Shown: positions 1 through 32,000 of the stretch, piece after piece
Layout of the letters: the number at the start of each line of letters is the position of its first letter
How positions within the stretch are numbered: position 1 is the first letter of the stretch
Origin: Candidatus Naiadarchaeum limnaeum
Lineage (GTDB): Archaea; Undinarchaeota; Undinarchaeia; Undinarchaeales; Naiadarchaeaceae
Assembly: GCA_014189685.1 (NCBI GenBank)
Contig: DVAB01000033.1
Coordinates: 2,298-34,297 of the forward strand
Direction of reading: 5' to 3'
Length of the DNA stretch: 32,000 nucleotides
The notes under the pieces: generated by a model
What the model was told of the DNA's origin: nothing
What the model saw: the letters and a program-made list of their open reading frames with translations, nothing else
Databases searched by the model: none
Position numbers and translations under genes: made by a program

Positions 1-39
1 CAAAATTAAATTTAAAAAACCTAAATGGAGGGAAAAAAT

Positions 40-2334
40 ATGCAAGGAATATGGAGAAAAGTTGGTGCAGCAATTGGAAGCGCTGTTATACTTGGCGCAA
101 CCTTTGGTGCAGCAGCTTTCGCACAAACAGCCATGGACTTGGGCGACTACAAAAGTTTAGTCGTTTCAAGTGATGGTACAGTGAGCGGATTGTTTGTCGT
201 TGGAGCTGACGCAGCGACTGCTGATGTCGTATCTGCAATAGATGCGGCTGGCTGGGTTACAAACCAGCAAGTAGCAGGCGAGGGCGCAGCTGGAGGACAA
301 GTCGTTTTAACTCCAATTGAAACAACAGTAACCGGAGTTAAGAGACACATCCAGATCGACGACAACGCAAGCAACGCATATGAGCTTGGAACAGCACACA
401 CAGCTGGCGGAGTTCAGGACAAGATCGGACCAGCAGGCTATGCCTCTGGAGATGGTGTCGTTGATTTCCTGTACAGCTACAAGAACAAGGGTCCACTCTA
501 CTACAGTGGAGCTGACTATCAGTGGCACGAAGAGTTGAACGTAACACTTGGAAACCTAAACGCAAGCAGAGACGACTTGGAAAGCCAAGCACAGGATCTG
601 TATGACGAGGTTGTAATGAAGATATCTGCAAACTCCTTGAAGTACAACCTGAAATTTGACAAGGCCTTTGCAAACGCAAACCTAAACACAATATTAAGAG
701 GACAAAAAATCTGGTTTATGGGCAAGGAGTACACAGTAATAAGCGCAGAAACAACAAAGATAAAGCTTGGCGCAACTGATGCCGAAGTGTTGCTGACAAC
801 AAGCAACCCGAAAACAACAGTTGGCGGTGTTGATGTAACTCTTGGAGGTATCTTTGCTGTTGGAACTTCTGGAACCTACAAGGCAAAGATAACTGTTACC
901 TCTGGAGGAACAACCGAGACAAAGTTCGTTACAAGTGGAGACACAGACACTGTTGCAGGAATCGAAATCTATGTGAAGAATGCAGTTGTCACAACCAGTG
1001 GAACAAATGAAGGAGAAGCACAGCTGGTTGTTGGAGCAGGCATTATAAAACTCACAGATGGAGATTACCTGAAGAGAGGAGATGGAACTGAGACAACTTG
1101 GCTCACAACCATAACCAATGGATCAGTTGGCGAGACAAGTTTGACAATAACAGCATCTGAGAGCCAGGCATACACGGCACTTGGCGGAACATACAATGCA
1201 CTTCGCCCAGGTGGCGTAATAAAGGCTCCAAACGACCTGTTCACTGTGACATACAACGGGTTGACCAATGACAAGGGCACTGCACTTAAGACAAGAACAA
1301 TAAACGTAAACCCAGAGCTCAGAATTGTCAAAGGAGTAACCACTGCAGACACAGTCCGCATAAAGTCAGTTGACGGAGATTTCCTCTACTACAACGGAAG
1401 CTATGTAACAAGCGACATGTGGGTAAACACCTCAACAGCAACTTTCTTTGTGAGGGACACAACAACAGAGCCAGTATCCTGGAAAGAGTCAAACACCACA
1501 CCAACCATAAAAGTGGCCACAGGAAAGGACTACACACTGAACTGGACACGCACGGCTGTTGACAGCGCAAATGGATACCTAAGTATAGGCGGACCAGCAT
1601 TGTCACAAACAGGAGCTGGTGCACCTGACAGCTTTGTCATAGTGTACAACGCAGCCACAGACAAGTTCGACACAGCCAATGCAAGCAGTTACTATGCCTA
1701 CAATCAGCAATTCTTTACAGGGGATGCAACTGCAAGAGCTGATGCATGGTTCGGAAGAACATCCAACTTGACACCAGCAACAAGAGACTATTATACAGTA
1801 TATGGAGCATATGTCTCAAGCGTAAGCCCACAATTGATAACAATTAAATTCCCAGAGGGGCAGGCATACGCTGAGTTGGTAGTTGGATCTCAGGCAACTG
1901 GAAAAGGAAAGGCAATAACAGTAACTCCAGGCCAGACTGCAACAATCGGCGGAACAGTTGTAAATGTAACAGGAGCAGTCAGTGGCGGAAAGGGAGTTAG
2001 TTTGCCAGCAGCCCTTGCAAAGCTAGACACTGAGGTAACATCTGGAGACAAATCTGGTTATACCTTAGTCCTAGTTGGAGGGCCAAAGGTTAACCGCTTG
2101 GTGAACGAGCTTCAGACCACAAACAAGCTTACAAAGACAATTGGTCCTGGCGCAGCAGTATCTGCAAAAGGAGCAGGAGTCATTGAGCTTGTTTCAGACG
2201 CGTGGGGAACAGGCAAGTATGCAGTTGTTGTCGCAGGAGCAGACAGAGTTGGAACAGCAAAGGCCTCAAAGGTCTTAGCCAGCTTTGATGCCAACAAGGC
2301 ATTGCTCGACGGCAAGACAGTGTACGAAGTCTAA
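40..2334 (+). CDS. S-layer (surface-layer) glycoprotein precursor
   Basis: Long ORF (track 25..2334). GGAGG at 27-31 lies 8 nt before the second ATG (40), so 40 is the likelier start. Signal peptide ends AAAFA/QT. N-terminal LGDY..VVGADAATADVVSAIDAA and C-terminal LVLVGGPKVNRLV..VVVAGADRVGTAKA resemble the N and C domains of Methanococcales-type archaeal S-layer proteins. Thr/Gly/Ala/Val-rich, with 11 N-x-S/T sequons by eye. Followed by a hairpin plus T-run. Confidence 0.8.
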   Translation: MQGIWRKVGAAIGSAVILGATFGAAAFAQTAMDLGDYKSLVVSSDGTVSGLFVVGADAATADVVSAIDAAGWVTNQQVAGEGAAGGQVVLTPIETTVTGVKRHIQIDDNASNAYELGTAHTAGGVQDKIGPAGYASGDGVVDFLYSYKNKGPLYYSGADYQWHEELNVTLGNLNASRDDLESQAQDLYDEVVMKISANSLKYNLKFDKAFANANLNTILRGQKIWFMGKEYTVISAETTKIKLGATDAEVLLTTSNPKTTVGGVDVTLGGIFAVGTSGTYKAKITVTSGGTTETKFVTSGDTDTVAGIEIYVKNAVVTTSGTNEGEAQLVVGAGIIKLTDGDYLKRGDGTETTWLTTITNGSVGETSLTITASESQAYTALGGTYNALRPGGVIKAPNDLFTVTYNGLTNDKGTALKTRTINVNPELRIVKGVTTADTVRIKSVDGDFLYYNGSYVTSDMWVNTSTATFFVRDTTTEPVSWKESNTTPTIKVATGKDYTLNWTRTAVDSANGYLSIGGPALSQTGAGAPDSFVIVYNAATDKFDTANASSYYAYNQQFFTGDATARADAWFGRTSNLTPATRDYYTVYGAYVSSVSPQLITIKFPEGQAYAELVVGSQATGKGKAITVTPGQTATIGGTVVNVTGAVSGGKGVSLPAALAKLDTEVTSGDKSGYTLVLVGGPKVNRLVNELQTTNKLTKTIGPGAAVSAKGAGVIELVSDAWGTGKYAVVVAGADRVGTAKASKVLASFDANKALLDGKTVYEV

Positions 2335-2365
2335 AACTCCAAAAAAAACAATTAACGATAAAAGA

Positions 2366-2399
2366 GGGGTCCAACGCAGGACCCTTCTTACTATTTTTT
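2366..2399 (+). terminator. Hairpin plus T-rich tract downstream of the S-layer gene
   Basis: GGGTCC (2367-2372) pairs with GGACCC (2379-2384) around loop AACGCA, followed by TTCTTACTATTTTTT. Oligo-T tracts terminate archaeal transcription. Confidence 0.6.
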
Positions 2400-2417
2400 A
2401 AAATTTATAAACAACAG

Positions 2418-2525
2418 CTTCTGTCGCTAAATTGCTGTATGATAAGCTGGCACTCATAAGGGGGCATTCTCGCAAAGCTGGAAAACCCCGAGCTCGAAGC
2501 CCCCTACGTTTCTACTTTTATTTTT
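2418..2525. repeat. GC-rich structured intergenic element, copy A (candidate small RNA; strand unresolved)
   Basis: Hairpin AGGGGGC-AT-TCTC..GAGC-TCGAA-GCCCCCT (2459-2505) is nearly identical to the copy C hairpin at 13197-13240. The degenerate 5' module (GCTGTATGATAAGCTGGCACTCATA) aligns with GCCGCGAGTAGGCCGGACTACATT of copy C, mostly by transitions. Ends in CTTTTATTTTT (2515-2525), which is identical to copy B at 4120-4130. Confidence 0.5.
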
Positions 2526-2586
2526 CCCTGAGGTGCCTTTTTCTAAAATTATTTAAACACGAGCCCAAAACAATAAAAGGTTAGAA

Positions 2587-3159
2587 ATGGAATACAACAA
2601 AACAAATCTAATAATTATTATTGTGTTAATCGCATTTTTAGTAGTTGGGAGCTATTTTGTCATTAAAATTAGACGTGAGCAAAACCAGGACTTGTATAGC
2701 AATATATTTTCTTGCCACGAACAGAGGGTCCCTTTTAGAGTTAACATTTCTGCGTGCAACGGCATTCCAGTATCTCCTGATGAGGGAACTCTCACTAACA
2801 CCCTCACAAGCCCATTTGTAAACGGAGTTGTCATCTTGGTAGATCCTGGTGAAACCGGCGGAACAGGAGTTTCTGCGTTTGAGATTTACAAGATTTATAA
2901 TTCGCTGCAAAACTACACTGGAAAAAGAGTCGGCATAGCATACACAAAACCCTGGCCAAACCAGACAAACATTCCGGTCATGAGCATTGATAACGCCACT
3001 TTTCAAAATCCAATAATTTTGCTCAGGCGCAATCAATCAATAACTCAGATAAGAGTTGACGGCCCAGCGATATATGTCGATGCAATTTCACAACAGGATT
3101 TAGATTCAGCATCTTGCAAAATCTCCATACTCACCATTAAAAAAGTTCTTAACTGCTGA
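2587..3159 (+). CDS. Hypothetical membrane-anchored extracellular protein
   Basis: 190-aa ORF with an N-terminal TM helix (LIIIIVLIAFLVVGSYFVI) and several N-x-S/T sequons. Its stop overlaps the trm5 ATG (TGATG). No recognisable family. Confidence 0.6.
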   Translation: MEYNKTNLIIIIVLIAFLVVGSYFVIKIRREQNQDLYSNIFSCHEQRVPFRVNISACNGIPVSPDEGTLTNTLTSPFVNGVVILVDPGETGGTGVSAFEIYKIYNSLQNYTGKRVGIAYTKPWPNQTNIPVMSIDNATFQNPIILLRRNQSITQIRVDGPAIYVDAISQQDLDSASCKISILTIKKVLNC

Positions 3160-4037
3160 TGACCCGCTTTGATATTCTCCTAAAAGGAAAGTTAACTCCA
3201 ACAGAGCGAAAAAAATTGCGCACTTCTTTAGACATTCTTGGCGAAATTGCAATAGTTGAAATTCCTCGCGAACTCTCAAAAAGATCTAGTGTAATTGGAA
3301 CAGCAATTCTAAAAGCAAACCCACAATTAAGAGCTGTTTTCAAAAAGGCCACTCCTGTGCGCGGAGAATTTAGAATTCGCGGTCTAAAGAGGATTGCAGG
3401 AAAAGGCGGGACTCTAATAACTTACAGGGAAAATACTTGCGCATTTAAGTTTGATATAGCAAAAGTTTTCTTTACCCCAAGAATGAGCTCTGAGCGTCTC
3501 AGGGTTGCAAGACAAATTAAAAATGGAGAAATTGTTGTTGATATGTTTGCAGGAGTCGGCCCGTTTGCAATCTTAATTGCAAAAACTCAGCCCCATGTTG
3601 GAATGATTCATGTTATTGACTCAAACCCAGAGGCAATAAAATACTTGCTTGAAAGCGCCTCAATGAATAAAATTTCCCATAAAATAAGCGCCTATATCGG
3701 AGATTCTCGTGCTGTAATTGAAGCTTACTTGATTGGCATCGCTGATCGAATTATAATGAATCTTCCTCTTACAGAGGAGCAGTTTTTTCCAAGCGCATTA
3801 AAAACTATCAAGAAAAGCGGCATTTTACATTTTTACACATTTGCAAAAACAGAAAAAGAAGTTCAGTCCAAAATAAGAAGATCTTTGCAAAAGCGAGCCA
3901 TATTTAAAATTCTAAAAATCAGAAAAGTTCGCCAATACGCTCCGCGAATCTGGAATTTTGTTGCAGATATAAGAATAGAGAGAAAACTTAATAAATCTCG
4001 CCAGGCCGCGAGTAGGCCAGGCCACATTCGCTCGTGA
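3159..4037 (+). CDS. trm5: tRNA (guanine37-N1)-methyltransferase Trm5 (Met-10+ family)
   Basis: [30 protein letters not shown] and the SAM motif [13 protein letters not shown] are typical of archaeal Trm5/Taw22. The last 13 codons (3996-4034) are encoded by repeat copy B. Confidence 0.85.
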
Positions 4038-4130
4038 AATAAGTGTAGCGACAATGCGAAACCTCCGGTTTCGCATGCATTCAGGAACTTCGTTCCTGAA
4101 TGAGTGGCCTAAATTTCCGCTTTTATTTTT
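3996..4130. repeat. GC-rich structured element, copy B (candidate small RNA; strand unresolved)
   Basis: The 23-mer TCTCGCCAGGCCGCGAGTAGGCC is identical to 13164-13186, with 30/33 identity over 33 nt. A 7-bp closing helix (4019-4025/4104-4110) encloses three hairpins, including perfect 10-bp and 11-bp stems. Ends in CTTTTATTTTT (4120-4130). Confidence 0.6.
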
Positions 4131-4202
4131 GCCAGCCTTGTAATGCGGGGAAAACTTAATAAATAGTGCATTTTTAGTTGTCTTATCTCTGAAGTGGGGA
4201 GT

Positions 4203-5519
4203 ATGAAAAAATCTTTACTGTTATCACTTTTAATCGCAAGTTTGCTCATAGCTAACGCCGCCTCTGCAGGAACAGTTGTAACGATAACAAAGCTTGTAAA
4301 TACGGAAGGAAATATAGGCCTTTATATAAGGAACGAATTTTACCCAAAAATGTTTACTGACTCGGCCTTAAGAAATGCTAGCACGCTAACTTTTCATCTC
4401 GATGGGGTGAGAGCACCTGTTGATGGGAGTAAAAGTGCTGAGTCAATTAGCCCAGGAGATGAGCGATTGGTTGTTCTTAGGAGCCCATGGCCAACATCAA
4501 CATTCCAAAATTTAAGCATTGTTTACACAGATGGCTCCGGGACTTCCAATTATCCTGTAGAATCAATACTTGTTTTTGCAAAGCCAGCTCTTACGGTAAA
4601 GGAAGTGATCACCGAGCCACCCCACATATTTACTAATGCCTCTGTAACAATTAGGCTTAAGATGCTTGCTGCCGGTGATAAGGACGTTTCAAGTATAAAT
4701 GTTAACGTCCTCAACCAACCAAAATATTTCCAGATAACGGATATGAGCAATCCTGCATTTCTGAAAGTTGGAGAAGAAAAGGAGTTTATCTTTAAATTTA
4801 AGCAATCAGGAGAGAAAATGCCAGAAACTATAATTTATTCAACCTCTTATTTTCCAGTTGAGCTCTCTTATAGCTATTATGGATATCCTGTAAAAACTGT
4901 CATAAATCAGACCTTTGTAGTTCTTAACAGGCTTACAACACAAGGACTTATTCCAAAGCTTGATTTTAAGCTTGATGTACCACCTGAGATTGAACGGGGA
5001 AACAGCACAAATCTAATGGTATATGCTTGGAACTCCATTTCTGGCTCAAACAAAATATGCGATGTGAATCTAACTCTAACCGCAGATGACGCAAGCATAG
5101 AAATTTCAGAAGGCACAACATTTCTTCCAGGGCCATATGAAGGTCGGGCTGACATTCCTGAGGATCCGGTCACAACTTTTTTAATAAAAACAAGCCCTTC
5201 AACCACCTCAAAACAGCACACACTCACAGCTGGCGCTTCTTACATAGATTGTGATTGGAAAATTCCAGATAAAAAAAGCAAATCAATTAATTTTGAAGTA
5301 AAATCATCTGATCAACAAGTAACTGGAACACCAGCTCCAAAAGTTGAGCCAGAAAAGCAGGTTGTAACAAAGGCTGTAACCCCTCCAAAGAAAATTGGAA
5401 GTCCTAAAACAGAAGAAAATTTCACTCTTGTTTTAATATTAGTTCTTGCAACAGTCGGGGTTATAGTTCTTTTTGGGGCAGTTTATTTCTTTGAATTAAG
5501 AAGTCGTTCTGTGTTCTAG
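4203..5519 (+). CDS. Cell-surface protein with CARDB-like beta-sandwich regions and a C-terminal TM anchor
   Basis: The track ORF starts at GTG 4194; the ATG at 4203 gives MKKSLLLSLLIASLLIANAASA, a signal peptide. Pro/Thr/Lys-rich linker (TGTPAPKVEPEKQVVTKAVTPPKK), then a TM helix and a short basic tail. Many N-x-S/T sequons. The family assignment is weak. Confidence 0.6.
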   Translation: MKKSLLLSLLIASLLIANAASAGTVVTITKLVNTEGNIGLYIRNEFYPKMFTDSALRNASTLTFHLDGVRAPVDGSKSAESISPGDERLVVLRSPWPTSTFQNLSIVYTDGSGTSNYPVESILVFAKPALTVKEVITEPPHIFTNASVTIRLKMLAAGDKDVSSINVNVLNQPKYFQITDMSNPAFLKVGEEKEFIFKFKQSGEKMPETIIYSTSYFPVELSYSYYGYPVKTVINQTFVVLNRLTTQGLIPKLDFKLDVPPEIERGNSTNLMVYAWNSISGSNKICDVNLTLTADDASIEISEGTTFLPGPYEGRADIPEDPVTTFLIKTSPSTTSKQHTLTAGASYIDCDWKIPDKKSKSINFEVKSSDQQVTGTPAPKVEPEKQVVTKAVTPPKKIGSPKTEENFTLVLILVLATVGVIVLFGAVYFFELRSRSVF

Positions 5520-6004
5520 TGCGGCACTTTTTTCAATCCCAATAAATAAGCGCCATAATTTGTTGCCAAATGTATTAGCGGAGTTATAACAAGAATTGTA
5601 ATCACAAAATCGATACGCTGCGCCTCAATTATAGAAGCTAAAATTATCGCGCCGATTAAAAAATCTATCTGGTCCCATGGAAAAAATTTCTCACCAGCGT
5701 TATATCTCAATCTTCTTTTTACAAAACTTTTTATTAAATCCCCAAAAATCGCCCCAACTGATATGAAAAAAGCCAATTCCAATTTCCCCTGAATAGTTCC
5801 AATCGCTAATGTTCCAACTCCAATCCCAAAAATTAAACCGCTGAAAGTTTTCCCATCCCCAAAAATTCTTTTTCCATCTTTCCAGTTTTTTCCAAAGTCC
5901 AAAGGAAATCCGCCGCCGAAAGCAATTGGCATTCCGTTTGCGAAATAGGCCGGGAGATAGTAATAAATTGCATTTAAAATTAAAAATACAATCTCAGTTG
6001 CCAT
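5516..6004 (-). CDS. carS: CDP-archaeol synthase (CDP-2,3-bis-O-geranylgeranyl-sn-glycerol synthase)
   Basis: 162-aa polytopic protein. YLPAYFANGMP..PLDFG..DGKRIFGDGKTFSGL..GDLIKSFVKRR matches the CarS (DUF46) signature. Its start overlaps the upstream regulator's stop (TAATG). Confidence 0.85.
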   Translation of the reverse strand: MATEIVFLILNAIYYYLPAYFANGMPIAFGGGFPLDFGKNWKDGKRIFGDGKTFSGLIFGIGVGTLAIGTIQGKLELAFFISVGAIFGDLIKSFVKRRLRYNAGEKFFPWDQIDFLIGAIILASIIEAQRIDFVITILVITPLIHLATNYGAYLLGLKKVPH

Positions 6005-6492
6005 TATCTTGGAATCTCTATTTTGCTCAGTTCAGCGACATATTTTTCTATTCTCTTTGTTTCTTTTTCCAGCCTTTCCAAACTTTTTAGTAAATATTCC
6101 TTCTCTTTACCACCTTTTGTTTTCATTATTTCATCTTTATAACGCGAAAAATTTGCCTGTACATCTGCAAATCCTTTAGAAAGCTTAAGCATTATAGCAG
6201 TTTTCAATGCTTCCACCAAATCCCCAGAAAGCTCAAGATAAAGCCTTCTATCATTTGGTTTCTTTGATTTTTTAATCAATCCGATAACCTCCAATAAATC
6301 AGTACTCAGGGAAATCATGCTTATCGAATATCGCGTTTTTTTGGCTAAAACCTCCAAACAAAGTGGTTTTCCACTCAATAAAAGCGCTGCCAGAATTTTT
6401 CCATGCACTTCTGAATACCCAAGGCTCTGCGAAATGCTTGCAAAAGTGTCTATAATCTCTGATTCAATCTCGTGAATCGATTTTTCTGCCAT
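6004..6492 (-). CDS. GbsR/MarR-type winged-helix transcriptional regulator
   Basis: N-terminal wHTH pattern (GYSEVHGKILAALLLSGKPLCLEVLAKKTRYSISMISLSTDLLEVIGLIKK) typical of COG1510-like regulators, followed by a C-terminal coiled-coil-like tail. Confidence 0.7.
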   Translation of the reverse strand: MAEKSIHEIESEIIDTFASISQSLGYSEVHGKILAALLLSGKPLCLEVLAKKTRYSISMISLSTDLLEVIGLIKKSKKPNDRRLYLELSGDLVEALKTAIMLKLSKGFADVQANFSRYKDEIMKTKGGKEKEYLLKSLERLEKETKRIEKYVAELSKIEIPR

Positions 6493-6523
6493 TAAACTCC
6501 CTACCCTCTAAAGGAGCGCAAAG

Positions 6524-6534
6524 TATTTATATAT
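6524..6534. promoter_or_regulatory. Central TATA-like box of the divergent regulator-carS / tes-like intergenic region
   Basis: TATTTATATAT is the only strong TATA-like element in the 83-nt spacer. It lies ~30 nt from the minus-strand ATG (6492) and ~42 nt from the plus-strand ATG (6576). Confidence 0.35.
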
Positions 6535-6575
6535 CAAGGTTTTAGAACTTTTAAAAAGAATTAAAAGTTGTTGGT

Positions 6576-8303
6576 ATGACTCCAGAATTACTGCTCGAGC
6601 AAAAGATAAAGGAAGTAAATGAAGTTCTTACTTACGAAAAGCTGAGTGAAATTGTCGGGCAAAAACTTTCTACTACTTATACTGCAGATCTACCTCACAA
6701 AACTCAGTCTCTCTGCCCAGAGTGCACTCGAATTTTAGATTCAATTGTTTATGCTGAAAACAACCGCGTTTACATTCTACGGAAATGCCCAGAGCATGGC
6801 GAAATTAAAGAGGTTTACTGGGAAGACCTGGAGATGTACAATAAAGCAAAGGGCTTTGGAACTAAACCAAAACAATTAGAGAATCCAAACATGCGTTTAC
6901 TTCCGAATTTAGGAGCGAACTGCCCAACCGATTGTGGACTTTGCCGCCGCCATAAGTCCCATACTGCCCTAGGAAATATTGTTGTCACAAACCGCTGCGA
7001 TTTAAGCTGCTGGTATTGCTTCTTCTATGCAAAAGAGGGCGAGCCAATCTACGAGCCCTCAATCCAGCTTTTGAAAAACATGCTTCTTGACTATAGAAAC
7101 GAGCGCCCTGTTCCGACAAATGCAATTCAAATCACCGGAGGCGAACCTTCTATAAGAGATGACATAGTTGATATCGTACGCATGACAAAATCAATTGGAT
7201 TTGACCATATTCAATTCAATACAAATGGAATAACAGTTGCTCACAAAGGCCCTGAATTTGCAAAAGCTCTCCGCGAGGCTGGAGCAAATGTTATTTACAT
7301 GAGTTTTGATGGCGTTTCCCCGCGCACAAATCCAAAGAACCACTGGGAAGTTCCATATGCTCTTGATGCTTACCGCGCTGCAAAGCAGCATGTTGTTCTT
7401 GTCCCGACTGTAATTAGAAGTGTTAACGACCACGAAGTTGGGCAGATGATTAATTTTGGGCTAAATAATTTAGACGCTGTAAAAGCAGTTAACTTCCAGC
7501 CTGTTTCTCTTGTTGGAAGAATGCCGGCTAGAGTTCGCGAAAGACAGAGAATAACAATCCCTGGAACAATCCGTGCAATTGAAGAGCAAACGAACGGAGC
7601 AATCGCAAGAGAAGACTGGTTTACAGTTCCGTGTGTTTCTAGAATTACACACTTTATCGAGGCAATAACAAAGAAAGCCCAGTACGATTTGACAATTCAT
7701 TTTGCCTGCGGAATGGGTTCATATGTTTATCTCGATAGAGAAAAAGAAAAGGTAATTCCAATTACACGATTTATAGATGTTGAAAGTTTGACTGAGTATT
7801 TGGACACATTAGCTGAGGAAATCCAAGCAGGAAAAATGACAAAGGCAGGCGCAGGCGCAAGATTACTTTTGAAACTTAAATCATTTACTGACAGCAAAAA
7901 CACTCCAAAGGACTTCAAGTTTTCAAGATTACTCTGGAATATGCTCATAAAGCACGATTACTCTGCTGTCGGCGAATTGCAGACAAAAATGATGTTCATT
8001 GGAATGATGCACTTTATGGACAAGTACAACTATGATATTGAGCGCGTAGAAAGATGTGACATTCACTATGTAATGCCAGATGGCAGAATTTTGCCTTTCT
8101 GCACATTCAATGTTATTCCAGAAATGTATCGCGATAAGGTGCAATCTCAATACTCAATGAGTGTGAAGGAATGGGGCTCAAGACAAAACAAGGCTGATTT
8201 CAAGTACGAGGACGATAAGTATCACAGAGATATTAAAAAATTAACAGAGGGCGCGCCGTATCAGAAAGCTTACAAACAGCAAACGAATTATTTCCAGGCT
8301 TAA
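6576..8303 (+). CDS. tes: Radical SAM enzyme of the COG1964 family, tetraether lipid synthase (Tes / GDGT-MAS)-like
   Basis: N-terminal Zn-ribbon/rubredoxin-like CPEC..x21..CPEHG, an auxiliary CPTDCGLCRRH, and the radical SAM motif NRCDLSCWYC, followed by ITGGEP. The ~575-aa length and domain order match the MJ0619/Tes family from memory. Confidence 0.6.
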   Translation: MTPELLLEQKIKEVNEVLTYEKLSEIVGQKLSTTYTADLPHKTQSLCPECTRILDSIVYAENNRVYILRKCPEHGEIKEVYWEDLEMYNKAKGFGTKPKQLENPNMRLLPNLGANCPTDCGLCRRHKSHTALGNIVVTNRCDLSCWYCFFYAKEGEPIYEPSIQLLKNMLLDYRNERPVPTNAIQITGGEPSIRDDIVDIVRMTKSIGFDHIQFNTNGITVAHKGPEFAKALREAGANVIYMSFDGVSPRTNPKNHWEVPYALDAYRAAKQHVVLVPTVIRSVNDHEVGQMINFGLNNLDAVKAVNFQPVSLVGRMPARVRERQRITIPGTIRAIEEQTNGAIAREDWFTVPCVSRITHFIEAITKKAQYDLTIHFACGMGSYVYLDREKEKVIPITRFIDVESLTEYLDTLAEEIQAGKMTKAGAGARLLLKLKSFTDSKNTPKDFKFSRLLWNMLIKHDYSAVGELQTKMMFIGMMHFMDKYNYDIERVERCDIHYVMPDGRILPFCTFNVIPEMYRDKVQSQYSMSVKEWGSRQNKADFKYEDDKYHRDIKKLTEGAPYQKAYKQQTNYFQA

Positions 8304-8313
8304 TTTTACTAAG

Positions 8314-8778
8314 ATGTCAGGCGAACTCACAAAAAGCACTGTAAACCCAACTCCAAAACTAAAGAAGGAGAAATGGGTTGATCCAGTTTATGCAGAGCTT
8401 CCTCTAAAAAAAGTGCGCAAACTAACTGCTAAAGTTACAAATCTAAAATCACCTCCATACGCAGCTCATGTTCAATACAATCTCTCAATTCAGGATCCGA
8501 TTTTGCGCGTTCTTGTGGATTTTCGAGGACTTTTGGAAGTTATTTATGAGCCGCACTCAATAACAAAAGAGGAGATTAAGGATTTTATCGAGAATAAAAT
8601 GAAGACTTATGATCTGCAAACAAAACACACAGTCAAAATAGAGAAGGACGAGGAAATGGATTATATAGAGATTCCAAAGAGCTCCTTTAATTTAACAGCG
8701 CGCGAGCTCTCAGATAAGGAAAAGGTTGGCGGAAGTTTTAACCATATGAGCACTGGGATGAAGGAGAGCTTGACTTAA
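8314..8778 (+). CDS. Hypothetical protein, probably co-transcribed with the tes-like gene
   Basis: 154-aa ORF starting 10 nt after the tes-like stop, on the same strand. No recognisable motif beyond a possible ferredoxin-like segment (ILRVLVDFRGLLEVIYEPHSITKEEIKDFIE) that lacks metal-binding cysteines. Confidence 0.55.
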   Translation: MSGELTKSTVNPTPKLKKEKWVDPVYAELPLKKVRKLTAKVTNLKSPPYAAHVQYNLSIQDPILRVLVDFRGLLEVIYEPHSITKEEIKDFIENKMKTYDLQTKHTVKIEKDEEMDYIEIPKSSFNLTARELSDKEKVGGSFNHMSTGMKESLT

Positions 8779-8811
8779 AACATAAATATTTGTATATCCA
8801 TAGCTTCTTTT

Positions 8812-9063
8812 GTGGTTACTTTCGAGATAATTTTTGATGATGAATCTGAAGGGAGGAGATATATAAAGGAAGTTCTTGAGGCCCTAAAAACAAGATTTTT
8901 AAAAGATATTGGTAAAACGCTTACTTATTTTACAGAAGAGGAGCGCGGTCGGTTTGTTATTTTTGTTAGTGCCCCAGATTTACCAATGATAGGTATAGCC
9001 ATAAGCGCTCTGAAAGAAGAAGGTTATAAATATCGTGGATTTGCGCGCGTAAAAGAAACATAA
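8812..9063 (+). CDS. Hypothetical small protein (GTG start)
   Basis: 83-aa ORF. A TATA-like CATAAATATTTGTATAT lies ~20-30 nt upstream, consistent with a leaderless transcript. No family recognised. Confidence 0.5.
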   Translation: MVTFEIIFDDESEGRRYIKEVLEALKTRFLKDIGKTLTYFTEEERGRFVIFVSAPDLPMIGIAISALKEEGYKYRGFARVKET

Positions 9064-9070
9064 TTATAAT

Positions 9071-9379
9071 TTATTTCAGAATTCTCGGCATAACAAATAT
9101 CCAAAAATAAAGATAGGCATACCCCATTCCAACCCCAAAAATAAAAGCATGCCACAGGCCGAAATTTAGCATAACATATCCCAAAATTACCCCAATACTT
9201 GCGATAATCCCTGTTTCTGAAAAAGCCTTTTTGCTCGCAAATGGCAAAAGAAACTTAATTGGAACAAAAAGCAAAATTGCCCCAAGTACAAATGCGAATT
9301 TGGGCTCAATTCCAAGCTTTAGTGTTAATGCTGTCAATCCGCCGCTCAATATTGCCGCGGTGTTAAAGATTATACCCAT
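9071..9379 (-). CDS. Small integral membrane protein
   Basis: 102 aa with three to four hydrophobic helices. No family recognised. Confidence 0.6.
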   Translation of the reverse strand: MGIIFNTAAILSGGLTALTLKLGIEPKFAFVLGAILLFVPIKFLLPFASKKAFSETGIIASIGVILGYVMLNFGLWHAFIFGVGMGYAYLYFWIFVMPRILK

Positions 9380-9445
9380 TGTTTGCCATTCTAACGGCGC
9401 TGATGCTAAATAAAGTTTATCTATATAGTCTCAATATAGCAAATT

Positions 9446-10468
9446 ATGGGCGTAGATTTGGGAGATTTAATCGAAAAACAAGAAATTGAGCTAGAGGACT
9501 TGCGCGGCAAAAAAATTGCAATCGATGCCCTGAACGCGATTTACCAGTTTCTTTCAATAATTAGGCAGCCAGATGGCACTCCTTTAATAGATTCCAACAA
9601 AAACATAACCTCGCATCTATCTGGCCTTTTTTATAGAACAACCCGTTTAATGGAAATCGGAATTATTCCTTGCTATGTTTTTGATGGTGAGCCGCCAAAA
9701 TTAAAATCAGCTACTGTTGAGGAACGAAAAGAAATCCGCCGCGAAGCTGAAAAGAAATGGAAAGCAGCTCTAGAAGCTGGCGAGCTCGCAGAAGCAAGAA
9801 AATATGCGCAAGCCGCAAGCAGAGTAACAGAGTCAATGCTTGAGGAGAGTAAAAAACTCTTAAACGCTCTTGGGATTCCTGTTGTGCAAGCCCCTTCTGA
9901 AGGAGAAGCTCAGGCTGCATACATTTGTCAGCAAGGAGATGTTTATTCGGTAGGAAGCCAAGATTACGATGCGCTTTTATTCGGTGCGCCGCGATTGTTG
10001 AGAAACATAACTATTACGGGAAAAAGAAAAGTTCCGCGCAAAAATATCTATGTTGAGGTAAAGCCAGAGATGATCGAACTAGATTCAGCTATCAAGGAAA
10101 TTGAGGTAACTCGAGAGCAACTGATTGAAATGGGAATTTTAATTGGAACAGATTTTAATGAAGGTGTAAAAGGAATCGGGCCGAAAAAAAGTCTTGCTCA
10201 CATAAAGGAAAAATCCTTGAAAGAATGGATTAAAGAAGGAAAATTTGAATTTGAAGTGGATGTTGAAGTCTTAAAGAAAATTTTTCTTAAACCTGAAATA
10301 ACTAAAAACTATTCTCTTAACTGGCAGCCCTATGATCAAGAAAAATTAATTGAAATTTTACACGAAAAGCATGACTTCTCGAAGGAAAGAATAGAAAACG
10401 CTCTTGAGAAATTAGAAAAATCGCGCGGTGCAAAAGACCAAAAAAGTTTGCAGGAATGGTTTAGATAA
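9446..10468 (+). CDS. fen: Flap endonuclease 1
   Basis: MGVDLGDLI..IAIDALNAIYQFLS..GEPP..K, then APSEGEAQAAY..SQDYDALLFGAP and the H3TH segment GTDFNEGVKGIGPKK. Canonical archaeal FEN1. Confidence 0.95.
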   Translation: MGVDLGDLIEKQEIELEDLRGKKIAIDALNAIYQFLSIIRQPDGTPLIDSNKNITSHLSGLFYRTTRLMEIGIIPCYVFDGEPPKLKSATVEERKEIRREAEKKWKAALEAGELAEARKYAQAASRVTESMLEESKKLLNALGIPVVQAPSEGEAQAAYICQQGDVYSVGSQDYDALLFGAPRLLRNITITGKRKVPRKNIYVEVKPEMIELDSAIKEIEVTREQLIEMGILIGTDFNEGVKGIGPKKSLAHIKEKSLKEWIKEGKFEFEVDVEVLKKIFLKPEITKNYSLNWQPYDQEKLIEILHEKHDFSKERIENALEKLEKSRGAKDQKSLQEWFR

Positions 10469-11122
10469 TTATCTTTTCTTTTTCATTAAGTTCTCAATTT
10501 CTTTCAAATAATTTTTTGCTTCCTCATCGCTCACCTGCTGAAAATTTTCATAAAACTCGCCCACAGCTCCAAAAAATATTGGAGTTTTCAAACAAATAAC
10601 CTCATCCGCCTCATCCTTTAACTTTTCAACTCCTTCAATCGGGCCGACAGGAATTGCAATTATTAATTTTTTTGGTTTTGTTTTTTTAACAATGCGCGCA
10701 CAGAGAATCATTGTAGCTCCAGTAGCGATTCCATCATCCACAATAATCACAATTTTATTTTTCAAGTTCGGCGGCTTTATTTTTCCTCTAAATAATTCAT
10801 ATCGTTTTTCTACTTCTTCTGCAAGTTCCTCCCTTTTCTCCTCAATATAATCTTTCGGAACATCATGTGCAACATCTTGATTCAAAACTAATTCTCCTTC
10901 CAATCCAACTGCGCCCACAGCAAGCTCCTCATTATACGGATGCCCAAGTTTCTTCACAATTATAACATCCAGCGGCAATCTCAATTCTTTTGCAAGAGCA
11001 TTTCCAATTTCCAATCCGCCGCGGGGAATTGCTAAAATTATCGCATCTTTTTTCCCTTTGTATTGCTGCAGCTCGCGCGCTAAAAAAACTCCTGCTTCTT
11101 TTCGATCTTTAAAAGTAACCAT
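10469..11122 (-). CDS. Predicted phosphoribosyltransferase (COG1926-like)
   Basis: FKDRKEAG..LA..L.., ILAIPRGG, and the PRPP-binding loop VIIVDDGIATGATM. Its stop abuts the fen stop with no gap. Confidence 0.8.
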   Translation of the reverse strand: MVTFKDRKEAGVFLARELQQYKGKKDAIILAIPRGGLEIGNALAKELRLPLDVIIVKKLGHPYNEELAVGAVGLEGELVLNQDVAHDVPKDYIEEKREELAEEVEKRYELFRGKIKPPNLKNKIVIIVDDGIATGATMILCARIVKKTKPKKLIIAIPVGPIEGVEKLKDEADEVICLKTPIFFGAVGEFYENFQQVSDEEAKNYLKEIENLMKKKR

Positions 11123-11156
11123 AATAATTTAATCAAGTTCTTTTATTATTAACTCT

Positions 11157-11570
11157 ATGGTTAAGGAAACAATAATTGCACGTGGCCACCCAAATGTTCT
11201 CGGAATTCATAGAACAACTATTGAAATTACTAAAGAGTCTCATTTAACGCACAAAGGAGATTGCATAATTGGAGTAAATGCAGACAAAGCTTGTTCTGAC
11301 CTCTCAGATGATTTGAAAAAAGAATTGAAGAAAGAAAAAAAGTTTGAAATAATTCTGCGCGCTGGCGATTCTGAAGAGAGAATTACAGGTTTTGGTTCTC
11401 CAAATTTGCTTTTATCACATAGAGACGACATAATTTTGCGAAAATCTTCTTACATTGATGCGCGCACTTTACTAATAAAATGTGATAAAGCATGTTCTGA
11501 TTTAAATAGAGGATTTGTAAATAAACTAAAAGATCCGAACACAAAAATTGAAATGATTATTTCTTGCTAA
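11157..11570 (+). CDS. DUF371 domain protein
   Basis: IIARGHPNVLGIHRTTIEITKESHLTHKGDCIIGVNADKACSDL matches the archaeal DUF371 pattern. The second half is an internal duplication (KCDKACSDL). Confidence 0.7.
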   Translation: MVKETIIARGHPNVLGIHRTTIEITKESHLTHKGDCIIGVNADKACSDLSDDLKKELKKEKKFEIILRAGDSEERITGFGSPNLLLSHRDDIILRKSSYIDARTLLIKCDKACSDLNRGFVNKLKDPNTKIEMIISC

Positions 11571-12126
11571 CAAATTCGGAATCGACATAAAATCTCCATA
11601 ATTTATCTGTGGCTACTCTAATTCCAATTCGCGGAGCGCGATAGATTTTCCTAATTTCTTCCTCGCTATCCAATATGACAAAAGTTCCCTGCGTTAAATC
11701 TGTTCCATTTAATTTTTTATCAATCCCAAAAGCCTGAGTTAACTTTCCCGGTCCGCTTGTTAAATTTTTTAACTCCTCTGTTTTGCGGTTTCTTTGCATA
11801 ATTTCAATTCCTTCTAAAGGCTCAACCGCGCGGATCAAAACAGCCTCTGCAATTCCCTCTGGCTGAGTAACTGCATTTAAGCAATGGTACATTCCATAAG
11901 TAAAATAAACATAAGCATGCCCTGCAGGCCCAAACATAACTTTGTTTCTTTCTGTCATACCTCGGGAAGCATGGCACGCTGGATCATTCCTCAAATATCC
12001 TTCTGTTTCAACAATTTTTCCGCTCAAAACTTTTCCATTCCTTTTATACCACAAAATTTTTCCTAAAAGCTCACGCGCAACTTTTAAAGTTGGCTGCAAA
12101 TAAAAATTTCTTTTCAGAATTTTCAT
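11557..12126 (-). CDS. mpg: DNA-3-methyladenine glycosylase (Mpg/AAG family)
   Basis: FY..PTLKVARELLGK, ETEGYLRNDPACHASRGMTERNKVMFGPAGHAYVYFTYGMYHCLN. Its 3' end overlaps the DUF371 gene by 14 nt. Confidence 0.9.
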   Translation of the reverse strand: MKILKRNFYLQPTLKVARELLGKILWYKRNGKVLSGKIVETEGYLRNDPACHASRGMTERNKVMFGPAGHAYVYFTYGMYHCLNAVTQPEGIAEAVLIRAVEPLEGIEIMQRNRKTEELKNLTSGPGKLTQAFGIDKKLNGTDLTQGTFVILDSEEEIRKIYRAPRIGIRVATDKLWRFYVDSEFVSKK

Positions 12127-13163
12127 TTCTTAATCCCTTTCGTTAGCACTTCACACCCATCTTTTGTAACTAAAATATCATCCTCAATTCTAACCCCAAA
12201 TTTTCCGCTCAAATAAATTCCGGGCTCAATGGTACAGATCATATTTTCTTTTAAAATCTCTTTGCTTTTTTCAGCAATTGCAGGCGCCTCATGAATTTCC
12301 AATCCAATCCCATGGCCCGTTGAATGAATAAATTTGTAACCTTTTTTCTTCAATTCGCCGCGCACAAAGTTATCAATCGCGTTTGCCTTAACTCCTGGTT
12401 TGACTTTTTCAATTGCTTTTTCCTGGACATTTAAAACTAAATCATAAATTTTTTCAAATTCAGTATCATTTTCTTTTAAAGAAAAAGTTCTTGTCACATC
12501 TGCATGATATCCTTTGTAAGCAGCCCCAGAATCGATAAGCAATGCCCCATTTCCATTGTTCAAAGTTGTTTTTGCATGCGGCAAAGCAGAATTGGAATCA
12601 TAAGCAACAATAGGATCAAAAGCTAATTTCGCGTTGTTTTGCGCACAAATAAATCCAATATCTGCAGAAATTTGCGTTTCATTTTTTGAAAAATCCAAAT
12701 TTTGATAAAATTTTGCAGTTATATTCGCAGCTTTTTTAATTAAAGCAATTTCTCCCTGAGTTTTTATTATTCTTAAATTTTTTATAGCGCTGCTAAAATC
12801 AGTCAACTTTAATTTAGCCTTTAATTTTTCAAAAGTATTTGCTGGCAAAAATTCCCCATTAATTCCAACTTTTTTCCCTCTTAAACTTTTTGTTATATTT
12901 TCAAGAGTCTTTTGTTTTGGCAATTCTTCTATTTGTTTTATCCAAGTTTCTTTTTCACAGCGCTCAATTTCAAATTGCGGCAAATATAATTTTTCGAAAT
13001 CCTTCCCTATTATTGCATAGGAATGCTCAACCCATTCAATTCCTGTAAAATAGTAAAGTGTGTTATCAATATGCTCAGAGCTAAAATTAATCAAAAGTAA
13101 AGCATCCAGCTTTTTCTTTTCCAATTCTTTTCTCAGATTTTCAGTTTGTTCTTTTCCAATCAT
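12123..13163 (-). CDS. M24-family Xaa-Pro aminopeptidase/dipeptidase
   Basis: Creatinase-like N-domain plus a pita-bread fold with metal ligands in order (IDSGAAYKGYHADVTRT, HSTGHGIGLEIHE, TIEPGIY, RIEDD). ATGA overlap with mpg. Confidence 0.85.
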   Translation of the reverse strand: MIGKEQTENLRKELEKKKLDALLLINFSSEHIDNTLYYFTGIEWVEHSYAIIGKDFEKLYLPQFEIERCEKETWIKQIEELPKQKTLENITKSLRGKKVGINGEFLPANTFEKLKAKLKLTDFSSAIKNLRIIKTQGEIALIKKAANITAKFYQNLDFSKNETQISADIGFICAQNNAKLAFDPIVAYDSNSALPHAKTTLNNGNGALLIDSGAAYKGYHADVTRTFSLKENDTEFEKIYDLVLNVQEKAIEKVKPGVKANAIDNFVRGELKKKGYKFIHSTGHGIGLEIHEAPAIAEKSKEILKENMICTIEPGIYLSGKFGVRIEDDILVTKDGCEVLTKGIKK

Positions 13164-13269
13164 TCTCGCCAGGCCGCGAGTAGGCCGGACTACATTAGGG
13201 GCATGCTCGCTTCTTTAAAGTTTATGAGCTCGCAGCCCCTAAATAGGCCTCTCGTCTCCTTCTATTTTT
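13164..13269. repeat. GC-rich structured element, copy C (candidate small RNA or 5' leader; strand unresolved)
   Basis: Starts at the base next to the peptidase start codon. The 23-mer is identical to copy B. A 5-bp closing helix (13182-13186/13246-13250) encloses the hairpin AGGGGC-AT-GCTC..GAGC-TCGCA-GCCCCT (13197-13240) shared with copy A. Ends in CTTCTATTTTT (13259-13269). Confidence 0.6.
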
Positions 13270-13300
13270 AATAGCATTGAATTTTGATTTTTATATAAGT

Positions 13301-13385
13301 GCGGGGGACAGGATTTGAACCTGCGTACTCGCTAGGAGACAAGACCCTGAATCTTGCGCCTTTGACCAGACTCGGCCACCCCCGC
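13301..13385 (-). tRNA. tRNA-Leu (anticodon CAG), class II, no intron, CCA not encoded
   Basis: Hand-folded cloverleaf: acceptor GCGGGGG/CCCCCGC; anticodon stem CAAGA/UCUUG with loop UUCAGGG; 15-nt variable arm; T arm GCAGG-UUCAAAU-CCUGU. Confidence 0.9.
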
Positions 13386-13422
13386 GTAAGTATTATAAAA
13401 ATTAACTAGGTATAATTATCTT

Positions 13423-13566
13423 ATGGCCACAGACGTACTTGGAATTTGTTGCTCATGCTCAAATCCAGCAAAGCATACATGCAGTACTTGTGCTAAAATT
13501 TTTTGCGATGCTCACTTTAATAAAACAAAATTTCAGTGTGTTGAATGCGTACAAAAGCATTCCTAA
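13423..13566 (+). CDS. Small Cys/His-rich zinc-finger protein (47 aa; below the ORF-track cutoff)
   Basis: MATDVLGICCSCSNPAKHTCSTCAKIFCDAHFNKTKFQCVECVQKHS. It has cross-braced C/H pairs (CxC..HxC..CxxC..CxxH..CxxC..H). An ATTATAAAAATT box lies ~25 nt upstream, suggesting a leaderless mRNA. Confidence 0.45.
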   Translation: MATDVLGICCSCSNPAKHTCSTCAKIFCDAHFNKTKFQCVECVQKHS

Positions 13567-13568
13567 CT

Positions 13569-13829
13569 TTAAATCAGAGTCATCGCCTCTTGATTTACAC
13601 TGCTAATCCCTTTCAGCGAATTTAATTTTTTTTCAATCTCTTCCAATCCAGTTGTTTGAACCCTATCATCCATAACAAAAGTCGCAAAAATCTGGTTCAT
13701 CCCAAACATAAATGGCTTAATCTCAAAATTGTCAAAATGCGGAATTTTTTTTATTTGCTCTGCTATTGCATTTAAATTTGTTTTAGGACTTTCTGGCTTT
13801 AAGCTATAAATAAGAACTACTTTTCCCAT
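13569..13829 (-). CDS. ef1b: Translation elongation factor aEF-1 beta
   Basis: 86 aa. MGKVV....KPESP..NL.AI...IKK and the C-terminal GLEEIEKKL..LKGISSV match the archaeal EF-1beta pattern and size. Confidence 0.8.
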   Translation of the reverse strand: MGKVVLIYSLKPESPKTNLNAIAEQIKKIPHFDNFEIKPFMFGMNQIFATFVMDDRVQTTGLEEIEKKLNSLKGISSVNQEAMTLI

Positions 13830-13994
13830 CTAAGGTCCAACAAACCCGCATTCACAGGTATATTCCCTTGATAATTTTTTACATCTCCCGCAGCGGCCGA
13901 TTTTATTTTTGCCGCAAGAAGGACAAATAAGCTCAACACTAGAGGTATCTGCCCTCAATTCTGTTCCGCAGGATGTACAATGCACTGTTTTCAT
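13830..13994 (-). CDS. Zn-ribbon protein (COG2888-like), the usual upstream partner of aEF-1beta (54 aa; not in the ORF track)
   Basis: Hand translation gives MKTVHCTSCGTELRADTSSVELICPSCGKNKIGRCGRCKKLSREYTCECGFVGP, with four CxxC-type pairs. Its stop abuts the ef1b ATG, which is the conserved archaeal gene order. Confidence 0.7.
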   Translation of the reverse strand: MKTVHCTSCGTELRADTSSVELICPSCGKNKIGRCGRCKKLSREYTCECGFVGP

Positions 13995-14096
13995 AAAATT
14001 TTTAACAAACCACTTAAACTGACATGCTTATAAAACTTGTCTTTAAGTAAGCTTTTTAAATAACTTGCTTACAATATACCACTCCCGGGGAGTACA

Positions 14097-14756
14097 ATGG
14101 CAATTGTAATATTGAATTTCAAAGCATACAAACAAGCAATTGGAGATGGAGCTCTAAAACTTGCGCAAATTGCAAAAGAAGTCTCACAGCAAACAGGAGT
14201 TCGAATTATAGTTGCCCCTCAACATACTGAAATCTCTAAAACATCTCTTATAATTGAAACAATAGCTCAAAACATAGATCCTATTGATCCGGGCAGAGGA
14301 ACAGGCTATCTTTTAGCAGATTCGGTTCTTCAAAACGGCGGAATAGGATCGATATTGAATCATTCTGAGCACAAAATGGACTTCCGTGAGCTGGGAGTTG
14401 CAGTTACAAAAATGCGCGAGATTGGATTAAAAAGTTTTGTTTGTGCAAAGGATACTGAGGAAGCGCGACAAATCGCATTTCTAAATCCTGACTTTATTGC
14501 AGTTGAGCCTCCTGAATTAATTGGAACTGGAAAATCAGTCTCAACAACTCAGCCAGAGGTTGTAAAAAATTCTGTTAATGCAATTCAGCAAGTAAATAAA
14601 AAGGTTAAAATCCTTTGCGGCGCAGGAATTTCAAATGGACTCGATGCAAAAAAAGCAAAAGAACTTGGAACAGAAGGAGTTTTGCTGGCAAGTGCCTTTG
14701 TTCTTGCAAAAGATCCAAAAGCAGTTCTTTTGGAAATTGCAAATGGATTAAAATGA
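14097..14756 (+). CDS. tpiA: Triosephosphate isomerase (short archaeal type)
   Basis: 219 aa. ILNFKAY, ILNHSEH, AVEPPELIGTG and CGAGIS are archaeal TIM signatures. Confidence 0.9.
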   Translation: MAIVILNFKAYKQAIGDGALKLAQIAKEVSQQTGVRIIVAPQHTEISKTSLIIETIAQNIDPIDPGRGTGYLLADSVLQNGGIGSILNHSEHKMDFRELGVAVTKMREIGLKSFVCAKDTEEARQIAFLNPDFIAVEPPELIGTGKSVSTTQPEVVKNSVNAIQQVNKKVKILCGAGISNGLDAKKAKELGTEGVLLASAFVLAKDPKAVLLEIANGLK

Positions 14757-15982
14757 CAACTAAGGAAATTTTAACAATAGATGATTTTAATTTAAAAAAC
14801 AAAACAGTTCTTGTTCGAGTTGATTTAAACTGTCCAATTGAGCCCCAAACAGGGGAATTTCTTGATGACAGGCGCATAATTCAGCATGCAAAGACCGTAA
14901 AAGAGCTTTCAGATAAAGGCGCAAAAGTTGTTGTTCTTGCCCATCAAGGCCGCGCAGGAGAAGAATACGATTTCACAACTTTAGAAAAGCATGCTAAGAG
15001 GCTTGCAAAACACACTGGGAATGGAGTTGAATATATTCCAGATATTATTGGTCCCTCCGCAAAACAAAAAATAAAATCACTTAAGTCAGGAGATATCTTA
15101 CTTTTGGAAAATGTTCGCTTTCTTGCAGAAGAAAATTTAAATCGCCCAGCAGATGCTCAGGCAACTACGCATTTTGTTAAAAATCTTGCTCCATTAGCAG
15201 ATTATTTTGTTATGGACGCATTTGCTGCCGCACATAGGTCACAGCCTTCACTTGTTGGATTTACAGAAGTTTTGCCCTCATTGGCTGGCCGTATTTTGGA
15301 GCAGGAAATCGTAATGCTAAATAAAGCAATCCAATCGAAAAAGCGCCCTTCTGTTTTTATCTCAGGCGGAGCAAAGGTAAAAGATTCCCTAAAAGTTGTA
15401 GAGCAGTTCTTAAATAGGGGAGTTGTTGATGAGGTCTTGACATGTGGCTTAGTAGGAAATATTTTTCTTGTTGCAAAAGGGTATGAAGTACGAGGTTCAG
15501 AGTATATTGAAGAATATGATAAACTTGTGGAAAAAGCAGGAAAACTGCTAAAAAATTTTTCTGATAAAATTTTTCTCCCAGACGATGTTGCAATGGATAA
15601 GTACGGGCAGAGAATGGAAGTTTCTGTTGCTGAACTTCCTCAGCCATACAGGCTCGCGGATATTGGAACAAAAACAATTGAAAAATATAAATCCAATATT
15701 GAAAAAGCCCAAACGATTATTGCAAATGGTCCTGCAGGAATCTTTGAGGCAAAGGAATTTGAAAAAGGAACAAATGAATTAGTGCGCGCTATTTCAAATT
15801 CAAAAGCCTACTCTGTTGTTGGGGGAGGCCATATTGCAACTGCAGTAATTAATTTAAACCTTGATTCTAAAATATCACACGTGAGCACAGGGGGTGGAGC
15901 GTGCATTCTCTATCTCGCAGGCGAACCACTTCCAGCTATTGAGGCTTTAAAAAAAGCTGCGCAAAAATTTGGGAAAAAATGA
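14753..15982 (+). CDS. pgk: Phosphoglycerate kinase
   Basis: The track ORF (14615) over-extends. The true ATG at 14753 overlaps the tpiA stop (ATGA) and gives MTTKEILTIDDF..KTVLVRVDLNCP. Also has HQGR, NVRF, AAHR and GGGA motifs. 409 aa. Confidence 0.9.
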   Translation: MTTKEILTIDDFNLKNKTVLVRVDLNCPIEPQTGEFLDDRRIIQHAKTVKELSDKGAKVVVLAHQGRAGEEYDFTTLEKHAKRLAKHTGNGVEYIPDIIGPSAKQKIKSLKSGDILLLENVRFLAEENLNRPADAQATTHFVKNLAPLADYFVMDAFAAAHRSQPSLVGFTEVLPSLAGRILEQEIVMLNKAIQSKKRPSVFISGGAKVKDSLKVVEQFLNRGVVDEVLTCGLVGNIFLVAKGYEVRGSEYIEEYDKLVEKAGKLLKNFSDKIFLPDDVAMDKYGQRMEVSVAELPQPYRLADIGTKTIEKYKSNIEKAQTIIANGPAGIFEAKEFEKGTNELVRAISNSKAYSVVGGGHIATAVINLNLDSKISHVSTGGGACILYLAGEPLPAIEALKKAAQKFGKK

Positions 15983-17007
15983 GCATTCGGGTTGGGGTTA
16001 ACGGATATGGGACAATAGGGAAACGCGTAGCTTATGCAATATCAAAACAGGATGATATGAAAGTTAGCGGAGTGATTAAACACACCCCTGATTTTGAAGC
16101 CAGATTTGCAGCTGAGAGGGGATTTGATGTTTATGTTACTGGGGAAGATCGCTTGAGTAAATTTGAAAAAGCAGGAATTAAAGTAAAAGGAACTAAAGAG
16201 GATCTTTTTGGAAAGGTTGATGTTGTTGTTGATGCAACCCCCGAGGGAATTGGAGAGGAGAATAAAAAGAACATTTACGAACCTCGTAAACTTTCAGCAA
16301 TTTTTGAAGGCGGGGAAGAGCCTTATGTTGCAGATACAAGTTTTGTTGCTCAGGTAAATTATGTAGAGGCCCTAGGAAAAAAGTATGTTAGATGTGTTTC
16401 CTGCAACACAACAGGAATTGTTAGAATTTTAAATGCTCTTGATAACGGCTTTAAAGTAAAAAAAGCTCGAGTTTTTCTTGCAAGACGCGCGACAGATCCA
16501 CACGAAATTAAAAAGGGCCCAATAAATGCAATTGTCCCTGATCCTGTTAGTATTCCAAGTCATCATGGGCCAGATGCTCAGACTGTTTTAAAAAATATGG
16601 ACATAACAACGCTTGCAATAAAAGTTCCTACCACAATTATGCATTTACATGCAATTAATGTTGAAGTTGCAAAAAGCGCAACAGCAAAAGATGTTATTGA
16701 TATATTAAATCAAACTCCTCGTATGATGCTTTTGCATTCCGGGGAAGGTATTCACTCAACTGCTGGAATAATTGAATACGCACGTGAATTAGGCAGATAC
16801 CGATACGATTTATATGAGAATATAATTTGGGAAGATTCTATTTCTGCTAATAAAAATGAGATCTACCTATATCAGGCAATCCATCAAGAAGCAGATGTTG
16901 TTCCAGAAAATGTCGATGCAATAAGGGCAATGTTTCAATTAGAAAAAGATCCAATTAAGTCTATTAGAAAAACAGATAAAAGTTTAGGAATTAAAACCCC
17001 ATCTTAG
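15979..17007 (+). CDS. gap: Glyceraldehyde-3-phosphate dehydrogenase, archaeal type (phosphorylating)
   Basis: VGVNGYGTIGKRVA, VSCNTTG (catalytic Cys) and PSHHGPD. ATGA overlap with pgk. Confidence 0.9.
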   Translation: MSIRVGVNGYGTIGKRVAYAISKQDDMKVSGVIKHTPDFEARFAAERGFDVYVTGEDRLSKFEKAGIKVKGTKEDLFGKVDVVVDATPEGIGEENKKNIYEPRKLSAIFEGGEEPYVADTSFVAQVNYVEALGKKYVRCVSCNTTGIVRILNALDNGFKVKKARVFLARRATDPHEIKKGPINAIVPDPVSIPSHHGPDAQTVLKNMDITTLAIKVPTTIMHLHAINVEVAKSATAKDVIDILNQTPRMMLLHSGEGIHSTAGIIEYARELGRYRYDLYENIIWEDSISANKNEIYLYQAIHQEADVVPENVDAIRAMFQLEKDPIKSIRKTDKSLGIKTPS

Positions 17008-18074
17008 CCATCTAATTTTGCCAAATAAACAAAAGGCGCACCTTCTTTATATTTTGTAAAGGCTATGTAAAGATTCCCATTGTATTCCATAAGTGAAGGC
17101 TCATCCTCAGCATCATCGCTTTCTGTAAGCCTTCTTATCTTACCCCAAACCAAACCATCTGAAGATGTTCGCATATATAAATCGTCCTGCTCAATCCAAA
17201 TTGCATAAACTTTTCCATTAAAAGAATATAAACTTCCTGAGCTCTTGAATTTATTCTCGCTTTCCCCTGTCAACTTTACTGCGGTGCTCCAAAATCCACC
17301 TGCGTATTTTTTAACATAGACATCATTTAGCTCACCATTTGGAATATAATTTTCATAAAGGACGAGAATATCCTTCCCATGCAAGGTCGCTTGTGGATTC
17401 TTATCGTCTGTTGTTGCGGCAATTCCTGTTAAAGTTATTCCATCAAACCAGAAATCCCCTCTCAACAATCTCGAGGAAGTAAACCCATAATCAGTTGGCT
17501 TTCCCTTTGTCCAAAAAAGGTATAAATCATTTTTATAGATTACAGCGCTGCTATTATAGTAGTAAAATAGCGACTCAAGTGCACCAACTTCTTTTTTCCC
17601 GCTCCAATCTTTTCCATTAAATATTTTGTAGTAAATAGTTGCTGCTTGACTTCTTGGAACTGTTTGTGTGTAGAAAATGTAGAGATTTCCTGAATAAGAT
17701 ATTGAGGCTGGCTGTATGTCATCTATATCGCTGTTTTCAATTAAAACATCACTCCCAAAACTTTTTCCATCAAAGCTCTTTACATAGATGTCCTCAGAGC
17801 TTCCTGTGAAACGTTCATAAGCTATCCAAAGTTTTCCATTATAAATCGCAATAGCTGGATTTTTTCCAGGAGTTGCCAGCTTTTCATCAATTATTGAATA
17901 AGTTTTTTCAGTTGAAGTAGGGGGAACGCTTATATTTACTGGCTCAGGCGGTAGCGTAGTAACATTCCCACCAATTGGGGTTTCTGTTTTGTTCTCTAAC
18001 GGTCCCTGGGCTGAGATGCATCCACTGATTATAAGAACTGCCGCCAGCAAAACAATAATATAACTATTTTTCAT
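17004..18074 (-). CDS. Secreted, possibly lipid-anchored, beta-propeller repeat protein
   Basis: The track start (18089) is TTG; the ATG at 18074 gives MKNSYIIVLLAAVLIISGC, a lipobox-like signal. About six ~45-aa repeats each carry a YNGKLY-type motif (IYNGKLWIAY, YSGNLYIFY, YKNDLYLFW, HGKDILVLY, FNGKVYAIW, YNGNLYIAF). Confidence 0.65.
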   Translation of the reverse strand: MKNSYIIVLLAAVLIISGCISAQGPLENKTETPIGGNVTTLPPEPVNISVPPTSTEKTYSIIDEKLATPGKNPAIAIYNGKLWIAYERFTGSSEDIYVKSFDGKSFGSDVLIENSDIDDIQPASISYSGNLYIFYTQTVPRSQAATIYYKIFNGKDWSGKKEVGALESLFYYYNSSAVIYKNDLYLFWTKGKPTDYGFTSSRLLRGDFWFDGITLTGIAATTDDKNPQATLHGKDILVLYENYIPNGELNDVYVKKYAGGFWSTAVKLTGESENKFKSSGSLYSFNGKVYAIWIEQDDLYMRTSSDGLVWGKIRRLTESDDAEDEPSLMEYNGNLYIAFTKYKEGAPFVYLAKLDG

Positions 18075-18110
18075 GCTCTCAAATATCAAATGACCTAAAT
18101 ATAAACCTTC

Positions 18111-18821
18111 TTATAAGTACGAGTATCGTCCTGTTCGACGCTTATAGTGCATAATTTTTTTGTCTAGTTTTTCTTTATCCTCCTCCAGTTCTTTCAAAGC
18201 TTTTAAAATTCCTTTTCTATGTCCAACTCCAACCACTGCTACTATTTTATTATATTTCTGGCTTAGGTTGAAAAGATGATTCGCCATATAGGTATCACGC
18301 TCCTCAACTAGGACTTTGTACAAATTAGGAGAAATTTTCTTTAATTCATCTAAAACTTTTTCAACTACTCGTTCAAGTGGAACTTTTCTTAAATCAATTT
18401 TTTCATCTACATTGCTTTTTTTAAAAAGGCTAAAGAAAAGTTTCAGCTTTTCTATAAATGGAATGCTCCTCATCCTCTCGAGAGTAACAAGTATGTTTTG
18501 ATCTATCAGCGCCAAATCTGCTCTTATTTCCCTTGCAATATTTACTGCGGTTAACATTTCCTCGCCTGGCATAACTCCTGTTTTTCTTCCAAGATATCTT
18601 TGAATAGACGAAAATATTTTTGCTACAAAAAAATTTCTAACTCCTATTTGAGAAATTGATCGAAAACCTATAGTCTGTTTTCTCAGCAAACCCTCCAATC
18701 TTCCTGGGTCTAGCTCAACTGCCACGCAATCAGGCTTTTCTTTTTTTATTGTACTCTCTATCTGCCTGATGCTCTCTGGGGAGATGTGCGAAGTCCCAAT
18801 AATCTTTAGTTTTGCTTTCAT
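18111..18821 (-). CDS. TraB/PrgY-family protein
   Basis: The N-terminal IIGTSHIS..S, PDCVAVELD and later GVGH motifs are typical of the TraB family. Confidence 0.8.
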   Translation of the reverse strand: MKAKLKIIGTSHISPESIRQIESTIKKEKPDCVAVELDPGRLEGLLRKQTIGFRSISQIGVRNFFVAKIFSSIQRYLGRKTGVMPGEEMLTAVNIAREIRADLALIDQNILVTLERMRSIPFIEKLKLFFSLFKKSNVDEKIDLRKVPLERVVEKVLDELKKISPNLYKVLVEERDTYMANHLFNLSQKYNKIVAVVGVGHRKGILKALKELEEDKEKLDKKIMHYKRRTGRYSYL

Positions 18822-18864
18822 CTAGTAAAGTTATTTAATAAGCTCTATAGATAAAAGAGTTGCC

Positions 18865-19212
18865 ATGGAATACAAACAGGTTGTTGTTATTAGAAAAGAT
18901 TTAAACTTGAGTATCGGGAAAATCGCAGATCAGGTAGCGCATGCTTCTTTAACCGCATATTCTAAAACAGGAAAAATAATAAAGGATAACTGGGAGCGCG
19001 AGGGGGCAAAAAAAGTTGTACTTGGTGTTAATTCTGAAACTGAATTAAAAAATTTGTATGAAAAGGCAAAGCGCCGCGGAATTACAGCTGTTCTGATAAA
19101 AGATGCCGGGCTGACTGAAATTCCTGCCGGTACAATAACTGCGCTTGCAATCGGGCCTGAAAAATCTGAACTTGTTGATAAGATAACTGGAAACCTGCCT
19201 TTGCTTTCTTAA
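18865..19212 (+). CDS. pth2: Peptidyl-tRNA hydrolase, archaeal Pth2 type
   Basis: 115 aa. KQVVVIRKDLNLSIGKIADQVAHAS, KVVL and DAGLTEIPAGTITALAIGP. Confidence 0.9.
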   Translation: MEYKQVVVIRKDLNLSIGKIADQVAHASLTAYSKTGKIIKDNWEREGAKKVVLGVNSETELKNLYEKAKRRGITAVLIKDAGLTEIPAGTITALAIGPEKSELVDKITGNLPLLS

Positions 19213-19214
19213 TC

Positions 19215-20372
19215 ATGGATTTATCCAAAATAGGAATTACAGAATTTGCAACAAAAACTTCTGGAATAGGTGGCATTATAAAGAAAAATCCAGGGGATTT
19301 TATTGTTCAGGAAATTTCTTTGAACGGAGAAATTGCAGCTCTTGAGCCAAATCCAGAACCAATAGAAAACAATTCTGAGTACACAGAATTTACTTTAGTA
19401 AAAAATAATTGGAACCAAGCAATTCTGCTTAAAAAAATTTCAGATAGGTTAGGATTTTCAAAAAAGCGCCTCCATTTTGCAGGCACAAAGGATAAGTACG
19501 CAATAACAGCACAGAGAATTTCTGCTTGGAAAATTTCTCCGGAGCAGCTTTCAAAGGTTTCAATAAAGGATTGCAAATTGGGGGAGTTTGAAGGAAAAGA
19601 CAGTCGCCTAGAACTAGGGGATTTGTGGGGAAACAGGTTTACAATTTTAATTAGGGAAATAACTGCTCCTAAACATAAACTTATTTCTAAGATTGAGGAT
19701 TTTCTTAAAGAATTAAAAAAACTTGGCGGCCTTCCAAATTTCTTTGGAGAGCAAAGATTCGGAATTCGATTAAATAATCATATTATTGGGAAGAAATTAA
19801 TTCAAAATGATATTGAAGGCGCGATAAAATCGTTTTTGGCTGGTACAATTGAAAATGAATTAGCAGAAGGAAAAGAAGCAAGAATCTTTTTATCGGAAAA
19901 TTGGGGAAAATTTAAAGATGCGTTAAAAAAATATCCGGTTTACATGAGATTTGAGCGCGCACTTTTAAATCATTTAGTTCAATTCCCAAATGATTATGTT
20001 GGGGCATTTAAAAAACTGCACAAGAACACTTACAAACTTTTCACGCATGCCTTTCAGGCCGATGCTTTTAATCAAGAGCTTTCATCTAAAATAAAAAATG
20101 ACGGGTCTCTTTCCGAAGGAGGAACTCTTGTCGGCTATAATACAGAACTGAATGATTTTCAGGAGGAATTTTTAAAAAAAGAGGGATTATCAAAGGAGCG
20201 GCTCAAGATCAATTCCTTTCCAGAAGCCTCAATAAGCGGCGGTCCGCGAAAATTTTTGGCAGAAATAAAAAACATCTCATATTCGCTTGAAAATAATAAC
20301 TTAAAAATTTCTTTTGATTTAGAAAAAGGAGCCTATGCAACTGTTTTTTTGCACGAGCTTATGAAAGTATAA
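19215..20372 (+). CDS. truD: tRNA pseudouridine synthase D (TruD/Pus7 family)
   Basis: DFIVQEI, FAGTKDKYA (catalytic Asp), NFFGEQRFG and GAYATVFLHELMK. Confidence 0.9.
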   Translation: MDLSKIGITEFATKTSGIGGIIKKNPGDFIVQEISLNGEIAALEPNPEPIENNSEYTEFTLVKNNWNQAILLKKISDRLGFSKKRLHFAGTKDKYAITAQRISAWKISPEQLSKVSIKDCKLGEFEGKDSRLELGDLWGNRFTILIREITAPKHKLISKIEDFLKELKKLGGLPNFFGEQRFGIRLNNHIIGKKLIQNDIEGAIKSFLAGTIENELAEGKEARIFLSENWGKFKDALKKYPVYMRFERALLNHLVQFPNDYVGAFKKLHKNTYKLFTHAFQADAFNQELSSKIKNDGSLSEGGTLVGYNTELNDFQEEFLKKEGLSKERLKINSFPEASISGGPRKFLAEIKNISYSLENNNLKISFDLEKGAYATVFLHELMKV

Positions 20373-20423
20373 AGCTATATTAATAAGGCAGTCTTTATTA
20401 TAAGACTTAACTTTTTAGCTAAC

Positions 20424-22898
20424 ATGAGTGAACATGAGGGAGAATCAAAAAGGGAGAAGGATGAGCCTTTTATAATCCTTGGCGGCTCAGCGAAAGAGGG
20501 GAAAGAAGAGAAAAAAGAGTCTCATAAAAAATCAGATAGCGAGGAATATGTAATAGACCTTTCCCTAACAAAAAAACTTTTTGAGGGAAAGCACAAAAAA
20601 CTTTTCTGGAAAGTAGCAGTATATGTCCTTTTACTCATAATCCTTCTATTAGCAGCCCAATTGCGCCTTATCCCAATTGATACCTATCCAGAAGGGGCTC
20701 CACTCGCCTCAGCGGACCCATGGTGGCAGTACAGGCATGCTCGCGAGATTTACGAGCAGGGCTACCCTGGAACAGATATAAAAATTGTTGATGGGAAGCC
20801 TCTTTACTGGGATTACTTGCATGATGCCCCTACTGGGGGCCCTGCCCCAAAAGAATTTTACATTTATTTTGTTGGGTATTCCTATCGCTATATTGGGCAA
20901 TATTTTTTCCCAACTTTACTTGAATATATAAAATTTACACCAATTCTTTTTGCAGTTCTTGCAACCCTATCGATGTTCTTGCTTGTACGGGAGTTGTTCG
21001 GAGCGAAGTCAGCACTTATGGCAGCATTCCTCTTTGGGATATCTGCTCCCTTTCTTCAGAGGACTGTTGTTGGCCATGCAGATACGGATGCAATAATAGG
21101 ATTTTTCACTCTGTTTACACTTTTTCTTTTTTTCAGAGCATGGAAAAAGAAATCTTTTTTGTGGGCAGGAGCTGCCGGAATCTCTCTGGGTTTATTCGGA
21201 TTCACATGGCCAGGCGGATACACAGCAACTGCGATAATATTGGTTTTAGGGGCTTTCATCTATTATGCACTAAGACTTTTGGAGACAACACTTTTCAGCG
21301 AAGGGCCGCTTTCTGAAATAAAATGGTATTATTTAACACTTATTTTTGTGACAGTTTTTGCAGAATTGATTTTATTTATGAAAGTAGGATTAACAAGAGT
21401 TCTTTTATATGGAGGCGCATTTCTGTTTATAATCTCTGCAATAATCCCATTAGTTATATTGCTAGTAAAAGGAAGAAGTAAATTTAGAGAGCTTTTAATA
21501 GAGGAGTGGCGAGGGTTTGCAGTGCTTGCAATATTTTTAGGAATTGGTCTGGTAATGGTGGCAATAATAATCAGTCCTCTTCATGCAAACCTTTTGCGCT
21601 CATTTGAAGGATTCTTGCAATTAAGATCAATTCAACGTGCTGCACTAGTTCCAGGAGGAGATGTAATTCGAAACGTGCTATTAACAGTTGCAGAATTTAA
21701 TCCAACAGACCCAAGAATAATAACTTTCTCAACCCATATTGCAGTTTATATTCTTGCCGCGTTTTCTTTATTTGCTCTGCCAATCTGGCTTTACAAAAAT
21801 ATCAAAGGGGAAAAATCACACTTCGCAATGTACGTAGTTCCATTCATTTTATTGTGGGTGGGCTCAACATACTTTGCATCATTAAATGCAGTGCGCTTTA
21901 TTGAAAACTTTTCAATGCCAATGGTTATACTTGCTTCTGTTCTCATTGGGACAGGAGATTATTTAAGCGTCTTTAATTTGAAGAAAAGCTGGCATACAAT
22001 TTCTACAGTAGTTTTAGCAATTTTAGTTATTTTTGTGCTGGTTGGAGTTCCAAACATATCTCCTGTTAAAGGAGCAAACCAAATTGGTGCTCCCTATGTG
22101 CAAGGTGCAATTGGACTTGCTGAGCGCGCAGGAGGAGGAGAGGCACCAAACTGGCTTGACTTCTTTAAATGGGCGCGCGAAAACACGCCCAAAGGAACAA
22201 TCTTTGCATCTTGGTGGGACCCGGGGCACGCATTTACAGCTTTAGCAGAAAGGCCAACAGTTGCAGATGGTTCGCAAAATCATAACCATGTCCATGATTT
22301 AGCATTGATGTTTACTCTGAACAATAGTGGCGATGTCGATCTCGCTTTAAAGTTGATGGAAAAGTATAACATATCTTACTTTTACACAAGTTCGGACTTG
22401 ATTGGAAAATATGGTGCAATAAGTTTTCTTGGAACCGGGAAGGCGGAAAACTACGAGATGCTCGCTGTTGATAAAACCCAAGTAGCGCAATCAGGAGGCG
22501 GCGATTTATTAATTCCATATCCATTTGATATACAAACTGAAAGCGGAAAAGTGCCAACAGTCATCATACTTAATTTAAAGAATAATGGGACAGATGCAGA
22601 TGTTGTGTGGAGAATTGCAGATTCTCCTGCAAGAAAAATTGCCCGCTTTTACTTCAACACCCCAGATGGAAAACTGCAATACAGGGAAAGCAATCTTACT
22701 AATGAGACAATAGACATGATGTTCTATGTTCTTCCTGGATATGGAAATGCGTATTTCTTGCAAAAACATATTGAAACAAATCTTCTCACAAGGCTACATA
22801 TTTTTGAGGGGCGTGGATTGGAGGACTATTTTGAAAAAGTAAAGGACTTTGGAGGAGAAATAAAAGTTTTCAAAGTAAAATACGATAAGCTAAAATAA
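20424..22898 (+). CDS. aglB: Dolichyl-phosphooligosaccharide-protein glycotransferase (oligosaccharyltransferase AglB/STT3)
   Basis: 824 aa with ~13 TM helices followed by a soluble C-domain. Has ADPWW in the first loop, GHADTDA, and the WWDxG motif as SWWDPGH. Confidence 0.9.
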   Translation: MSEHEGESKREKDEPFIILGGSAKEGKEEKKESHKKSDSEEYVIDLSLTKKLFEGKHKKLFWKVAVYVLLLIILLLAAQLRLIPIDTYPEGAPLASADPWWQYRHAREIYEQGYPGTDIKIVDGKPLYWDYLHDAPTGGPAPKEFYIYFVGYSYRYIGQYFFPTLLEYIKFTPILFAVLATLSMFLLVRELFGAKSALMAAFLFGISAPFLQRTVVGHADTDAIIGFFTLFTLFLFFRAWKKKSFLWAGAAGISLGLFGFTWPGGYTATAIILVLGAFIYYALRLLETTLFSEGPLSEIKWYYLTLIFVTVFAELILFMKVGLTRVLLYGGAFLFIISAIIPLVILLVKGRSKFRELLIEEWRGFAVLAIFLGIGLVMVAIIISPLHANLLRSFEGFLQLRSIQRAALVPGGDVIRNVLLTVAEFNPTDPRIITFSTHIAVYILAAFSLFALPIWLYKNIKGEKSHFAMYVVPFILLWVGSTYFASLNAVRFIENFSMPMVILASVLIGTGDYLSVFNLKKSWHTISTVVLAILVIFVLVGVPNISPVKGANQIGAPYVQGAIGLAERAGGGEAPNWLDFFKWARENTPKGTIFASWWDPGHAFTALAERPTVADGSQNHNHVHDLALMFTLNNSGDVDLALKLMEKYNISYFYTSSDLIGKYGAISFLGTGKAENYEMLAVDKTQVAQSGGGDLLIPYPFDIQTESGKVPTVIILNLKNNGTDADVVWRIADSPARKIARFYFNTPDGKLQYRESNLTNETIDMMFYVLPGYGNAYFLQKHIETNLLTRLHIFEGRGLEDYFEKVKDFGGEIKVFKVKYDKLK

Positions 22899-22906
22899 TT
22901 ACAAAA

Positions 22907-23851
22907 ATGCGCGTAGCCGTTATAGGTCTCGGGAGTATGGGAGTGAATCATGCAAGAGTTTATTCTACTTTAAAAGCTGTTGAGCTTGTTGCTTGCTCCG
23001 ATATTTCAAAATCTTCTGAGGAAAAGGCAAGGACTTTTGGTGCTAATTTCTATACTGATTACAAAAAAATGCTTTCAAAGGAAAAGCCGGAAATTGTAAG
23101 CATTTGTGTTCCAACAACACTACACAAAAAAGTTGCTGTTGATTGCCTTAGGCGTGGAATCAATACTTTAGTTGAAAAACCAATTGCCGATTCTGAAAAA
23201 AACGCAAGCTCAATAATTAACGTTGCTAAAAAAACAGGAGCAAAACTTATGGTCGGGCATCTAGAGCGCTTTAACCCTGTTATAACTGCGATTAAAAATT
23301 ATATTTCTTCAAATGGGGGCAAAATTTTTTCAATAAATATCGAGCGGGTTGGCCCGATTCCCCCTAGAATAAAAGATGTCGGGGTTGTTCTTGATTTAGG
23401 AACGCATGATATTGATATATCAACTTTTTTAACGAAACAAAAAGTCAAACAAGTTTACTGTACAACAAATTCCTATACCAATCCTTCAAAACACGAGGAT
23501 TCCGCTCACATAACGCTAGAGCTTTCAAATGGAATTTCTGTATCGATAACAACAAATTGGCTAACTCCATATAAGCAAAGAACAATACAAGTAATAACAG
23601 ATAAAAGTGTTATACATGGAAATCTGCAAACTCAGGAACTTGTTGAATTCACAAAAAATGGAAATTCTTATACAAACAATAATCTACCTGTTGAAAAAAC
23701 CGAACCACTTTCTCTTGAGATAAAAGAATTTGTAAATTCAATTAAGAAGAATAGTGTTCCTCCTATAACAGGAGAAGATGGTTCGTATGCCTTAAAAATC
23801 GCGCAGCTTTGCTTGAAAAGTGCAAAAGAAAAACGTGCGATTAAAGTATAG
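22907..23851 (+). CDS. Gfo/Idh/MocA-family NAD-dependent sugar-nucleotide dehydrogenase (WbpB / UDP-GlcNAc 3-dehydrogenase-like)
   Basis: MRVAVIGLGSMGVNHARVY (Rossmann fold), VEKPIA and GHLERFNP. Sits directly after aglB. Confidence 0.75.
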   Translation: MRVAVIGLGSMGVNHARVYSTLKAVELVACSDISKSSEEKARTFGANFYTDYKKMLSKEKPEIVSICVPTTLHKKVAVDCLRRGINTLVEKPIADSEKNASSIINVAKKTGAKLMVGHLERFNPVITAIKNYISSNGGKIFSINIERVGPIPPRIKDVGVVLDLGTHDIDISTFLTKQKVKQVYCTTNSYTNPSKHEDSAHITLELSNGISVSITTNWLTPYKQRTIQVITDKSVIHGNLQTQELVEFTKNGNSYTNNNLPVEKTEPLSLEIKEFVNSIKKNSVPPITGEDGSYALKIAQLCLKSAKEKRAIKV

Positions 23852-23898
23852 GTTGCCTCAATTTGCCGCAGGCAGATTGCGAATTTCACAAACTTTCA

Positions 23899-24435
23899 AT
23901 GGAATCAGAAATACATCCAACTGCAAAAATCGGGAAAAATTGTGCAATAAGGAGCGGCGCAATTATATATCACAATGTTGTTCTGGGGGATAATGTTCGC
24001 ACAGGCCATAGAGTTCTAATTCGAGAGAATACTAAAGTTGGAAATAATACATTGATCGGAACAAATGTTGTAATTGAGGGTGATTGTGTAATTGGAAATA
24101 ATGTTAGCTTACAGTCAAATGTCTATATTCCCAAAAACTGTTTAATTGAGGATTTTGCTTTTCTTGGGCCAAATGTTGTTATTACGAATGATAAATATCC
24201 AATTAGAGAAAAGCTTTCTCACTCTCAATTAAAGGGCGCAATAATTAGAAAAGGCGCATCCATCGGAGCTAATTCCACAATTCTTCCTGGAGTTGAGATT
24301 GGTCAGGGCGCAATGATAGGCGCTGGCTCAGTAGTAACTAGAGACGTTTCTCCGTGGATAATTGTTGCAGGAAATCCTGCTAAAAAAATAAAAAAAGTTC
24401 CAAAAAAACTTCGAGTTTTAAACAAAATTTTATGA
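23899..24435 (+). CDS. Hexapeptide-repeat (left-handed beta-helix) N-acetyltransferase (WbpD-like)
   Basis: The track start 23863 is TTG; the ATG at 23899 gives MESEIHPTAKIGKN. Repeated [LIV]-G-x4 hexapeptides run throughout. ATGA overlap with the next gene. Confidence 0.8.
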   Translation: MESEIHPTAKIGKNCAIRSGAIIYHNVVLGDNVRTGHRVLIRENTKVGNNTLIGTNVVIEGDCVIGNNVSLQSNVYIPKNCLIEDFAFLGPNVVITNDKYPIREKLSHSQLKGAIIRKGASIGANSTILPGVEIGQGAMIGAGSVVTRDVSPWIIVAGNPAKKIKKVPKKLRVLNKIL

Positions 24436-25139
24436 AAAAACCAAAACACTTTTCAATAATAATTCCTGCGCATAACGAAGAGCGTCGCATAAAGCGAACT
24501 TTGGAACGTTTTTACAAGTTTTTTTCTAAAAAATATAAGATAGAAATTATTGTCGTTTGTGATGGCAATAGTGATAAAACAGAGTCGATTGTTCAAGAGT
24601 TTGCGGCGAAAAGAAAAAATATAAAACTTTTAACTTTCCCGACTCGTCTAGGAAAGGGCGGCGGAATCTTAAAAGGAATAAAAGCTGCGCGTGGTGATAT
24701 AATTGGATACGTTGATGCTGACTCTGCTACACGCCCCCAAGATTATAATAAAATTTTTCAAACGCTTATTACTAAAAATCTAGATGGGGCTGTTGCATCC
24801 CGCTATTTGAAGGAGTCAAAAATATTGATTGAGCAACCTCTTTATAGAATATTTCTCAGCCGCGGCTGGAATTTAATTGTCCACACCTTATTTCAAATCC
24901 CTTTTACAGACACTCAATGCGGAGCAAAAATTTTTACTGCTAAGGCGCTTGAATTTGTAGTTCCAAAAATGGAAACCTATGGCTTTGAATTTGATGTTGA
25001 ACTTTTGTGGAGGATGCAGAGATCTGGATTCAGAATAAATGAGGTCCCTATAACATGGGAGCACAAAGAACAATCAAAATTTGTAGTTTCAGATATAATT
25101 GGGATGCTAATAAGGCTTATAAGAGTTAGGCTCTCCTAA
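24432..25139 (+). CDS. Family 2 glycosyltransferase (dolichyl-phosphate hexose synthase-like)
   Basis: FSIIIPAHNEE, VVCDGNSD, YVDADS (DxD) and QCGAK are GT2 signatures. Confidence 0.8.
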   Translation: MKKPKHFSIIIPAHNEERRIKRTLERFYKFFSKKYKIEIIVVCDGNSDKTESIVQEFAAKRKNIKLLTFPTRLGKGGGILKGIKAARGDIIGYVDADSATRPQDYNKIFQTLITKNLDGAVASRYLKESKILIEQPLYRIFLSRGWNLIVHTLFQIPFTDTQCGAKIFTAKALEFVVPKMETYGFEFDVELLWRMQRSGFRINEVPITWEHKEQSKFVVSDIIGMLIRLIRVRLS

Positions 25140-25184
25140 CCATAGGAAAACATATATAAACTTTTAATACACATTAAAAGTTCT

Positions 25185-26645
25185 ATGAGCTCAGATATTG
25201 TTTTAGTCTACCCACGAACCGGATTTGATATAAAAACAGTCTCTTTAGAACTCCCGCTAGCTGTTTTGGCAGCTGCTACTTTTGTTGATAGAGATGGATA
25301 CAAAGTAAAAATAATTGATCAAAGAATGGACCCTGATTGGGAAAAAACTCTGCGCTCAGAGCTTAAAAACGGAACTTTATTTGTAGGGCTATCTTCAATT
25401 ACAGGAGATCAGATTCACTATTGCCTCGATGCAGCGAAAATAATTCGCGAAGTAAATCCTGATTTGCCAATTGTTTGGGGTGGAATACATCCAACGCTAC
25501 TCCCAATTCAAACAGTAGAGAGCGAATATGTTGATCTTGTTGTAAAAGGTGAAGGAGAGCAGCCGCTTTTGGATATTGCAAATATCTTGAATAAAGGAGA
25601 AAACGGACAGAAATTAAAGGATATTCGCGGAGTAACAGCGAAAGTTGATGGAAAAATTTACAATAATCCTGAGGCCCCGAACTTAAATGTTGAAGAGCTT
25701 CCATTCCTACCTTACCATTTGCTTGATATGAAAGAATATATCAAAGCATTCGGCGGAGCGGTTTCATTCCTTGCAAGCAGGGGCTGCCCGTTCCAATGCA
25801 CTTACTGCTGCAATCCATTTCTCTCCCAGAGGAGATGGAGAATGATGTCTCCAAAAAAGACATTGGAGGAACTTGAATTCATTCGCTCAAAGTGGCACTT
25901 TGACAAAGTTAAGTTTAATGACGAACACTTTTTTGTTGACAAGAACAGAGTTTACGGAATTGCCGAGGGAATAAACGATCAGTATAGCTGGGAAGCGCAA
26001 ACACGATTGGACACAGTTGCGTACATTGATTATGAAAAACTGAGCAAAACCGGCCTGTATCAAATTCAACCAGGCCTTGAATCAGGAAACCCAAGAATTC
26101 TAAAACTGATTAAAAAAGAAGTGACACTTGAAAATATAATTCGTTATAATAAGATGCTCGCACACACAGGAATTGTTTGCACCTACAACTTTATGACCGG
26201 ATTTCCAACAGAAACTATTGGCGAGATTAAAGAAACAATCCGCATGTCCTTAAAACTTTTGGATGATAATCCAAACTCTGAAATAGCTGCTTTCTATATT
26301 TTTACTCCATATCCAGGAACAGAGGCTTATGATTTGGCATTAGAAAATGGGTTTAGACCTCCAACAACTCTTGAAGGGTGGAGCAAATTCTCAAGGCAGC
26401 AGTTATTAACTCCGTGGATTCAGGATAAGAGAGAATTAATGGAAAATTTAGCAATAACTTCTAAATTTGTTGACCAGAGAAGAATCGCGCGTTTGTTTGC
26501 AAAAACCTGGATTCCAAAATTTGTTCCAAAGTTGCTTGGAAAATTATACAGGCATCGCTGGGATCGCGAGAACTTTAAAATGACTTGGGATATAAAGTTA
26601 CTAGAGTGGGTGATTGAGAAGAGAGTAAATATATTCACAAATTGA
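25185..26645 (+). CDS. B12-binding-domain radical SAM enzyme (class B)
   Basis: N-terminal cobalamin-binding Rossmann-like region (IVLVYP..LAAATFVDRDGYKVKIID..VGLSS..IVWGGIHPT) followed by SRGCPFQCTYCCNP (CxxxCxxC). An ATATATAAA box lies ~25 nt upstream of the ATG. Confidence 0.8.
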   Translation: MSSDIVLVYPRTGFDIKTVSLELPLAVLAAATFVDRDGYKVKIIDQRMDPDWEKTLRSELKNGTLFVGLSSITGDQIHYCLDAAKIIREVNPDLPIVWGGIHPTLLPIQTVESEYVDLVVKGEGEQPLLDIANILNKGENGQKLKDIRGVTAKVDGKIYNNPEAPNLNVEELPFLPYHLLDMKEYIKAFGGAVSFLASRGCPFQCTYCCNPFLSQRRWRMMSPKKTLEELEFIRSKWHFDKVKFNDEHFFVDKNRVYGIAEGINDQYSWEAQTRLDTVAYIDYEKLSKTGLYQIQPGLESGNPRILKLIKKEVTLENIIRYNKMLAHTGIVCTYNFMTGFPTETIGEIKETIRMSLKLLDDNPNSEIAAFYIFTPYPGTEAYDLALENGFRPPTTLEGWSKFSRQQLLTPWIQDKRELMENLAITSKFVDQRRIARLFAKTWIPKFVPKLLGKLYRHRWDRENFKMTWDIKLLEWVIEKRVNIFTN

Positions 26646-26760
26646 TTTCTGCATATCTTGCATTCTGAGCTTTCTATCGATAAAACCTGTCTTGATAAAC
26701 CTTAAATATGCTCCCTCACATTTATGTTTTTCTCAATAAGAGCATGGGGACTGCATTAAA

Positions 26761-27786
26761 ATGGCAGAAGCAATTATTACAAAAAAATGTATAGTTACCG
26801 GGGGGGCAGGTTTTATAGGATCTCATATAGTTGACCGTTTATTAAAAGATGGGCATACTGTTACAGTTCTTGATAACTTTTCCTCAGGTCGCAAAGAGAA
26901 CTTAGCACATCACAAAGGAAACAAGAGATTAAAAGTTGTTAATGTTGATATTGCTGACTTTAATAAAATTAAAAAATACTTTAAAGGAATTGACTGGGTT
27001 TTTCATTTGGCTGCACTTGCAGATATCGTTCCCTCAATAAAAGAGCCATTAAAATATCACCACTCAAATGTTGCTGGGACTGTTTCTGTTCTTGAGGCCT
27101 CTCGTCTAAACAATATAAAACGATTTCTCTACGCAGGCTCGGCCTCCTACTATGGAATTCCAGACAATTACCCTACGCCTGAAACAGCTGAAATAAGAAT
27201 AGAGTACCCCTATGCTCTTACAAAATATCTAGGGGAATTAGCTGTATTACACTGGGGCAAGGTTTATGGTCTGCCTGTTGTCTCGCTCAGAATGTTTAAT
27301 GTCTATGGTCCAAGATCAAGAACAAGCGGAGCTTATGGGGCTGTTTTTGGTGTATTCTTAGCGCAAAAACTTGCAGAAAAGCCTTTTACTGTTATTGGAA
27401 ATGGGGCGCAAACAAGAGATTTTACTTTTGTAACTGATTGTGTTGAGGCATTTATTTTAGCAGCAAAGTCTAATATTCAAAATGAGGTGTTCAATGTCAG
27501 CGTAGGAGAGGGCCACAGTGTTAATGAAATAATTGAGTTGCTTGGGGGTGGAGAGGTTGTTCACCTTCCAAAAAGGCCAGGGGAGCCAGACAAAACATTG
27601 TCTGATAGTTCTAAAATAAAGAGAATGCTTGGGTGGGCCCCTAAAGTTAAATTTGAGGACGGAGTTAAGATAATGTTGGCTAATATAAATTACTGGAAAA
27701 ACGCCCCTGTTTGGGATGAAAACTCAATTTCAAAGGCAACAGCAGAGTGGTTCCAGTACTTAGGCAAGAAAAAATTATCCCAATAA
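26761..27786 (+). CDS. NAD-dependent nucleotide-sugar epimerase/dehydratase (extended SDR)
   Basis: VTGGAGFIGSH, the catalytic YALTK (YxxxK), and an RxxNVYGP-type motif (RMFNVYGPR). Confidence 0.85.
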   Translation: MAEAIITKKCIVTGGAGFIGSHIVDRLLKDGHTVTVLDNFSSGRKENLAHHKGNKRLKVVNVDIADFNKIKKYFKGIDWVFHLAALADIVPSIKEPLKYHHSNVAGTVSVLEASRLNNIKRFLYAGSASYYGIPDNYPTPETAEIRIEYPYALTKYLGELAVLHWGKVYGLPVVSLRMFNVYGPRSRTSGAYGAVFGVFLAQKLAEKPFTVIGNGAQTRDFTFVTDCVEAFILAAKSNIQNEVFNVSVGEGHSVNEIIELLGGGEVVHLPKRPGEPDKTLSDSSKIKRMLGWAPKVKFEDGVKIMLANINYWKNAPVWDENSISKATAEWFQYLGKKKLSQ

Positions 27787-27798
27787 CAATGATGTGCG

Positions 27799-29403
27799 AT
27801 GGACCTGAAAAGCAGAAATTTCCAAATATTGTTGCTGATTATAATCTTAGGCATATCCCTGCGGCTTTATGGCCTTGGCACCGCAAGCATAAAAGCTGAT
27901 GAAGGAGGAACAATTTTCCTCTCAGAGCGGTCGATATATCAAATAATTACCTCTGCAGAAGATGTACAGCCCCCCTTTTTCTATGCCGTATTACATTTTT
28001 GGATAGCATTAGTTGGAAAAAGCGAATTTATGCTGCGGCTGCTCCCTGCAATTTTTTCCATTTTAACAATTCCCCTTGCCTATAAGCTCGGAAAAATTTT
28101 GTTTAATGAGGATGTTGGATTATTTTCTGCGTTTGTCTTTTCAGTTTCACAAGCAAATATAAGATTTGCTCAAAATTTGCGCAATTATTCTTTGGTAACC
28201 TTTTTTGTGCTGCTCTCAATTTACTTTTTCTATCAGTATTTAAGCAATCCGAACAAAAAATATCTTATTTTATTTGTAGTGAGCTCAGTGATTTCTGTTT
28301 ATTCCCATTATTTTGCAGGTTTTGTTTTAGTCGCCCAAGTCTTATATCTGTTAATTTATTACAAAAAATATCGGGAATCTTTTGTTAAACTTTCTATTGC
28401 ATTTATTGCTATTTTTGTCCTTCTATCCCCCTTAGCTACAATGTTTTTTTGGCAGGCATCAATAGAAACAAATCTTGAAAAGGCTATGTTTGAAAAAGAT
28501 TCACTTACCGATATTTCTTTAACTGCTCTAAATCAAAATAATATATTCGTTCGCATTTCTTTATTTTTTTATCACTTCAGTGTTGGGTTCCTGGAATTCA
28601 ATTTGCAAAGCCCGTTTTTTGTTGCAATACTTTTTTTGGCCATAATTGTCTATGCAACTTTCTTTTTCACTGCACTTAGGTCTCTTCTACAACAAAGCAA
28701 GGAAAAACTAATGCTTCTTTTACTAATCCTAATTGTCCCAACTGCCCTCCTCTCTGTTCTCTGGCTCTCAAAAATTATAGTTCCATTAGCATATACAAGA
28801 TATCTTCTCTATATTTCTCCAATCTATTACACCATAATTGGAGTGGGTCTTTTCACTGGAATTAGTCAGCTCGAATCCTTAAAATCTAACTTATTAAAAA
28901 AATCTGTTTTAGTTATCTTTATAGTTCTTATTTTATCTTTTAATTCAGTCTCGCTTTTGGTTTATTATGATTCTGATCCTAAAAAAGAGGACTGGCGCTC
29001 TGCAGTTTCTCTAATTAATAGCAAATCAAATGGCAATGAGGTTATTGGTATTTACTCCGGAGCCTATACTTTTAATTTGAAAAGTTATTTGCTTAAAGAT
29101 CTTGAAATTTATACTCTGCCTGAAAACTTTAATATTCGCGGTGCCACTTTATCAAAAATTCTTTATAGTTCCTTTAACCCAATTAACGAGTCTAACAGTT
29201 GCAATATTCTAAATCTTTTAGACGAGAGTAAAACTGGAATATGGTATGTGCACGCTGCTCCAACATCTCCTTCTGATAAAGATTTGATTAAAAAATGCCT
29301 AGATTCAAATTTAAAACTCGCCGATTCTTTTGAAAATTCATATACAAATTCACGTGGCACAGTAATTAAGGATCTTTTAGTTTATCACTATGTTGTTAAA
29401 TAA
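27799..29403 (+). CDS. GT-C fold glycosyltransferase, family 39 / ArnT-PMT-like
   Basis: 534 aa with ~12 TM helices and a C-terminal soluble domain. A DE motif in the first loop (IKADEGGTIF) is as in PMT/ArnT enzymes. Confidence 0.6.
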   Translation: MDLKSRNFQILLLIIILGISLRLYGLGTASIKADEGGTIFLSERSIYQIITSAEDVQPPFFYAVLHFWIALVGKSEFMLRLLPAIFSILTIPLAYKLGKILFNEDVGLFSAFVFSVSQANIRFAQNLRNYSLVTFFVLLSIYFFYQYLSNPNKKYLILFVVSSVISVYSHYFAGFVLVAQVLYLLIYYKKYRESFVKLSIAFIAIFVLLSPLATMFFWQASIETNLEKAMFEKDSLTDISLTALNQNNIFVRISLFFYHFSVGFLEFNLQSPFFVAILFLAIIVYATFFFTALRSLLQQSKEKLMLLLLILIVPTALLSVLWLSKIIVPLAYTRYLLYISPIYYTIIGVGLFTGISQLESLKSNLLKKSVLVIFIVLILSFNSVSLLVYYDSDPKKEDWRSAVSLINSKSNGNEVIGIYSGAYTFNLKSYLLKDLEIYTLPENFNIRGATLSKILYSSFNPINESNSCNILNLLDESKTGIWYVHAAPTSPSDKDLIKKCLDSNLKLADSFENSYTNSRGTVIKDLLVYHYVVK

Positions 29404-29421
29404 ATGTAAGTTTTTAATGGC

Positions 29422-29461
29422 AGTATATGATAGTATTTAAATACTTTATCATACTTAGTAT
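29422..29461. promoter_or_regulatory. Operator-like array of five AGTAT/ATACT half-sites overlapping the TATA box of the RHH-nucleotidyltransferase gene
   Basis: AGTAT 29422-29426 and 29432-29436, TTAA centre 29437-29440, ATACT 29441-29445 and 29451-29455, AGTAT 29457-29461. Perfect 14-nt palindrome AGTATTTAAATACT (29432-29445). The TATA-like TATTTAAATA sits ~25 nt before the ATG at 29468. Confidence 0.6.
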
Positions 29462-29467
29462 GATAAT

Positions 29468-30301
29468 ATGCCCAAGGATAGAATTACCATTACTCTTGAG
29501 AAAGAGCTATTAAAAAAGCTTGATACTCTCGTTGATGGCCGGGATATTAGAAGCAGATCGCATGCAATAGAGCGAGCGCTTTTTAGCCATTTAGAAGAGG
29601 GTAAAGTAAAACAAGCTTTGATTTTAGCCGGAGGAGAAGGCACTCGATTGCGGCCATTTACTTATGAGATTCCCAAACCCCTTATTCCAATAAAAGGAAA
29701 ACCAATGCTTGAGCATATTATAAACCACCTTTTAGCCTATGGGGTAAAGAATTTTATACTGTCTGTCGGTTATATGTCTGAAAAAATAATTTCGCACTTT
29801 GGCGATGGAAAAAAACTTGGGGTCCATATAGATTATGTAATTGAAAAAGAAAGGCTAGGAACAGCAGGCCCGCTAAGACTTGCAAAAGATCTTTTGGAAG
29901 AAGATTTTCTAATGTTAAACGGTGATATTCTTTCAAGGGTAAATATCACAGAATTTTTCGCGCATCATCAAAAAATGAATGGTCTCGGAACTATTGTTTT
30001 AGTTGCCGTTAATGATCCCTCAAAATATGGGACAGTCGATCTGTATGGAAACAAAATAATGAAATTTGTTGAAAAGCCAAAAAAAAGCAAAGTGGTTTCA
30101 AACCTAGTGAATGGTGGAATTTACCTTCTTAAATCCGATATAATTGACTATGTTCCAAAAAAAGGATTTTCAATGATTGAAAAGGATGTTTTTCCCAAAT
30201 TAGCGCAAGAAGAGAAGCTCTATGGCTATATCTACACAGGGCCGTGGTATGATTTAGGCACTATAGAAAGTTATGGGCAGGCAATTAAAAATTGGAGCTG
30301 A
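29468..30301 (+). CDS. Ribbon-helix-helix (CopG/NikR-like) domain fused to a sugar-1-phosphate nucleotidyltransferase
   Basis: Residues 4-42 (RITITLEKELLKKLDTLVDGRDIRSRSHAIERALFSHL) fit the RHH beta-alpha-alpha pattern. Residue 50 onward, ALILAGGEGTRLRPFTYEIPKPLIPI, is the G-G-x-G-T-R-L NTP-transferase signature. Confidence 0.8.
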   Translation: MPKDRITITLEKELLKKLDTLVDGRDIRSRSHAIERALFSHLEEGKVKQALILAGGEGTRLRPFTYEIPKPLIPIKGKPMLEHIINHLLAYGVKNFILSVGYMSEKIISHFGDGKKLGVHIDYVIEKERLGTAGPLRLAKDLLEEDFLMLNGDILSRVNITEFFAHHQKMNGLGTIVLVAVNDPSKYGTVDLYGNKIMKFVEKPKKSKVVSNLVNGGIYLLKSDIIDYVPKKGFSMIEKDVFPKLAQEEKLYGYIYTGPWYDLGTIESYGQAIKNWS

Positions 30302-30313
30302 AACGCTAAATGT

Positions 30314-31180
30314 TTATTTTAAGTAACTCTCAAGGATTTTTTTAGATTCAAGAATTTCCTTTATGCTCAAATTTCCACTTTCAAGGGTCATCGGAACTTT
30401 TCCAGCTTTCTTGCGCACAATTTTTTCTAAAAACCAGCTATCCTTTCTTATATTCTGATGCGTATCCGCATTTCCATCGTTCTCATGCAAATGTAAGCCA
30501 AGTATGTGGTCGTATAGTGTATTAATAAAAATCTCTTTATTAAACTTATACCACTTTGATGCAACGTTCAAATGCCCCACATCCAGGAGCACTCCAAATT
30601 CATTGAATTCATTCAGTTCACGAAACATTGTCTCAAATTCATCCGGTTTTTGCATTAACAAATAATCTCCAACAAACCCTGCTTGTGTTGAGCTTGAAGT
30701 GTTATTTTCAACAGCAAAATTTACTCCTTTTTCCTCAGCGTACGGAATTATTTCTCTTAAAGAGCTGATAAAAATTTCATAAGACCTCTCATATGGCAAT
30801 GGAGTTCCGCTGAACTTAAACCCTTTATCAGGATCAAGTATAAACCCTGCGTGAATTGCATAAAATCTTGATCCAAGTGTTTCACAAAGGTCAAGCGCAG
30901 TTTTTGCATGATCAATGCTCTTCTCCCTTATATTTTCATTTGGCGAAGCCAAGTTTAAAATTAAGTTATCCTCTCTCGGCGGGAAATAATTGTGCACAAC
31001 AAATTTAACTTTATTAGAATTCTGAAATTCACTTACTTTTTTCTCAATATTTGGAGTATATAGATGCGAAGATCCAAGCTCAATATTTTTTATTCCTGAT
31101 TCCACATATTTCTCTAGCGTTTTAAACAAATCCCTGCCGCCTCTTAAACAAGAAGTCGAAATATAAACAAGTTCTTTCAT
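30314..31180 (-). CDS. Xylose-isomerase-like TIM-barrel protein (sugar phosphate isomerase/epimerase family)
   Basis: IELG.., YAIHAGF, FAVEN, LDVGH and LHLHEN are the typical metal-ligand blocks of the AP-endonuclease-2/TIM-barrel family. ATGA overlap with the upstream gene. Confidence 0.65.
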   Translation of the reverse strand: MKELVYISTSCLRGGRDLFKTLEKYVESGIKNIELGSSHLYTPNIEKKVSEFQNSNKVKFVVHNYFPPREDNLILNLASPNENIREKSIDHAKTALDLCETLGSRFYAIHAGFILDPDKGFKFSGTPLPYERSYEIFISSLREIIPYAEEKGVNFAVENNTSSSTQAGFVGDYLLMQKPDEFETMFRELNEFNEFGVLLDVGHLNVASKWYKFNKEIFINTLYDHILGLHLHENDGNADTHQNIRKDSWFLEKIVRKKAGKVPMTLESGNLSIKEILESKKILESYLK

Positions 31181-31869
31181 TTTTCGTTTAGCTCAATGGC
31201 TTGCAATGCACTTACTTCCTTGCCCTTCTCAACTTTCTTTATTATTTTTGCAGGAACCCCAACAGCAACTACATTATCTGGAATGTCTTTTATAACAACA
31301 CTTCCCGCTCCGATAATTGAGCCACCCCCAATTTTTACATTTTGGATTATCGTACTTCCAATTCCAATAAATGCTCCATTTCCTATCTTTACCTTGCCTG
31401 CAATATTCACTCCTGGCGCAATATGTACATGATTCCCTATCATGTCTTGATGTTCAAGAATTGAACCTGAGTTTATTATAGTATCATCTCCAACCTTTGC
31501 TTCAACAGAAATTATAGCCTCCCTGCAAATTACAACCCCCTCTCCAATTTCAGCGCTATCAGCAATGCTAGCAGTCGGATGGATTGCGTTAATAAGAGTA
31601 AAGCCATCCTTTTTTAATGTCTTAAAATATTTTTCACGGATAACATTATCCCCCACAGCAACAATCGCCCCATCAATTTTCATCTTCTTTGCCAATTCAG
31701 GAAGTTTATCTAGCGGGCCGATTATAGGAACTCCATCAATATTTTCTCCTCGATGCTTAATATTGTCCACGATTCCAACCACTCCAATATTTCTATCGTG
31801 TTTTAGTATATCGAGTACAACTCTTGCTTGTCCACCGGCCCCAACAATAATTGCTTTTATTTTTTTCAT
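31177..31869 (-). CDS. NeuD/PglD-family sugar N/O-acetyltransferase (hexapeptide repeat)
   Basis: N-terminal IIVGAGGQARVVLDIL Rossmann-like domain plus a C-terminal left-handed beta-helix (IGNHVHIAPGVNIAGKVKIGNGAFIGIGSTI). Confidence 0.8.
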   Translation of the reverse strand: MKKIKAIIVGAGGQARVVLDILKHDRNIGVVGIVDNIKHRGENIDGVPIIGPLDKLPELAKKMKIDGAIVAVGDNVIREKYFKTLKKDGFTLINAIHPTASIADSAEIGEGVVICREAIISVEAKVGDDTIINSGSILEHQDMIGNHVHIAPGVNIAGKVKIGNGAFIGIGSTIIQNVKIGGGSIIGAGSVVIKDIPDNVVAVGVPAKIIKKVEKGKEVSALQAIELNEK

Positions 31870-32000
31870 GCTTTGAAGTAGCTTAACTTAAGCTCCTGTC
31901 CGGTTTTTATATCTTTTGTTACTTTTTTTCCAACAACTTTTTTGTAATCAGATGACTTTAAACTGCTCTCGGGTCTCATAAAAGCTAACATCCCAATTTT
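31866..32000 (-). CDS. C-terminal fragment of a NeuB-family nonulosonic (sialic/legionaminic/pseudaminic) acid synthase; gene continues beyond the window
   Basis: Hand translation gives ..KIGMLAFMRPESSLKSSDYKKVVGKKVTKDIKTGQELKLSYFKA*, which resembles the SAF domain at the NeuB/PseI C-terminus (RP..G......GKK...DI..G..L). The stop overlaps the NeuD-like ATG (ATGA). Confidence 0.5.
   Translation of the reverse strand, partial: KIGMLAFMRPESSLKSSDYKKVVGKKVTKDIKTGQELKLSYFKA

Follow-up and report, generated by a model that had tools for sequence, protein, structure and literature searches.

GC-rich palindromic elements of the Naiadarchaeales, probably mobile, and an insertion in the stop codon of a TYW2/Trm5-like gene

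Introduction

DPANN genomes are tiny and densely packed, and their mobile DNA is little known. The presence of 153 bases of GC-rich, hairpin-forming, non-coding DNA at the very end of a tRNA-modification gene, in a tiny freshwater DPANN archaeon with a genome of about 0.7 Mb, raises the question of what this DNA is and how it came to be there. The locus lies in a stretch of 32,000 nucleotides from Candidatus Naiadarchaeum limnaeum, all of which was analysed and is called the window below. An earlier note, made from the letters alone, had recognized in it one of three copies (A, B, and C; the present one is B) of a hairpin-bearing intergenic family, and had proposed either small structured RNAs or a miniature mobile element.

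Results

Architecture of copy B

The 33-nt GC-rich block, the identity of its first 23 bases, the stems, and the positions of the 11-mer described in the earlier note were all confirmed by search and folding. The module TCTCGCCAGGCCGCGAGTAGGCC is found exactly at 3996-4018 and again at 13164-13186 (a 22-mer search allowing up to three mismatches gave two matches versus 0.00 expected), and the whole block matches at 30/33 positions between the two copies. G+C accounts for 17/23 bases of the 23-mer; the GC content of the window is 37.8%, somewhat higher than the one third previously given for the genome. The insertion spans 3997-4149 and the covariance-model match 3996-4144; the element proper begins at C3997, T3996 being common to the element and to the flanking repeat described below. 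Its parts are as follows.

3996..4018, + strand: 5' module TCTCGCCAGGCCGCGAGTAGGCC, 23 nt, identical in four copies from at least two organisms
4004..4018, + strand: module hairpin GGCC-GCGAGTA-GGCC, from the fold
4019..4110, + strand: main long hairpin, from fold and covariation
4053..4103, + strand: nested double-hairpin insertion, perfect palindromes, missing from the sister copy L002
4111..4130, + strand: pyrimidine-rich conserved tail with the T-run at its end (AAATTTCCGCTTTTATTTTT), from the model alignment
4131..4144, + strand: 3'-terminal motif GCCAGCCTTGTAAT, at which the full-length model match ends
4145..4149, + strand: 5-nt GCGGG filler separating the element from the right repeat

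An alternative pairing, CTCGC/GCGAG (3997-4012), overlaps the module hairpin. The main hairpin is closed by a 7-bp stem (4019-4025/4104-4110), followed by a bulged A4026 and an inner 4-bp stem (4028-4031/4048-4051). The 11-mer CTTTTATTTTT occurs at 4120 and 2515, its counterpart at 13259 being CTTCTATTTTT; since CTTTTATTTTT is also found at 31854 (+) and 9137 (-), it is not specific on its own. The family consensus of the 3' motif is CYTTGWA, about 5 nt past the T-run. Copy B is the same in five independent assemblies, which rules out an assembly artefact.

Copies A and C

A covariance model was trained on three type-1 copies only (L002, L001a, and B minus its nested hairpins), using a curated type-1 alignment, as the main hairpin came out misaligned when MAFFT and RNAalifold were run on uncurated copies. 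It finds exactly three copies in the window, namely B at 3996-4144, C at 13164-13282 (50.5 bits, E about 1e-12), and A at 2422-2534 (21.6 bits, E about 4e-4 to 2e-3); the window holds no other match below E = 0.07 when the filters are switched off. As had been noticed earlier, the three copies occupy the three longest non-coding tracts (252, 156, and 135 nt, according to the gene model that yields the figure of 95% coding).

13164..13282, + strand: copy C, type 2, a model match
13299..13385, - strand: tRNA-Leu(CAG), from Rfam (13300-13385) and ARAGORN
2422..2534, + strand: copy A, an old copy, a model match
2391..2418, no strand: possible degenerate left target duplication of copy A, from the repeat search
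2537..2564, no strand: possible degenerate right target duplication of copy A, from repeat search and shuffles

Copy C sits between the start of an M24 peptidase gene (13163, - strand) and tRNA-Leu, and consists of the same module followed by GGACTACATT, a hairpin AGGGGC…GCCCCT, AAATAGGCCT, and the tail CTTCTATTTTT. The module of copy A has decayed (TGTCGCTA…) and precedes a hairpin AGGGGGC…GCCCCCT and the tail TTTCTACTTTTATTTTT; its flanks share 20/28 positions, and since 40/300 shuffles did as well, this is not significant alone. No target duplication is seen at copy C or at the L018 copy. A shared 5' module, exchangeable hairpin cargo, and a common T-run remain a fair description of the family, of which copy B had been called the founding member and is instead a derived copy. 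A reading of ACAT as a start codon on the - strand was dropped; copy C reads ATG TAG.

Insertion into a stop codon

Two features of the site had escaped the earlier note, namely the 15-nt direct repeat GAAAACTTAATAAAT and the read-through of ORF 3159-4037 by 13 codons.

3159..4037, + strand: TYW2/Trm5-like methyltransferase gene, from domain and homologue search
3982..3996, no strand: left copy of the 15-nt target-site duplication GAAAACTTAATAAAT, from repeat search, shuffles, and reconstruction
4150..4164, no strand: right copy of the duplication, from repeat search and reconstruction

The repeat is perfect (100% identity, spacing 168) and was equalled in 0/300 shuffles. Its left copy holds the last codons of the TYW2/Trm5-like gene and the T of the native TAG stop, and the AG that follows the right copy completes the displaced stop codon; the cut lies within this codon, and the gene now reads into element B, which encodes its last 13 codons, and ends there. 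When 3997-4164 is deleted in silico, the native C-terminus …ERKLNK* comes back, as in most orthologues, which measure 277-286 aa (278-279 aa in six of them) and end …(K/R)(L/I/V)NK in seven out of eight. Microhomology at the junctions amounts to 1 nt only. Copy B is a lineage-specific insertion that disrupts the native stop codon. TATA-like boxes had been placed outside both ends: the downstream one, TTAATAAATAG, is contained in the right repeat, upstream of the next gene (ATG at 4204), and the upstream one, at about 3966-3975, is found a little way before the left repeat.

Empty sites and copies in relatives

Site B is empty in five syntenic relatives (L008, L014, L018, L020, and L022), where 24-31 nt lead to the next gene. 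Site C is empty in L015 (peptidase 87% identical) and L016, the two relatives with the most similar M24 peptidase, which have a spacer of 11-12 nt only, and is filled by different inserts at the same spot in L008 and L017; the short spacer 3' of tRNA-Leu(CAG) is an insertion hot spot in this clade. At site A, L020 has a related copy at the same locus, and L008 and L014 are shorter there.

Seven copies were detected by the model in the roughly 140 kb searched, including four at unrelated loci (L001a, L001b, L002, and L018). The evidence for copies in L015 and L020, which the model does not recover, consists of BLAST and a motif scan, and the model also misses a 57-nt insert with a 17-nt perfect repeat in L008; the membership of these three is by motif, architecture, and position only. 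Full-length model matches stop beside flanking repeats in three or four cases, two of which are individually significant target duplications. The flanks of L001b, at a tRNA-Cys 3' end, agree at 19/21 positions in the shuffle test (0/300) and can be extended by eye to 23/26. Those of L002 agree at 10/12 (9/300 shuffles); EIEK is encoded by each of the two repeats, and the tail that was displaced, VMRAKA*, can be aligned with the C-termini of aIF5B. A homologue search with the L002 fragment returned no Naiadarchaeum aIF5B locus, and the gene is not in the loci examined. Flanking repeats are unrelated between sites (GAAAACTTAATAAAT, TTTTTCAATCTC, and a tRNA-Cys 3' end). L002 carries in addition an unrelated 66-nt hairpin insert between 67-nt repeats.

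At the three tRNA-downstream sites (C, L001b, and the L008 mini-insert), the T-run is antisense to the tRNA and its downstream gene in 3/3 cases, an orientation that would fit selection against a terminator between co-transcribed genes. An exact-pattern scan found no copy in the 185,579 species genomes of GTDB and two metagenome contigs only; on GTDB the exact 22-mer gave 0 matches and a degenerate pattern specifying 19 bases gave four chance matches in GC-rich bacteria. Either the family is narrow or the pattern is too strict.

Folding, covariation, and the nested double hairpin

The minimum free energy fold of copy B holds all stems on both strands (-53.9 kcal/mol, z = -5.1 on the + strand; -55.3 kcal/mol, z = -4.9 on the - strand). 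Covariation was scored in a hand-built (A3) and a model-fitted (A7) alignment, both biased towards pairing, with 93-95% of stem cells paired. Double changes affect 8/11 pairs of the main helix in the former and 8/12 in the latter, which has them in 12/16 pairs over all stems. They also affect 4/4 pairs of the module hairpin (model-fitted), although, apart from the closing pair of L001b (C-G to G-C, giving GGCG…CGCC), these come from the weak L018 row. G·U makes up 0/72 (hand-built) and 1/99 (model-fitted) of the paired cells. The stems thus covary almost only from Watson-Crick to Watson-Crick, which makes the palindromes strand-symmetric; as helices of this kind let both strands fold equally well, the strand cannot be read from the fold, and the strand ambiguity pointed out earlier stands.

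The four-way cloverleaf proposed as the fold of copy B did not survive as a design: it is a composite of a simple hairpin element and a nested double-hairpin insertion of about 49 nt. The nested hairpins are ATGCGAAACC-TCC-GGTTTCGCAT (4054-4076, perfect 10-bp stem 4054-4063/4067-4076) and CATTCAGGAAC-TTC-GTTCCTGAATG (4078-4102, perfect 11-bp stem 4078-4088/4092-4102). A homologous double hairpin stands alone in the 5'UTR of the S-layer gene in L014 (6048-6093) and L020, and is absent there from L008 and L003. The window contains 13 perfect palindromes with 3-nt loops versus 2.75 expected.

Searches against known classes

Rfam at gathering thresholds finds tRNA-Leu (13300-13385) as its sole match in the window, at E <= 10 it adds two chance matches (11.9 and 11.7 bits) within 3960-4170, and on L001 and L002 it finds one tRNA and nothing else. 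The known Rfam family that the earlier note had suggested looking for thus gave no match, and its view that the element is not a tRNA, C/D, H/ACA, SRP, or RNase P RNA holds even at E <= 10. ARAGORN finds tRNA-Leu alone, the elements not being tRNA. H/ACA and C/D architectures were also discarded on structure, no boxes, pocket, or K-turn geometry being seen. When the elements were locally aligned to tRNA-Leu and tRNA-Cys, there were a few z-scores of 3-5 on inconsistent strands and no consistent signal above shuffles; an origin of the module from the tRNA-Leu variable arm, with which it has the 10-mer GCGAGTACGC in common, was rejected accordingly. Likewise rejected was a copy B carrying a transduced flank from a donor next to aIF5B: the 14 nt past the T-run are family consensus, which leaves only GCGGG unexplained.

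No terminal inverted repeats were reported; the left end, CTCGCC…, is not repeated in inverted form at the right end, …CCTTGTAAT(GCGGG). The short duplication of fixed length expected of a MITE is not seen (15 nt for B, 21-26 for L001b, 12 for L002, possibly 28 for A), and the family is, like MITEs, multi-copy, non-coding, and polymorphic (seven model matches, empty sites in relatives). Neither the window nor the 10 kb beyond it yielded an IS whose ends match and which could be the parent. Four copies have GTAG in the module and L001b has GTAC. Neither an HUH transposase nor a Cas1 domain is found in the window, and no transposase, reverse transcriptase, or integrase domain either; none of the latter three is encoded in the 42 kb of genome examined. 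Duplications at gene 3' ends fall within the casposon range of 14-35 nt (15 nt at the TYW2-like gene, 21-26 nt at tRNA-Cys), and no att core is the same at both ends of every copy. BLAST against plasmids and phages gave no match, and two scans of viral contigs gave 0 matches.

Discussion

Our analyses suggest that the family is probably a non-autonomous mobile palindromic element of Naiadarchaeales (Undinarchaeota, DPANN) that lacks terminal inverted repeats, and of which copy B is one insertion. The full-length element measures about 95-125 nt (148 nt for B with its nested hairpins), has no coding capacity, and runs from the 5' module (T)CTCGCCAGGCCGCGAGTAGGCC through a GC-rich imperfect palindrome of variable sequence to a 3' end …CTTCYGCTTCTATTTTT-N5-CYTTGWA. 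It is tempting to propose that new copies arise in AT-rich sequence at the borders of genes, where the target would be opened by nicks of variable stagger and gap repair would duplicate 12 to about 26 nt of it; at B, the 15 duplicated nucleotides keep a TATA-like sequence before the next gene. The enzyme making the staggered nicks would have to work in trans, given the lack of a transposase, reverse transcriptase, or integrase in the 42 kb examined. The palindromes may be maintained as DNA, or on both strands alike, and not as the fold of one RNA strand, and after insertion they may gain more perfect, short-loop hairpins, the cloverleaf of copy B being one example. As a side effect, transcription of the + strand probably stops at the T-run. 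Several points temper this reading: the model detects no more than seven copies, with two target duplications significant individually; neither an autonomous partner nor a candidate enzyme came to light in the sequence examined; the long duplications of variable length match no single characterised prokaryotic transposase; and the invariant 23-nt module beside divergent stems could also mean a functional RNA or a protein-binding motif.

Between the two proposals of the earlier note, the mobile element is favored by the duplication, the empty sites, the unrelated loci, and the broken stop codon. A family of paralogous small regulatory RNA genes, transcribed from the + strand and terminated by the T-run, would account for GC-rich islands in an AT-rich genome, for significant folding (z about -5 for B), for strong compensatory changes, and for the invariant module and conserved T-run, but its loci are not conserved (site B being empty in five relatives and site C in two), B abolishes a stop codon and sits between the two copies of a target duplication, and C is antisense and so tightly enclosed by a tRNA and a peptidase start that any promoter would have to lie within coding DNA; together with the lack of an Rfam match, the strand-symmetric, G·U-poor helices, and the free exchange of hairpin content, this makes such a family quite unlikely. 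We judge it very unlikely that there is no dedicated element at all and that hairpin-prone DNA was copied by template switching or microhomology-mediated break repair, duplicating the target stretch on the way. The varied length of the flanking duplications, including the 67-nt repeat around the L002 hairpin insert, the single nucleotide of junction microhomology at B, the GCGGG filler, and the excess of perfect palindromes with 3-nt loops, which resemble fold-back copying (13 versus 2.75 expected), would all suit it; yet insertions that arose independently, in two organisms or more, share their 5' and 3' ends, and the module is invariant across copies, and random templated insertions should not produce a family with defined ends.

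Two further alternatives concern the mechanism. A SINE-like retroposition, wherein the transcript of a master copy begins with the module, ends shortly after the T-run, and serves as template for target-primed reverse transcription at a nick, would yield copies with defined ends, no terminal inverted repeats, and duplications of 12-26 nt, as seen; the 3' end follows the conserved T-run by 14-19 nt, which gives the latter a terminator-like position, targets are AT-rich, and the L008 insert with its 17-nt repeat is possibly a 5'-truncated relative. These traits, the L008 insert aside, are common to the family and SINEs, but the family has no reverse transcriptase partner in the sequence examined and lacks a priming tail, A-rich or otherwise, as well as an internal promoter logic; the near-absence of G·U is not RNA-like and argues against selection on a one-strand RNA, and B and C in one genome would require two different master genes. 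A pyrimidine as first base is unusual for archaeal transcription starts, and the elements begin with one. To our knowledge, SINE-like elements have not been described in Archaea, and we regard retroposition as unlikely. Alternatively, the copies might be integrase footprints: larger integrative elements, mobilised by either a Cas1-type casposase or a tyrosine recombinase, would have given rise to them as miniature versions or left them as remnants, and the flanking repeats would be att sites or duplications of the casposase type. In tRNA genes, att sites classically occupy the part between T-arm and 3' end, and two tRNA-adjacent repeats cover this part (17 nt in L008, about 26 nt in L001b). 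Casposons are several kb in size and strike the 3' ends of their target genes, and the 15-nt duplication of B lies at the 3' end of a protein gene. Duplications of similar length (14-35 nt) at tRNA genes or a protein-coding gene are indeed known from casposons (PMC4779613). Unlike casposons, which have inverted repeats, cas1, and polB, the present elements are about 100 nt long, without terminal inverted repeats and with no cas1, polB, or integrase gene seen nearby; moreover, the repeats are unrelated across sites, which leaves no common att core, and duplication length differs between sites, though these are in different genomes. Elements complete at about 100 nt in several genomes do not look like random deletion remnants, and the footprint reading is in our opinion quite improbable. 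The related proposal that the mechanism is new for small prokaryotic elements, be it RNA retroposition or Cas1/casposase-type capture of short DNA lacking terminal inverted repeats, is one we hold to be doubtful.

The non-autonomous mobile element that we favor resembles several known systems in part. Like MITEs, the elements are about 100-150 nt long, non-coding, multi-copy, structured, and mostly intergenic, show target duplications, are polymorphic between relatives, and are presumably moved in trans, but they have no terminal inverted repeats and their duplications of 12-26 nt are not short and fixed by a partner IS. With REP/BIME sequences they share GC-rich imperfect palindromes at gene ends, a mosaic of modules, and strand-symmetric helices; REP elements carry a 5' GTAG, of which the GTAGGCC of the family module is reminiscent (not so the GTAC of L001b), but REPs leave no target duplication, no RAYT/TnpA is seen here, and the host is archaeal. 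The GC clusters and double-hairpin elements of fungal mitochondria spread in compact AT-rich genomes, with nested insertions and adjacent pairs of perfect hairpins. GC-rich hairpins, nesting, paired adjacent perfect hairpins, and an obscure mobilising activity are common to both, whereas the fungal clusters belong to an organelle of another domain, are unrelated in sequence, and differ in flanking duplications. Rickettsia palindromic elements are tolerated inside protein genes and add residues to the protein; the present family also consists of palindromic insertions that lengthen proteins, but strikes only the extreme 3' ends of genes, most copies being intergenic.

The combination of defined ends with duplications that vary between 12 and 26 nt, inverted repeats being absent, suggests an integration chemistry outside current IS/MITE classes. 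A handle on the enzyme is available, as a larger element that starts with CTCGCCAGGCCGCGAGTAGGCC and ends with CTTCTATTTTT-N5-CCTTGAAAT would be the autonomous partner. If true, the retroposition reading would describe the first SINE-like retroposon in Archaea, and Cas1/casposase capture would represent an extant link between casposition and spacer acquisition; a new mechanism, if real, would run in a DPANN genome of about 0.7 Mb without a visible transposase. As for annotation, GC-rich islands in AT-rich archaea should not automatically be called sRNA genes, and the elements add artificial C-terminal extensions to predicted proteins. Finally, small hairpin elements remodel the 10-30 nt spacers of these genomes and even the last codons of essential genes (TYW2/Trm5-type, aIF5B).

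Copy B as an insertion

What we call copy B (about 3996-4144) is an inserted element. On either side of it, at 3982-3996 and 4150-4164, stand identical 15-nt direct repeats, GAAAACTTAATAAAT (0 of 300 shuffles), and the upstream TYW2/Trm5-like gene (ORF 3159-4037) crosses the left repeat and continues 13 codons into the element. Its product has 292 aa versus 277-286 aa in the eight closest homologues, seven of which end in …(K/R)(L/I/V)NK; deletion of 3997-4164 in silico yields an 11-residue C-terminal stretch, then TAG. The same downstream gene follows 24-31 nt after the TYW2/Trm5-like gene in five syntenic relatives (L008, L014, L018, L020 and L022), L008 reading AAGATTAATAAGTAATGCC at the point of insertion, and copy B is base-for-base identical across five independent assemblies of the species.

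Candidatus Naiadarchaeum limnaeum is an Undinarchaeota/DPANN archaeon (PMC7414124); a protein ascribed to it is identical to the window's M24 aminopeptidase (12123-13163). The genes of the window (GC 37.8%, ~95% coding) include those for an S-layer protein, CDP-archaeol synthase, FEN1, the TYW2/Trm5-type methyltransferase, enzymes of glycolysis and glycan synthesis, but none with a transposase, reverse transcriptase or integrase domain. The phosphoglycerate kinase ORF is listed with a TTG start that makes it share 142 nt with the triosephosphate isomerase gene (14097-14756, 14615-15982); as the kinase's Pfam match starts at residue 55, the true start is probably further downstream. A small Cys-rich ORF at 13425-13568 (+), MATDVLGICCSCSNPAKHTCSTCAKIFCDAHF…, shorter than the 50-aa ORF cut-off and conserved in L008 (about 20657-20800) and L015, probably encodes a zinc-ribbon protein.

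A dispersed family with defined ends

The GC-rich block from which the earlier note had proposed a family holds the 23-mer TCTCGCCAGGCCGCGAGTAGGCC, repeated exactly at 3996 and 13164, where chance predicts no repeat. The 11-mer said to be shared by the copies is real as well, yet occurs twice more in the window and is thus weak evidence alone. Membership of copy B in a known RNA family had been doubted, rightly: the sole Rfam match in the window is tRNA-Leu, in agreement with ARAGORN, and at E <= 10 nothing meaningful matched the element or related contigs. An exact scan of JGI metagenomes matched two contigs, L002 with one copy and L001 with two (L001a, and L001b, whose 5' module is the variant ACTCGCTAGGCGGCGAGTACGCC); among GTDB species genomes, plasmids, phages and viral contigs, no match rose above chance. 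A covariance model trained on three type-1 copies only (L002, L001a and B without its nested hairpins) recovers, each at full length, L001b (52.6 bits), copy C at 13164-13282 (50.5 bits), copy A at 2422-2534 (21.6 bits, E about 1e-3) and, in L018, one further copy (16.4 bits). The L018 copy has a 102-aa gene on one side and the start codon of FEN1 on the other, an interval that measures only 66-68 nt in the window and L008. BLAST and motif scans added C-like copies at L015 6160-6300 and at L020 3330-3440, the second occupying the same locus as copy A.

Full-length model matches start with (T)CTCGC and end with CYTTGWA(AT), about 14 nt past the T-run, and have no terminal inverted repeats. Direct repeats lie immediately outside these ends in three or four copies, their statistical weight coming mostly from two, with few copies in all; C and the L018 copy have none.

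Repeats flanking family copies
B: 15/15, beyond a 5-nt filler, GCGGG
L001b: 19/21 in the test, 23/26 by eye; the 3' end of tRNA-Cys
L002: 10/12, TTTTTCAATCTC / TTTCTCAATTTC; 9 of 300 shuffles
A: 20/28, not significant alone

In L002 a convergent aIF5B-like gene now stops inside the element's tail. Read in its frame, each of the two repeats gives EIEK, and the displaced residues that would follow, VMRAKA*, can be aligned to the C-terminal ends (…IKRR, …IKRKK) of aIF5B proteins of solved structure.

Separately, L002 (984-1183) has a 66-nt insert containing the perfect hairpin TTTTTTGC-GAA-GCAAAAAA between direct copies, 67 nt long and 78% identical, of the beginning of the gene for ribosomal protein S6e; the footprint is of the same kind, but by sequence the insert falls outside our family. 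In L015, the closest relative, 5494-6682 holds the toxin-antitoxin pair PemK/MazE together with a C-like element in a non-coding tract of 620 nt; the window counterpart is an 83-aa ORF (8812-9063). The motif TTCACAAATTTCAAAG, whose complement is the apical-loop sequence of type-1 elements, stands 4-8 nt upstream of several relatives' start codons (13 matches versus 3.1 in shuffles).

Sites of the motif
L008 6242-6257
L018 5899-5914
L015 5045-5060 and 7146-7161
L002 1187-1202

Copy C and the tRNA-Leu spacer

Copy C is also lineage-specific.

Genes beside copy C
12123-13163: M24 aminopeptidase
13299-13385 (-): tRNA-Leu(CAG), intronless

From the peptidase ATG to the tRNA 3' end there are 11-12 nt in L015 (whose peptidase is 87% identical to the window's) and L016, versus 135 nt in the window. 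At this spot L008 (20327-20417) carries a different 57-nt hairpin insert, CCCACATCAGAACCGAAGGTTCCGATACCTCCACTATTTTT…, between perfect 17-nt copies of the tRNA-Leu 3' end; the covariance model does not recover it. L017 has an unrelated insert of about 140 nt there. Because relatives have empty sites or differing inserts, this spacer is an insertion hot spot rather than a conserved RNA locus. The tRNA beside the peptidase has an intron-like insert in three relatives (L008 20401-20530, L016 about 215-330, L015 about 1215-1340); ARAGORN did not call the L008 tRNA-Leu gene.

Hairpins and covariation

The four helices described in copy B all exist and together form its minimum-energy fold, equally good on either strand (-53.9 and -55.3 kcal/mol; z = -5.1 and -4.9). 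The cloverleaf is composite: L002 aligns end to end with B (identity about 80-86%) but lacks some 49 nt, the two perfect hairpins, which in B lie between the inner and closing stems. L014 (6048-6093) and L020, unlike L008 and this species (L003), have a pair of perfect hairpins inserted by itself in their conserved S-layer 5'UTR; its first hairpin matches B's at 18 of 23 positions, the four stem differences forming two compensatory pairs. The window has 13 short-loop perfect hairpins with stems of at least 8 bp, versus 2.75 in shuffles.

Compensatory changes are abundant. In a hand-built main-hairpin alignment of seven copies 93.5% of cells are paired, with both-side changes at 8 of 11 pairs and no G·U, and in a model-fitted one 95.2%, with double changes at 12 of 16 pairs and G·U in 1 of 99 paired cells, both alignments being biased towards structure; sliding the partners out of register lowers pairing to 29-54%. 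This bias gives no evident reason for so little G·U, although Watson-Crick complementarity guided the choice of stem arms by eye. In the module hairpin, GGCC-GCGAGTA-GGCC, one compensatory change is clear (closing C-G to G-C in L001b). The pattern suggests palindromes that are kept up either as DNA or on both strands, which would explain why structure does not reveal the strand.

Other structured sequences were noticed. A conserved 5' leader containing GGCTCGCGAGTCGG precedes the S-layer gene, which is followed by a GC-rich hairpin with T-run. Relatives have kept this hairpin, with compensatory changes, and it resembles an intrinsic terminator of the bacterial kind, here in an archaeon. L008 6192-6237 is a 46-nt GC-rich near-palindrome, GCCCTCCGCCCTCGACCCTCAGTACTGACGGCTGAAGGCGGAGGGC, between sulfatase-like and MJ0538-family genes.

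Structures around the S-layer gene
5' leader: L003 2180-2330 (just upstream of the window start); L008 6780-6925; L014 5980-6170; L020 700-930
3' hairpin: window 2362-2389, T-run to 2400; L008 9304-9329; L020 3266-3285

Mechanism and related systems

The evidence shows a family of insertions with target duplication and defined ends, polymorphic among relatives, strand-symmetric in its covariation, and lacking inverted repeats and coding capacity. We consider it highly probable that a mobile family gave rise to copy B by insertion, and more probable than not that the full DNA-level account holds. That the elements are a true sRNA family remains a rival, against which stands the spacer of copy C, a hot spot rather than a conserved RNA locus. 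Retroposition as the means of movement and template switching as the source of the copies also remain as rivals, as does casposase-like capture: casposon integration gives 14-35 nt duplications (PMC4779613), and the likeness extends to targets, tRNA genes and a protein-coding gene (PMC4779613), but our family has no inverted repeats and the window no cas1. It behaves like MITEs, yet without their inverted repeats and fixed duplication length; like REP/BIME elements, yet with target duplications, which REPs lack. Fungal mitochondria have GC clusters and double-hairpin elements that it also resembles in behaviour. In its defining features it fits none of these kinds well.

For a mobile family, a trans-acting enzyme would nick the target with a stagger of variable distance, and gap repair would duplicate the stretch between the nicks. 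As duplication would spare genes only at their boundaries in a 95% coding genome, surviving insertions would lie there. The T-run, a candidate terminator, is sense after TYW2 in B and antisense at all three tRNA-downstream sites, where a sense-strand terminator would cut co-transcription. Copy B itself may be tolerated because its right repeat leaves the following gene, with its ATG at 4204, a TATA-like TTAATAAATAG some 40 nt upstream of that codon.

Follow-up and report, generated by a model that had tools for sequence, protein, structure and literature searches.

What is the GC-rich segment that lies between the start codon of an M24 aminopeptidase P gene and a tRNA-Leu gene in Candidatus Naiadarchaeum limnaeum? 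The window analysed here, a 32,000-nt stretch of contig DVAB01000033.1, belongs to a genome of about 38% G+C, and its genes are archaeal in type (aEF-1 beta, FEN1, S-layer protein, TYW2/Trm5). Three segments, copies A, B and C, are G+C peaks within the window, and copy C is the one beside the peptidase gene. We consider it fairly probable that copy C is an inserted member of a family of non-coding, non-autonomous mobile elements, which are GC-rich, modular and present in multiple copies. Members occur in Naiadarchaeales (Undinarchaeota) and in related groundwater archaea, and the family is apparently undescribed; a literature search found no description of such elements. The genome paper that describes the Undinarchaeota, the taxon including Naiadarchaeum, leaves transposases, CRISPR, introns and mobile elements unmentioned (PMC7414124).

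Copy C and its setting

The peptidase gene occupies positions 12123–13163 on the minus strand, and its ATG, in a start-codon context that is the same in the relative L011, abuts copy C. The tRNA-Leu(CAG) gene (13299/13300–13385) lies upstream on the same strand. An earlier, sequence-only reading of this stretch had described several features of the spacer, all of which we find in the DNA. The 23-mer TCTCGCCAGGCCGCGAGTAGGCC (13164–13186) directly abuts the peptidase start codon, which reads CAT at 13161–13163 on the plus strand. An outer helix forms between AGGCC (13182–13186) and GGCCT (13246–13250), and it encloses the hairpin AGGGGC-AT-GCTC-(17 nt)-GAGC-TCGCA-GCCCCT at 13197–13240. TAAAT and CTTCTATTTTT follow 3' of the hairpin, and the tRNA-Leu gene ends 31 nt past the T-run. 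The reverse complement of 13286–13299, just downstream of tRNA-Leu, is CTTATATAAAAATC, a putative TATA-like box on the minus strand. Copies A (2414–2537) and B (3997–4149), proposed in the same reading, are also real, and the 23-mer has an exact second occurrence in copy B, at 3996–4018 (two exact matches, with none expected from shuffled sequences).

Copy C extends on the plus strand from 13165 to about 13264. Its 5' end was placed by analogy with copies B and L044, which likewise start with CTCGCCAGG, and its 3' end is uncertain within 13250–13264. The 23-mer is the short form of what we call the type II 5' module and holds the hairpin CTCGC-CAGGCC-GCGAG. It is followed by a conserved unpaired motif, GGACTACATT (13187–13196), which is identical in L011, L044, L051 and L060a and reads GGACTACGTT in L013b. 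The closing stem P pairs TAGGGGC (13196–13202) with GCCCCTA (13235–13241) and surrounds the inner hairpin X (13203–13234), which consists of AT-GCTCGC, an AT-rich loop (TTCTTTAAAGTTTAT) and GAGCTCGCA. The hairpin X motifs ATKCTCGC and GCTCGMA are common to copies C, A, L011, L044, L051, L059 and L060a. A conserved 3' motif, AAATAGGCC (13241–13249), also occurs in L011, L051, L060a and the L095 fragment, and reads AAATAGGCA in L013b. The plus strand of copy C is predicted to fold at −38.4 kcal/mol (z −3.6 relative to shuffles).

The strain variant L009 carries C13186T, the sole SNP in the element, and the outer helix is kept as a U·G pair on the plus strand; a single SNP of this kind proves nothing alone. 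Three known RNA classes were rejected by eye for copy C: H/ACA, since the pseudouridylation pocket is absent, C/D box, since there is no RUGAUGA/CUGA pair, and K-turn, since there are no tandem G·A pairs. Purine-rich stretches that resemble Shine-Dalgarno sequences (GGGGAG, AAGG) precede the ATG of at least two neighbouring genes. The 10 kb of contig past the window contain a tightly packed sugar-biosynthesis operon and no further copy.

A modular family with a constrained fold

The family comprises at least 14 copies in at least 9 contigs, including copies A, B and C; the copies outside the window were found by family-motif searches or synteny. A BLAST search of the fetched loci located a C-like copy beside a mazEF cassette in L011, which lacks copy C itself. 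When metagenomes were scanned for the two-hairpin pattern of copy B, 82 loci matched. Some dozen of these are genuine relatives, and several come from the JGI sample series that also yielded the organism of the window; the others fall in bacterial genes for penicillin-binding proteins or in a tandem hairpin repeat unrelated to the family. Motif searches and a covariance model added L060a, the L095 fragment and the second L013 copy. The hairpin pattern of copies A and C gave no matches in the metagenome scan; this pattern matches L010, whose contig is not in the collection. Five matches to a 19-mer in a scan of a genome collection were discarded as chance matches in high-GC bacteria, and nothing was found in the viral contigs that were scanned.

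The 5' end of the family is precise and of two kinds, a type I hairpin (CAGCYK...GCTGGCRC) and type II, CTCGCCAGG..CCGCGAGTAGGCC. Copy C, like B and L044, has the type II start, and L044 contains a 45-nt insert between CTCGCCAGG and CCGCGAGTAGGCC. The 5' module is often followed by GGACTACATT, then by the closing stem P of 6–7 bp and the inner hairpin X. An optional pair of hairpins, GCGAAACC-NNN-GGTTTCGC and (C)AnnnAGGAAC-NNN-GTTCCTnnnTG, can occur in either order and even outside stem P. The 3' part is either AAATAGGCC or a tail, CTACTTTTATTTTTGCC...GGTGCC, and the 3' ends vary between copies. When the ends of A, B, L011, L034, L044 and L049 were compared by eye, terminal inverted repeats were absent, and terminal complementarity reached at most 4 of 5 bases.

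The three copies of the window illustrate this modularity. Copy A, on the plus strand, has a type I 5' module ((A)CAGCTT...AAGCTGGCAC), the P stem AGGGGGC/GCCCCCT and the tail CTTTTATTTTTCCCTGAGGTGCC. Copy B, also on the plus strand, has the 23-mer of copy C, three hairpins within the P stem AGGCCAC/GTGGCCT, and a tail rich in T. Copies A and C have in common the hairpin GGGGC-AT.CTCGC...GAGCTCG.A-GCCCC, copies A and B the tail CTTTTATTTTT, and copies B and C the 23-mer.

Copy C is a clear member of this family by a model that was built without it. The covariance model R1 was made from six other copies, three of them with inserted modules trimmed, and its best match in 185 kb is copy C (13180–13254, 80.6 bits, E ~1e-17). 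Copy A, which is in the training set, matches with 54.3 bits, and there was no R1 match in L012, L014, L017, L019 or L020. In Rfam, only tRNA reached the gathering threshold across the whole window; no match at E up to 10 overlapped A, B or C, and six other copies gave no match at E up to 1. A DUF805b match at 13119–13154 was discarded, being below threshold and inside the peptidase gene.

The family fold is under constraint through compensatory changes. Stem P was counted on 11 copies in an alignment from which the variable interior had been cut out. All seven of its pairs are changed on both sides (shuffle mean 4.8; 5 of 500 shuffles as high), 24 cells are doubly changed, and the covariation score is 0.888, compared with 0.28 in shuffles, none of 500 being as high. 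Standard pairs fill 98.7% of the stem P cells versus 65.4% in shuffles, a percentage inflated because the P stems were picked by eye, before counting, as complementary segments beside the conserved motifs. When the 3' partner was slid by one column, pairing fell to 47–56%. By reading, the outer parts of the optional hairpins also vary in a compensatory manner, as does the type I 5' stem (CAGCCG/CGGCTG, CAGCTG/CAGCTG, CAGCTT/AAGCTG). The wobble positions, likewise assessed by reading, conflict as to the strand: about seven G·U pairs favour the plus strand and five A·C the minus strand, and the wobble pairs of three type I 5' stems favour the minus strand.

Insertion sites and flanking repeats

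Relatives of the copy C spacer were fetched through the peptidase protein. The distance from the peptidase ATG to the tRNA gene is 135 nt in the window, as opposed to 11 nt in L011 (peptidase 87% identical) and 12 nt, to tRNA-Leu, in L012 (76% identical). Copy C is thus missing from the orthologous spacer of both relatives, which bears out the view that it was inserted. The proposal that the tRNA neighbourhood is an insertion hotspot also gains support, since in L013 (peptidase 52% identical) the peptidase/tRNA-Leu spacer of about 200 nt is occupied by a different, copy B-like member of the family. Other genes intervene between the tRNA-Leu and peptidase genes in L014 and L019; in L017 the peptidase is preceded by a different gene, and no tRNA gene was found. 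Copy C is present in all five assemblies of the species; no filled-versus-empty polymorphism was seen within the species, where TYW2, the gene at copy B, is always in its 292-aa form.

Copies A and B are also lineage-specific by comparison of spacers. The gap between the S-layer gene and the 190-aa gene, which holds copy A, measures 252 nt here and 95–110 nt in L014, L017 and L019; subtraction of the element and one repeat reduces it to 107 nt. Copy B lies at the end of TYW2, a tRNA methyltransferase gene whose stop codon it has displaced: the orthologues end in ...KVNK*, and the protein here continues from ...KLNK with 13 residues encoded by copy B. In silico deletion of 3997–4164 restores the end ...KLNK-TAG. 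The insertion of copy B thus hit the stop codon itself, with the reading frame left nearly intact by the duplication. Without the element and repeat, the spacer would be 27–37 nt, compared with 25–28 nt from TYW2 to the next gene in L014 and L017; the genes overlap in L019. An empty-site allele of TYW2 was sought in the protein cluster, which contained the 292-aa form only.

Six copies have direct repeats abutting both ends. Copy B is flanked by the perfect 15-bp repeat GAAAACTTAATAAAT (3982–3996 and 4150–4164; 15/15), and copy A by repeats at 2394–2413 and 2538–2559 that match at 18/21 positions. The other repeats match at 15/16 positions in L044, 25/27 in L034, 18/21 in L011 and, by reading, 16/17 in L013b, giving lengths of 15, 16, 17, 21, 21 and 27 bp. 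For B, L044, L034, L011 and A, the null fraction is ≤0.0007 relative to sites drawn at random from the same contigs, also when the draw is restricted to AT-rich sites. Since the repeats differ from site to site, they represent duplicated target rather than a part of the element. In B, L011 and L013b, the final codons of a gene fall within the repeat. In A, B and L034, the repeat includes the TATA-like region of the following gene, just upstream of which the L044 repeat lies.

For copy C itself, the candidate right repeat TTTTTAATAGCATT (13265–13278), compared with TTTTCCAATCATT at 13152–13164, has no statistical support (gapped alignment score 12, null fraction 0.27–0.44); lacking a detectable target duplication, copy C is likely an older copy. 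Significant flanking repeats were also absent in L040, L049, L059, L060a and L013a, and these copies, together with C, may be older, or their boundaries may be misplaced.

Two syntenic sites are each filled in two lineages, the end of the 102-aa gene in L011 and L013, and the peptidase/tRNA-Leu spacer in the window and L013. In the window the first site, TTTATTTCAGAATTCTCGGCAT (9070–9091, plus strand) at the 3' end of the 102-aa gene, is empty, and its counterpart in L013 has a fresh-looking 17-bp duplication. That both L013 copies lie at sites also used in another lineage is, by rough judgement, more than we would expect from random insertion. In L011, another copy of this target sequence brackets the mazEF cassette next to the element, so that the duplication may reflect a general insertion or repair route of the host rather than one specific to the element.

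The copies are located at gene boundaries, in promoter regions and in one tRNA intron. The last case is L051, in which ARAGORN, with introns allowed, finds tRNA-Trp(CCA) with a 215-nt intron. The element makes up intron nucleotides 2–166, starting 1 nt past the 5' splice site. The last 49 nt of the intron carry UUUGGAGCG-CUGA...UGAUGA, which, by reading, pairs with the anticodon loop in such a way that the fifth base upstream of CUGA faces C34; we take this arrangement to be the known Cm34 C/D guide of tRNA-Trp introns. Because the remaining 49 nt are already guide-like, we regard the element, as the simpler reading, as an insertion into an existing intron. The genes adjoining the copies are housekeeping genes, including those for LeuRS, CorA, UDP-glucose dehydrogenase, a Cas4-like nuclease and NAD kinase, and no transposase, integrase, reverse transcriptase or Cas1 was found among them.

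Competing explanations and relation to known systems

The sequence-only reading had taken the element, on the minus strand, for a structured 5' leader of the peptidase mRNA. Copy C does abut the peptidase ATG, its minus strand is predicted to fold at −38.8 kcal/mol (z −3.0 relative to shuffles), a TATA-like box follows the tRNA gene, and the minus-strand sequence from tRNA-Leu to the ATG is free of T-runs of five or longer. However, the element is not conserved with the gene, being absent upstream of the peptidase in L011 and L012, and close copies lie beside unrelated genes, after stop codons, in unrelated promoters and inside the tRNA-Trp intron; copy C is therefore no peptidase-specific leader. 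There is also no Shine-Dalgarno-like sequence near the peptidase ATG and no riboswitch or leader family match in Rfam, and we regard a cis-acting leader that regulates the peptidase as very improbable. Since no T5 run separates the tRNA from the ATG, the peptidase 5' UTR may have taken in the antisense of the element, which is now probably part of that 5' UTR or of a tRNA trailer. A leader may thus be physically present, but as a side effect of the insertion and not as an evolved leader; the insertion increased the distance of tRNA-Leu and its downstream sequence from the peptidase ATG by about 115 nt. The short spacers of L011 and L012 cannot accommodate a promoter between the tRNA gene and the ATG; in these relatives the peptidase mRNA probably begins with the tRNA transcript or is released from it by cleavage. 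Scarcely credible, to our judgement, is a mobile bulge-helix-bulge intron that the tRNA splicing endonuclease would cut out and that would hence be tolerated in gene ends and tRNA genes. The position of the L051 element, 1 nt past a splice site, would suit it, as would the stacking of the type I 5' terminal stem and the 3' terminal GYGCC stem on one continuous strand with adjacent ends. On the other hand, a scan of the ends of 12 copies for bulge-helix-bulge geometry (two 3-nt bulges, 4-bp helix) gave inconsistent, AT-rich chance matches and no consistent motif, although the scan also missed a real tRNA-Trp intron used as control. The guide-like remainder of the L051 intron also speaks against it, and reverse splicing is not expected to give flanking DNA duplications.

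A true small RNA gene family, likely read from the plus strand, whose folded RNA acts in trans or is bound by protein, seems to us a rather doubtful but weightier alternative. Its promoter would be the TATA-like sequence left by the target duplication, its stop the T-run, and mobility would be its mode of spread. The strong compensatory variation in stem P and the unpaired motifs GGACTACATT and AAATAGGCC agree with this, together with T5 runs at or near the plus-strand 3' end of A, B, C, L040, L049 and L059, left repeats that contain AT-rich, TATA-like DNA (A, B, L034 and L044), the U·G pair retained on the plus strand in L009, and plus-strand GGCGC/GTGCC wobble pairs in L049, L059 and L051. 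However, no copy has proved orthologous between species, C, A and B being absent in relatives, and upstream of copy C on the plus strand is peptidase coding DNA without promoter-like sequence. The TATA-like boxes lie only 5–20 nt from the start of the element, and transcripts would therefore lack the conserved 5' module; the wobble evidence conflicts, and there is no Rfam match. Distinctly unlikely is copying through an RNA intermediate, as in SINEs, or pasting by a Cas1-type, casposase-like integrase with little end specificity. Target duplications of 15–27 bp at AT-rich sites, one precise and one variable end and the lack of inverted repeats would fit such a route, for which casposons, with duplications of 1–27 bp (median 15), are the nearest archaeal precedent (PMC4046053). 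Against it, neither reverse transcriptase nor Cas1 is among the genes adjoining the copies, there is no A-rich or otherwise common 3' tail, and casposons have inverted repeats of 25–602 nt (PMC4046053). We also think it unlikely that these are the first archaeal elements to spread as folded nucleic acid without a classical transposase, by RNA copying or a low-specificity integrase. If copied from RNA, the precise end would correspond to a minus-strand 3' terminal hairpin, a possible start of copying, and the variable end to a variable 5' end; an integrase of low end specificity would make staggered cuts 15–27 bp apart at AT-rich gene boundaries. By either route, a streamlined DPANN genome would harbour an active, structured, selfish RNA-like element at roughly one copy per 10 kb of the window.

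For the non-autonomous mobile element that we favour, a trans-acting enzyme would recognise the folded 5' part and join a copy to AT-rich gene-boundary DNA at nicks staggered by 15–27 bp. Owing to the long duplication, a gene would survive an insertion into its stop codon or promoter. Several observations run against mobility. Copies C, L040, L049, L059, L060a and L013a are without a significant flanking repeat, there are no terminal inverted repeats, and the mobilisation step is purely one that we infer. No empty/filled polymorphism was seen within the species, and repeat lengths that range from 15 to 27 bp do not resemble the work of one dedicated DDE transposase. A family of functional RNA genes would also account for the good preservation of fold and motifs.

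DPANN archaea have very small genomes that are usually described as streamlined. The window contains three copies in 32 kb, roughly one per 10 kb, and so dense a family would mean that DPANN intergenic DNA is under active remodelling. Some ORFs would then be mis-called, as with the 13 spurious codons that TYW2 gains from copy B, and GC-rich islands in such genomes should not be read as gene-specific regulatory RNAs. The two sites that recur in distant lineages could also serve for the study of target choice.

Among known systems, prokaryotic MITEs, for example the SM elements of Sulfolobus, are small, non-coding, multi-copy elements with no enzyme of their own. The present family is likewise small (100–230 bp), non-coding, multi-copy and enzyme-less, and lies between genes or at gene ends with target duplications. 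Unlike MITEs, it lacks terminal inverted repeats and a known parent insertion sequence, its ends are asymmetric, and its duplications are long and variable (15–27 bp) rather than short and fixed. The pneumococcal BOX, REP/BIME and Correia/NEMIS repeats consist of interchangeable hairpin modules in intergenic DNA, can be co-transcribed and alter the transcripts of their neighbours. Our family is similarly modular, stably folded and intergenic, but it is archaeal, unrelated in sequence and associated with long target duplications; its closing stem is kept by compensatory change, and one copy lies inside a tRNA intron. Eukaryotic SINEs are short, structured, non-coding elements that use a trans-supplied enzyme and AT-rich targets with variable duplications. 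The family resembles them in being short and structured, with one defined end and duplications of variable length at AT-rich targets; in contrast to SINEs, it has no A-rich tail or known internal promoter, and reverse transcriptase is not among the adjoining genes. We know of no archaeal precedent for SINE-type retroposons.

Casposons share with the family an archaeal host, target duplications around 15 bp (1–27) and a frequent location at gene 3' ends, but they are several kb in size, encode Cas1 and a DNA polymerase and have inverted repeats of 25–602 nt (PMC4046053). None of these latter features is present in the family, and since casposons have long inverted repeats and encode Cas1, the element does not belong to the casposon group. 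Archaeal tRNA introns offer a parallel in the one copy within a tRNA-Trp intron; the others lie in non-intron DNA with duplications at the DNA level. To our knowledge, no archaeal transposon class combines long and variable duplications, the lack of inverted repeats and a compensatory fold. Since this set of features matches no known archaeal class, the mobilising enzyme could reveal a new insertion mechanism. The family is best filed with the non-autonomous interspersed structured repeats.

Element insertions at gene ends

In the window, the annotated product of the TYW2/Trm5-like gene (3159-4037) is a 292-aa protein whose 13 C-terminal residues are encoded by the inserted element, copy B, and whose native end is ...KLNK. 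At its other end, the Trm5_N part found in the orthologues of 343-346 aa is missing from this protein. Gene models differ among assemblies or annotations for the region at window 6576-8303, where the source contig has two called genes, for a radical SAM protein (407 aa) and a zinc-ribbon protein (150 aa), in place of the single ORF of 575 aa, and the related contig L017 has a single fused gene of 516 aa.

In the related contig L011 (GCA_037442905.1), a family element and a mazE/pemK toxin-antitoxin pair adjoin each other at about 5470-6365. The element and the mazE/pemK pair are each flanked on both sides by copies of one target sequence (~20-40 bp), corresponding to the 3' end of the gene for a 102-aa protein, giving the arrangement repeat - element - repeat - mazEF - repeat. 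In the metagenomic locus L095 (2976-3725), the stop codon of a gene for a Cas4-like PD-(D/E)XK nuclease is followed immediately by a family fragment truncated at its 5' end (TTTGTTGGCTCGCAAGCCCCTAAATAGGCCTAC), and a full family copy is found ~450 nt beyond this fragment.

Other hairpin modules

The metagenome search pattern, alongside the archaeal two-hairpin module, also matched AT-rich freshwater contigs (L022, L046, L052, L054, L075, L085, L098, and others) carrying tandem units of 73-74 nt. Each unit consists of two perfect hairpins, GAAACC-GTA-GGTTTC and GGGAAC-N5-GTTCCC, and many more contigs contain single copies. Another hairpin module, with the conserved loop GAGYGNWARCGA, recurs in the metagenomic loci L058, L059, and L060 (about 2880-2910) and in the related contig L013 (6100-6123). 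Its stem shows compensatory variation, as in CCATCTT-GAGTGAAACGA-AAGATGG. The 23-mer shared by copies B and C has a GCGAGTA loop that resembles a shorter version of the GAGYGNWARCGA loop.

tRNA genes and their introns

In the window, the peptidase gene (12123-13163) lies on the same strand as the neighbouring tRNA gene (13299-13385), and the two genes also share a strand in the relatives L011 and L012, where the spacing between them is 11-12 nt. This shared orientation and the short spacing in the relatives suggest a tRNA-mRNA co-transcript, in which the 5' end of the peptidase mRNA would be made by 3' processing of the tRNA. In both relatives, the tRNA adjoining the peptidase has a short intron: L012 carries a tRNA-Leu(CAG) with a 23-nt intron (232-340), and a different intron-containing tRNA occupies the same place in L011 (about 1222-1342), for which the ARAGORN label, tRNA-SeC, is doubtful.

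The metagenomic locus L051 encodes a tRNA-Trp(CCA) with a 215-nt intron (8472-8762, minus strand), and the family element constitutes nucleotides 2-166 of this intron. The final 49 nt of the intron (UUUGGAGCG-CUGA ... UGAUGA) look like a classic C/D-type Cm34 guide.

What the first reader, a model, noticed from the sequence alone, without database searches (positions are those of the whole stretch)
29468..30301. Ribbon-helix-helix DNA-binding domain fused in-frame to a sugar-1-phosphate nucleotidyltransferase
Seen:
- One uninterrupted 277-aa ORF. Residues 4-42 have the RHH pattern: a beta strand (ITITL), helix 1 (EKELLKKLDTL) and helix 2 (RSRSHAIERALFSHL).
- Residues ~50 onward carry the canonical LILAGGEGTRLRPFT nucleotidyltransferase signature and fold.
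- There is no ATG or GTG at the domain boundary. The only alternative is a TTG at codon 51.

Known: RHH domains (CopG, Arc/MetJ, NikR) bind operators as dimers of dimers, and NikR shows that an RHH can be wired to a ligand-binding domain.

Inference: this could be a one-component system in which the enzyme that makes an NDP-sugar also senses substrate or product and represses its own, and perhaps the island's, transcription. I do not know of a characterised example of this architecture.
Basis: partly seen in the sequence, partly recalled or inferred. Interest (0 to 1): 0.65.

Follow-up and report, generated by a model that had tools for sequence, protein, structure and literature searches.

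The report
Sugar-activating enzyme with built-in gene switch
An archaeal enzyme that makes activated sugars for cell-surface glycans carries a small DNA-binding domain at its front end, and conserved matching DNA repeats on its own promoter suggest it controls its own production; this enzyme-plus-regulator family appears never to have been described.

Summary
ORF 29468-30301 encodes a Pfam-significant RHH_1 domain (res 5-43) fused by a ~6-residue linker to a complete sugar-1-phosphate nucleotidyltransferase (res 50-274).

It is a conserved family, not an accident. About 280 clusters at 50% identity carry it, in DPANN archaea and some Patescibacteria, and public sources name them only as nucleotidyltransferases. 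The RHH codons are under purifying selection, and the internal TTG start is not conserved.

The RHH is closest to NikR's, with R5/T7/T9 aligned to NikR R3/T5/T7. The gene's promoter carries the NikR-type half-site word: TATA box 29436-29443, then TTATCATAC-TTA-GTATGATAA ending 2 nt before the ATG.

A 21-nt block is invariant in six loci at 59-86% protein identity. Paired TCATA/TATGA words in a 9-10-bp register occur upstream in 12 of 24 fusion loci (7 of 13 independent groups). They are absent upstream of 61 RHH-less orthologues and essentially absent from control promoters.

Best reading: a bifunctional "trigger enzyme" that represses its own, probably leaderless, promoter. Ligand control is plausible but untested. 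Regulation of the whole island is not supported in this window. I class it as a new variant of a known kind (PutA, RbkR, BirA, NadR).

The parts
29468..30301 (+). Complete ORF (277 aa) of the RHH-nucleotidyltransferase fusion protein
   Evidence: The identical protein occurs on 4 contigs. Homologues cover it full-length.
29480..29596 (+). Ribbon-helix-helix DNA-binding domain (residues 5-43). The strand is R5-I-T7-I-T9-L, with helices at about 12-21 and 30-41.
   Evidence: Pfam RHH_1 scores 30-35 bits against a cut-off of 20.5. 18 of 23 family members hit RHH_1. The family profile hits the E. coli NikR RHH at E 1.2e-6. AF2 places helices at 12-21 and 30-41. dN/dS is 0.11.
29597..29614 (+). Short linker (residues 44-49, EEGKVK) joining RHH helix 2 to the first strand of the enzyme fold
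   Evidence: AF2 places strand 49-53 directly after helix 30-41.
29615..30289 (+). Sugar-1-phosphate nucleotidyltransferase domain (residues 50-274). It includes GGEGTRLRP (29630-29656), PKP with K70, LGTAG, NGD153 and E202-K203-P204.
   Evidence: Pfam PF00483 scores 170.5 bits. The best solved relatives are GDP-mannose pyrophosphorylases at E ~1e-44. The catalytic motifs are invariant in the family alignment. AF2 pLDDT is about 90.
29618..29620 (+).
   Evidence: It is present but not conserved. Only 2 of 18 loci have a start-capable codon at this column, and the nearest relatives use TTA and CTT.
29436..29443 (+). TATA-box-like element TTTAAATA, centred 28.5 nt before the ATG, which implies a leaderless or near-leaderless mRNA
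   Evidence: It is invariant in six aligned loci. Its start lies 32-40 nt before the ATG in relatives. The window is archaeal. No SD motif is present.
29446..29454 (+). Candidate operator half-site S2, TTATCATAC (core TCATAC 29449-29454)
   Evidence: It lies inside the invariant 21-nt block 29436-29456.
29458..29466 (+). Candidate operator half-site S3, GTATGATAA (core GTATGA 29458-29463). It is the exact reverse complement of S2, with a 3-nt spacer, and ends 2 nt before the ATG.
   Evidence: It is conserved as GTATGAT in L127, L128 and L131 and replaced by a tandem TCATAC in L129 and L130.
29425..29433 (+). Possible third half-site S1, ATATGATAG, upstream of the TATA box. With S2 it brackets the TATA as ATATGA-N18-TCATAC.
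   Evidence: Sequence. L128 has TCATAC at the equivalent place. The support is weaker because the site is not conserved in L127 or L131.

Best explanation
The gene encodes a bifunctional 'trigger enzyme'. It is a catalytically intact sugar-1-phosphate nucleotidyltransferase, probably of the GDP-mannose/NDP-hexose pyrophosphorylase type, feeding S-layer or N-glycan synthesis. Its N-terminal NikR/CopG-like ribbon-helix-helix domain dimerises and binds TCATAC/GTATGA half-sites on the gene's own promoter.

In this window two inverted half-sites (29449-29454 and 29458-29463, centres 9 bp apart) fill the space between the TATA box and the start of a leaderless mRNA. A third possible site lies just upstream of the TATA. 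Two adjacent RHH dimers, held together by the enzyme domains, would therefore occupy the place where TFB and RNA polymerase assemble and would repress the gene. The result is negative autoregulation of the enzyme that sets the activated-sugar supply.

Shown here: the domain architecture, family conservation, purifying selection on the RHH, the NikR-like recognition strand, and the conserved, promoter-specific, RHH-linked repeats.

Inferred: actual DNA binding, the sign of regulation, the tetrameric state, and any modulation of DNA binding by NTP, sugar-1-P or NDP-sugar. I put ligand modulation at about 0.35-0.4. It is attractive because the NTP-binding loop GGxGTRLRP starts only about 12 residues after RHH helix 2.
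For: Architecture and fold:
- Pfam RHH_1 and NTP_transferase both exceed their curated cut-offs.
- The family profile hits the NikR RHH at E 1.2e-6, and also P. horikoshii NikR and CopG.
- R5/T7/T9 align with NikR R3/T5/T7.

Family and translation:
- 282 representatives at 50% identity have E<=1e-10, all with an N-terminal RHH plus junction.
- The RHH is conserved at ~50% identity, with D19, R30 and E35 invariant and T9, S31, H32 and A33 nearly so.
- dN/dS of RHH codons is 0.11.
- The internal start is not conserved.

Operator:
- The E. coli NikR operator is GTATGA-N16-TCATAC (PMC7055735).
- The window has TCATAC-N3-GTATGA between the TATA and the ATG.
- A 21-nt block is invariant in 6 loci at 59-86% protein identity, with diverged flanks and different neighbours.
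- At least two TCATA/TATGA words occur in -70..-1 in 13 of 24 fusion genes against 3 of 83 control promoters (p=5e-8). Two of the three controls are divergent neighbours sharing the same region.
- 15 of 21 in-register pairs in 187 kb fall in the 1.3% of sequence just upstream of the fusion gene.
- After collapsing relatives, 7 of 13 groups are positive (p~1e-6).
- None of 61 RHH-less orthologues has the pair, including 10 AT-rich ones.

Context and class:
- The window is archaeal and SD motifs are absent.
- Precedents for the class are PutA (PMC5293562) and RbkR, BirA and NadR (PMC5397151).
Against: - There is no experimental evidence of any kind; everything is comparative.
- 6 of 13 family groups lack the TCATA pair. 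They show other 10-bp-periodic repeats (GTAATAC, TTATACTA, ATTAG), which I did not test statistically.
- The AF2 monomer model gives only pLDDT 52-64 for the RHH and no strand. That is expected for an obligate dimer but is not positive proof.
- The repeats are AT-rich and adjoin the TATA box. Part of the conserved block could be core promoter, or the target of a separate NikR-like regulator.
- The ~6-residue linker might restrict DNA access.
- In the L005-L008 clade the sites lie upstream of the TATA, a position that in RbkR was read as activation. The sign of regulation may therefore differ between clades.
- That NikR residues R3/T5/T7 are the base-contacting residues rests on my memory of the NikR-DNA structure (PDB 2HZV), not on a text retrieved here.
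Confidence: 0.7

Rival explanations
1. Constitutive autorepressor only. The RHH binds the promoter and buffers the enzyme's own level, but DNA binding does not respond to any sugar or nucleotide ligand, so there is no sensing.
For: All the operator evidence fits simple negative autoregulation equally well. Nothing here bears on ligand response. Many small RHH repressors such as CopG and Arc autoregulate without a ligand (established knowledge).
Against: A permanent fusion to the enzyme across about 280 clusters, with a very short linker next to the NTP-binding loop, is more easily explained if the enzyme state is coupled to DNA binding. That is the case in BirA, RbkR and PutA (PMC5397151).
Confidence: 0.3
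2. The RHH is only an oligomerisation module for the enzyme and does not bind DNA. The conserved promoter repeats are core promoter elements or the site of another regulator.
For: RHH domains are obligate dimers and could simply dimerise the enzyme. The conserved block abuts the TATA box.
Against: The surface-exposed strand residues R5/T7/T9 and the N-R-S helix-2 cap are conserved like those of DNA-binding NikR/CopG. The repeats use the NikR half-site word. They occur only where the RHH is present, in 0 of 61 RHH-less orthologues, and are rare at other promoters of the same loci.
Confidence: 0.1
3. The protein is an activator rather than a repressor, or its sign depends on the clade: it recruits TBP/TFB when bound next to the TATA box.
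For: In L005-L008 the tandem TCATAC sites lie just upstream of the TATA box. That position was interpreted as activating for RbkR. In the window a possible third site S1 lies upstream of the TATA.
Against: In the window clade, and in L140 and L004, the best-conserved sites lie between the TATA and the ATG/TSS. This is the classical position for archaeal repression by blocking RNA polymerase recruitment (established knowledge).
Confidence: 0.12
4. The RHH part is not made: translation starts at the internal TTG (codon 51) and the upstream reading frame is fortuitous.
For: A TTG exists at codon 51. Some gene callers truncate family members, giving 258-aa entries.
Against: The start-capable codon is not conserved (2 of 18 loci), and L133 has no alternative start at all. 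RHH codons have dN/dS 0.11 with pS 0.58. The TATA box sits about 28 nt before the first ATG, with no SD before either start. About 280 clusters keep the frame open.
Confidence: 0.03

Closest known systems
PutA (trifunctional proline utilization A, Enterobacteria)
   Same: An N-terminal RHH domain is fused in one chain to a metabolic enzyme, and the protein moonlights as an autogenous repressor of its own regulon (PMC5293562).
   Different: The enzyme domains are unrelated (PRODH/P5CDH flavoenzyme). PutA is bacterial and about 1300 aa. Its switch is redox-driven membrane association, and its operator word is different. The RHH here is closer to NikR than to anything else solved.
NikR (nickel-responsive RHH repressor)
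   Same: It is the most similar solved RHH (E 1.2e-6), with the same R-x-T-x-T strand and N-R-S cap. Its operator half-site GTATGA/TCATAC is the same word. The RHH is wired to a C-terminal ligand-binding oligomerisation domain.
   Different: There is no ACT-like nickel-binding domain, and NCBIfam NikR models score 21-27 bits against cut-offs of 83-175. Half-sites are 9-10 bp apart (adjacent dimers) rather than N16 apart, and can be direct as well as inverted. The C-terminal domain is an enzyme.
RbkR (archaeal riboflavin kinase/regulator)
   Same: It is an archaeal enzyme fused to an N-terminal DNA-binding domain. It has lineage-variable operators, often in tandem, and autoregulates. Substrate CTP and product FMN modulate its DNA binding (PMC5397151).
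   Different: Its DNA-binding domain is a winged HTH, not an RHH. The enzyme is a riboflavin kinase and the pathway is vitamin metabolism, not glycan precursor supply.
BirA and NadR (bacterial enzyme-repressors)
   Same: They share the 'trigger enzyme' logic. NadR even contains a nucleotidyltransferase (NMN adenylyltransferase) fused to a DNA-binding domain.
   Different: They have HTH domains, unrelated enzyme folds and cofactor metabolism. Their co-repressor mechanisms are proven, whereas none is shown here.
Stand-alone short sugar-1-phosphate nucleotidyltransferases (GDP-mannose pyrophosphorylase, HddC, MurU, RmlA class)
   Same: Residues 50-274 are a full member of this fold with all signature motifs.
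   Different: None of the solved or RHH-less relatives has the N-terminal RHH, and their promoters lack the repeats.

Membership tests
Ribbon-helix-helix superfamily (Pfam RHH_1 / CopG-Arc-MetJ-NikR) | A beta-alpha-alpha sequence profile, with an N-terminal strand of alternating polar and hydrophobic residues followed by two helices | tested here: met
   RHH_1 scores 30.2-34.6 bits against a cut-off of 20.5. 18 of 23 members match. AF2 places helices at 12-21 and 30-41 after an extended segment.
Ribbon-helix-helix superfamily (Pfam RHH_1 / CopG-Arc-MetJ-NikR) | A conserved turn or helix-2 N-cap (G-x-S/T/N-like; N-R-S in NikR) that contacts the DNA backbone | tested here: met
   R30 is invariant and S31 nearly so. 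They align with NikR N-R-S.
Ribbon-helix-helix superfamily (Pfam RHH_1 / CopG-Arc-MetJ-NikR) | An obligate dimer that inserts a two-stranded sheet into the major groove and binds repeated operator subsites | not testable with these tools
   Only indirect evidence: conserved paired half-sites at the protein's own promoter. No multimer or DNA modelling tool was available.
NikR family | A C-terminal ACT-like tetramerisation and nickel-binding domain | tested here: not met
   The C-terminal part is NTP_transferase. NCBIfam NikR models match only the first ~45 residues, at 21-27 bits against cut-offs of 83-175.
NikR family | An operator made of GTATGA/TCATAC half-sites separated by about two helical turns | tested here: inconclusive
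   The half-site word is the same but the spacing is 9-10 bp. A possible ATATGA-N18-TCATAC pair brackets the TATA in the window only.
Sugar-1-phosphate nucleotidyltransferase (PF00483) | The G-x-G-T-R-x2-P-x-T NTP-binding loop, the catalytic Lys of the PKP motif, the EKP sugar-phosphate motif and the acidic metal ligands | tested here: met
   The domain scores 170.5 bits. G55, G56, G58, P63, T65, K70, D153, E202, K203 and P204 are invariant in the family, and D240 is nearly so.
Sugar-1-phosphate nucleotidyltransferase (PF00483) | A defined substrate specificity (ManC, RmlA, GlmU, GalU equivalogs) | tested here: not met
   No NCBIfam equivalog cut-off is reached; the best is man1P_GTase at 187 bits against 440. 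The best PDB relatives are GDP-mannose pyrophosphorylases, and PGM/PMM is adjacent in L135, L137 and L140. Specificity remains unassigned.
Trigger enzymes (bifunctional enzyme-transcription regulators: PutA, BirA, NadR, RbkR) | A DNA-binding domain and an intact catalytic domain in one polypeptide | tested here: met
Trigger enzymes (bifunctional enzyme-transcription regulators: PutA, BirA, NadR, RbkR) | Cognate operator at the promoter of its own gene or pathway genes | tested here: met
   Comparative genomics only.
Trigger enzymes (bifunctional enzyme-transcription regulators: PutA, BirA, NadR, RbkR) | DNA binding controlled by the enzyme's substrate, product or catalytic state | not testable with these tools
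   No data; this needs binding assays with ligands.
RHH antitoxin of a type II toxin-antitoxin pair | A small RHH protein encoded next to a toxin gene | tested here: not met
   The RHH is fused to an enzyme. The neighbours are glycan-synthesis genes in the window and in related loci, and none was identified as a toxin. HicB-like and MazE model hits are below threshold.

The most novel reading that the evidence does not exclude
This is an NDP-sugar homeostat. The enzyme domain reports its nucleotide, sugar-1-P or NDP-sugar occupancy to the tightly tethered RHH, so transcription of the activated-sugar supply gene follows the cell's activated-sugar pool. In some lineages the adjacent PGM/PMM or divergent glycan operons would follow too. 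That would make it the first trigger enzyme in glycan precursor metabolism. It would also be one of the first sequence-defined transcription factor-operator pairs for DPANN archaea and Patescibacteria, with recognition strand and operator word co-varying between clades (R-x-T-x-T with TCATAC; RIS-x-TI with GTAATAC; EQLTITL with TTATAC).
Probability: 0.35. Interest if true: 0.72.

Novelty: new variant of a known kind. Interest (0 to 1): 0.62.

Why it matters
Almost no transcription factor-operator pairs are defined for DPANN archaea or Patescibacteria, which are uncultivated, genome-reduced organisms whose surface glycans mediate attachment to hosts. This finding gives a directly testable protein-DNA pair: a 277-aa protein and a 21-bp dyad.

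[quoted passage not shown] It also corrects the annotation of a family of about 280 clusters that public databases name only as nucleotidyltransferases.

The apparent co-variation of recognition strand and operator word across clades would make the family a natural system for studying RHH specificity.

Tried and rejected
- The metagenome locus scan with an RHH+junction alignment chose the enzyme motif as its pattern and returned only 4 fusion loci. I used the look-up of encoding contigs instead (all 12 look-ups spent).
- Fold search of the AF2 model failed twice with 'no such model on the box'. No structural neighbour list was obtained and the RHH fold rests on sequence profiles.
- Multimer and DNA-complex modelling were not available.
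- A literature search for the NikR base-contact residues retrieved nothing usable, so that point is from memory.
- I looked for further operators in the 32-kb window. There is no second dyad or tandem at up to 2 mismatches. One lone exact GTATGATAA lies at 2437-2445 and is judged to be chance.
- Rfam found nothing but a tRNA.
- Readings rejected: a toxin-antitoxin reading of the RHH (no toxin gene identified among the neighbours); NikR membership (no metal-binding domain); an internal TTG start (not conserved); a fusion artefact (the family is conserved and the identical protein sits on 4 contigs).
- The sigma-70 promoter scan was not used because the window is archaeal.

Full report
**1. Observation**

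The ORF 29468-30301 (+) is real, uninterrupted and 277 aa long. Pfam places RHH_1 (PF01402) at residues 5-43. It scores 30.2 bits in the whole protein and 34.6 bits (E 1.7e-8) for the first 50 aa alone, against a cut-off of 20.5. NTP_transferase (PF00483) covers residues 50-274 at 170.5 bits. The only alternative in-frame start before the GG motif is TTG at codon 51, at 29618-29620.

**2. A family, not an accident**

A search of 5.8 billion proteins returned 5423 relatives. The best 120 are 273-318 aa, apart from four shorter partial entries, and nearly all cover 99-100% of the query. In an alignment of 30 members at 51-86% identity the N-terminal segment is as conserved as the enzyme. D19, R30 and E35 are invariant, T9, D23, S31, H32 and A33 are nearly so, and the consensus is KERxTITL...D..VDG..IRNRSHAIE.

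An exhaustive HMM search with the RHH+junction profile against 1.84 billion representatives found 282 clusters with E<=1e-10 and 887 with E<=1e-3. All of the top 150 match at the protein N-terminus through the junction.

Named members come from Altiarchaeota, Micrarchaeota, Aenigmarchaeota, Parvarchaeota, Nanoarchaeia and Woesearchaeota, and from Berkelbacteria/Patescibacteria. No source name mentions an RHH, and the precomputed Pfam column lists PF01402 for only a few.

The window itself is archaeal, with an S-layer protein, FEN-1, STT3/AglB, TruD and PGK. Its FEN-1 is nearest (62-64% identity) to an unclassified archaeon and to Undinarchaeales.

**3. What kind of RHH**

The domain alone best matches NikR N-termini in NCBIfam (E 4e-6), far below the NikR full-length cut-offs. 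In the PDB the single sequence hits E. coli NikR at E 0.005. The family profile hits it at E 1.2e-6, followed by P. horikoshii NikR, the Rv0298 antitoxin and CopG. The alignment puts R5, T7 and T9 on NikR R3, T5 and T7, and R30-S31 on NikR's N-R-S. No solved structure contains residues 1-43 joined to the enzyme fold.

The AF2 monomer model has pLDDT 84 overall and about 90 for the enzyme. It has helices at 12-21 and 30-41 preceded by an extended, low-confidence segment. That is the pattern expected of an obligate-dimer RHH modelled alone.

**4. The enzyme half**

All signature motifs are invariant across the family: GGxGTRLRP, PKP with K70, LGTAG, NGD153 and E202-K203-P204. The enzyme is therefore probably active. 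The best solved relatives are GDP-mannose pyrophosphorylases at E ~1e-44, but no NCBIfam equivalog cut-off is met, so specificity is unassigned.

Phosphomanno/glucomutase (PGM_PMM) lies directly downstream in L135 and L137 and directly upstream in L140. That fits a role in sugar-1-phosphate activation.

**5. Is the RHH translated?**

- Between the window and L128, RHH codons 1-48 have dN/dS 0.11 (pS 0.58), against 0.05 for the enzyme.
- The column of codon 51 holds a start-capable codon in only 2 of 18 loci. The two closest relatives use TTA and CTT, and L133 has no alternative start at all.
- A TATA-like box, TTTAAATA (29436-29443), is centred 28.5 nt before the first ATG. There is no Shine-Dalgarno motif, and other genes of the window show the same pattern. 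By the usual archaeal spacing of about 26-27 nt from TATA centre to TSS (established knowledge), the mRNA is leaderless or nearly so and the first AUG is the RHH start.

**6. The cis element**

The 64-nt spacer before the gene reads ...ATATGATAG-TATTTAAATAC-T-TTATCATAC-TTA-GTATGATAA-T-ATG. It contains a perfect 9-bp inverted repeat (29446-29454 and 29458-29466) whose cores, TCATAC and GTATGA, are the half-sites of the E. coli NikR operator GTATGA-N16-TCATAC (PMC7055735).

The same arrangement precedes the gene in several relatives:
- L128 (86% protein identity).
- L127 (73%), whose upstream neighbours are unrelated (ferredoxin and radical SAM).
- L131 (61%).
- L129 (60%), with a tandem TCATAC x2.
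- L130 (59%), with a tandem followed by a GTATGA that contains the start codon.

Aligned, these six loci share 21 contiguous invariant columns, TTTAAATACTTTATCATACTT (29436-29456), while the sequence further upstream is unalignable. Synonymous sites between these genes are saturated, so the block is under selection.

More distant clades also carry the words:
- L140 has TCATAC-N4-TCATAC next to the ATG.
- L004 has TCATAA-N3-TTATGA.
- L137 has TCATAT-N15-GTATGA.
- L005 has three TCATA words at 9-10-bp steps.
- L006, L007 and L008 have two TCATAC words 10 bp apart, just upstream of a TATA box.

**7. Statistics and controls**

- At least two TCATA/TATGA words occur in -70..-1 of 13 of 24 fusion genes against 3 of 83 other promoters in the same loci (Fisher p=5e-8). 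Two of the three control hits are divergent neighbours sharing the same intergenic region.
- In all 187 kb held for these loci there are 21 pairs in an 8-12-bp register. Fifteen lie within 100 nt upstream of the fusion gene, a zone that is 1.3% of the sequence.
- With L007 added, 12 of 24 loci are positive. After collapsing loci at 65% protein identity, 7 of 13 groups are positive, against 1 of 81 controls (p~1e-6).
- None of 61 RHH-less orthologues has such a pair upstream, including 10 AT-rich archaeal or CPR ones. The element therefore travels with the RHH, not with the enzyme or with AT-rich promoters in general.
- The remaining groups show other 10-bp-periodic repeats in the same position: GTAATAC in L133, L134 and L139; TTATAC(T)A in L135 and L001; TTTATACTAC in L081 and L082; ATTAG x3 in bacterial L003. 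These go with altered strand residues (RIS-x-TI, EQLTITL, EK-x-AITL, EKLTVTI). This co-variation is a lead, not a tested result.

**8. Mechanism proposed**

Two RHH dimers, so four chains held by the enzyme domains, would sit on S2 and S3. These sites are 9 bp apart centre to centre, within the 7-11-bp range I recall for adjacent RHH dimers of omega, MetJ, CopG and Arc. They span about -22 to -2 relative to the ATG/TSS, between the TATA box and the start site. Binding there blocks TFB/RNA polymerase recruitment, the standard archaeal repression mode (established knowledge). A third, weaker site S1 (29425-29433) upstream of the TATA may add cooperativity.

The gene is monocistronic here. PMT_2 ends at 29403 on the same strand and the next gene is convergent. 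No other dyad or tandem exists in the 32 kb. In this window only autoregulation is supported, not control of the whole glycan island. In relatives the sites head an NTase-PGM/PMM operon (L135/L137-type contexts) or lie in short divergent intergenic regions shared with epimerase/aminotransferase operons (L131, L137, L006). The regulon may be wider there.

Ligand control is inferred only from analogy and from the ~6-residue linker that places the RHH next to the NTP-binding loop.

**9. Comparison with known systems**

It works like the trigger enzymes PutA (RHH + enzyme, autogenous repressor; PMC5293562), RbkR (archaeal wHTH + riboflavin kinase, CTP-stimulated and FMN-suppressed; PMC5397151), BirA and NadR. 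Its DNA-reading head is NikR-like. It is not a NikR, because it has no metal-binding domain and the model cut-offs are not met. It is not an antitoxin, because no toxin gene was identified among its neighbours.

Six literature searches found no description of an RHH-sugar-nucleotidyltransferase fusion. The PDB has no such structure. The literature library is limited to open-access text, and I could not query InterPro architectures, so prior database-level listing of the architecture cannot be excluded.

**10. Verdict**

The object is a conserved, unannotated, probably bifunctional enzyme-autoregulator with a well-defined candidate operator. I class it as a new variant of a known kind, with interest 0.62. 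I put autoregulatory DNA binding at 0.7 and ligand sensing at about 0.35.

Noticed in passing
L133 3950-4000, L134 3890-3920, L139 3960-3990, L135 3940-3985, L001 3950-3995, L081 1120-1150, L082 640-670, L003 3945-3975: Family clades lacking TCATAC carry other 10-bp-periodic repeats in the same promoter position: GTAATAC, TTATAC(T)A, TTTATACTAC and ATTAG x3. These go with changed RHH strand residues (RIS-x-TI, EQLTITL, EK-x-AITL, EKLTVTI), which may reflect co-evolution of reader and operator.
   Followed up: partly
L005 3930-3960, L006 3935-3955, L007 3759-3777, L008 3929-3945: In one clade the tandem TCATAC sites lie just upstream of the TATA box rather than between the TATA and the ATG. In L007 they are about 220 nt from the ATG. 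The sign or mode of regulation may differ between clades.
   Followed up: partly
L003 (Berkelbacteria), P0020 and P0114 (Patescibacteria): CPR bacteria carry the same fusion at about 51-55% identity to DPANN archaeal versions. This suggests inter-domain transfer between the two groups of ultra-small organisms.
   Followed up: no
L139 4878-5567; L140 609-1295: A second, RHH-less NTP_transferase paralogue sits next to or near the fusion gene. The RHH form is therefore a specialised copy in some genomes.
   Followed up: no
proteins P0275, P0276, P0278: Some database entries of the family are 258 aa instead of 277. Gene callers picked an internal start and cut off the RHH strand, an annotation inconsistency that hides the architecture.
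   Followed up: no
window 2335-2586: This 250-nt intergenic stretch has GC-rich hairpin-like segments and a lone exact GTATGATAA at 2437-2445. There is no Rfam match. The lone half-site has no partner and is probably chance.
   Followed up: partly
window 14097-15982: The PGK ORF as listed (TTG at 14615) overlaps the preceding ORF by 140 nt, and the Pfam PGK match starts at residue 55, so the true start is probably later. The triose-phosphate/PGK/GAPDH cluster, and PTH2-TruD-STT3 further on, are syntenic with L134, where the fusion gene sits just before TruD.
   Followed up: no
window 25185-26645; L127 209-2206: A B12-binding radical SAM enzyme lies inside the glycan island and also neighbours the fusion gene in L127. 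It may be a sugar-modifying (methylating or epimerising) step.
   Followed up: no
window 13299-13385 (-): tRNA-Leu(CAG) is the only RNA gene detected in the window.
   Followed up: yes
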